Assembly: GCA_016748015.1 (NCBI GenBank)
Contig: JAAOMT010000112.1
Span: forward strand, 124,644 to 188,643
Direction: 5' to 3'
Origin: Geosiphon pyriformis uo1
Lineage: Eukaryota; Fungi; Glomeromycota
DNA: 64,000 nt
The notes under the pieces were generated by a model, which worked only from the letters and a program-made list of their open reading frames with translations, had not been told where the DNA came from and searched no databases. Shown here one piece after another: positions 1 to 64,000 of this stretch; position 1 is the first letter of the stretch; each line of letters begins with the position of its first letter. The position numbers and the translations under genes are program-made.

Positions 1-696
1 ATAATAGATAAAATCAGAAAAACAAAAGCTTAATATTATTATAGATTAGAATAACAAGCTAATAAATAGCAAGAAAAAACAAAATTGTATAGTAATAAAA
101 TAAATCAAAAGAAATTCAACTTTAAAAAATAAATTAAAATATCTTAGTTGTTATTTTTTTCAAAGAATAATTAGGAAATTTGAAGGTAAAAAGATAGTCT
201 GTATTGTTAACAAATAATAATACATTGGTATAATTCTATGTTTTATATTAATGCTCTTAAAATTTAATATTAGATATTAAATATGTTTTTTAGTCATGTT
301 TTATTTAATAATCTTCAAATAATATAATTATATGAATCAGAAAAAGAATAAGAAAATACTAACAAATAAGTTTTTATCCTAAAATATTCAAATACTTGAA
401 AATAAAAAAAAAGAAATAAGCAATATAAAAAAGATTAAGATAATAATTGTTATTTTATTTTTTTTATTTCTTATATTCAATCATTAATACTTTTACAGCT
501 AAAAAACTTATTGCTTATATAATTATTAAAAATGATCAATAACTAAGTTAATAACTAAATTAATAATCAAATCAATAATCAAATCAACAATTAAATTATT
601 GATCAAATCAATAATCAGATCAATAATCAGGTTATTAATCACTATTTAAAAATAGAATGGCTAATTATGTAACATCAATGACTAATACATATAATA
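1..696. other. Extremely AT-rich tract, probably a hypermutated TE remnant
   Basis: Very few C/G, no credible ORF; grades into a stop-interrupted reading frame at 697-1161. Confidence 0.55.
530..640. repeat. Degenerate ~12-bp tandem repeat (ATAATCAAATCA-like)
   Basis: Repeated taatcaaatcaa/taatcagatcaa/tgatcaaatcaa units. Confidence 0.6.
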
Positions 697-1161
697 CTAA
701 TAAAAACTATGATTTTCAACCATAACATTATTCTCTTCAAAAAAATTGAACTCTAAAAAAATCAAGCTATTTATGAAATAATCTAATTGAAAGTTTTTGT
801 CTAATTCAAAACTAACTAGTTTGTTGAAATCTTTTGTAGATAAGATATATAATATTTGAGATAAGATAAGTTTTGTATTCAAAAGACCAAATTTTTGTAT
901 AAGAGTTTTGGCTCTTCTAACAATGATCAAAACTCTTGGGACATCTAATCATATAATGCCCAAAATTTCCACTTGTATCTCTGAAGTTGTTTTCTTCATG
1001 AGCTTCATGTCTTCTATGATTTCACCAAGTTGACCATAGAGCTCTAGTTGTCTTCCATATGACAGGTTTTTATCTATGGACAAGATTTCTTTAATCATTC
1101 TTCCAAGGGTATTGGAAGGTGATAGTATGCTTGCTGTTAATGCAAGAAGCGCACAAAACAC
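697..1161 (-). pseudogene. Decayed ORF, possibly related to the Gypsy ORF3-type protein
   Basis: ORFs 949-1161 and 697-930 are in the same frame, separated by one TGA; pattern Y-x2-LG ... RRA-x2-L-x3-F ... L-x3-DF-x2-L loosely parallels ORF3 at 57557-58057. Confidence 0.35.
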
Positions 1162-1903
1162 TGGTAAGGAAACTCAAGACGCTTCTTAAGTACTTTGCGA
1201 TAAATAATCAAGAGTGGAACAAAGAAAAAATCAGCTAAAGATCAGCTTTTTTTCCTCTAACCAAAAAAACTTCCGGGATGTTGAATGAGAGCGACGCGAT
1301 GTAGGCTGTCGCTTGGATGTGAGACGTCAATCCCATCGCGGCGTGGATGTTTTGATATGTCGAGAGCGCGCAAGCTACGCCCTACGAATCTATACCGACT
1401 GAAGGGCATCCCTCTCCTGGTAGAATGCTATGATGTGGACTTTCGGGCTTATTTTAGCATGCGGGGGTGTGCCAAAATTTCTCTATTTCAAGTGCATTTA
1501 CGGGCCCAAAAGAAATAAATCAGTAGCTCCGCTCAAGAGTTGGCGAAAGCGTTATGCTAAACAACTTCGGTATATATCCTTGGACTTTTTTTTTTTTGCT
1601 AAACCTTGATTTAAAATTGCAGGCGACATTATTCAGACGTATTTTATGAATCTGAGGTATGGCGGTTTACCTATTCCGCGAGTATTACCCACTTTTTCCT
1701 GGTTTTTGCTGGAGCATGCCCCAATTATATTATCATCAATAAGATTAATCTTCTCCCACGCGGCTATTTTGATAATTTCCTTAAGAATAGTTTTTAATAG
1801 TTGTTGAAAAAGGTACTATTCCCAGAAAAATCATAAATTTATTAAAATGGGTAATTATGACTGTGCCAATGTAATTTTTGATTAGTGGATTTCTTAGTCG
1901 ATA

Positions 1904-4472
<2,569 letters not shown>

Positions 4473-5004
4473 CATACTGACATTATCAAAATTATTTTTT
4501 CTGAATCAAATATTTGATTTTCTATAACTTTGTTGAATTTGAAGTTATAATTTTGACACTGCGCTAAATTACTATGTTTTTGATTAACAGACACTTGGGG
4601 CTGGTTTTTGTTTAGAGAAAATCTGTACATTTCGAGATGAAAACATTGATGTAATGATCTAAACAAATTCTTCGTTGGGTTACGCAGCATCAGTCCTATT
4701 TTCTTATAACAAAAAATATTTACCAAAAAAGCTTCATGTTAATTTTAGTTAATGTGATACCAAATTTTTTATTTTTTACAATTAAAAAATTAGAAATTTT
4801 ACTTGTTTAATGATAATGAAAATTTCAAAATTAATAAATTGATTAAAAATTATTACATATTCCAACTGTTTATATTTCAAGATCAAAGGTGATTGGTCCT
4901 CATTTGGGAAAATTTTGATCATATCATAAAACCCGCAGTTTCTATAGTTTTCCCGAATCCCTCTGTTTGCTTGGCATAAGCGAGTTGCAGATTTGCGCTA
5001 CAAG

Positions 5005-5094
5005 GTAAGCTCCTATATAATAGGGTACGATTTTATAAGGAGTTCACTTTTCTGTTTCCAACATTTAAACTATAGATTTTAACTTACTATCCAG
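5005..5094 (+). other. Probable 5'UTR intron of the RRM gene
   Basis: CAAG|GTAAGC donor, TTTAAC branch-like site, TATCCAG acceptor ~85 nt upstream of ATG 5179. Confidence 0.5.
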
Positions 5095-5178
5095 TAATCT
5101 CGAACCGACTTTCAAGAACATCTTTCAAGAGTAATCTTAATTTACCAAGGAAAACTTAGATATTAAGAACTTACAGCA

Positions 5179-6524
5179 ATGGACCGTATTGACATGAGTT
5201 TGGATGATATAATTAAAGACACCAAAAAACAAAAACAAAAGGGAAACTTGGGAAATACCAATAATAATAGTAGTAATAATAATAATAATAATATAAATAA
5301 TATAAATAACAAGAGCAAAACTGGTCCCATTCGGACTAGAACCGCCGGCAAGAATTTGACTCGACATAAGGCCAATCCCTATCCGGTAAGATTTCTGAGC
5401 TTCCTAGAGAACGGCTGGAGCAGAACCCTGGCGTTGCTCAAAGTCGAAACTTCGAACTTTGGGCAAAGGCTAAAGTGTCCGAGAAAAACGATTAAGCAAA
5501 CTTTTGCATACAAGTCATTGCGCTCTTTGACCGTTCAATAATTCACCCCATCGCGAAGAACACGAGACTGATTTCACCTGCGACTTTTTGCCCATGTTGC
5601 GCAACTTCCATTACAAAATCCTCTCAGAAACCAAAAACACTCAAGGCCGGAAATTCTAATGGTGTTTGGCGCCATGATTTATACAAGACTGTTAACCCTG
5701 GCTCGTCAGCCAAACGCACTAATCCCATTCTTACTTCACCCAACGGGGGTCTTTCGATCCAACAAAGACTCGGTACTAATTCCGGGATCGTTAGCCGAAT
5801 GTCGATCAAGGGAGTCGGTGGGCTAAAGCAAGAATTTTCTTTCAAAGGAGAAGGCGGGCCGGCCACTATCCAGATTACCAATGTTGCCCCGGGTACTACC
5901 GCCAATGACATCAAGGTCAATTCATAATACCCTCGTCCATCTAAATTATTGTTTTCCTTTTACTGATCTTTTTCATCTTTTTTAGACTGCCTTTATGGAT
6001 TTCGGTGATATTCTAACCTTGGACATGAAACCGAATAAAAATAATCGTGTTCCTATCAGTGCTGAGCTCACATATGAGTCGAAGGCATCTGCTCATGCAG
6101 CTATAAAAAAATATAACACCGCTCTTGTTGATGGTATGTCTTTGTTTATTGTGAAAGGATTTCTTAAATCTTTGATAACAGAAAATTTTTTTTTAGGACG
6201 AGTATTGAAAGTTCAATTTAAGCAGGTAGGAACTGCTGTTGCTCCCGCAAATGCGGCGGGAACTGCTGCCTACCGCTTCAACAATAAATTCACCAAGTCT
6301 CACCCAGTTACTATTGCTGCTCCTCGGTATGTCGAAAAGATTTAGATATTATGAAAATTTTAAGAGCTTTCATATCGTTCCTAAATTATGTTTCCATATG
6401 GCTTCTCAGTAACGGCAGAATGTATTCCGATGAATTGATGACTGATGTTGTTAATACCGGGCCTAACCTTCGTCGCGTCTCCGGGGGAAAAGGAAAGCAG
6501 CCATCTTTCAGCGTTACATTGTAA
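5179..6524 (+). CDS. ALYREF/Yra1/POLDIP3-like RRM mRNA-export adaptor (5 coding exons: ~5179-5385, 5628-5915, 5986-6133, 6198-6327, 6410-6524)
   Basis: N-terminal UAP56-binding-like motif IDMSLDDII, WRHDLY (WxHD) motif, RRM (IQITNVAPGTTANDIK..FGDI..AELTYES..AIKKYNTALVDGRVLKV), C-terminal MYSD..PSFSVTL. Confidence 0.8.
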
Positions 6525-6792
6525 ACTGCGATATCAAATCATATTTTACAGTTCAAAATAGGGTCCTTTGCTTTCATTAGAAACTTGGAATTACTTTTGC
6601 TATTCTGAACGAAGCTACTATTTTCACTTTTTTTACCTATTCCCTTTCAATTTTCTTAAAACATACCGATCTTTTATATTATCTTAAATTTAGTATGGTT
6701 GAGTTTCTCTTTCAATAAATATATAGCTAATGCGATGTATCATTACCTTAACAATATTTGGAATAGTAGCTATTTTGAAGATTTTTATCTGT

Positions 6793-8348
6793 TTAAAACC
6801 AAAAGCTCACACTAAAGCTAACGCTCAAGGATCGAACGTAATGCCACCATCCAGGCTGAAAGAAGATTAGGTGGAAGTTATGTTCATCCCATAATTTTGT
6901 CAAATTTAACTCTGAAAAAAGGACTTACTGGTATGTATAAAAGCTCGCCAGGACTCAGAACACATTCCACATAGTGAGCAGAAGGGAATTTAGGGAATTG
7001 TGAATAATCCGGTGATTCGATATCGACCTTTTTGTTTCGATAAGATTATTTTACAAAACAACGCATCATAAAATCAAGAATCTTTCAGCGAACCTGACTT
7101 GTATTCTTTAAAAAGTTATCTTGCGCAAAAGGATAAACATTCGGGGTTTCCTCAGGTCCATACAATCTAATATATTTTTTCCCAACAACTTGTGCCAACA
7201 AATTATGATACGGATCAGTATGCATTGGTGAGATGGTGCCTTTTGGTCCCAGCCAGGCATTTATGATTACATCGGATGGGGGTTGATAGTAAACATTGGA
7301 TGTGGAATTAATGGCTACCGAAGTCAGCGTATCCACAAAACAATAATCAGGAATTGAGATATCTTCTTTGAGACGCGGAATTTGCTCAAATAAGTCATGT
7401 TGAGCAAGATAAAAGATATCCGAGCTTTTCATCTCTTCATCAATATACGAACTTTCCGTACATTTACGCAAAAAGTCTCCGAAACTCATCAATTTTTGTG
7501 ACCATTTTTGGTCTGTATATTTTGCCCCAATCTCAACAGGAACTATGCGCTCCTCTCCTGCTGCTTCCAAAAGATAATCAAGATTAGCCCAAGGCCTCGT
7601 TGAAAGTGCAGGCCAATAAGCTATTGAGGATTCAATTATAAGAGGGGTTGGTCTCTCAGATGTTACATGAGATGTGAAAGATAATATGCTGGGTACCATG
7701 AGCCTTGTTATTGGATGATTTATAATTGGGAGTTGGCAACTTTTTGAGGGAGTTTCATTTTGTAAAACCTTTCGATGTATAAATTTCTCGTTTTTGTCAC
7801 TAATATTTCGCAATTTTACGTTCACTGCCTCAATCAAATGTAGGATTAATTCCTTTCTTTCTTTACCAGGAGCTCCCGACAACAACAACGTCATATCCAA
7901 AGTTTTAATAACTTGTTTCCAGGAACTTGTGGAGTCCAGCTGTGATTTTTCCTCATCGAATGCTATCTGGACCTCACAGATACCTTTAATCAAGCTTGCG
8001 TCTGTGTGCAATTGGCGCCAACATGTTGGAACATCTTGATAGATGAACGAATGTAATTTTTCAGACGCAAAATCAACAAGCGAAGTGACTTTGATCAATA
8101 TTAGAGAGTTAGGGCATCTGTTGCCCTTTTGTAAATCTAACAAGCATTCGCCTAGCAAGAACGTACAAGCTCTTCCAGTTTGAAAAAGATCTAAATTCAA
8201 ACAATCAATAAAATTTTAACTGAAATCCTCCCTTATCTTGGAATTTTGGAAATTTGCATTTTTTTTTACCCTTTTTTACCTCCGCGAAGTCTTGATGCAG
8301 TTTTTCTAATGTTAAATTACATAAAGTTTCTATTTCCTTGGAAGTCAT
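6793..8348 (-). CDS. JmjC-domain hydroxylase, JMJD5/KDM8-like
   Basis: VPVEIG, YLAQHDLFEQIPRLKEDI..PDYC, NAWLGPKGTISPMHTDPYHNLLAQVVGKKYIRLY, GELLYIPPGWWHYVRS..SVSFWF; start inferred at ATG 8348 via a phase-1 intron. Confidence 0.9.
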
Positions 8349-8511
8349 TATACTCTGCAAGAAAAATCTATTGAAAGGACTTTAGGTATAATAAAAAAGG
8401 GAAATGGCTTCCTCATAAAATACAATTTAATAGAGCAATGACGGGAAAATTGGTCAAGGCCAAACGATTTGCATCAAAGCTGGAATTTAGAATTTTTAAA
8501 TCTTTGAAATA

Positions 8512-9739
8512 TTAAAAATTGTTCAGTAAGCCAAAGGCATTAGTCTGCTTCATTACTTTAGCAGCAAAATTAGATTCCGCTTTATCTATTCCTTCACCAC
8601 ATTCCCATCTCAAAAAGTCCAAAACTTTGAGCCGAATTTTATAATCTTGCATCACTTTGTTAATATTATCTTTTACAGACCCACCACCCGATAAACTTAT
8701 TTGTCTTAAAAGGACATTTTCATTAAGATACTCTTCCAAATTCGTGATGTCCTTCGGAATGGAGTCATCATTCTCATCCACATATTTAGGATTATAGCCA
8801 ACTACTTGACGCGCTAGATCTCGTCCCAACTTTTTGATGCTTTGTATTGAAAAATTAGTAATATTATTTTCGCTAGGGGTTAGAAGATCAGAAGATTGCA
8901 ACATGATAAGCCCGCCAATTTTCCCAGTTGTTGAATCATCTCCGTGAACATAACCGCCAGTGAAAATAGTTTTTCTAAATTCTGAAGTAACTGAATCGTT
9001 AAAATTTACAACAGCTGCTCGGCGCAAGGTAATGTTTTCTCCTAGTTTCCCAATCATTTCTTCAATCGATTCTTTAATGGTATTCACCAAGGGAAGCTGA
9101 CTGAAGGAAGAAGAGGAGGGATGAGGGAATATTGGAGCTGAGTGTAATAAAGAAACTGGAATCTTTTGTATTATAGGAGATTCTACAGGGGAGGTGGGCG
9201 AAATTAAAAGGGAAGTTGAAGCTATTTGGACAACGAGTTGTCGAAATAATATATTGCGAGACACAAAATCTGTTTCACAATTAACCTTGATCCATAAAAC
9301 GACCATCAATGAATAAAGAAAGAATTAACGCAGAGCCAACTCTAAATATCTTGAAATTCAATTGTTTGGACAAATCAGATTTGCGAATTGAAAAAGGTAA
9401 ACAGACCTCGACAATTGCACCCCTTTCGTTAGGAAGCAATCCACTAGCAGCTAATTCCCAATTCTTTGAAATCACTACACCAATAAGTCCTTCTCGGGTC
9501 AGACGGCCTTTAAGCTTTTCGGCCTTAGCGTGCCCACTTATTTTTGCGTCTTCAAAGACCCACGCCAATGCCTTTTCATAGTCATTCCCATTCTTTACTA
9601 ATGCTTCTTTGGCTTTTAATACACTAACTTGAGTTTCTTGGCGAAGTTTTTGAAGCAACTGTAAATTCGATTTCGTGCTATAGAAGCGGTTTAAAATTTT
9701 TGAAGTGTGGGCCAGTTGTTGAGGCAAACCACCTATCAT
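8512..9739 (-). CDS. Mitochondrial translation elongation factor Ts (2 exons)
   Basis: Presequence-like N-terminus, LRQETQ..KAKEAL, EGLIG, VE|VNCETDFVSRN, KLGENITLRR, GGYVHG, RWECGEGI. Confidence 0.93.
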
Positions 9740-9984
9740 TTTTTCATTTACAAAACTTTTTTAATCTCATTTTTATTATAATTTGATGATCTGATTTGAT
9801 AGATTTCTGGAGAACACGGGATTTTATCCAGTGGCGCAACTTTCCCTCGATGGCAAAGGCTTCCACTATGATTCCATGACTTGGGCTAATGGGATGCTAT
9901 TAATTCGTAGAGAACCAAGCTATAAGTAGGTTGAAGTTTGAATAAATACCTATAATTACTTTATTTAGCTATATACATTTTTCA

Positions 9985-12598
9985 TTAATCACCGTTGGTA
10001 TCAATTGAAAGTCTTTTTGCCTTTTCCAAATACCATTCCATTGAAAGGCCAGTGGAAGCTAAAACAAGGCCCAAAAATTCCGGGGCTGGCTGCAAAGGGC
10101 GACTAAGATATTCCGGATGATATTGAACCCCGACAAAAAAAGGAAGATCTAAAAGGATATTCATTACCAAATTTTGTTCAGTACCCAATAATCAAGAGAC
10201 CAAATTCGCAAATCATATACCTTGCATCTCGAAAATTTCCATATTATTTCCGACTGGATCACGAGCTATAAATGTCAAGCCTTTTTTTTCTAATTGCGCA
10301 AGATGATTGTCATTTATTTTGTAGTGGCTATGATGACGTTCTTTTATAACTTCTGATTTCCCTCGCTTCCAATTAACGGATTCGTATAATCGACCTAAAG
10401 GTTGAAATAAGGAAATCAATTTTCAAAAACATTTTTATTTGAAGAGGTTCAGCAAGAATAGAATATATACGAATTTTAGACCACGATTCAGATCCATTTT
10501 GGAAAATAATTTCTTGGACACCGATCCCTTGGTCATGATTAACGAAATTTCCCTTGGAGTCGTCGCCTTTAAGAATTTCTATTAACCCATTAAACAAATA
10601 TAAGTTTAAAGTACATGATGTTCATAATTAAGCCTTCGAGGAAGCGAGAAACCATATGTACCATTTATACCACAGACATTGCGAGAAAATTCGATAATGG
10701 CAGTTTGAAACCCAAGGCCAATTCCTGTAAAACGAAATGTAAGGAAATAAGTCTCGGAGTCGAGGAATAATATCTGGACAAAAACTTTTGTACCAAGGAA
10801 CGGTTTTCTCTGATTTCTTGCAAAATTTATGGCTGTTAATATTCCCTCAATTTCAAGGTGAGAAAATCCATCAGGTACAATAATGCCATTAGCCGAAAGC
10901 AGATTTTCCCATGCTTCGTGATGTTTATGTGGCTTTTTGATTTTGCTTTCTGACTCCAAATAGGAAACTTCAACGCACTAAGAAGTTAAATATTGATATT
11001 TTTAGCTGCTCAAGATAATTACTAGACAATTATCACGTGCTTACGTTGAGAATCAATCTTCTCCCACAAGCTATCGAGGCATGTTCAAGGGCTTGCACAA
11101 TAGAATTGTAAAGATCTTGTTGGTTGTTATATCTACCAACCAAAGCTATGGTGACCGTTTTTGTACAGTTATCATAGCTAGGGAGTGATTAAAATCTAAT
11201 GAGAATTATAGGGATCAACGCTGAATATTTTGAAGAGAGAGATACACACTCCGCGACAAGCTTTCTCCAGCTGCGTAGGAGTTCTTTCCCTTGTGCTACG
11301 CGTGTTTGGGAAACTTCAATGAGATCAAGTTGGAGGCGATTTGATAAAAAATCCAGAAAATTTGCGTTTTCCAGCGCAAGCGGTTGATGATAGCTTGTAG
11401 GGACCGAGTTAATAGGTATCACCTAAATTCAAATTTAATGTATGGTAAATAATTCAAAAGCGAAGATATAGGACGATTCCTTGAATAAATATGCTCACAT
11501 TTGTTGGCTCAAAACATATTTTTTCGCATACTTCATTATCCAAATCCCCTGAACAGAGACAGGCTATCTGATGTGAATAAAAGAATAAGAATTACTATGT
11601 TTGATATTTATTATATTTTCTTGAGAGGAACATACCAAATCAGGCGTAGTTCCATTAGTGATTAACGATCTATGACTATCAAAGGCAGGCTTCGTGATCG
11701 TAGCTACCGTGGTATTTGGCAGTGCGAGCAAAGGAACAACATGTACGAATGCAACATTTTCTGCTCCAACTTTTGCTTGCAATTCATCAATGGCTTCCAA
11801 CCATGTCTGAGCATCTGGCAAATCAATCTCGGCTCCCAGCTTAACGTATTATCGAGATAAAATGCATCAGTGGACAAGTTCTATGTATAAAAATCATCAG
11901 GTAGTAGCATGAACTAAAACCTCCAAAATGCAAACATCTGCGCCAGTTGCGGCATTTTGAATGAGCTCTTGCATTCTATCTGTGCCATGACCCACAAGCG
12001 TGACTGATCGCCCCAGGAAACCACCAGCGCGCTATCGGATCAACTATTGTTTAGAGAGTTATGGCGAACCAAAAAATTGATTATCTAACAGAGATTTAAT
12101 GTTTATTTGTCTTTTACCTTTCAATTTTTCAAGGTAAAAAGTAAAATAGATCAGATAGATCAAAAAATATAGTAATTTAGATCAAAAGCGAAGTGGGAAC
12201 TTTGAGAAATTGAGCATAAGATCGTGCAGTCATACGCGAAATTATTGGACGGTTGCTTACTATTTTACAGGATATAAAGGCGGTCGCAAGACTTTACATA
12301 CCTCTTTTTTTACTAAGTCGTCAAATACTTGTCCACTTGTGATGTAATGCTTTTTAGTGAGCTCTTTCTGAAGAAAACGTTCATAGTTGCCGAGCTCCTC
12401 GGCGACCACCCCACCGTCATTTAAAAGAAAAATGTTTCCAGGGTCAAGGTTTTTGCCATCAATCTGAATGAAAGGATCGATTCTCGCTGCTGTGACTTCC
12501 AACCCCAAACTTTTCAATAAGAGGCCAGTTGATGCGGCTAAAATTCCCTTTTTATAGCCGGCAATAATACCATAAGTAAAGAATATGTATTTTGTCAT
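9985..12598 (-). CDS. Highly divergent CTP synthase-like protein (candidate pseudoenzyme), multi-exon, frame apparently intact
   Basis: Colinear CTPS motifs: [104 protein letters not shown]. Confidence 0.9.
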
Positions 12599-13180
12599 GT
12601 TATCAATTATAAAGATTGAGTTTTAGATAGTTCGTACATGTAGAATTTAGAAAATTTAATATCGCGTTCTTGTAATTTGATTGGCGAAAGTTGAGATATC
12701 AGAAATTTCATTTTCTCAATAATAATTGGCTAGATTCGAATTTGAGGAATGAAGATCTCAACCTTTTTTTTAGGAAATTTGATTCCTCTCAGGATGTAAC
12801 TAATCAGTAACACTATATTTCTGCATAAAATGATAAAATTTCCTTCTCCCTCAGAAATCCTAGAATCCAATCCATTACTTATTTCCAAAAGGTGCAATAG
12901 ATCATGATGATGGATTGTCTATTAAAAATATGTGAAATAGATATGAGGAGAGAAATCGATTGATCGTAGTAGTTTAACCCGTTATTGAAAATGCTTGAAA
13001 CAAAATGCCTGGTGTAATAAAACAATAATAAAATCAATTTTCAAGGTATCCTTTTGAAAATTTTTATATATTGTTTTAGATAATTTTAATAAATAGTAAT
13101 AATGAACGCTTTGAGCTTACCTTAATATTAGTGGTTCTTCAATTTTCAACAATTCAATTTTCTGGTAAAATCTTGTAAAC

Positions 13181-13684
13181 TCAAAATCCCAATTCTTCCT
13201 TTGTCAACACGCCCAATTCTTCCTTGATCGGTTTCAATTCATCTAGATATGCGTTGTATTGGCTTACATTTTCAACTTTTTCTTTGAGACCTTCAAAGAT
13301 CCGCACTGCTGTCGGATAATCATTGACTCGTCTTGCTGCTTTCAAGGCAGCTTCAATCACAGAAGGTGCTGGGACTAAATCGTATGCAAAGCAGTTATTC
13401 AGGCCTCTTTGAAGTTCAAAAAGATCATCAACCCCTTCAAAAAATTTCACGTGACGTTCAGTGAACGCTTCAAATGAGTCGCCTTCGTGTTCGCTAGAAT
13501 AAGTACGGCTAGCTGAGAGGCAAAGAGGTGAGGTTGGTTTGGGTTATAAGTGAGCAAGGTTTAAACAACGAGCGGATTTACCGTTGAAAGCTATGAGTTG
13601 TCCTAGTCTAGAACGAGATGAGAACGGAAGTTTTAAAGGAAGTAGTTTGGGATTGATACGAGTGAGAAGCGTGAGTCGGTTCAT
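13181..13684 (-). CDS. COX6: Cytochrome c oxidase subunit VI (Va family), single exon with presequence
   Basis: ESFEAF-like motif, DLFELQRGLNNCFAYDLVPAPSVIEAALKAARRVNDYPTAVRIFEGLKEKVEN..ELKPIKEELGV; ATG at 13684 in frame. Confidence 0.95.
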
Positions 13685-14040
13685 TGATGCAAAGTGGCAA
13701 CCACCAAACCTCGAATGGCTCAATTTTTAGCGGGAAAAAGTTGATCGAACAAATGATCAACAAGATGGACAGGTGATAACCAATCATAACTTTTAAAAAT
13801 GAATTATGCGCTTCTGCTTCCAGCCTTTCGAATGGATTAGCCGTTATGATAATTGCTTTTGTGTTACATTCTAGTATTTTTAGTAATTAAATGTGGAACT
13901 TGAAACCAACTGTGCATTTTTTAGTTTGTCTATCATTTATTTTCTTAACTATGGACTTCAGTTGTTTGCCTTTCATTTGTTACCAAATAATAACTTTTTC
14001 TCTCGAACTTTAATCATCAGCTCCCTACTTATTAAAAAAA

Positions 14041-15200
14041 ATGGCAGTAATTGGCAGGCGCATTCCCTTTTATATTGCAATATTACTTCTATTTCTCGTC
14101 GTTACAACCTTCTTTCTCATATATCCCCCATATCATTTCAAACAAAGCACAATAAACCCCTGGTTAGGTCCTAGTATTGCGATCGTCTTATTACTTGATA
14201 GAAATGATACATCTTCAGTAATATCGATAGAAGAAACCTTTGAGAATAAGAAAAAATATGCTCAAAAATTTGGTTACATCCTTGCTATAAAAAAGATGAA
14301 AGAGCAAGCTAGAGCACCTGTAAGTAAAATTTAAAGAATTTCAAGTTAATTGGAGGAGATCCTCAATAATTAACGTAATGAAGTTTCAAATTGAAATGTT
14401 AAGACTAATATCTATATTTCTCGATTAAATACTTTTTAAAACGTTTCTAATAAAATAAAACATTATTTCTCTAAATTAATTATCAGACATGGGCCAAAAT
14501 ACCAGCCTTGCTTGAAACAATGGAAGATCTTCCTTCTGTAGACTGGCTATGGTGGATTGACGCAGTAAGTCTTCTCCCGGTTATTTAATTCATAAATCGA
14601 TTTCTTAATTCATATTTAATAATTATTAATTTCATCTTAAAAGTCAGCAATAATTACGAACTCTTCATTGCCGATTACCACGAACATACTTCATCAAATA
14701 GATTCGACACATTATGAAGATCGTCAATTATTAATAGGATATGATTGTTTTGGAATCAATACCGGATCTTTCTTAATACGAAATTCTGCTTGGTCAAAAA
14801 AATTTTTAAGAACAGTATATGGTCCAAAATTTTTGGATTATCCCAACGAAGAAAGTGTTATGGAAAAATTAATCGAGGAAGAAGCAATTGAAGTTGCCGA
14901 GAAAGTCTTTGTCATAAAATTGGTAATTCTTCTAAATTTTTAATTGCATTTTCATCTTTCACTTAAAATTAATTTTATTATATTCTTTAGCGCATTTTAA
15001 ATTCTTTGCCACCCACTGTCTGTGAACAAAAAGATCGCGGCGTAGATAGATATACCTGGCACAAAGGTGATTTTGTAATTAATTTATCCGGATGTGGAAA
15101 TACTTTGAATTGTGATAATATTACCAGAGATGTATGGAGGCATCTGGGCACGGAAGGACATAATGATTTGTCATCATCAACAAAACACAAAGGTCCTTGA
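14041..15200 (+). CDS. Glycosyltransferase family 34 (Mnn10/Gma12-like), type II membrane, 4 exons
   Basis: N-terminal TM helix, ENKKKYAQKFGY, WAKIPAL, WLWWIDA, DCFGINTGSFLIRNSAWS, WHKGDFVINLSGC. Confidence 0.88.
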
Positions 15201-15615
15201 GGCCACCCTCAGGAGGCCATCAGAATTTTTTAATATTCTAATTTGGAACGAATAATTTAATTTTCAACAAAATTTATGGGTAATATGTGGAGGATGGGAA
15301 AAATAGAAATAATCATTGTTTATTATTTTTAAGCAGTACCTAATAATAAGTTTGAATTATAATAAAATTTATGATTATTCAAAAATCATCTAAGCATTTT
15401 GAAGATAAAAATTTTTTTAGACCTATTAAGTATATTATTTAAAAATCAAAATCTGATAAGAATTATCGAAGATACTCGATTAAAATGTCATAACCCTGTA
15501 AATCATGATTTGTTTTATTAGTGATACATTCTTTAATATCATATTGCATTTCAGAATTACCGCTGATCATTTACTTTTAACCTCACGAAATTTCAATTTC
15601 TATACCTATTTCGGG

Positions 15616-16502
15616 ATGTCTCAAGCTATTGGCAAAGTAATATTTCTTTCATTAATTCCCAAGTTCAAAAATCCATATTAACGTGCTTTGATAGTTTTAA
15701 TTATTGCTATTCTGTCCCGGGGGATATTTTAATTGCAAAATTACCATATTCTTCCTTTTTGGGCATAGACGGGACTTGCTTACTCAAGAGTATGGCATCT
15801 TGTAGACGCGCGGGATAGAATTCTTGGACGCATGTCCACAGGCATCGCGGTCACTTTGATGGGCAAACATAAACCAATATTTGATCCAGCATGTATGGTA
15901 TCTTTAAAAACCTACTTGAATTTCTAGAAAGTAAAACGCTACTAACTGCATTAAGATTATTCTATATAGCCGACTGTGGGGATTATGTTGTTGTCATTAA
16001 TGCTAAGGAAGTTAAGGTCACGGGGCGAAAAGCTGAACAAAAGGTTTACAGATATCACACAGGTTATCCTGGGGGACTCAAAGAGATACCATATGCGAGA
16101 ATGATGGAAAGAAATCCTACAGATGTAGGGAATTCATCTTTCATTGCTTCGATATGCTCTTTCCACTTAAACATAAAATATTACTATCTTGATTTTCAGA
16201 TTATTCGGAGGGCGGTTTCTGGAATGCTTCCAAAGAACAAATTGCGGGAAACACGACTTAGCCGTCTGCTTATTTTTCCTGAGGATAAACATCCCTATGA
16301 AGGAAACCTTATAAAATACTACGATGACCCATGGCAAAAAAATCTGGCATCTGCCTCCAATACGGAGGGAAACTCCAACAAGAATTCCGATTCGAATACC
16401 ACTAAAGCTCAAGGGCAAATTCAACAAATCGCTTCAGTAGAAAAAAAATCAGATAAGGATGTCAGAAAGGCCTCAAAGCAGAAAAAGGAAAAATCCTCCT
16501 AA
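15616..16502 (+). CDS. Mitochondrial ribosomal protein uL13m (yeast MRPL23-like), 4 exons
   Basis: MSQAIGK|[62 protein letters not shown]. Confidence 0.95.
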
Positions 16503-16577
16503 TAGGAAGCCTTCCTACCGAGAAACTAAACTATACAGCTCCAAAGATGTAATTTTTGACAGATCATCATTTCCATG

Positions 16578-17832
16578 CTAGTGCTCAAGTTCTACGCGCT
16601 TTCCAGGCACCGAATTTATAACGGCCTTTTTTATATTATACCACATTTGCAGTTTGATTGTTAGACATTTAGCCTTGTCCAGATCATTCTTTTGGAACGC
16701 CTGGGATAAACCAGTTATGGTTGAGTTAATCTGTGCTAGATTATTGGGGATAAGTTTGTTAAAGAATGTTTTTCTCGTAAAATAAACTTATAAAGAATAG
16801 TCACCTTCCGTCTCTTCTCTCTTAACCTTAAGCTGTTCTTCTGTTAATTCTTCTTCCAAACATTCTTGAAATTCCATCACTTCCATCAATATTTCTGTAT
16901 CTACTATTGATTGTGTTTCTGCTATAAAGATATTATTCAAACGAAGCTGCATGAGAATGTTAAAAAGGTCGGTAAAGAATTATAAAAGGTAGAAAAGCAT
17001 AAATCTCGTCAGCGTTGGTACCATATATTGTGCTCTGGCCAGAGGATCTCGGAGCACTTGGTAGGCTTCGTTGATCATTGAAGACAGGTTTGTGGCGTAA
17101 ATGTACTCTTTCTATAGAACATGTTGCGTTAGGTTTTTGAGAGGAATGAAAGGGTGGGACTATTCGAAATGAAACCTCTTCAATTGAACTCAGAAAGAGT
17201 CGAATTGAACTCATTTGAACTTTAGTCATTAAAATAATAAAGTTTGCGTTTGCAAGTAATTCTGGCCTTAAGACAGGTCAATGAACCCCAAACTCACCGA
17301 GTCTTTTTGTGAATAACGGTCAGGGTGAACTTGTCGCTGAAGTACCAAGAAATTATGGCGGAGCACCGCTAGATCAATTTCAAATGATCCCTTTCTTCGA
17401 TAAAAACGTAATTTATTAATTAATAAGAATAGAGAAATGAGTATGAAATGAAGTTACTCACTTTTCTTCGGGACCTTTCTCTACACCTAGCAGTTGAAAA
17501 TAATTGACATCACTAGGTAAATTTTGTTGAATTATACCACAATCAACCCGCCCACAGTGAAGAGAAAAATAGTCCAGTTCCGAATGGCATTTCCAACATT
17601 GTCTCCTCCCCTCTGCCTTTAAAGAATGATAAGTTGAAATGAAGCAACGGAAACTCTGAGAAGGAATGTTTGTTATCAAGGTATGCGACAATTTCAAGTT
17701 TTGTTGAATGGCAAGGATTTCAGGAATAGCCCTTCCCAGTGTAACTTTCCAGGGAGTGCAAAAAGATCTGAAAGAACAAAATATGTGTAATATTTCACGA
17801 CGTCTTAAGAGATTTGACATTTTTGTGAACAT
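16578..17832 (-). CDS. JAC1: Fe-S cluster co-chaperone Jac1/HscB (J domain plus HscB C-terminal domain); start may be 17820
   Basis: CWKC..C..C zinc motif, NYFQLLG, LQRQVHPDRY, SSMINEAYQVLRDPLARAQYML, ILMEVMEFQE, AKCLTIKLQMW. Confidence 0.9.
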
Positions 17833-18009
17833 ATTATATGTAAAGTAAAAAAACAAAAATGTCTAGATTGGTGTCTGATGTCTGAAAGGCTCTTCAAACT
17901 TGCGCTAATTATATTAATTACATCTTTAGCAGCTCTGTATTCAGAGTCTTGAAAGTCGGAAGATCAAAATCATTCGAGATCATTCTGAAAGTTGTAAGTT
18001 CGCAGTATT

Positions 18010-19850
18010 TAAATCTTTTTTTAAATTGATTATTTAATCAATTTTTTAATTGAAATTTTTAAAATACTTTGTTAATGATTATAGGTTTTTTTTATTAATT
18101 TAATATTTAATATTTTTACTTGTTAAATATAATTTAGTTATATATTTATCTATCTATTTATTTAATTAAACAAAATTTGGCATTTTTAAAAACTTTATAA
18201 AATAATTATAATATTCAATATTATTAAAATTGTAATATTTGGTTGTTTTTTTTTAAGTTTTTAATTAATTAATGAATTAATATTTAATATTAACCAAAAA
18301 TATTAATATTGATTACAAACCAAACTGAAATTTGTAAATTAAAAAATTTAATTTTTTTAATTTTTTTTTATATTTTTATAACTACATCTAAAACAAAAAT
18401 AAAAAAATAACAATTTTTTATTATTGTTTTTAGTAATTTAATAATTAAAAAACTTACAAAATTTTTATTAAAAGCAGTTTTAGTATAATTTATGTTTTCA
18501 AAAAAGCCTATAAAAAATTAGTAGTCAAATTATTTTTTTCAAATTTATTCTTTTTATTATTGCTTAAATAACCAAAAAAGAAAAACCAATTTTTTTTTAA
18601 ATTTAAAATAATTAATTTTTTTAAAATATCAAAAAATATTTCTTTTAATGTTTTATAAAATAAAATTTTCAACTTAAAACATGTTTTTTATAAGAAATAA
18701 AATATTAATTTTTTAGTTTTTATACCAATTTTATTATAATTATATTAATTAAAATACTTAATTTTAATCTAACTATAAACAATAATTTTTTTATTTTAAA
18801 TAATAATAATAATATATTTATTAAAGCTTGTTTTGATTAATATATGGCTAAATTAATTTGTATTAAAATTGGGTTTTAGTTTTTATATAACTTTTTTGGT
18901 TTAAATCAAGTATTAAAAATAATATTAAATTTTTTTAATTGATTTTTTTCTTAATCATATTGTTTTTAAGTATATAATTACATTTGTTTTATTTTTTGGT
19001 TCTTAAATTTTACTTAATAATTAAAATATGTTATTATTATTTTTAGTTTTTAAAAAAATTTAAATATTGTTATAATTAAAAATAATATTTTATTTTTAAT
19101 AAAAAAGTTCTAATTATTAATTTTGTTTTGAGTATTAAGACTTAAATTATTTAGTTTTTAAATATAAAGTGTTTTTATTTTATCTACTAAAAAATTTGTT
19201 TAAGTTTGTAATTAGTTTTAAAATTTTTAAAAATTGTAAAGTTTTATGTTAAAACTATTGTTTTTTAAATTTTTACATTATTGTTATTATTAATTTTATA
19301 ATAGAAAAAACAAAAAAATTAATTATTCTAATTAAAAATAATTGATTTAAGTTATTTAGAATGCAATTATGGCCAATATTTTGTAAAAACATTAATAATT
19401 TAAGTAATATTTTTTTATAATATCATTTTTTTTTAAATTATTTTTTATTTTGACTTTTTATTAATAATAACAAAACTTTATTTACAAATTAATTGTTATT
19501 TCTTAATTAATTTGTTTTTTAAACTAAATTAAAAATCTAAATTCTGTTTGCTATAATATTTTTTGTTATGTAATCTTATTTTTTTAATTATGTTTAAATT
19601 ACTTTTATTATTAAAAATTTTTGATTAAAAAGCTTTAAATTTTTTATGTTAAATAATATAACATATGTATTAAAAATAATTTTAATAAAGTTTTAATAAT
19701 AATTTTATATATTGTATAAAATTAATTCGAATTATTTGTATTGAGCTTTTATATTATACAAATTATATACTATTAAACTTTACATTATTATTTTATTATA
19801 TTTTAAAATTGGATTATTAGTTTTTTATTTTATCACAAATTGTATAGAAA
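18010..19850. other. Near C/G-free AT-rich block inside the gene island (probable hypermutated TE)
   Basis: Abrupt composition switch at both ends; no ORF reported in the track. Confidence 0.65.
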
Positions 19851-20226
19851 CGTACTAATACGCGATACGTTGTAATAAGCTTCAAGGCTTGGGGGGAAGG
19901 TAATCCCCTTGGCCTAAAGGGAAAGAATAGAACATCAACGGATTGTCTCCCATGTAATAATGTAATCTCATGATCAATATTTGGAAAGTAGGGTTATTTC
20001 GTAGACCTTGAGGGTAAATGGTCTAGCACTAGGTGTGTTCCTCTGAGAGCTTTAACGAACTCGGACTTTTTCGTTAAATGGCAAATCTTCTCTAACGGCA
20101 AAAAATCGAATCAAAAATTTACGCAAGTAAACGTCTCAATAATGTCCCAAATTTGGTGAATACTTTCAAATTGAAGCTGAAATTTCAAAAGAGATAAACC
20201 TACGCAAAACCTTAATAAACGATTTA

Positions 20227-23528
<3,302 letters not shown>

Positions 23529-23630
23529 TTTTGAGGTAATTTTTGAAAAAGTAATAAAATTATGTAGAATTTCCTTGAAGATTGTGATGTGTTAAGAACT
23601 CCTAAAGATTAGCTTCAACTGTTTATAAAG

Positions 23631-23672
23631 ACGCGACGTGTTTACATTAGGAATGATGATCTTACGCGGAAA
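23631..23672. promoter_or_regulatory. Putative G1/S elements upstream of MCM5 (MCB-like ACGCG x2; E2F-like CGCGGAAA)
   Basis: ACGCGACGT at 23631 and ACGCGGAAA at 23664, ~100-145 bp upstream of the MCM5 ATG. Confidence 0.45.
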
Positions 23673-23849
23673 TCTGACATGATTTAACAGGCCAATCAAA
23701 TTATGTTTCAATAGATCAAATAAAATTACAGTAATACAATGTAGTTGAGAATGTCATGTTCAAAACTGCCACCATATTTAAAGCTTTATCACTTGACGAT
23801 TTTTAACATGAAATGAGAGTCATGATCCCGATAGGTATCCTTTTTTTGC

Positions 23850-26800
23850 TTATATATCTTGCTTTGGTTTGATGAAAACCATAATCTCATCATCCTCGAG
23901 ATTTTCCTTTACTCCTGGCATCAAAACTTTCAACTCTCGATCAGTTGAGTGATCGACTCCTGGAGAATTGGCTTTGATGACAAATCTCACTTTCGGCAGG
24001 CGAACTTTACCAGCGGCCAATGGAAAACAATTGACCTTGAAAAGATAGGTGGATAAAGGTAACACGCGAAAGAGGGTCTGTTTGTAACCAGCAAACACGA
24101 ACGCCTCGTGTACTTCAACGTAAACATGAATCTCAGAGGTCATGTTTGTCGAATTCATGATAGTGTAAATTAAGGTGAAAAGTTGTCCGACAACAGGAGC
24201 TGATGGGATTGCTAAAACAGATTATATGATTCATTTATTCAAAAGAAATTAAATTCAAACGAGATTCGATTCCAAAACTTACATATGATTGCCGATAATG
24301 GAATTTTATTCGCCTCTAGTGAGGGTCCCTGAATCGTGGTTTTGTTGACGATCTCATCATCATTAGACTTTGTCAATCTGCTCCAAATTAACACAAGAGA
24401 TCCTGATTTAATTGGGATTGCAAAGGATAATGGATCCATGATAGTGAGCTCCAGGAGATAATTTACTTGATAAACATTGCCAGGCCTCCACACTATTTCA
24501 AATCAAAAATTTTGAACGTTAATTTTATCACTGATATAAAAGATCTTTTAAAAATCCTTTATACAAATAGTACCTTGTTGTTGAAAAGTATCCTCTAAAT
24601 CTGTCGAGAAACCTTTGATTTCTAACTTGACATTTGAATCAGATATATCTGGCTGATATTATTGGGTATGTCGTAAAGTGTAAGTACCAAATATTGGAAA
24701 TTTGTTTTTATTTTGTTTAAACCGCTTAAGACTTGCCAAGATTAGATCAATTCCTGACACGCGTATATCCCAAGGTCCAGTACTTATAATCTTTGCAACT
24801 AAGAGTTGCTTTTCTAATTTTCCATAAGATTCGCCGTCAGGTAATTTATAAAACGAAACTCCTTGATATTGTGGAAAGGAGCTAAAGGAAACCTCAAAAG
24901 GTAAAATAAAGGGTATTCTTAATTCCTCTTCTTTTTCAATCCAGCCTGAAGTAGGGGGCGGCGTAGGAGGTATAGATGTTGCCGACGCGTACCAAACCTA
25001 GAAGAAAAACAGAAGAGATTTGTGAAACCTAATTATTGAACTTCAACAAAAAATAGTAATACAAAAACTCACTGATATATGAAGTGTTCGCGGTATCGGA
25101 AATTTCTCTCCAAAAACATATATTTTTTGAATGGATGACTCCCCAGCCGGTACAATTCCCACATCGATTTCATTAAGGCTTTGTCTGCCTATCACAGCTG
25201 GATCTGATGTCACATATGCATCTAGCACTGTGAAATTCATAAAAAGTATTTAGGATTACAATAGGTAAATACAAGTTCCCAATATTTGGAGCGAAACTAC
25301 CTTCAAAATCCAAGGAAACCAACTCTGCATTAAGGATGACTTTAACATCTTCGGATTCCAAGTTGAGGATGACTAACTCTATTTGATAATGCTCATCCAA
25401 AAGTGCTGGTGAATGATGGTTGACTTGAATTTCGACCTTGGCACTTTTTTGTGTCACCCTAATAGTATGAAAATTTAAAAAATTGTTGATTTTATAGACA
25501 AATTGATCAAGCTCTGATGATATTATACTTTATCGAGGTTTGATCGCCCCTTCCCTCCAATGTAATAAATTTTGGTAAGACGGCTGTAAAGCAGGATTAT
25601 TAGGATTCCTGTAAGCGAGACTTGAATATTCGAATCTCCAATACTTGCCATTTGTGCCATCAATAATATCACCAAATTCTAACCACTTGCGCCGAACTTT
25701 TTTAGCAGATTGATCAGGGGCAATATTGAAATTTAAATCAACTTTCCAGTATGGTGACAATAGTCCCAAGGATATAGAGAGAAGCTATGAATGGTCAATA
25801 AATCAATTTCAAAGAGTAAAAAATATTATAAATCCAGACTTTAATATTTAAAGGTTCAATTACTGTCAGCTCCCCACTTTCTTTTGGTATAATCATGCCT
25901 TCATAGACTAGAGTGGAACCTTTGGTAATATTCAAATTGACCATTTTTGTCCAAAAAAAGCCGACACCCTCTATTTCTTTTAGTTGACAATCTCGAAGAT
26001 CAACCCATTTCAGCTTTTGGTTTTGGCCCCCTGAATTCCCGTTATCTGTCACACAATAATTGAAATATGCGTCATTAAAAGATAATCGTAAAATATCGAA
26101 TCTCAATGGGATTGCAGGCGAATGAGTGGGAGTTGTAATGGTAATCTGAAATGGTGTGGAGGCCCCGACAAATGTTGAAGTTGGTTTGAATTGGAATTGA
26201 CATGTTACTATTTTAAATTATTATGTTAAAGGATTTCTTTCAATATAATTGATATGATAGCGCTTGAATAAGAAGCTTCTTTTTTGATATTAAAGTTAAC
26301 AAGGATACAAAATGAATTAATGAGATTCATATCAATCATAACCGGTCTATGAGTTACAGAATTTATAACATCGTTCTGTTGAGTTAGAATTTATAAGTTT
26401 GAAGTTACTATTTGTCAACATACTTAAAGTACCAAAAAAAGGGCGATGATCCCACCTCATATAAAATATCCATTAAATGATTTTGCACCTCAATACGCTT
26501 TTCATTTGTAGAACTAACATCTAGAGATAGAATGCAATTAATCATTTTCCATATATTATTCATCTTCAAATTCAAAATTCAATTAAAATATTCTTTACTA
26601 TTTGACATGAGCTCAACCAAATATTCGACCACATTTTCCCACGCTTCTAACTCTTTTGCACACCTTAATGACAATCGAAGTATAGATTCAAGTACAGCAT
26701 CCCAATGTTCTTTTCGATATGTTTTGGCGATTCGTTCAAAAAATCTGATTATGATAAAGGAGTTCTGTTAGGTAACATATTAAATGTAAAAAGATAAAAA

Positions 26801-29283
26801 TTCCAAGAGACGAACTTTAGGGCCATTTCATATTTGCCCGCCTCGAAATATGTCCCTGCAATTTCTGATGCGAGATACAGCGTCATACGACCACTTTTGT
26901 ATTTTTTGAACTGTTCGTAACTTTTCGTTAATAATTCAATGGTTAACTTTGAATGATCTATATTTCCTTCGGCAGTCAATATTGGTGCAGGAGGAAGTTT
27001 CGATGTATCAATATTTTCTTTGATAAGCTAAAAATGTATTAATGTAGAAATATAGAAATATATCTCCATTAACAATATTTGATTTGCCAACTTAATATCG
27101 AGATATGTTTTTGTATTTCAGATGAGTTTACTTTTTGGATGGTAAGATATCTTTTTCTTCTTTCAGATGTACAAGTTGCCGCAAAATGGTAATAGAAACC
27201 GGCATGTTGAAGCATCATTTTTGGATTGAGACCCATAGGCCCATATCCGGTTATGTGACGATAATCAGATGAAGTAGAAGAGGAAGAAAAGGTGGGAATT
27301 TTGAACCCAAATCTTGTAGCAATATCCAAGAGATCCCCAAATATGTGATATTGCTTGGAAAACCATGCCCAATATTCGAAGGTTTCTTCCCCAATACCCC
27401 AAATGTTAGAGAGCTTTCGAAAGGTGACAATATGTCGGTTTAATTGAGTCATGGCTGCTGAAGGCGCATCAAGATAAAGATTCAATTTGCAAATCTGGCA
27501 ATTGAGGTGGTAAATTCTTGGGGGCTGCAAAAAAACAGATTAAATGAAAATATTGAAAATGAACCTTTAAGTTAATGCAATCGGCCAAAACTTTTGCTTC
27601 TGCCCATCGTTTGGTGCGTATCGGAAATCCAGGTGCTCCAGGAGTTATCGTCGAGGTAGGAGCAAACATATCCAAGAGTAGGTTGTAAGCCGATTCGTAA
27701 TATCTGAAAATGTGGATGCAATTAACATCATCTAAAATTTAAGAATCCTTTTGATTCAGACTTCAATTAAAAAGAAGGCCTTTTTACCTCAAAGCAGTAT
27801 CCATCTCTTGACGAAATTCCGCAAATGCCGCCATTTTGTAATCGTACCTGATCATCCATCCTTGAACTCCGAGTGGTAGTGGCGTGTTTCGTGATTGATC
27901 CGCTGAATGTGGCACATAGCCGATTGAAGCTGGGGATGGTAGCCTTGACCGTTTCTTTTTGACTCGTTTCCCATGCTCCCGATAATAACCCAGGGTAACT
28001 TCGTATAATGATTTCTGAAGGCTTAATTAATTTATATTTATAAGAACACTTTGAATGTTTTTTATCAATATATAAATGTATTAGCTGAACTTTAGCTTTT
28101 TACTTTGTGGTGAAATTTTGTAGTTCACTTTGTGCAGTTGGAGGCAAAACAAAGAAAGAGTTTTTTTGTTCTAAACCACAACCTCTGCGAATAGATCCTA
28201 ATCTTTCTTCAATGGTCGGATCGTCTGTAAGAATAGAGAAGTGATGTTTAAAGACAAAACACAGACCAGCAGCTTGAATAAATGAAAAAATGTATACAAT
28301 ATGTATTCACCAATATGCTGCTGCTTCAGAATAACAACTGCAGCAAACCTGATGCCTCGATCGTATATTGTCCTCCTAAAAAGTAAATATCAATAAGTCA
28401 AAAGGCAAATTTATTCTCAAAAATCGCCGAGTAAATTTTGCTTTGACACAATGTGTGATGCAGCTGACCTCCTCTCACTAATTTCAGCGGCCAACTGGGC
28501 GTCCCGCTCTTTTTCAAAGTTTTCAGTTGTTCCTAAAGGCTCGTGGGCTGTTGTCGCGACAATATTAGTTTCTGCCTTTATTGTGCCATCACTATCCGCT
28601 CCACCAATCATTGTCGACCAATCCCACAAATCATAAAATCCTACAACAAGAGCAGGTACATTTTCTCGATGTTTGCGCACCCATATTGGTGAGATCAAAC
28701 CATCAGGATATAAAGGTGAGCCTGGTGTCAATGGGGATAGAGGAGAGTGTGGAACCGGCATTATTGAATGTGAGGTAGAGGAAGGAATTCGCGAATTAGA
28801 TTTTCGGGGAAGAAACTCGTGATTCTGAGCAATTCAAAAAAAGAGTCCATTTATTCCCGAAATTGGTCATTTTAAGTGAATGTTAAACATATTTTGATCT
28901 AAAACAAGAGGGACTTAATCCAAAAGATTTGCTGCTTTAAAGACTCTAGTATTCTCTTGCAAGGGAGCAACAACCTCTTAAGCTCTTTCTATAGTAAATC
29001 ATCGCACCTTTTCAACGGCGACAACACGAAAGATAGAGCCTGACGCCTTTCCAGTCTCCCATATGCCTCCTTGGTTTTTAGCTGTTAGAAGCGTCAATAA
29101 ACTTTTGGATAACTGCTGTCTCGTGGATATCGGGGGTGAACCAGTGCTGACGGAACTACGCCTTGAAGCTGGGGAGGTCGGGGACGTAGGAGAAGTTGGT
29201 TCTGAATCATTTCCAAGACCCAAACCTATGACAGCCATTAGAGGCACATTGTGGAGAATAAATTCGCGAGGAAGTGATTCCAT
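23850..29283 (-). CDS. TRAPP III subunit TRAPPC11 (Foie gras/Gryzun family), multi-exon
   Basis: MESLPREFILHNVPLMAVIGL, HSPLSPLTPGSPLYPDGLISPIWVRKH, YYREHGKRVKKK, GWMIRYDYKMAAFAEFRQE, RWAEAKVLADCINLK, QHAGFYY, DHSKLTIELL, FVFAGYKQ..PLAAGKVRLP. Confidence 0.92.
26208..26308 (-). other. U12-type (minor spliceosome) GT-AG intron in TRAPPC11
   Basis: 5'SS GTATCCTT, branch site TCCTTTAAC ~18 nt before the 3' TAG, no polypyrimidine tract; splicing restores INSF-L-TCQFQF. Confidence 0.85.
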
Positions 29284-30215
29284 ATTCCCTATAAAAAACC
29301 ACAAGTTTAGATAACCTGATCTAATTTCAATTGTGTTAAATTGCGTAAATTTATTGAGTTTACTTTTTCAATTACAAATAGTTTTTTAGCAAAAACAAAA
29401 CAAAAAAGCCAAATTAAATAAATTAAATAACCAAAAGTAAAATTAGACATATAAATATTTTTAAATTAATTTAATAATTACCATAAAAATTTAATATGTA
29501 TATAGTTCAATCAGTCCATTCTTGTTTTATAACGAATTAAATAATAAACCAAAAATAAATTAATAATCACCCAATTGAATCAGTGCTCAGAACATACTTT
29601 GAAATGTTCAAAGGTTTTCAAATACTGCTAGTAATCAAATATTCCAAGAATTATATTCTGAAAAGTTGCTGTACGCCCCACATAATCAGCTTGTATCAAT
29701 TTAACAATCTCTTGGAATCCAAAAGTTAGGACGGTTCCTATTTACAAAAAATATATTAAAGCTCATCTCCCAACATTCATTATGTGATCACAGGCAAGAC
29801 TCAAACCTTCAGAAAACACCTTATGATGTACTCCAGGTTCAACTATGCCACGTAGCAACACTTGAGTGACTAAGTGCTCCCAGTTTTGATTTAAATAATT
29901 TCCGACACAAAATTCTAATTTGCCAAATTTCCACGTTAACTGGATGTATCGTTAAATAAATCAAAAAAATCTTGAATGCCTTGCAATTGAAGTACGATAG
30001 AACTATCCAAAAAAATCAAACCTGCAGCCTTGACATGGTCACTATTTTCATAAACTATTTCCATTGTTAACTTCTTAAAAGACTTGAGAATTGAAGATGA
30101 GAAAATTTAATCCCTGAAGTTCACCCGAAAATCTCACTATGTAAATAGAAATATGCCCAGAGATCACAAAAGCAAAAAAAGGTTGAATTTATATTATAGT
30201 AACAGATAAGTACCA

Positions 30216-32418
30216 TTAATATTGACCCCCTTCTAACATCTTGGTCCAATCCCATTTTTTCCAGCTCTTAATAAATTCTTGCACACGTCGATGATTCTCC
30301 TTTGAGTTCAACTTTTTAGGACGTCGCCAAACATCAGGAGATAAATCACACATTCCAGCGACAATTTCCTGTATAGTAAAAAAAGACAAGTAATGAGAGC
30401 AAATTTGGGTTGAAACTTCATTATCTAGGCTCATAATCAACGCACCTTTCCAAACCAAAAAGGAAATTTTTTATTATTTTCAATAACGTGCCCAAAGCCT
30501 TTATCTAGACCGAACCATACATGAAAATAGGGCAGTTCTTTGACCATAGATTGACGGAATCCCTTGCTTTTAGTTGTAGTGATCAATTTTTTGTTTTGCG
30601 ACCAATCGCTTTCGCTTGACATAATAGCCTCCTAAATAAACAGCAGTCAAAGCGAGGAACAAATAAAAATGAATTTTAATATAAGCATAAAGCTTTATAA
30701 TAACCTTAAAAAAAGCTGGGGCATCCTCAACTAAATCTAATGGCATAGGAATGCATTCGATCACAGTGTGTTTTTGCCATCCCAAATTAACAACTGTTTC
30801 CATAAATATGACGCCACGGTTAGCCTCGTCGAACATTTGTATGAGGCATTTCATAAAATTCTAGATAAGTAGCGTCCTTTAGTTTATGAACTTAAAAAAA
30901 CCAACATAATATAAAAACTGCGTTAACCCTAGATTCCTACCCGAATCTCGTCCCAAATATCATCGTCACATTCAATCATTGTTAAACAATGTTCAACAGG
31001 AACAATCAAACAGTGTCCATTACTCATTTCTGTTACGCTGGGTAGGGCAAGATAAGTCTTTATTCCCAAAGAGACAATGGGCACCTGGGGAAGCGAATTG
31101 TCCTTCAGACAATAAACACATCCTTCCATTATATGTTTGGATTTCTGATAATCTACAATACCAATCATTTTAAGTTAGATGCCAGCAATGAAATTGAGCT
31201 AAGAGCATTTTTGAGATACCTCGAATCATAAAATCACGCTTTTGTTGAGCAGTTTTCTGGGTAGATTTAGCAAGGCTCTCAGCCTGTTCATCCATATATT
31301 CCAAATCATCCTACAAAATAGACAAATTATTAGCTTTTAGATTCGATATATCATGAAAATCAAAGATCAAGTTCATCTAAATACCTCAAATACTGAGTCA
31401 CCTATAATTCTCTTGGCTATTTGAGAGTTCATAGGTTCTTGAAGATGAGATCGCTCATGACGTACTAAATCTTCCAAAGTCAATGAATCTTCATCTTTTT
31501 GATAACGAATTCGCGTCCCACTTTTGTCATGTGTGTCGAACTTGTAAAAAGTATAGGATCGATTTTTATATTTTTTTTTTAGAACAAAATAATGTCTATG
31601 ATAGAAACCCACCTTCTCAACTTTACGATGACCGAATGAAGTTTTTGATGTTTCATCTTCAATTGGACCGCCAATGTCATATAATCGACCACGATTGTCT
31701 ATTATAGGCAAAACTTCCACTTTTTTCTAGAACCAGGTGAAGGAAAAGAAAATTAGAGAAAGTTAAAAAACATTCATTTGAAAGTCATTTATATTATTCC
31801 AACCTTTTGTTGAAATTCACATCTATTTTTTTCTTTTAAAAATTCTTGCTCCAGCAAGTCTGCTTCTGGCAAATTGAGCATATTAGCACGAAGAGCCTTT
31901 GCTTGTAATTTGTTGAGCTCATCCTCAGTTAGTGTGGGTTTAGTGATCAACACAGAAGCCATTTTTGATTTTTGGTGAGTAACTTCATCGATGGGGGAGG
32001 CGCTTCTAGCACGTTTTTGCGAAGTTCCAAGACGGTTGGCTTCAAAGTAACTCTCTTGGGGTTTTTTGAAAGACTCGAATTTCAAAGGATTTTTGAAGTC
32101 AGTAAACACTGTCCTATAATCGCTCTCGTTTGCCTCAAATCCTGCGCCCTCAAATGTAGGAGAGGTTCGTGAAGCAATGTACGTTGGAGGAATTTCTATT
32201 TTTTTTTCGACCCAAACAGCTTCTTCCACAAGGTCTCCTTCCGTGTTGGAACTGTTTTCATCCTCTACAATATCGCCCCTTTCTTTAATAGCAATAGTGC
32301 GCTTCTTTTCATGCTTTTTGATATGCTTTCTCTCTTTTTCTTTTTTAGATTTCCTTTTACTTTTCGAATCTCTATCCGTCTTCTTGGGAAGCTTAGTGTG
32401 TTGGGTTGAAGAGTTCAT
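30216..32418 (-). CDS. CWF19-like 2 (CwfJ-domain) spliceosome protein, multi-exon; start uncertain
   Basis: ELNKLQAKALRA, CVYC, GHCLIVPVEH..DDDIWDEIRNFMKCL, HTVIECIP, AIMSSESDWSQNKKLI, LPYFHVWF..GFGHVIE, WDWTKML. Confidence 0.93.
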
Positions 32419-32454
32419 CTGAGGTTTCAAAAAGGTAAGAGAAGATAGAATGCC

Positions 32455-32479
32455 TTATTATTATTATTATTATTATTAT
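32455..32479. repeat. (TTA)n microsatellite
   Basis: About 8 perfect TTA units. Confidence 0.85.
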
Positions 32480-32665
32480 ACGAGAATAAAATATTTTGAA
32501 TTTCATAAAATTCTTAACGGATCTTTCCAAAAGGATTTAGATCAGAAAAATTTTGAATTTTGGGAATTAGTGTCTCTATGTTGGTTTTATTTGAGCAATA
32601 AGTTGATCGATTTTCTCTTCTAAATTCAAATCCATCTAAATGGTAACAATATATAAAGTCCTATT

Positions 32666-35333
32666 TCACATATCCGGCCACCATATTTGCTTTTCGAATA
32701 TTTCTTGCATCTCATCCCAACTCAAGTTTCCCACCCATTCTCTTGCTTCCAGCCAAAACCAAAACATGAACAAAGAAGTCCCCGTAGGAATATCCCTAAT
32801 ACCTTCCACAACCCCTCTTCCAGCCTCTTGAACCCCCATTTGCCTCAAAATCGGGAGAGCACTTTTTAGTAAGTCAATATCTGGATCTAATCGTCTTCCA
32901 ATACCCTCTAATAACAAAATCGAAATCGCCACATTAATAAAATCTCCTTCAAGCTTAACATGATGATTGCGAACCATCTGTAAAACTGTGGTCAATATGT
33001 CTGATATTCGAAACTTTGCCAAGGCAAGTGTCGCAGATTTTACTCTTAAAATAAGATTCTGCATTTTCAAAGCAAAAACTTCCCCATCTAAAACCGCGTG
33101 GGCCATTTTGGATCGTTCGATCATCAATTTACCAGCACGATAACCGTCAAACTCTGCAACAGCTTGAAAAAGGTCGAGAAAATTGCGTCGATTTTCATCG
33201 TTGAGAGTGGTAACTAGACCTGTATCTATGAATATTATAACAGGTTGGAATCCGTCCTGAAACAATCGGCTAAGCTCTTCTTCCCAGCGCGTTTGGTCTT
33301 TAAAACTTAGATTCAATTGTTGAGTTGCACTATTTGAATAATCCAATATTGGTGTAGAGGCGATGCTTGCCCAAAGTCGTCCAAAGAAACTTTGAACTTT
33401 TGGTTTCGCAAATGTGATCAAAATATTCCCAGGATGTAAATCGGCATGAACAAAGTTGTCAAGTATCAACATATTCTAGATTTCAGAAAAGAGTAAATTT
33501 GATTGCACAAAAATTGCAAATTATCTGGAAAGAAATTACAATTCATACGAGAAAGGCTTTGAGTCCTATAGGTGTTCATTTAAAAAAAGTAGAACCTCAT
33601 GTAATTTATTGGAGCTAAATATATAAAACAAAGAATTTTCTCATTAATAACCTACCAATGTCGGCTATTGTATGCTGAAAGACTCCACCTCCTCGTTCAA
33701 GAAACATTTTGATAGGCAGCCCAGCTTCATATTCCTCGATGAGCATATTTTTGGTGGTATATTCTATATAAGGGCGAGGAAAGCTTACTGAAGGGCGATT
33801 CTTAAAATTTTCAAGGAAAACCTGCAGATTGCTTGCTTCAATTCTCAAGTCTAATTGATCCTGCATCATTTCCCCAAAATTATGGACCTCCTCAGGAAGA
33901 GAGAGCCATTGCATTGTAGGGATAAAGTTAATTATTTTAGCAAAAAACATTAGTATTTTAAGATCTCGCCTAATCGTGGACTCTGCTTTCGGATGAAGCA
34001 CTTTGATAGCTACATCTGTCGATAATGGGGAATCAGATTCAGGGTACTTAAAGTTGGTGGGTGGACTTTCTTGAATAAATCGGGGAAGAATTTCGGTACG
34101 AATTTTTGCTTTATAGACCTCAAGTGATTTCAAAAAGAAGATATATATGTTAACTTGATTAATTTATGAGCTCTTGGTAAAAACGTCCAAGAATGTAAAG
34201 CTCAAACCTGTGCAATAGCCCCAATACCAATAGGTTTTGGATCAAATTCTTCAAAAATGACGTTAAATGGCAACTTGAAACCCGCCTCAATGATCTTTTG
34301 TGTGACTGAAAAGGGATGTGGATCAACAGAAGATTGAAGTCTTGCTAATCGAATACACATTTCCTGAGGAAATATATCTGTTCTTGAAGCTGCCCATTGA
34401 GATAACTGAAATAAATCTATCAGGATTGTAGGTGAAATGTTAAGCCCTATACGAAAATAGAAACTATTGACTTACTTTTATAAAAGTCGGTCCTGCCTTT
34501 TCCATTTGGACTACCAATAGATCATACCAATAGAGTGTGCCAGATCTTTCATCATCATTCTCTGGGATTTTTTTTCCTATTAGCAGAATTGGTGTGCTCA
34601 GGATCAAGGGTAGAAACAGGAAAACCAGATATGCAAAGCGACATGTGATAAAAATAGGTTCAAATATGTAGAGCAATACGAGGGACAAAGTAGATTTGTT
34701 TATTTTTGAAGTATTCTTGGTTTCTGAACATGTTTTGTCTTTCAAAAAAGATTCGGTTGAGTCGAAACTCAAACTGTTGGAAAATCTATCTTTAATAAAA
34801 TTTGACGAAAATGCAGTTTCTATTCGATAAAAAGACAAAAATCGCCAAGAAAAAAAAGTAATAGGAATAATGTGGACCGAATAAAACATCAAGGACTTTT
34901 TTTCGGCTAAAAATCGTTTTATGAAAGATTTTCGATTCAAGGTTTTCATTATGCTTTGATTTTGAAAGAGTGTCAACTTAATTGCGGCAAGTACTTGACC
35001 AGCTTTGTGTTCTGAAGATGTAGAAAATGAAGGCAAATCCGACTGAAAATAAAACTTGGGTAATTTTGGGAAGGCATTTGACTTTGATTTGAAGGAAATC
35101 TTTAAAGAAAAGTTTCGTCTTCGGCTACCCGCGGGAAAAGAACTTGGCAAAAAGACTTTTAGATTCCTCAATAAAAGTTTCGTTTGCATGGAAAAACGAT
35201 AATGTCGAGTCTCGCTAACTGGTTGATGAGATCTAATAAAGTTTCTCAATTCCATGAAAATCAACTGTCTAATAATTCCAGTTGCATCAGCTGATTTATA
35301 CCATCTTTGGTAACAGTTCTGGTTTTTTTGCAT
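32666..35333 (-). CDS. ABC1/UbiB-family atypical kinase (ADCK2/Cqd1-like), mitochondrial; start uncertain
   Basis: AGPTFIKLSQWAASRTDIFP, PIGIGAIAQVY, VAIKVLHP, QLDLRIEASNL, DNFVHADLHPGNI, FIDTGL, LEGIGRRLDP. Confidence 0.92.
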
Positions 35334-35399
35334 AACTAAGAAAATCTAATCCTAAAAATAAACCTCTGGGCAATGCTATTTACAAGTCATTATTAACAT

Positions 35400-37550
35400 T
35401 AATCTATTTGTTTTATATTGATTCATTAGGTTTTTAACTGTAAAAAGCTTTAATAACATATTTTTATATATTCTATATCTTTATAGTTATGTTAACTCTT
35501 ATGTTAATATTTATACTACATACAAAAAATAATTTGACAATTCAATTTTATTACAATATATTAAAGTATGTTTTTATTATATCGTTTTTTTTGTATAATA
35601 ACAAATAATTTTTTTTATATAATGTTTTTAAAATATATATATACAGATTTATCAATTTTTGGTTTAAGTTATTTATTTTTAAATGGTTATTTAAGTATTA
35701 AATTATAATTGCAATCAAAAAATCAACAAAAAGAAAAGTTAATAGTTTTTCTTTAAAAAAATATTAACAAAAAAATTTAAGTTAATATTTTAACTTAATT
35801 AAAACAAATTAAAATAATTACAAAATCTTTATTTATTTATTTATTTATTTTTTATGATATTTTAATTAAATTATATTTAATTATTTTTATAATATTTTTT
35901 ATTTTTGTTTTATTATTATTATTAAGTTTTAATAAAGTGTATTTAAATACTATTTAATACAATATACTAAATAACTTAAATTAAATATGTTTTATGTGTT
36001 TTTTACATATAACTAACTACTTAAGTTAATTATAATACTAACTAAATTAAATTAAAAAAACCAAAAATAAATCTAATCTATTAAATTTTGAATATTAAAA
36101 ATAAAATTACTAAAAAACAACTTAAATTTTTTAATACTATTTTTAATATTAAAATTACATATTTATTACAAAACAACCAAATAATTACATATATTTTTAC
36201 TTAAAAAAAATGCTTTAACAGCATTAATTTTATTTTATCTATATTATTAAAGTTAATTTTAACTTTAAAACAAACAAAGTTTTTAAACATATTAACCAAA
36301 AGAGAAATAAAGCTTTTAAAAACATTAATTATAAAAAGTAAATGTTTTTATACTTTGTAATTCTTTTATATATTTTTAGTTAAAAAAAAAATAACTAAAA
36401 TAATTAAAAAATCAATAAGCTTAATAATAAACTTAATTAAATTAATCAAACTTTAAATTTAAGACTTTAAAAAATTTAATTTAGAATTAAATTTGGGATT
36501 AACAACAAAATGACCAAAAAAACAACATAAAAAGAAAACAAAAAAGTAAAAGTCTTAATATAAAACTGTTTATTAACCAAAAATAATATAAAAAACTTAA
36601 AATTAACAAAAAATTTATTAAATAATTTGAAAAAAAATAATAATAATATTTTATAAGTTTTAGATAAGTAGTCTAAACTTTAATATCTGTAACAGTAATA
36701 ATATTTAAAAGTTTTTTATTAAATATAATACTTATATAAAGTATTAATTTTTATAATAGTAAGATTCAACAACTTATAAAACTTAAATATAATAATCATA
36801 AAATATTAATAATAATAAGATTTAGAAAAGTAAAAAATAAAATATATATAGTCATTAATTTAAAAAATTAAATTATTAATTTTAAAAACAAAAAAAATTG
36901 ATTAATTTAATCTTATAAATGTTTTTTAAGATAATAATTTTTTTTTAATTAAAAAAAAAAATTCTGAGTGGCTAGCCATATGTAGTAAGTGCATAAGTCA
37001 TATTTAGTTTGGGCCACTTAGTCTGGCTCTATGTACTAGATAATGATTGGACTTTACTCATTAAGCTTTAATAAAAAAAAAATTCTAATATTATTTTTTT
37101 TATTAATACAGACTAATAAACAAAAACAATAACAATAAAAAAAAATTCTTAAAATTAACAATAATATATTAATATAAATTAGCAAACTTTAACTTAACAA
37201 AAATAATTATACCAAAAATACTAAGAGTATTTATAATATTATTAAAAAATATTCAAAGAAAAACATTATAAAGTACAAAAAAAATGAAAAAAAACAGAAA
37301 TTATTACTTAAAATTTTGCAATCTTAAATATAATCAAAAAAACACTAATAACAATATTAATAACAACAATTAAAAAAAATTTAAAAGCAAAATCTATATA
37401 AAATAACTTAATATTATTTTTAAAAACTAATTTAAGTTTAACAAAACCAAATAGCAACTTAAACAAAAAATTAATCAAAGCCAATTTAATTTTAAATATA
37501 GTATTAAACACCAAAATAAAAATTACTTATTTAAAAAAATTTTAATATTA
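35400..37550. other. Near C/G-free AT-rich block (hypermutated TE remnants)
   Basis: Sharp boundary after the kinase 5' end; surviving C/G mostly in AAC/GTT/AGCT contexts. Confidence 0.65.
36966..37072 (+). mobile_element. 5'-truncated (~105 bp) LINE 3'-end insertion with target-site duplication
   Basis: Aligns to the reverse complement of ~37555-37665 (GTGGCTAGCCA..TGTAG..ATTTAGTTTG..CTATGTACTAGATA.TGATTGG); flanked by A10-11 TTCT on both sides (36951-36965, 37073-37086). Confidence 0.85.
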
Positions 37551-37683
37551 ATTTTATTAACGCATTTTAACGAGTGTAGCCCAATCACTATCTAGTACAT
37601 AGAACCAAACTAAGAGGCTCAAACTAAATGCGACTCACGCACTTTCTACATGTGGCTAGCCACTTAGGCCAGACAAGGCAACA

Positions 37684-40600
37684 CTACACATCTATAACTA
37701 CCCACACACTGCCACCCAGACCAGAAAAAAAACAAAAAGGCTTCTGACGACCAAAGCTAACAGCAAAAAAATTGGCCAAACCAAGCAATCTCACAACACT
37801 GTCAGACAAAACCGAAGACACCACAAGGGAGCCCAGAAACAACACCAACATCACAGACCAGACCAGCCTTCTCCATCACCACCCAGTGGCTGGCTCTAGC
37901 CAACCATACCTTAGCATGATGTAAACCAACAACGAACCTGACATAATCAGCAATCCTAGCAGTGGCCACCTTTCTATTCTTAAAAACATCGCAAGTCTCC
38001 TCATACCACTCCTCCAGCACAAACCTCTTGCACACCAAAGTGTACAGCCCAACATCAATGGAACATTGAGACAAAACCCACAACACAGCAGAAGCAAAGG
38101 GACCACCAGCCAAAACTGACCAACAAGCAAAAGCCTCTGCCAAAATCTCACCACGAATGCCAGACTCATGAACACAAGTAAAAACGTGGTCAGAGAACTC
38201 CACCTTACCACAAAACAAACACAACACACTAGGGTAGCATTTATCATACAACCTCTTCCTAACGGCCACCAGCAACCTCCTGTGCACAGTCTTCATAACA
38301 TAAGTGCGAAGCGATGAGGATGCGCGGCTAGTGAACCCAGCAAGCATATGAGAATCAGGATGCCACACCTTTGCCGTGACAACCCAGTCTATGCAACCAA
38401 TCATTGCATCCGGAACTACATCACAACCAGGCCCAGCTTTCCAACGAGCACAACGAATTGATCAAAAAATATTTCTGACAAAATGACGGGCATTACCAGA
38501 AACAGCGACACCCTTAGCAACCAAAAAATGTTCATGCACATCAGCACAAAGGGAAAAGGAAGACCCAGAGGCAGCCCCAGCAGCCAAGTCAGCTCTCACA
38601 TTACCAGGAATCCCAGAGTGTTCTTTCACCTTAACCCAACTCACACTAAGATCCTTATCCCTGACCAAATTGAAAATATGACGCCTTTCCAGCCAGCATT
38701 GATTACGAAAATCAGGAGCAACCAAAGACATCTCAGACACACATGCGTCAATGGCAGCCTGGCTGTCAAGACGCAACACCACAGTACTTGAAGAAGGAAC
38801 ACACTCCAAAGCCAAAGCGACAGCCTGCAACTCGGCCATAGTAGATGACAAAAGGCCACGAACAGCGACACCAATACTCATATCCAAGACTGGAAAGTAC
38901 GCAGCAGCACCACAGGCGACCTCAGCAGAGCCTGCATTCCTCAAAGACCCATCTGTGAAGACTTCAAAAGAGTCTGACCAAATGTTATGCAATCCATCTT
39001 TAACCGCAGAAAATTCCCCAGACCCCAAAATGTCCAAACCAAGCTTTTCTGCTGAGCCAACAGAACCAGAAAATGAGTAACCCTGACCTTTCAAAAACTC
39101 AGAAGAAACCATGAACCAGTGAGGCACAGGGCCATGTGGATCCAACCTCTTCCAATGACGAAAAGTTTTCCAATCCAACAAAACACCTTTCTTATCAAAA
39201 AGCCGATCACCAAAAGCGACACCAAAATGCTTAAGAGATTTGACCGAATCAAAATACAGAGACTTTTCAAGAACAGAGGACAACGGGAACCGACCAGGAC
39301 TACGAAATGCAGTGGGGAGGTTGTTCACCAAAGTAAGCTCATTGCACAGAAAGATCTTCACCATCCCAGCCAAAAAATTGTTCACTGGACTAACACGCAA
39401 CCTGACTGGAAACTGCAAAGGATCCAAAGGAGCCCAACCAAGAACCTGTAGGTCTAAAAACCTATGTCTAAACAAACGCCCAAGAATGCCAAAAGCATTA
39501 GAGAACGCCATCAAGGCAGCAACCTTCCCTTCAGACTGCACCTGCTCAAAAGGCTTTAGGCCATACAATGAGAGATGATGCAAAGCAGTGTCAAGAAAAT
39601 CACAGGGGAGACAAACCTTGGACCTAAGACTCTTTCTAAACAAGACATCCCACTTGTGACAAACATTAGATGAGACAAAACTGAACTGAGTACGATAGCT
39701 AACAATAGGCTGTAAAACAGCTGACACCAGATACGAGAATTGTTTGTCTGTAATAGCCTTCTTAAGCACAACATTGACGAAGAAACATACATCCACATGA
39801 GCCTTGGCAACATTCGGCTTGGAAAGCCTCTCAGTCGACAGAAAAATACCCAGATACCGATGTGCTTCCCCTTTCTTGGCAATAGAGATTGGCTAACCAC
39901 AAATGTTCAGTGAAGCAACTTTAACGCCCTGATTGATGGGAATAGCCACCGTCTTCTCACTATTGATAGAAATGTCATTGATCACAAAAAATTCACTGGC
40001 AATGTTCAGAGCATATTGAGTAGAAGCCTGACAATTTCCAACCCAAATCGTATCATCTACAAACGCACCAGCCAAAAAATACGATGTCAAACCACTACTG
40101 CCCTCAATTCTGCCAGATTTCGAAACAAACTTAGTATTAATCCGGTACCCACACAATTGTTCGTGCCTTTTAACCTCACACAAAAGCGGATCGTAAAAAA
40201 TCCTCTAAAGAAGTGGCAAAAAGACCTCACTCTGGTCCAGCCCATCATGCACCTTATAACCACCAGACAAACCAAAGTCAGTCATCACCTTATTAACTCT
40301 ATTCTCATGAATACCACCAAAAAACCTTATGAACCTCTCACACATCTTGACACGCCGCAAACTAGCTCTTAAATGATGCCACCCAACTGAATCGTAAGCT
40401 TTCCGCATATCTTGCAAGACCAACCATAGCTCCCTATCCTTCTCAATGGCATCCTCAATTACCGAACTGACAGCAAACACCGGAGATTGTGTTAACGTAC
40501 CTTTCAGCACCAAAAAGTTGTCCCCCTGAAGAACATTGAACTTGCTACAAGCCATTGAAATACGGTCAGACAGAATCTTGGAAAGAATCTTCCTAGCAGT

Positions 40601-42039
40601 CTCAATCAAAACAATGAGCCGAGTGTTCATAAGAACTCCATCCCAGTCATAAGGCTTAGGAATCATAGACACCCAAGCCCTCTTCCACAAAACAGGCACC
40701 ACACCACCCGACAAACATTTATTAAACAGTGCCAACAGGCACCCCAAAACTACCTTACCACTATGTTTCCATAATTCATTAGGAACACCAGACAAACCAG
40801 CAGCCTTGCCATCAGGAAGACCACCAACAACAGAAAGTAACTCGCCCATACTGATTGCACTCATAACACCTGAAAAAGCATCATCCCGAACATAGTCCAA
40901 AGGNNNNNNNNNNNNNNNNNNNNNNNNNNNNNNNNNNNNNNNNNNNNNNNNNNNNNNNNNNNNNNNNNNNNNNNNNNNNNNNNNNNNNNNNNNNNNNNNN
41001 NNNNNNNNNNNNNNNNNNNNNNNNNNNNNNNNNNNNNNNNNNNNNNNNNNNNNNNNNNNNNNNNNNNNNNNNNNNNNNNNNNNNNNNNNNNNNNNNNNNN
41101 NNNNNNNNNNNNNNNNNNNNNNNNNNNNNNNNNNNNNNNNNNNNNNNNNNNNNNNNNNNNNNNNNNNNNNNNNNNNNNNNNNNNNNNNNNNNNNNNNNNN
41201 NNNNNNNNNNNNNNNNNNNNNNNNNNNNNNNNNNNNNNNNNNNNNNNNNNNNNNNNNNNNNNNNNNNNNNNNNNNNNNNNNNNNNNNNNNNNNNNNNNNN
41301 NNNNNNNNNNNNNNNNNNNNNNNNNNNNNNNNNNNNNNNNNNNNNNNNNNNNNNNNNNNNNNNNNNNNNNNNNNNNNNNNNNNNNNNNNNNNNNNNNNNN
41401 NNNNNNNNNNNNNNNNNNNNNNNNNNNNNNNNNNNNNNNNNNNNNNNNNNNNNNNNNNNNNNNNNNNNNNNNNNNNNNNNNNNNNNNNNNNNNNNNNNNN
41501 NNNNNNNGATGACCAACAAATGAATTGACCAAACCCAAACTCAAACAAAACTTGAAACTAGCACTTCTACCAGATCTATTCTCATTAAAGTCCCCACCCA
41601 AGACAACAAAATTGCTGGAATTGACCGCCTTTGCAATGAGGGTGTTAACTTCAGAAGCCTGACCAAATCTAGCTCCAGAGGAGGCACCAGCATACAACCC
41701 CAAAACAGTAACCGAGAGCTTGCCCTTAAACAGGAGCCGAACAGAAATAACCCGACCAGGAATCTCCTCCACCTTAGATACATGATGGGCCAAAGAAGTG
41801 TTCATAACAATCGCAACCCCAGCACCCATGAAACCCTTATCCAAGCCAGAAGAAAATACTCGCACTCCATCAAACTTATCCTTTATCTATGGCCCAGAAG
41901 AGGACCTCAACTTAGTCTCAGTGATAAAAGAAACCATATTCCCCAAGTTCACATGCCAACGAACAACATCCGCTTGTTTTGCAGGAACATTGATACCCCG
42001 AACATTGCATGTAGCAAATTTCCAAACCAAACTACTCAT
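37684..42039 (-). pseudogene. LINE-A ORF2: AP endonuclease, RT, RNase H, C-terminal zinc finger (several stops/frameshifts)
   Basis: ATCNVRGIN, GVAIV, GGDFNE (APE); KAAGLSG, IPKP, QDMRKAYDSV, AFVDD (RT); FTDGS, AELQAV, DSQAAI, HSGIPGNVRAD (RNase H); CLFCGKVEFSDHVFTC. Confidence 0.93.
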
Positions 42040-43991
42040 TGAGATGGAGGAAAAGCCAACGAACCCAATCCAGAACGCAGATGATCCAATCTATCCAAGA
42101 CCGAGCGAACTGAAGCCTCAAGAGCCATTATATTCGATTCCAAACTGCCAATCTTGGCAGTCAAAACCTTAGAACTGCTCGGACTGAAATCAACAACCGA
42201 CCCACCAACATTGGGAGGAGAAGAGGCAGATGACAACAACGTGCCATCCAACTCCAAACCCGGGTCCATATCTGAAACAATGACAGTTGGAGACACCAAA
42301 AGAAGAGCTGAGGGAGAAAACGCCAATGGCACCAAGTCAACGAAACTTAACTTCTTTAAAATGAGTAAGACTTGGTCCAAGAGAATTTCTACGGAGTATT
42401 CCAGCACAGCTAGGCAACCACCTAGATCAGCGGCACCAGATAAGGAGAAATCCATTGAGAAAGCCATCAAACCAGAGACCAAACTGACACCAGAAGCACT
42501 TGAAGAGACAACGCAAGAGGGAGAACTGCCTGCCACTTGGGCCCACATCTTCCCACCAAAAGAAACTGGACGAGCGACAGGGGCTGACTTCTTCTTATAT
42601 ATCCCAGCTAGACGAACCCGATCTTGCTCAGAAACCACCCTTCTTCTTCGAACACCAGAATACACACCCAAGGAACAATTGACTGAAACATGACCAAATT
42701 GTTTACAATGAGCACAACTGGCCAAAGAAAGACCAGCCCAATGCAAACTCACATTCCTGAAAACTGGAATGGTACCAATAGCAGCCAATTTGGATGTCTC
42801 ATCACCAAAACAAATTACAGCACATCTATCACAAACATATGAACTAGGGTTATGGCCAATATAACAAGTCTTTCCACCATATGATTCCAACAAATTGGAG
42901 AGGTCATGAGCATTAGTGCCAACTAGAAGAGTATAAAGTAAAGCCCAATGCTGATCTCTTGATACTCACATTTGTTTATCAATATTTGCTTTTGCCACTT
43001 GGACCGAATCCTTTTTCATGAGCACAGACCATCTAGCTGCGACCAAATCAGCCATCTCAGATGATTCATATTCTACCAGGGCCTTTTGCCAAAGACCAAT
43101 AAGCTGCACTTTGATTGAAACAATCTTACCAAACCTGGAGAACACCGCCTCAATTGCCAATTTGGGAAAATCTACTGGGATTTCCTTGACGATCACCTCC
43201 CGATCCGAATGGCTGTTTACTTTTCTTAGATCATTATTTATCAAAATTTTTTCACTGATCGCCATTTCCCTTGCCTTAATCAAACTTTTCTCAGATGTAA
43301 ATGATGACCTAATTATTTCAGGAAATTTTGAGGGAGTCGAAGCCCCCCCAAAACCATCAACTTGATAAAAAATTTTTTTCACACAAACCAACTTATCACC
43401 AATAGTTTTGCCAGGAATGGCAGATAGCTCAATATCCAATGCAAACGATTTCGACGAATTAAAACTCCGTTTCTCCGGAGCACGTGACCCGACTGGAGGA
43501 AGGCGATTGGACCCACAAAATTTAGGACTTGGAAGAGGCAAAGTGTCTTCACCATCACCTAGACCGTTGAAAGAGAGAGGTGGTGGCTTACTGTTCAGAA
43601 CATAGGTGCGGGTACGCGTTTTCTTTGGCATGGTATCGTTCATGTCGTCGTCCAAACCCAAAACATCCGACTCTGCATAGCTAGTTTCCTTAGCGATGAC
43701 GTTTTCCAAGTTATCCAATTCCGAGATACCACTTACGCTGTCCACTTCGCTGTTGACTTCGCCAGCCCACAATTGTTCAATGTTAGGTCTGTCACCACTT
43801 TCATCCATAACGTTTGAGACACCAGCAGATGACTTCACCAAACCGCCAACTGCCACAGGTTTTTTCGGCTTCTTATAGGACGCACCACGAGATTGAAGAC
43901 CAACCGAACGCTTGTTTTTGACATCAGACCGGGTCTCCAACCCAGCCAAAACGGACTTAGAACCACCAGCAGCAAAGCCCACCAGTTCCAT
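42036..43991 (-). pseudogene. LINE-A ORF1 (RRM-like domain, CCHC knuckle, coiled coil), one premature TGA at ~42966
   Basis: 42966-43991 and 42036-42893 are in the same frame; VIVKEIP..FGKIVSI..ALVEYE RRM; CAHCKQFGHVSVNC. Confidence 0.88.
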
Positions 43992-44129
43992 AGCAACAAA
44001 AAGGGGAATGTCTGAAGAAATAACTGAAGGGAACAGAAGGGAATAAGGGAAAAGGAAGATATCTCTTTGACTACTCTATGCTCTTGTTATGATCAGAGGA
44101 TCAACGAAAGAAAGAGTTTTCCAATTCTT

Positions 44130-45475
44130 CAAATTAAATTTTAATAATTAAAAATTGTTTTTTAGATATTATTAAAAATAATATTAAAAAACAAAAAAAA
44201 AGATTGATTTTGTTTTTATAAATTTTAAGATTAAATAACTTAATAAGTTGTATTGTTTTTTAAAACCAATAAAAATCTGCTAAAAAACATCATATTTAAT
44301 AATACAATTAGTAATTAATCTTAACTTATCTTGAAAAATATGTTGTTATTATTGTTATTTATATTAAAAAAGTATTAGTTGCTATTAAAAAAATCATATT
44401 TAAAATTTTATCTAAAATTACAAAAAAGTTTAATATAATAATAACAGATATAAGTAACTATTATTGTTTTTTAAAATCTTTGATTTTTTTGGCTATTTAT
44501 AAAATAATAGTAATAATATTAATAATAATAATACAAAAAACTAGTTTGTTAACTAATTTATTATTAAAAACTTTGAAATTCTTAAAAAAAATAGAAACAA
44601 TACTAAAATTAATTTAAATATATCTTTTGGAAAAAACTTTGAATTATAGAAAATCATTAATCAAAGATAAAAAAAATAGTTTAGAAATTATCAAAAGCAG
44701 TTTTTTATTATTAATATCTAAAAAAATATTATTAAGATATTTTGTTTAACTGCTTTAATAATAGAAAAACTTTTTTTTGTTAAAACTTTATTAGTTACTA
44801 TAAAAAAAATAATGTTTAAAACTTTTTTACTTTTTGTTTTAGTCATAATAAAAGAAAAAAAGAAAAAAAATTCAATTTTAAAATTATTTTAATTAATATT
44901 TTAATTAACTAATATACTTAAGCTTTTAAAAAATACATATTTTTATATTACTATATTTTTTTTAAAAAAGTTATAATTAAATTAATTAAATTTTTTTATT
45001 AATATAATTATTTTTATTATAATATTTTTTAGTAATAAATACTAAAAATATAATATTAGCAATTTTTTTTCTATTTAATATTAATAATTTGAATTTTGTT
45101 AAGTTATTTAATAAAGTTATTCTAAAATACTATTAATAAAATAAGTATTTAATAATAATTTTTTAAAATATTTATATTAATAAATTAAATTTTAATACAG
45201 AAATTTAATTGTTTTAAGCAATTTGGTAAAATAGTTAATTACTATTATAATATATTTGTTTTTTTGAAAAATAATTAAAAAAATTATATTATTATTAAAA
45301 ATAATTAAAAAGTAAAAACAAAATTATTAATAGTATTAGAAAAAAGAACAAATAATAAAAATCAGATTATTTAACCAAAATTATCAATATTATAGATCAA
45401 AAAATAGACCAAAAAATAAACATAATTTTAGTATTGCAGATCTCATTTTTATAGTTATTAAAAATAATAATTATT
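44130..45475. other. AT-rich hypermutated spacer between the two LINEs
   Basis: Very low GC, no ORFs. Confidence 0.6.
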
Positions 45476-48400
45476 TTTTTTTATTAGAAGTTTTATAAAT
45501 GCAGTCCAATCATTACCTAAATACATAGAAACAAAACAAAATTTAAATTAAGTGTGGCTTATGCTTTTTCTACACATGACCAGCCACTTGGGCCAATCAA
45601 AACAGCACTACACACCTAGATTTCTTATCACAGAGATATTATGTAAAAAACCAAAATCCAATTTGGTCAGATGTAAATACAACCCAAAGCACACATAGAT
45701 ACTTAACCTGAAACTGAAATTACAGATCATTTCAACAGACTATAAGAAAGACATATTAGATACTGAAGGAAAAAAAGAACTGTCACATGGCAGGAGATTA
45801 TGTTTCTTATAAAAGAATCTCAACTTAGCCGCAGGCAGCCAAATGGCAGATCTGTAACTCTTAGTAAAATGATGAACAAATTGATGACCAATACACCTTC
45901 ACCAAAATCAGCACCCAAATGGTCTACCATGTTAACCACCCAACTCTTCAACACAAAACTCTTAGCCAGTGCTGTGAACAAATCAATAAAGAAAGTAGTC
46001 TCACTCAATGAACTAGTGATTGCATTCTTATTGGCAGAAGCATCCAGCAATGCATTCTATTTTAGAGTAGCATTAAACAATAAAGTTTTCTGAACATTGA
46101 CATCATGAGCACAAGAAAACATGTAATTAGAGTCTTTTACCAAACCACACTGAATGCAAGCAATATTTAGATATCTTGAATTATACATCTTTTTTCTTTT
46201 GGCTACTGGCAAGCAATAATAAAATGCCTTTATGAAGTATGACCAAAGTGCTACCAACACAGTGCAAATGCAGTCAGATCTGATCTTGCCATTAGGATGC
46301 CAAACACAAAAGGTCTTGGCCTTATCAAAATGGCCACAAAGCTCTGCACCAATAATTCTACCAACACATCTGGTCTCCCAACCAACAGAGTAAACAGCAT
46401 TGAATAAATTTTTAACAACATAATAAGCATTCCCAATAACAGATCTGTCTTCAACATTGAGAAAACAATAAGACATCATGAGGGGCAGAAAGGACCTAAA
46501 GATAATAGTGACATCAGCATAGAAATCAGCACATTTATTCCCAACAACACCAGAATAACTCTTGACCTTATTTTAAGTAACCAACAAACTCTTTTTGGAA
46601 ATAACTCAGCAAATATGTTTTTTTTCGATTTAGCATTTGTCACAAAAGTTAGGACTAGACACACCATTGACAGAGTTGCACATGTTCAGTAAAGCTTGGC
46701 TGTCTATAAACAAGTTAACAGATCAAGAAACAGACACACACTCCAAAGCAAGAGCAATAGTCTGTAACTCAACTAGAGTTAATGACAACAACCCATCCAT
46801 CTTAATCCCAATGCTAGTGTTTACATTCAGAAAGTAGGTGGCAACATTACCGCAAGCATCCAATGAACCCAAATCTTTGACAGAACTATCAGTATAAACA
46901 GTTATAAAACCCAACCCAGAATTTAACAGATGCTTATTAACGTAACTAAAGTCATAAGAAGAGTTAGTAAGAGCAGAATAAGAAGACAACAACACACCAT
47001 TTGACAAACCATCCTTATTAATAAATTCGACTATAAAAACAAACCAGACAGGAACTGGGCCTTTAGAGTCCAGCTTCTTTTATCTACAAAAAGTGTTCCA
47101 TGTAAAACATATGTCACAATAATCTAGAAGCTGGTTTGCAAACACAATACTGTATTTTTTAAAAAACTTTGCCATGTTCAAATAAGACTCAAAACTGAGC
47201 ATATTTAAGACTGCAATATTATTCTTGGCCTGAAAAACATTAGGCAGAACACCACCTAAAAACAAGTTGCACAATTTAAGAGCACATGTTGCACCAGCCA
47301 AAAAACAATTTATGGTATCAATCAGTAGCATGATTGGAACTCAAAGAGGGTGCCAGGACATCCAGTTAGCAGCCTACAACTCCATGGTTCTGTGCTCAAA
47401 TAATTTACTGAGGATTCTGTCTGCATTAGTGAAACTAATCAAACCAGCCAATAGATTTTCAGCCAGCACTTGCTCAAAAGTTCTTAAACCATAAAGCTCC
47501 AGATGATACAAAATCTTATTTGGAAAATCTTTGGGCAAATTGGTCTTGAGCTTTAAATCCTTTCTCAACATTTTGTCCCACTTCTTACACACATTCTTTA
47601 AAACACAATTGAACTGCAGCCTATAACCAATTATGGGCTGCAAAACAGCAGAAACCAAATATAAAAACTGCTTCTTAGTAATAGTCTTTCTTAAAAACCA
47701 TATTTGAAAAGAACTTAATATCTGAATAAGCTTTGGCCAAACTTGGTTTTGACATGCTATTCATAAAAAAAAAATCTTTAAGTACTGGTAAGACTTACAC
47801 TTTTTGGCTATGAATATTTTAGAGCCACTAATAGACAACAAAACTTTCCTGGTCTTTTGATTAATAAGAATGACAACCATTTTGTCTACATTAATAGAAA
47901 TGTCATTGATCACAAAAAATTCACTTGCAATGTTCAAAATGCATTGTGTAACTGCCAAGCAATTCTTAACCCAAATGATGTCATCTACAAAGGTACCAGC
48001 TGCAAAAAAGGAAGTCTTACCACTCTTAGAATCAACTTTGCCAGTCCTTGTGAAAAATTTTGAACTCAACTTATAACCACACAATTGCTCATGTTTTTTG
48101 ACTTCACAAAGCAAAGGATCATAGAAGATTCTCCACAGCAATGACAAAAAAACTTTTCTTTGATTCAACTTATTGTAAACAGTATATCTATTAGTTAGTC
48201 TAAAGTCTGTTATTACCCAGTTGGTCTAATTATTGTGTATGTTTCCAAAAAATTTTATAAAATGGGGGCACATCTTGATCCTAATTAAACTGTTTTACAA
48301 ATGAGACTATTCAACTAAGTCATAGGCCTTTCACATGTCCTGAAGGACCAACCACAGCTCCCTGTCTTTTTCAAGCACATTCTCAATAATAAAGCCAATG

Positions 48401-49418
48401 GTAAAAATTAGAGTCTGAATAGACATACCTTTCAAAACTGAGAAATTATCACCACAAAGAATGTTAAATTTACTGCAAGCCAGAGATATCTTGTCAAAAA
48501 AAACTTTAAACAGTATCTTTTTAGCAATTTCAATTAATGCTATAGGTTTGGTATTGGTGAGTGTTCTTTCCTAATTATATGGCTTCAGTATTATAGAAAT
48601 TCAGACTTGTTTCCACTGTAAAAGAACTGTACCTAACACTAAACATATATTAAGAATGTTTAACAAACCACCAAAAACCTAAGCATTTCTATGCTTCCAA
48701 AGCTTATTAAGAATACCAGAAATGCCAGCAGCTTTCCCATTAGGCAGTCCCTTGACCATTAAGAAAAACTTATCAGATCCAATCACACCCATAACATTTG
48801 AAAATGCATTATCTTTAACATAATTCAAAGAGTCATATTGATTTGACCAACAAGTAGGCAAAAAATTAAGAGCAATCCATTTTTTTGTTCATCTTTCTAT
48901 GATAATATTAACAGTGAATTTAATTTTACCAGGTACCAAAATTAACTTATCATTCACAACTAGATGGTCCAGCACTATTTTCTTGAATAGCTATTCCAAA
49001 ACACTCTTAATTATGTGTCCTTTATTGGAGCAAAAGTTTTTCATATATTTGTTTATTGCTTTCCTGATAAAAACATCCCTGGCCACCCTAGACTTATAAT
49101 ATTTGGACTTTTGATACAACTTTTTGACACTTGACAGATGTTATAGAATGCTCTCCTTGTTTTTACTATTACCAAATATTGTGCATGCTTTGAAGGCTCT
49201 CTTACTATCAATAGTAGACCATATATTAAAAAAGTGAATGGCTTCTGATTTCTGATCTGAGCTTAAACACTTCACCAACTTGGCCACCAACAATTCCAGC
49301 CTAAAAAATCTTGAAGACTGCTTATTTCTTAAACAACCAAAGTTATTAAACCAGTGCCTAAAAAACACATTATTAGCTGAGCTTATTATTATCTCTTTAA
49401 GGATTTCTCATATAACAT

Positions 49419-49689
49419 TGTTACCAGTAGAATTTTAGCTATTAATTAGCATGAAATTACCCTTATAATTCCTATAATTAATTAGTATATTAATATCATT
49501 TCAAATTATCATTTATTATTTAATCAATTATCACATATTACGATTCAATTAAAATAATCTAATTAGTATAACAGAAAGTAGGATAATCAAATTACACAAT
49601 ACTCTGAACTTTGTAACATTCTAAAATTCGCCGAAATTTACAGAAATTCGCCGAAATTTATAAGAAATTCGCCGAAATTATGAATAGTT
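49419..49689 (+). repeat. 5' LTR (visible part; remainder and PBS lost in the N gap)
   Basis: Near-identical to 58038-58287. Confidence 0.95.
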
Positions 49690-50271
49690 NNNNNNNNNNN
49701 NNNNNNNNNNNNNNNNNNNNNNNNNNNNNNNNNNNNNNNNNNNNNNNNNNNNNNNNNNNNNNNNNNNNNNNNNNNNNNNNNNNNNNNNNNNNNNNNNNNN
49801 NNNNNNNNNNNNNNNNNNNNNNNNNNNNNNNNNNNNNNNNNNNNNNNNNNNNNNNNNNNNNNNNNNNNNNNNNNNNNNNNNNNNNNNNNNNNNNNNNNNN
49901 NNNNNNNNNNNNNNNNNNNNNNNNNNNNNNNNNNNNNNNNNNNNNNNNNNNNNNNNNNNNNNNNNNNNNNNNNNNNNNNNNNNNNNNNNNNNNNNNNNNN
50001 NNNNNNNNNNNNNNNNNNNNNNNNNNNNNNNNNNNNNNNNNNNNNNNNNNNNNNNNNNNNNNNNNNNNNNNNNNNNNNNNNNNNNNNNNNNNNNNNNNNN
50101 NNNNNNNNNNNNNNNNNNNNNNNNNNNNNNNNNNNNNNNNNNNNNNNNNNNNNNNNNNNNNNNNNNNNNNNNNNNNNNNNNNNNNNNNNNNNNNNNNNNN
50201 NNNNNNNNNNNNNNNNNNNNNNNNNNNNNNNNNNNNNNNNNNNNNNNNNNNNNNNNNNNNNNNNNNNNNNN

Positions 50272-53200
50272 NTTTGGAAACTACAATATTTCAGAAGTTA
50301 GAAGCAACCTCTACAATAATTTAGTGCACTATTCACAATTGGGAACAGAAGACCTGAACAGTGAAACACTTGCTACCTACTTCCAAGAACTTAATTTTAA
50401 CATTATTGAGTATTGTGAAAAAAAATACCCAGTACAGTCTAAATATTTTTTTGACTTTGAATCAGAGACAGAAACAAGCAACAAAGGCAAACAAAGATTG
50501 AAGCAATACTCAAGAACCACTCCAAACACTCCAACACTACAAAAGACAACTGCCAGACACTTGCAAACACCTGAACAAGGAACCAGTGTCAAATTACCAC
50601 TTTCTATTACACCATTTCCAATTTCACTTGTTCAACCACAAACACCAAGTTTACCACTTAACCGTTTCTCCAGACCAGAAGATTTTCAGTCACCTAAAAA
50701 TTCTACTCAACAACAGGAACCAATATTAACAAGTGCCAATATCATTGATTACTTACAGAAAAACGAAAGTAATCACTCAGAAAGCTTGGAAAGTAAAGAA
50801 ACTGAATCAGAACCAGAAGAAATTACAGAAAACAAAAAAGAAATGGCAACTGCTTATATTGCAAAAATCCCAGAATTCACTGGTAAAAACAATGATACCA
50901 GTCCTCAAGAATGGCTTGACAAAGTTCAAAAAGCAGAAGATGCAAATGGTTGGATTGCAGCAAGAATGCTCAAAGCAATTCCCTACTTTTTCCAAGGAAC
51001 AACAGGAGAATGGTTTAAGAACTTAGAAAAACCATTTGAAAACTGGCAAGCATTCAAAGATGCTTTTCTACAACAATTCACCAACAACAATACCTCTATC
51101 ACTCTCAAAAACCACTTTTGCAATATCAAACAAGAAACATCTAAAACTGTTATGACCTATCTTGAAAAATTTAATAAACTTCTCAGATGAATCCAACAAT
51201 TGGAAACCAATGACTACTATTCTAATGCTCAAATTCTGGATCAGTTTATAGCAGGGTTAAAAAACAAACTAATTAAAAAAGTCTGTTCACATGCTCCAGC
51301 AGACTTAGCAACTGCTATTAGACATGCAAAGAGCTATGAAATAGCAATAGAAAAAGCAAATCACACCAAGCTTATAAACCTTGCAATTGGAGAAACCAGC
51401 TCAGCAGCTGAAGAGAAGATAAACCAACTCACAAAAAAGGTTAAAAGTTACTTCACAAACCAACAACAACAGCAACAACAACCACAAAGATATCAACCTC
51501 CACAATGATACAACCAAAACAATTTTGGATCACTATTTAACAACCAACCTCAAAATTGTCATTATTGTGGAATTCCAGAACACTGGAAACAAGATTGTAG
51601 GAAATTACAAAAAAACCAACAAAACAGGAGTAATCAACATTACTTTTTATCACAACAATTCTATTACTAATTTTCACCACCAACTTATTATTCACCAAGA
51701 CCACAAAATCAAAACAGTTACTATCTACCAGCTCCACAACTAATGTAGCAACAATATCAGCAACTTTTACCAATTCAGCCATATCAGATACCACCCACTC
51801 AACAATATCAAGTACCAGCAAGAAGATTGGTTTAACATAACCAATTTACACCCCAAAATCAATTGCAGAGTAACTACAACAGAATCAATTCAAATAACCA
51901 GTTGGTTCTCCGAAATTCTGGTCAGCAAAGACCCAATCACTATTACACTCAATCCAGTTATCTTATAATACCAGAAAAATCGGATTTTCAACAAACTGCA
52001 CTTTCTGAAGGTGAAATTGCAGTGCCAAGATCAAACCCTTCCAACCACACCATTCTACTAGCTCAAATTGTCCAAAATGCCAATCTGTCAGATATATTTC
52101 CATTTGAATTTGAAGCAAATAAATCACTATTTTTGCTTAGTAATGCAGCAGTCAATGAACAGAAAGCAATTACTGTTATGTACACAGAAGCTACAGTGGA
52201 AGGAAAACCCATTTGCTTAATCTTAGATAGTGGATTGGCTGGAAGTATCATCACTTACCAGCTGATACAACAACTCAAACAAAATGTAGACAGACCAGCT
52301 CAAACAGTTATTGTCACAGCTGATGGTATGAAGAAGACTCCAGTAGGAAAAATTGATGATTTCCCTTTTTTAATTGATAGAATTACCATTCCAGTTAAAG
52401 TTCTTGTTATAGATGCACCTCAATACCAAGCTCTAGTCGGAAATGATTGGCTTCTCAAGGCCAATGCAAACCTGAACTGGGAAACTCAAGAACTTAAAAT
52501 CTTATACCAAGAACAATATATCATAGTACTTGCAATCTGTGGTACTTTTAACAAACGATCAAAAAAAGCCCCAGTATTTGAATTTAAAGAGGAGAAAGAA
52601 ATACCACTTACTGAAACCTACATGGCTCTTGGATCAACATCCAATTGGGCTGAAGAAACAGAACAGGAGATTTTTGAAGAATCAAGGGGATGGAAGAAAG
52701 TTAGATATTCTACACCAAAACCACAGAAACAACCACTCTATATTCTACTCAAATGCAAAGATTGCAACAAAAAACTTTCATCAATGGGAGCATGTATTTC
52801 TCCAGAAGAGGAATATGAAACTCGTACCTGTTACTTTTGCAAAGCATGCCATAGAGAACGATTTGGATCTCCAAAAAGAAGTGGAAAATGGAACAATACA
52901 CCTTGCCTTACATGTGGAGAAATGCTACCAGAAGAATGCAATTGGATTGATGTAGCAATGAGAGGAGGAGTATGTGATCAAATCTGTCAATATGCTCTAT
53001 CAATTTCGGAAAAAGTCAAAAGAGGAACACTATTTGATGCAGCATACAACAGTGCTTTCAATAAACTTTACCACTACCTTCATGATGCTGAAATGATTTT
53101 TGACTTAGCAATGACATTAATCAATAGAGCCACCCAAGAAGATGTCCGCCAAATGAAAGAAGCTGAATATATTAAGTATACTATGAAATTAGCTGGATTT

Positions 53201-55750
53201 GATTATGAAAATGAAGTAGAAACCTACCACCAAATTGCAAGCCACACATATCCGACCAAAGAAGCTCAAATTCAATGATTAGAGCAAATGAACATTCAAT
53301 TGTGTGAAGAATGTGTTATGCCTTGTGATGACCAATGGTGTTTAGAATGTTATGCTCTTAGCATTCCTCTGCCAGATGAGAAGAATGAAAATAAAATCGA
53401 ATTTGGAGTATCTGAACTAGTAGAAAAACTACCAACCACTCCCATTTATCTTCTTGAAAAGCAATCATCTCTACAACTTAAATATTTTGACAACCATGGC
53501 CAAGGAATCAGACCAAAAAAAGCACACGAAATTGATGCTGGATATAACTTAAGATACCCAGGAAAAGATACTTTGGTTCTCCAACCAAAGTTTTTGACAA
53601 TAATCAATCTCAAAATTGCTCTTGAAATTCCACCAGAAGCAATGGTTTAAATTGCCTCCAGATCATCATTGTTAAGCAAAGGAATCAATATTAGAGGAGA
53701 AGTTATAGATACAGGATACACTGGAGACATTACTATTATGTTATAGAATGAGACGGACAAACCATTCAAAATTAAACATGCTAAAAAAATTGCTCAAGCA
53801 ATTTACTTATTCTTAATCAACATTTCGGGATTACAATCAGTAAACAACAGAGAACAATTGGGAAAAAGTAAAAAAGGAACTCAAGGTTTTGGTTTAACTG
53901 AACAATTTACAGTTCCAGTAAACATAGCTCTTAATACACAAAATGAATCTCACCAGATTCTTCAACTTCCCCAGCCAATTACTATTTCATTTTTTGAAGA
54001 ACATCACAAAATTTACACTTGTTCAAAACCCACCACTACACAACAAATTTCTGAATTCAATAAACAAATCTGTTTAAAGCATGAAATTTCAATTCCAAAT
54101 GTTTATATTCCCAAAGGAATACAAAAATTTCAAGTTATATTCTACAACCTTAATAATTACCTTATTGTTTTATTAAACAAACTAGAGATTGGAATCATAC
54201 ACAGCAATATTTTTCAAGATAAAAACTCTCAAATTGTCTCTAATTTCATCGAAATTGTAAGGCACACTTTATTTCCAAATCCAAATATCATTCTCACTAC
54301 TGAAAACTACCACTTTTTGGAAGAAAAACTTTCTCAAATCAACATGGGTCTCTTAGAATCTCAACAACAAAGACAATTGAAACAATTGCTAGCTGAATTT
54401 GCAAATATATTTGCAAAAGACAACAATAACTTGGGAAAAATGAACATTGTTTAACATCAGATCTATACAAGAGATGCTCCACCAAAACTTCAACAAGCTT
54501 ATCAAATGCCACTTGCCAGCCACCAATTCATTAGAGAAGAGGTCCAAAGAATGCTCAATAATGGATTGATTCAACCATCAAGAAGTCCTTAGGCCTCACC
54601 AGTAGTTTTAGTTAAAAAGAAAAACGGAAAAATCAGATTCTGTGTTGATTATAAACAACTAAATAGTATTACAATTAAAAATGCCTACCCTTTTTCAAGA
54701 ATTGATAACATGCTAGATGCTCTAAGAAAAGCCAAGTTTTTCTCAACTTTAGACTTGAAAAGTGGATACTGACAAGTCGAAATGGACCCAAAAGACTGGC
54801 CCAAAACAGCATTTACCACTCAGGGAGGAAACTATGAGTTTAATGTTATGCCTTTTAAACTCTGCAATGCACCAGCAACATTCCAACAACTTATAGATGT
54901 TGTATATAAAAGACTCTTATGGCAATCAATAGTTGTTTATCTTGATGACACTAATGTATACTCACCAAGCTTTGAGACTCATCTCATTCATCTGCAAGAA
55001 GTTTTTTAACAATTACAGAAAGCAGGATTAAAGTTAAACATTGAAAAATGTCACTTTGGAAAAACAAGCTTGATCTTTCTTGAACACATAGTTAGTAAAG
55101 ATGGAGTCAAACCAAATTCAGGAACAATCAGTGCTGTCAAAAACTTTCAAACCCCCAAAAATACTACAGAACTAAAAGGATTTGTAGGATTAACTTTTTA
55201 CTATCGAAAATTCATAAAAGGATTCTCAGAAATTGCCAAACCACTCAATTATCTTATCAACAAAAACGTACCATACAAATAGACTGAAAAACAACAAAAA
55301 GCTTTTGAAACTCTCAAAACAAAATTGACAACAGCCCCAGTTCTTGCTTATCCAGACTTCAACAAATGATTCCAATTAGTCACTAATGCTTCACACATAG
55401 CATTTGGTACTATCTTACCACAATTGGATGAAAATGACCAGGAACAAGTTATTGCTTATGCCAGCAAAACACTTAAGCCAACAGAACTCAAATATGGCTT
55501 AACTGAATTGAAAGCTGCTGCAGTCATCTGGGCTCTTAAACACTTTCAACAATACTTGAAGAATGGAAAAGAATTTGACATAATAACTGACAATATTGGT
55601 CTCAAATGGCTTAATAAAAAGAAAACTGAACAAAGTGCCAAACAGTCTCAATGGAATGACTTTCTAGCAGACTACAAATACATTGTACATCACAACCCAG
55701 GAAAACTACACACTAATGTTGATAGCCTCTCAAGAATGAGACAATATTAA
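50272..55750 (+). pseudogene. Single-frame Gag-PR-(Cys-rich)-dUTPase-RT-RNase H polyprotein, broken by point stops
   Basis: Track ORFs 50324, 51200, 51863, 53288, 53858, 54782, 55070 and 55424 share one frame; Gag IPEFTG..EWLDKV, CHYCGIPEHWKQDC; PR LILDSG..LVGNDWL; RT RFCVDY, KTAFTT..MPF.LCNAPATFQ, YLDD; RH IAYASK..ELKAAAVIWAL..TDN..NVDSLSR. Confidence 0.93.
53470..53900 (+). pseudogene. dUTPase domain within the Gypsy polyprotein
   Basis: Motifs I-V: AHEIDAGYNL, IASRSSL, GEVIDTGYTGDI, KIAQAI, KGTQGFGLT. Confidence 0.9.
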
Positions 55751-55817
55751 TACTAACATCAACACCAACAAAACACCAACAAACTTAACAGCAGAACAAA
55801 CAACAAGATTAACAACA

Positions 55818-57203
55818 ATGGATCCAGAAAACTACAACAACATCAAAAACTATTTGGAGACTCTCATCATGCCAGAAAATTGGTCTTCAAGTAAAAAACA
55901 TTAATTACAATACCAATCCAAACAATATTTTATACATTATAACAAAATATATTACAAAAATTGTAAAAACCCAAACCAACCACTCAGATTAGTACAGAAA
56001 AATGAAAAAAAAACAATTCTATACAACATGCATACAGATTTTTCTTCAGCACACTTGGGAAGAGATGGAACAATTTAAAGAACTCTTGAATATTATTTTT
56101 GGCCTTATATGTAAAAAGACATTTGACAATATGTAGAATCTTGTGATAGTTGTCAAAGAAGAGAAGGAACTTGCCCCACAGAACCTTTAAATTCAATCAA
56201 AGTTGGACAACTTTTTGACAGAGTTGGAATTGATTTAGTCAGACCATTACCTATCACAACCCAAAAAAATTGTTATATTGCAGTTGCAGTGGATTATCTT
56301 ACCAAATGGCCTGAAGCTAGAGTCATCCAAAAAGCAGATGCAAAATCAGTAGCAAATTTCATCTATGAAGACATTATCTGTAGACATGGATGCCCAATTG
56401 AACTCTTATCTGATCAAGGAACACATTTTGTGAACAACTTAATACAAGAAATTTGTGAATGGTTCAATGTCAAAAAACTTCTATTATCACCTTATCACTC
56501 TCAAACAAATGGACTTGTAGAACGTTTCAACAGAACATTGTGTGAATCTCTAGCCAAAGTCTCAACAGACTTTGAACAGGAATGGGATATCTTTATTCCA
56601 TCAGTATTACTAGCATACAGAATGCTAAAACAAGATACTATAAAACACACACTATTTGATCTTACTTATGAAAAGACAGCAACATTACCAATTAATTTCA
56701 CAGTAAAAACATACCCAGTGCAACCAATCAATGAAGAAAACTTTCAAGAAACACTTCAAAGAAGAGCCTATACTCTTCTTAGTACACTGGAAGGAAAAAG
56801 AAGAATAGCAGCAACTCATATTGAACATTCCCAAGCTCAACAAAAAGAAAGACATGACAACAAATTACCACCTATTACTAACAAATTTAAAGTTAGAAAT
56901 AAAGTTCTCTTACACAAAACTAAGGCTGAAAAACAATGGAGTGGAAAATTTGAAAACAAATGGGATGGACCATTTTATATTCACAAAATTCTAGGCAATG
57001 GATCATACAAGTTAAAACTTGATGACAAAATACTAGCAAAAGTTGCACATGGAGACAGATTGAAACACTATCATTCCAAAAACAATCCTGAACCATTAAT
57101 TCCACAAATTGGTACACATTTCTCTTTAATTAATCCTGAAGATATTCCCCGAAATTTAGAATCAATAATTATAATAGAACAACAACCAAACTTGAACACT
57201 TAA
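55818..57203 (+). pseudogene. Integrase as a separate ORF (HHCC, DDE core, GPF/Y-like C-terminus)
   Basis: Own ATG (MDPENY) in a different frame after the RH stop; H..AHLG..CDSCQ; GIDLV, VDYLTKWPEA, LSDQGTHF, QTNGLVERFNRTL, KWDGPFYI. Confidence 0.9.
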
Positions 57204-57348
57204 ATTTTACAATAATTTTCTAATAAAAACACAAAGACAAAAATAGTAAATAATTATAAAAAACACCCAAACCCAAAAACAAATAAAAACTTCATATCCA
57301 AAAAATAATTTTCTTTATTCTCTCTTTTCATAATTAGTCAATTTTATC

Positions 57349-58057
57349 ATGATTATTCTCCGAAATATTCAACAAATATCCCAAAAATTAATGTTAGCCT
57401 TGAAAACACTTTCTGACTTATCCATAACGATTAATGGAAGTCAAATTAATTACATTCAGAAAGAAATCACAGCCCCAGTAGCAAATTCATTAACAGAACT
57501 ATTACCTCTATAGAAGAAAAACAAGAAGTCACTCTGAAAATAGATTACCAAGACTTTTGAAGCAAGCACTAGAAGAAAATTTTTTAATTGCCCCTATTGA
57601 CATTCCACCAAATACTACAATGCAACAAAAACTTCTACTACTTTTCAATGAACAGAACAATGAACACACCCTTATCTATAAATACTTTCACATTGGAAAG
57701 ACACTTTATGAACAAAAAATGGAACTTGAAGCAACAAATCTCACTCCTGAAGCTATACAAAAACAAATCCACAATAAATTCAAAACAGCAGCTGGACCAA
57801 CAAACACTTGCTACAAACTTAGAGCAGCTTTTAGACTCTATGATTTGTTTAATACTTGTGAAAATGTTCTACAAAATCCAATACTGCAACCAATGAAAGT
57901 CCAATATATTGGCAAACTCACAGAACTGAAATTTCAACAATTTTCAGACCAGATTATTTCAATTATTTTGGATCACTATCTCAATATTACAGATAGTACT
58001 TGGACTTTGACGGAGCTCAGTCTTGAGAAGGAGATTATATTACCAGTAGAATTTTAG
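57349..58057 (+). pseudogene. Extra Gypsy ORF3 of unknown function (probable frameshift near 57500), ending inside the 3' LTR
   Basis: ATG 57349 frame open to ~57511, then a 166-aa frame 57557-58057; no signal peptide or TM segment visible. Confidence 0.6.
58025..58037 (+). other. Polypurine tract
   Basis: GAGAAGGAGA(TTA) immediately before the 3' LTR. Confidence 0.7.
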
Positions 58058-59011
58058 CTATTAATTAGCATGAAATTATCCTTATAATTCCTATGATTAA
58101 TTAGTATATTAATATTATTTCAAATTATCATTTATTATTTAATCAATTATCACATATTACGATTCAATTAAAATAATCTAATTAATATAACAGAAAGTAG
58201 AATGATCAAATTACACAATACTCTGAACTTTGTAACATTCTAAAATTCGCCGAAATTTACAAAAATTCGCCGAAATTATGAATAGTTCACCCAAATTAAT
58301 CAATAGTTCAGTGAAATAACTTGTAGTTCATCAAAATGTATCTTTAGTTTGCCGAAATTAGAGCAAAGAGAAAAAGTGCAAGTTCATAGACTAGTACTAC
58401 AACAAGTTGTATAAAAGAAGAGCTTTTTTCTTCAAGAAAATGTATCTTACTTTAGATTTATCACTTAGAACCATTCCTACACACACAAAAAAAAATAAAT
58501 ATCAAATAATTCGAAAAACCAAATTCTTTAATTATTACACTTAGAAAATTCTCAAAATCCAACTAACATTTTGAAATTGATTAGCTACCAATTTCAGTAA
58601 ACTGTTAGTGACTTCAGGCCTGGATAAAAAACGTTTCCTTTGACAGAATTCTATTTCTTTTACATTTCTTTTATTTTCTTGTATTTTCTTATTACAATCA
58701 TTAGAGTAGCCTACAGACAAGATTCCTGTAGAAGAGTTGACTTTCACAGCAAAGTAACTACACATTTTAGTGAGCTTCCAGATGAGCAATTTCTGGGAAA
58801 GAAGTTGACATTTACTACAATGTAACTACATAAAGTAACTGGCACAGAATTGGCCATTTCACTTATAAGCCCAACAATTCAAATTATAGGAGATAATTTG
58901 AAGATAAATTTAGTTATTGGAGGTTCAATTACTTCTAAAAAAAAAACGTGAATTTGCAACCAACAGACATTTACAATATTCAAGAAAAGAGACCAAAAAC
59001 CTTCAGTAACA
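58038..59011 (+). repeat. 3' LTR (~974 bp), starts TA (mutated TG), ends GTAACA
   Basis: Matches the 5' LTR; terminal inverted repeat TGTTAC/GTAACA; TSD follows. Confidence 0.93.
58243..58360 (+). repeat. ~20-bp tandem array of (A/G)TTCGCCGAAATT-like units in the LTR
   Basis: Two perfect and four degenerate units; three perfect units in the 5' LTR (49624-49679). Confidence 0.8.
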
Positions 59012-61739
59012 ACATCCAGATTTCCAGCATCCTTTGCATCATTAAATAAATCCATATTTTCCAGGAATTTGTTTAATGAACATTCCCTAAAGCATGACCA
59101 CTTATCAACATTTGCATTCTTAATCTTGAACTTCCACTTATTCTTATTGGCTTGTATACAATCATTATTGAAGTAAACATCTAAGAAACCACTCAAACCA
59201 ACTGAAACCAAAACAGTATTATGATCAATGTCAAAGAAATCAGAAACTGGAACAACTTTATGATCAGCTACTGCAGACAACAAACTCTTGCTCACAAAAA
59301 TGTAATCAATAACCTTTATAATACCCTTTGAGTTGCCCCAAATAGAAGCTTTAACCAATAAATATCCACTAAAGAAATTAACCAAGCCCAAATCCAAACA
59401 GAATTTAAAACTAGCACTTTTCTTAGATCTACTCTAATTGAAATCTTTATCTAGAACCACAAACGTGGAAGAATTAACAGCCTTGGCAATAAAAAAATTG
59501 ATTTTACAAGCTTGGCTAAATCTGGTTTCAGCAGAAGCACCAGCATAAAGGCCCAAAATCACAATTGACAGCTTGCCTTTGAAAAGAAGCCGAACAGAAA
59601 TAAGATGACCAGAAATTTTTTCAACCTTGGAAACATAATATGCAAGAAAATTGTTCATAATAATTGCTACTCCAGCACCAAGAAATCTTTTATTCAACCC
59701 AGAAGAGAATATCCTTACCCCATCAAACTTGTTTATAATTCAAGGCCTAATATTAGATCTTAACTTTGTCTTCATAACAATAGAAATCATACTTTCAGAA
59801 TTTACATACCAATAAACAATGTCTTCTTGTTTGGCAAAGACATTGATACCATGAACATTGCATGTTGCAAGTTTCCAAACTAGATCCATTATTGAGAAAG
59901 AAGAATAGCAAAAACCAAACCAGCATTGTTCATTTTGGCCAAAAAGCCCATAACTATAATTAAAAGATTGTTCAGAGTTTTTTCCATTTTTGAAATAACC
60001 AAAAAATCAAAAACCACTGCTTCCACAATAGTCTTACCACAGGTGGCCACACCTGAACCCTTACTTATCACTATATTTGCCCCTTGATTCTGTAATGAAG
60101 GAATCACCAATGGCTGACATCCAGAGCTAGGCTGGAAAACCATTGGCTTAGGTGTGTTCAACCTCTTAGCCAACTTGTTAATATATTCCACAAGACTGGC
60201 AAGATTATGCTCAAGAGCAGCAAACTTATTGTTCAAATTCACAGACTTCATCAGATTAAGTTTCATCTTCAAAGAGAAACCAGAAGCTGCTAAGCCATTG
60301 TGTACAAAGAGAGAAAGAAAAGAAGACCCACCAACAATATTGGTCCAAAAGGCACCACCAAAGAAAACAGGATGAGAGATTAGAGCAGAACATTTAGCAT
60401 AAATAAAAGCCAGTCTGCTTTTATTATCATCTGACAATATTCTGTAAAATAGGCCATCAAGAAAAACATTTCCATCCATAAAACAACTTAAAAAGGTATA
60501 ATCCAAATTTTTATACTTAACACACTTGGCAGAACTTAAGTAAGACCAGTGCAAATTGACATTCTTTAAGACAGGTGTAGTTTTTATAACAGCATTAAGC
60601 AAAAAAGCAGAGTCAAAACAAACAACAGCATATCTGACTTGGGCATACATAACAAGATGTCAATTAATAACACATGTTTTCTTATTCACAGAACCAATAA
60701 AGTCCCAGATGTTATGAGCATTGGTATCTATCAGCAGTGTATAGAGCAATACTATATGCTGATCTCTTGTATTCCATGATTCCTTGTCTGTATTAGTCTT
60801 GATGACTCTCATGGAATCTTTCCCAATTAAGATAGACCATTTAGCTGCAACCAAATCAGTTTGATTCAATTGAGCAAATTTTACTACAGCCTTCTGTCAT
60901 AGCCCCACTAATTGCATCTTAATTAATACAATAGAACCAAATTCAAAAAGTACAGCACACACAGCCTCAGCTAATATCCCAACAGGAATTTTTTTTACCA
61001 CTACAGATTTCTTTAGATTAGTGTTTACTAGAATATTTGCAGCTTCTGTCTTTTCTGTAGTCTAAAATAGGCTCGATTCAGAAGTAAATGTTACTTTGAT
61101 GATTCCAGAAAATTTTGAGGGAGTAAAAGCCCTCCCAAAATCATTAATTTTTAAAAAAAATTTCCTAACCACTACCAGCTTTTCTTGAAAAAAATTTCCA
61201 ATTACCTTATTTAAGCTAATATCTAAAGTGAATGACTTTCTAATTAGGATGTCAACCTAAGAAGTTAATTTTCCTCAGTGGCTTTCCCAGTGCTCTTTTG
61301 GTTAGAATTTTTGAATCTTTAGGTGTTTGATCCAAATTCTTTCCAGCAAGAGCACCATCTTTACTATAATCAAAGCTGGTTTCCTTAACTAAACACTCCT
61401 CTTCCATGTTCACACTATCTGACTCAGTAGTATTACCAGTTTCAGAGCTCCATAAATGACCACCCAATTCCATAGCAGCAATTTTATTATTATTAATATT
61501 ATCTTCCAAAGCATTACCTCTTCTCTTTTTTCTAAACTCAACAGATTTCACAACAATGTTAAAACCAGATTCCATAACAGATTTCTTCAGAACAGCAATA
61601 CTAGAGCCAACAGTGGCTTCATAATTAAGTAAAAACAGTTTGAATATATCATACTGAATGATAAAAAGCTTTTTTCAAAAAACTTTTTTGACTCTTTTTT
61701 GGGAATTAGAGATGAAAGAGAGAAAGAAGTTTTTTATAT

Positions 61740-63255
61740 TAATAACTTTTTTATAATTTAATTAAAAATTATTATTAGTTTAATATTTTAATATATATAT
61801 TAAATTAATACAAAAATAATTTTTAATTTACAAATATAATAAAATACTATAATTAAAATATGTAAAACTTTAAACTTTGAATACAAAAACAATTTTAAAC
61901 AATTTAAACTAAATTTTTTGTATTTATAAATAAATTTCAAGTAAATTAAACAAAGTTTAAAATTAATTAAAATTTTTATTTATTTACAAAAATTAACAAA
62001 AAATTTTAGTAAAATCAAAAAATCAAAAACATAAAATAGTACAATAAAAATTTGTGTTAAAAAAAAAATATATATTTTATAATAGATATTTATAATAATA
62101 ATATTTTTTATATTAGAAATAATTTAAATAATTAATTTAAAAACAAACTTTTTTTAACTTTAATTAATTAATTTAAAAACAAATTTTCTTATTTATTATA
62201 TTAAAAACTAATAAATTTTATAATTATTTAGTTATTAATTATTAATTTATTAATTAGTTTAAAATATTGAACTTAGAATAAATATTATTATTATTATTGA
62301 AAAAAATATTAAATTTTTGAATTTATAAGACCAAAAAAATGTTTATTATTAGATTTTACATTTTAAAAAATAATAACAAAATAAGAAATTATTAAATAAA
62401 TAATTTTAAATTGGTTTAAAACAACTTTTTAAAACTTAAATTATTATATTTAAAGATTTTTTATAGTTAAAACCAAATAGCAATTGTTAAATAACTTGAA
62501 TTTAAATATTAGTTTATAGTATTTTTTTGAGAATATTTTATAAACAATATTATATTAACAGAATTAAACCAGATTTTAGCAGTAATATAAAAACAGTAAA
62601 TTAAAAAGATATTATTAGTAAAATAATTATAATTAAATTTTTTTTTAATAACAATAAACAAAATTTTTATTAATTAATATTAATTACTTAGAAGCCAAAA
62701 AATCAATCAAATTTAATTTAACAAATTTTATTATAGTTTTTATTATTTTTTTAAAAGTATTTATAAAAATTTTCGTAATAATTACCACTTAATTTATTGT
62801 TTTTTAAGATTATTATTTACTAAAGTATTTAATTAAATTTTTTGGTATTTACTTTTTTTCCTTTAAAAAAGTTTTATTTTTGTCATTTATATTAATCTAT
62901 TGTTAACTATTATAGGCTTTTTTATTTTACATTCAAAATTAAATTTTATGTTTTTATATCTTTTATTAACAACCAAACTATTATTTAAAAAAGATTTATC
63001 TAAAAAAAAAATCACTTTATTATTAGAATTATTTATGTTTTTTTTGTTTTTTTTTTGGCTTTTAAGTAAAATCATTATTAATTGGATTATAAATGATTTT
63101 TTTTTTAATTTTTTTTTAGTTATATTATTACAAGTAGTAATTATTAGATATTAAACAAAAAAGTTGATATTTTGTAAAAAATTAATAACTATAACAAAAA
63201 ACAATTTCTCTTTGAAGAATTTTGAATTTTATTTATGTCAATAATATAAAAAAAA

Positions 63256-63291
<36 letters not shown>

Positions 63292-63720
63292 GAAAACAAT
63301 AAAAAAGCTTTTAAATTTAAGTTGTTTTATCGATAAAAATTTTAGAAATTGTGAAAGTTGTAATTTTTAAAAAAATCAATAAAAATTTAAGGAAAATAAA
63401 ATTTAATACGTAAATTTGTTTAATGTTAATAAATTTTATAATTACTTTAAACAATTATATAAAAAACCATAATAAATTGTATAAAAAAATAATTTTATTT
63501 AACATAAATAAATAATTATTTGTGTAAAAAGCATATAAACGAATTTTTATTAATAATTTCAAATTTTTTGCATATTAAAATAATGGTAAGATTACAGGTT
63601 ATTATTATAATTTGTAAATATATATATATAAAAAATAAAAATATTTGTCAAAAATTTCATTACTTTTTTGTTATTATTGTTAACCTTAAAAAGTTTGAAA
63701 GAAAATAAATTTTCAAAGTT
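61740..63720. other. Near C/G-free AT-rich tract including an (AAT)n microsatellite at ~63258-63290
   Basis: Composition; only low-complexity I/K/N/F ORFs. Confidence 0.65.
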
Positions 63721-64000
63721 TTTTAAATTTCGAAAGATATCAAGTTGAGTATTTAACTGAACTTATGATATTTACAGAAATAATTATGCTTTATTCACAG
63801 ATCTGTTAAAAGAAAATATAATTGGTTAAGAAAAAGTTATATAAGCTATATGGGTTTTATGATTAAATCATATCCTTTTGAAAATTCTCATCGGGAATTT
63901 TTAGTATTACTCGTTTAGGCAATAATACAATGAAACTTGTTTGGCGTATTTCTTTGTGTGTACCTACTTTAACCTATTTAGTATAATTTATAACGAATCA

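Follow-up and report, generated by a model that had tools for sequence, protein, structure and literature searches.

A probable non-catalytic CTP synthase paralogue maintained in Geosiphon pyriformis, Ambispora and Paraglomus

CTP synthase (CTPS), a drug target, is a textbook case of an allosteric enzyme that forms filaments. Dead paralogues of other metabolic enzymes are known from trypanosomatids, in which the prozymes of AdoMetDC and deoxyhypusine synthase activate the corresponding live enzyme as heteromers. Our full-text literature searches found no description of a natural non-catalytic CTPS paralogue, in keeping with the first-pass annotation of the DNA examined here, which knew of no fungal pseudo-CTPS. 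That annotation had singled out a degenerate CTPS homologue at positions 9985-12598 of the window (a 64,000-nt stretch of the Geosiphon pyriformis genome) as a maintained, non-catalytic paralogue. We found that this copy has the same two-domain architecture as canonical fungal CTPS (Saccharomyces cerevisiae Ura7/Ura8, PDB 7RKH and 7RMC, and the Geosiphon protein P0389), to which it is 45% identical, but that it is without the glutaminase Cys, an oxyanion Gly, the GGTMRLG lid, the P-loop glycines, and the substrate motifs KTKPTQ and GGTxGDxES. As set out below, we consider it likely that the gene encodes an ancient, lineage-restricted pseudoenzyme, derived from CTPS by local duplication, that is maintained and does not make CTP.

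The gene lies on the minus strand, as do all window features described here, and comprises 11 exons with a 1680-nt open CDS encoding 559 aa, from a start ATG at 12598 to a stop at 9985-9987. Its ten introns are each GT-AG and 67-83 nt long, except for the first (270 nt). Exon-by-exon Pfam searches placed CTP_synth_N in exons 1-3 (95, 20, and 23 bits) and GATase in the frames of exons 7 and 11. Exon 1 (12302-12598; residues 1-99; PF06418, 95.4 bits) is joined to exon 2 across the junction 12302|12031 in a transcript contig from public run X1, and exon 2 (11921-12031; residues 100-136), which includes VCILE, has lost 8 residues by comparison with the canonical protein. Exon 3 (11636-11839; residues 137-204) holds the remodelled former UTP/CTP pocket and the tetramer-interface region. 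Exon 4 (11499-11567; residues 205-227) contains IACLC, with Leu for the Arg of canonical IACRC, as well as a 4-residue deletion, and exon 5 (11250-11422; residues 228-285) covers the linker region, with NSVPTSYH instead of the canonical (K/H)DVSS ATP-contact motif. The GATase-derived domain begins in exon 6 (11045-11177; residues 285-329) and continues through exon 7 (10794-10977; residues 330-391; PF00117, 27 bits on the frame), exon 8 (10662-10724; residues 391-412), exon 9 (10471-10578; residues 412-448), where a 10-residue deletion has taken out the GGTMRLG lid loop, exon 10 (10221-10394; residues 448-506), and exon 11 (9985-10148; residues 506-559 and the stop; PF00117, 20 bits). Directly upstream on the same strand, and outside the CTPS gene, is the last exon of COX5A (13181-13450; PF02284, 131.8 bits), a single-copy gene in the Geosiphon genome that is also the neighbour at the Ambispora leptoticha locus (L008).

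All ten junctions of the degenerate copy were present in one spliced contig of 2559 nt, and the open frame across synthetase and GATase domains traced in the first-pass annotation was borne out by the 11-exon model. The deposited model G9A89_003927 (589 aa, P0001) is mis-spliced in two places relative to this contig, which skips the 69-nt intron 7 (10725-10793) that the deposited model reads as coding, and the transcript-backed model corrects it. Transcript support comes from this single contig of the single run X1. In exon 2, the contig differs from the genome by a C>G at 11976 and by the absence of 2 nt at 11977-11978, a deletion that, if real, would end translation after 140 codons; the three other differences, as read from the sequence, are all synonymous. 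The contig is also fused to upstream COX5A sequence and therefore carries no information on expression level. The proposed junction check thus came out well as regards splicing, but with the reservation that the sole contig has a 2-nt deletion that is absent from the genome.

Comparison with 40 canonical eukaryotic CTPS sequences showed that, at 135 columns invariant among them, the Geosiphon copy retains 78 residues and departs at 57, whereas in a leave-one-out analysis of the canonical sequences at the same columns, departures never exceeded 8 (median 0). We compared the affected motifs with those of the Ambispora and Paraglomus orthologues introduced below. The glutaminase triad is broken by replacement of the Cys with Gly (Geosiphon), Ser (Ambispora), or Gly (Paraglomus); in Geosiphon, the motif reads GIGLGFQ (10705-10724 together with the G at 10794), and the nucleophile position is taken by the Gly codon GGC at 10717-10719. 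The triad His and Glu are retained in Geosiphon (YHPE, 10111-10122, exon 11) and Ambispora, with the His changed to Arg in Paraglomus. In all three copies the oxyanion-hole motif PGGFG has become PDGF(S/A) (PDGFS at 10861-10875, exon 7) and the GTP-responsive GGTMRLG lid is gone, and in Geosiphon ERHRHRY reads ERHHSHY (10321-10341, exon 10). On the synthetase side, the P-loop GGVxSGxGKG is replaced by YGII(A/E)GY(K/Q)KG (12545-12574, exon 1), with the Lys alone retained, and the acidic DLD by AEE (12395-12403, exon 1), VEE, and VEE, respectively. Also in exon 1, at DGKNLDPGN (12434-12460), alignment showed that the canonical HGE segment has been lost through a 3-residue deletion. The counterpart of ELGGTxGDxES, which spans exons 2 and 3 (11921-11923 and 11810-11839), is ELGAEID(L/P)PD, and KTKPTQ is replaced by ITKPAF (11681-11698, exon 3); ELGAEID and ITKPAF are common to all three copies. 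Every motif change listed in the first-pass annotation was therefore recovered, including the Cys-to-Gly replacement and the preserved HPE. Overall, 46 of the 135 invariant columns are altered in all three copies, 26 of them to an identical state. Some phosphoryl-transfer residues survive (E. coli numbering: K18, E140, K189, and K223 are kept, K40 is R/K, and D72 is Glu), and altered ATP-dependent chemistry is therefore possible.

Database searches, family scans, and structure prediction were run with individual exons, with the deposited protein P0001, or with the orthologues. The domain order PF06418 then PF00117 is retained, with orthologue scores of 177-191 and 79-84 bits, respectively. For the TIGR00337 equivalog, degenerate copies were scored as the orthologues P0151 (422.3 bits) and P0270 (400.1 bits) rather than as the 559-aa Geosiphon model, and both fell below the cut-off of 462.75, compared with 739.9 and 736.3 bits for the canonical proteins P0389 and P0152. 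The fold was likewise predicted for the Ambispora orthologue P0151, in place of the Geosiphon protein itself, and corresponded to a full-length CTPS (pLDDT 86.9; TM 0.91 to yeast Ura8, 7RKH), with the remodelled pocket loops least confident (pLDDT 60-76). Judged by its residues, the degenerate copy would be catalytically dead for CTP synthesis, and its combination of clear CTPS homology with the loss of residues essential for catalysis would place it among the pseudoenzymes.

A search for a second, canonical CTPS, as the first-pass annotation had advised, identified one on another contig of the same genome (C718; G9A89_020197, P0389) in which all catalytic motifs are intact (GGVISGIGKG, DLDLG, ELGGTIGDFES, KTKPTQ, PGGFG, GICLGLQ, ERHRHRY, and YHPE). 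This rules out that the degenerate copy is the only CTPS in the genome, which holds just these two CTPS loci, and a canonical CTPS was found in every genome with a degenerate copy. The two Geosiphon genes share 10 of 10 intron positions and phases, and the Ambispora canonical and degenerate genes are 1.6 kb apart. In phylogenetic analysis, the degenerate copies formed one clade (support 100/100) that has a very long stem and is nested within Glomeromycotina (100/99), and the maximum-likelihood tree recovered the canonical genes from those lineages as its sister (95/84), placing the duplication on the stem of Paraglomerales and Archaeosporales. A retrocopy or foreign origin is ruled out by the matching introns together with this nesting. 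Retention of the degenerate copy goes back to before the separation of Paraglomerales from Archaeosporales, and an earlier duplication, outside the crown Glomeromycotina canonical genes, was not rejected by the AU test (p = 0.117). That separation is old by published dates. Within the clade, path lengths show the degenerate copy evolving 3.5-4x faster than its canonical counterpart.

Orthologues that share the Geosiphon substitutions were found in Ambispora leptoticha (P0151, 59-62% identical) and Paraglomus brasilianum (P0270, 52-57%), along with a fragment from Paraglomus occultum (P0002) that has the same derived motifs. Among 1.8 billion protein representatives, none was detected outside these species and Geosiphon; no copy turned up in Ambispora gerdemannii or among the Glomerales and Diversisporales proteomes searched, and a metagenome scan for more divergent members yielded a single Paraglomus-like contig and nothing else. 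The degenerate copy may serve as a clean, synapomorphy-like marker joining Paraglomerales and Archaeosporales. Reading frames are open in three genera over 10-11 exons, with conserved splice sites and intron positions. Between P. occultum and P. brasilianum, we obtained dN of 0.010-0.012 and dS of 0.15-0.20 (omega 0.05-0.08), which is far below 1, as the first-pass annotation would have it for a maintained gene; 21 of 25 exon differences were at third codon positions, and identity was 95.1% in exons and 75.4% in introns. Since Ambispora and Paraglomus share the altered copy under purifying selection, we regard the gene as an old, maintained pseudoenzyme and not as a decaying gene. A recent pseudogene or lineage-private decay is ruled out by the orthologues in three genera, the conserved splice structure, and the low omega. 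Taken together with the intact second CTPS and the spliced transcript, these results support the maintained non-catalytic paralogue that had been proposed.

Constraint is unevenly distributed along the protein. Between Geosiphon and Ambispora, dN was 0.15 in the synthetase half, 0.061 in exon 3, and 0.407 in the C-terminal GATase half, which makes the synthetase half about 2.7x more constrained than the GATase half. Among the degenerate orthologues, no exon is better conserved than exon 3 (91% to Ambispora and 74% to Paraglomus), and none is less like canonical CTPS (33%), while exons 9-10 in the GATase half are only 30-43% conserved. The strongly conserved part is therefore the synthetase-derived half, above all the remodelled pocket/interface exon, and the glutaminase half is relaxed.

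The data indicate that a glomeromycotan CTPS gene underwent local duplication at the DNA level before the Paraglomerales/Archaeosporales split, and that a burst of change then stripped one copy of its glutaminase chemistry (the Cys nucleophile, an oxyanion Gly, the GTP-responsive lid, and the Arg residues of ERHRHRY) and of the canonical UTP/ATP contacts (the P-loop glycines, G143, G146, D147, K187, Q192, R211, and D240 in E. coli numbering). Purifying selection has subsequently kept its frame open and its exons spliced, with the X1 contig pointing to transcription, and CTP is presumably made by the canonical paralogue. The degenerate copy probably acts via its synthetase-derived half, where the remodelled pocket and tetramer-interface segment are most constrained, and the GATase half may be mainly a structural body. 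The first-pass annotation had suggested that it might co-assemble with or regulate the canonical enzyme, sense nucleotides, or have a new activity. As to how it acts, our tentative preference is for a non-catalytic subunit of prozyme type that forms oligomers with canonical CTPS and thereby modulates it, although the low identity of exon 3 to the canonical sequence argues against simple co-assembly via the canonical tetramer interface. Two attempts to probe such co-assembly gave no help. The filament-interface residues of yeast Ura7 (H360, W363, N364, D370, and W392; PMC8641951), when mapped by alignment, vary in canonical glomeromycotan CTPS and degenerate copies alike and are thus uninformative. 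The canonical paralogue has 14 clade-specific changes vs 3 in the sister clade, but these are not enriched in the exon-3 region (4/42 vs 10/220 elsewhere, p = 0.25), so that co-evolution lends no support to a heteromer.

Almost as likely, in our view, is that the synthetase-derived domain has acquired a new conserved ligand pocket, or a new ATP-dependent activity of amidoligase or kinase type towards a non-UTP substrate, independently of canonical CTPS. At the former active site, the replacements have become fixed in the different lineages instead of drifting, as the 26 shared states and the conservation of exon 3 attest; K18 and E140, both Mg/phosphate ligands, are retained, with Glu at D72 and Arg/Lys at K40; and constraint is concentrated in the synthetase half. 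However, the Gly preceding the P-loop Lys is replaced by Lys or Gln, and R211, K239, and D240, which we take from published E. coli CTPS structures to be adenine/ribose contacts, are all lost, making CTPS-style ATP binding unlikely. The conserved segment, moreover, doubles as the tetramer interface, which fits a protein-protein role equally well, and it is in these very loops that model confidence was lowest. It strikes us as very improbable that the protein remains a CTP synthase, such as an NH3-dependent one with an unusual active site: its predicted two-domain fold (Ambispora orthologue), its passing of the looser NF003792 cut-off (371-391 vs 308), and its equivalents of K18, E140, T188, K189, P190, and K223 would fit such an enzyme, but it scores under the equivalog cut-off, residues invariant in the 40 canonical sequences (G10, S14, G17, D70, D72, G143, G146, D147, K187, T191, Q192, R211, and D240) are lost along with H57 and the lid, and each genome with the copy also has a canonical CTPS.

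A slowly decaying, functionless duplicate, in effect a unitary pseudogene in the making whose open frame is a leftover, would account for the accelerated evolution, the further loss of the catalytic His in Paraglomus, the poor conservation of exons 9-10, the exon 2 frameshift in the X1 contig, and the missing copies in Ambispora gerdemannii and the Glomerales/Diversisporales proteomes. We consider this improbable given the open frames and conserved gene structure in three genera, the omega of 0.05-0.12, the predominance of third-position differences, the far better conservation of exons than introns, and the synonymous nature of the three other transcript/genome differences. Returning to the prozyme-like subunit that we favour, we judge it somewhat probable that one of two readings is correct: either this one, in which an obligate subunit would set how active canonical CTPS is, or how it polymerises, in early-diverging mycorrhizal fungi, or one in which the synthetase domain has been re-tooled for a new conserved ligand or reaction. 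If true, either would be the first case of a protein derived from CTPS that has a function other than that of CTPS.

As a natural experiment, the copy could reveal the uses of a CTPS scaffold without catalysis, whether to regulate the live enzyme, to seed or cap filaments, or to bind something new, and the frozen replacement residues at the former nucleotide pocket provide concrete positions to test. Among described systems, the herpesvirus vGAT proteins (PFAS homologues; PMC12282450) are similar in that a GATase-family protein functions without amidotransferase chemistry, but they are viral, derived from PFAS and not from CTPS, act on host signalling, and have no link by descent to the Geosiphon gene. 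The trypanosomatid prozymes differ in enzyme family and lineage, and form activating heteromers, an arrangement that for the Geosiphon copy is a proposal; what the two would have in common is a dead paralogue kept under selection alongside its active counterpart, within a family of oligomeric metabolic enzymes.

The CTP synthase (CTPS)-like gene lies at window positions 9985-12598 on the minus strand, where three-frame translation and inspection of splice sites gave a model of 11 exons and ten GT-AG introns (the first 270 nt, the others 67-83 nt), with a 1680-nt coding sequence that encodes 559 amino acids without a stop. By Pfam scans of single exons, exons 1-3 matched CTP_synthase_N, and the frames of exons 7 and 11 matched class-I GATase. 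Database searches, family scans and folding were run on single exons, the deposited protein or orthologues, and the joined 559-aa model was used in local scripts only. The degenerate motifs read from this gene in the first-pass annotation were all correct, including the Gly codon GGC (10717-10719) at the position of the glutaminase nucleophile.

A 2559-nt contig from a public run of 2019 (X1) covers the gene, and all ten introns have been removed from it exactly at the modelled junctions. The deposited protein (P0001, “hypothetical protein G9A89_003927 [Geosiphon pyriformis]”, 589 aa) translates intron 7 (10725-10793, 69 nt, in frame) and joins exons 8 and 9 differently from the transcript (10662-10794 and 10471-10724 are concerned); the spliced contig supports the 559-aa protein over this model. 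Because the contig extends 597 nt past 12900, into the upstream COX5A gene, its depth is uninformative on the expression level of the degenerate gene; two transcripts may have been merged, and read-through or overlapping UTRs may link the COX5A stretch with the CTPS-like mRNA. Relative to the genome, exon 2 of the contig has C>G at 11976 and a 2-nt deletion (11977-11978), a frameshift that would end translation after 140 codons. A contig error could explain this deletion, as could a null allele carried by some nuclei or isolates; it is the genome version that is conserved in the orthologues, and the three other differences (10517, 12520 and 12590) are all synonymous.

A search of the whole Geosiphon genome with PF06418 found two loci only, the degenerate copy and C718:2574255-2577200, deposited as G9A89_020197 (P0389). 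The second locus is the canonical CTPS that the first-pass annotation had envisaged beside the degenerate one, with every motif in its canonical form (GGVISGIGKG, DLDLG, ELGGTIGDFES, KTKPTQ, PGGFG, GICLGLQ, ERHRHRY and YHPE). Canonical CTPS of Geosiphon and Ambispora (P0389, P0152, P0159) have, immediately N-terminal to ERHRHRY in the GATase domain, an Asn-, Gly- and Thr-rich in-frame insert of ~80-100 aa (about 4511-4995 of L007, the C718 locus in G000), which is absent in Paraglomus and all other aligned fungi. In the Paraglomus/Geosiphon/Ambispora clade, the canonical genes also have 14 substitutions peculiar to them, at columns where conservation elsewhere is at least 90%; the sister glomeromycotan clade has 3 of its own. 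Both duplicates seem to have accelerated after the duplication.

Exhaustive HMMER comparison of exon 1 with 1.84 billion representatives (E < 1e-30) returned two clusters only, the Geosiphon protein itself and P0002 from Paraglomus occultum, a partial sequence that runs off its contig. By word-based searching and by looking up clusters, P0002 was identified together with degenerate orthologues from Ambispora leptoticha (P0151, 557 aa) and Paraglomus brasilianum (P0270, 533 aa), and a metagenome scan added one further, Paraglomus-like contig. No degenerate copy was found elsewhere: matches from Rhizophagus, Glomus, Funneliformis, Gigaspora, Diversispora, Acaulospora, Entrophospora and other genera were canonical, with at most 40% identity to the degenerate copies. 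The predicted structure of the Ambispora orthologue has the full CTPS fold (pLDDT 86.9, pTM 0.88), with lowest confidence in the former active-site loops, and is closest to yeast Ura8 (TM 0.91). P0151 and P0270 both score under the TIGR00337 equivalog cut-off of 462.75 (422 and 400), while canonical proteins score ~740.

The three full-length copies (Geosiphon, Ambispora and P. brasilianum) have the following derived states in common. In each, the P-loop reads YGII(A/E)GY(K/Q)KG, the DLD position xEE, the UTP/CTP-motif positions ELGAEID(L/P)PD and ITKPAF, the IACRC position IAC(L/I/V)C, with loss of the Arg, and the oxyanion position PDGF(S/A). Deletions of 3 residues in the HGE segment, which takes away the His, of 8 residues in the loop after the start of exon 2, and of 10 residues, which removes the GGTMRLG lid, are likewise common to all three, and ERHRHRY is degraded throughout. 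The nucleophile is replaced by Gly in Geosiphon and Paraglomus and by Ser in Ambispora. The corresponding E. coli positions are K18, K40, H57, D72, E140, G143, G146, D147, K187-Q192, R211, K223, D240 and C379, with roles as described in published work on the E. coli enzyme. At 135 columns invariant across 40 canonical eukaryotic CTPS, the three copies retain 78, 81 and 71; 46 columns are altered in all three, 26 of these to the same state, and a single canonical sequence departs at no more than 8. Judged by its residues, the degenerate copy is very unlikely to synthesize CTP: it lacks the nucleophile, the lid, an oxyanion Gly and the ammonia-gate His, along with most of the UTP/ATP contacts.

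In a maximum likelihood tree of 43 sequences, the three copies grouped together with 100/100 support, and the stem leading to them measured 2.55 changes per site. The group was nested within Glomeromycotina (100/99), with the canonical genes from Paraglomus, Geosiphon and Ambispora as its sister (95/84). Three residues otherwise peculiar to the canonical genes of this clade also occur in the degenerate copies. An AU test did not reject the grouping of all canonical glomeromycotan genes (p = 0.117), so the duplication may have been somewhat earlier. All ten introns match introns of the canonical Geosiphon gene in position and phase, and 9 of the 11 exons are equal in length between the Geosiphon and Ambispora copies. 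The Paraglomus copy (L010 5541-8097) has an extra intron in exon 1, which the canonical gene also contains but the Geosiphon and Ambispora copies have lost, and has itself lost the exon 7/8 intron. In Geosiphon, the single-copy COX5A (window 13181-13450, minus strand) is the immediate upstream neighbour on the same strand. In Ambispora, COX5A (L008 8904-9563) is again immediately upstream on the same strand, with the canonical CTPS on its far side, the order within 7.6 kb being canonical CTPS (minus), COX5A (plus) and degenerate copy (plus). From the tree placement, the introns in common with the canonical gene and this neighbourhood, we conclude that the degenerate copy is the product of a local DNA duplication. 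Other neighbours in the window are a downstream stretch that weakly matches the N-terminal part of mitochondrial EF-Ts (9281-9739, minus), a GT34 (GMA12/MNN10) glycosyltransferase gene (14041-14943, plus) and a ribosomal protein L13 gene (15891-16502, plus); a GT34 gene likewise adjoins the Ambispora copy.

That the paralogue is maintained, as the first-pass annotation had proposed, agrees with omega values well below 1. Between the P. occultum and P. brasilianum copies (170 codons, unsaturated), dN was 0.010-0.012, dS 0.15-0.20 and omega 0.05-0.08; third codon positions accounted for 21 of the 25 exon differences, and identity was 95.1% in exons versus 75.4% in the three intervening introns. 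Between Geosiphon and Ambispora, dN was 0.26-0.28 and omega about 0.11, with dS saturated. Constraint along the protein is uneven: for this pair, the synthetase half has a dN of 0.15, and its exon 3 one of 0.06, against 0.41 for the linker and GATase half. Exon 3 shows 91% and 74% identity among copies versus 33% to the canonical paralogue. By tree path lengths, the degenerate copies evolve at ~3.5-4 times the rate of the canonical genes in the clade.

The conservation indicates that the protein is in use, chiefly through its synthetase-derived half. The replacements fixed in the exon of the pocket and tetramer interface would be compatible with a new protein interface and with a new ligand pocket alike. 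Our tentative first choice is a role as a prozyme-like partner of the canonical CTPS, since CTPS functions in dimeric and tetrameric form and exons 1-2, on the dimer side, are the most canonical-like of the synthetase half. As to this partner role, an indirect test for co-evolution with the canonical paralogue was negative, and yeast filament-interface positions mapped on the alignment were uninformative. Full-text literature searches on CTPS pseudoenzymes, on inactive paralogues of CTPS and on CTPS in Glomeromycota gave nothing relevant, in line with the first-pass annotation, to which no described fungal pseudo-CTPS was known. Catalytically dead paralogues are known for other metabolic enzymes, the trypanosomatid prozymes, which activate a live enzyme as heteromers, offering the analogy; one derived from CTPS appears to be new.
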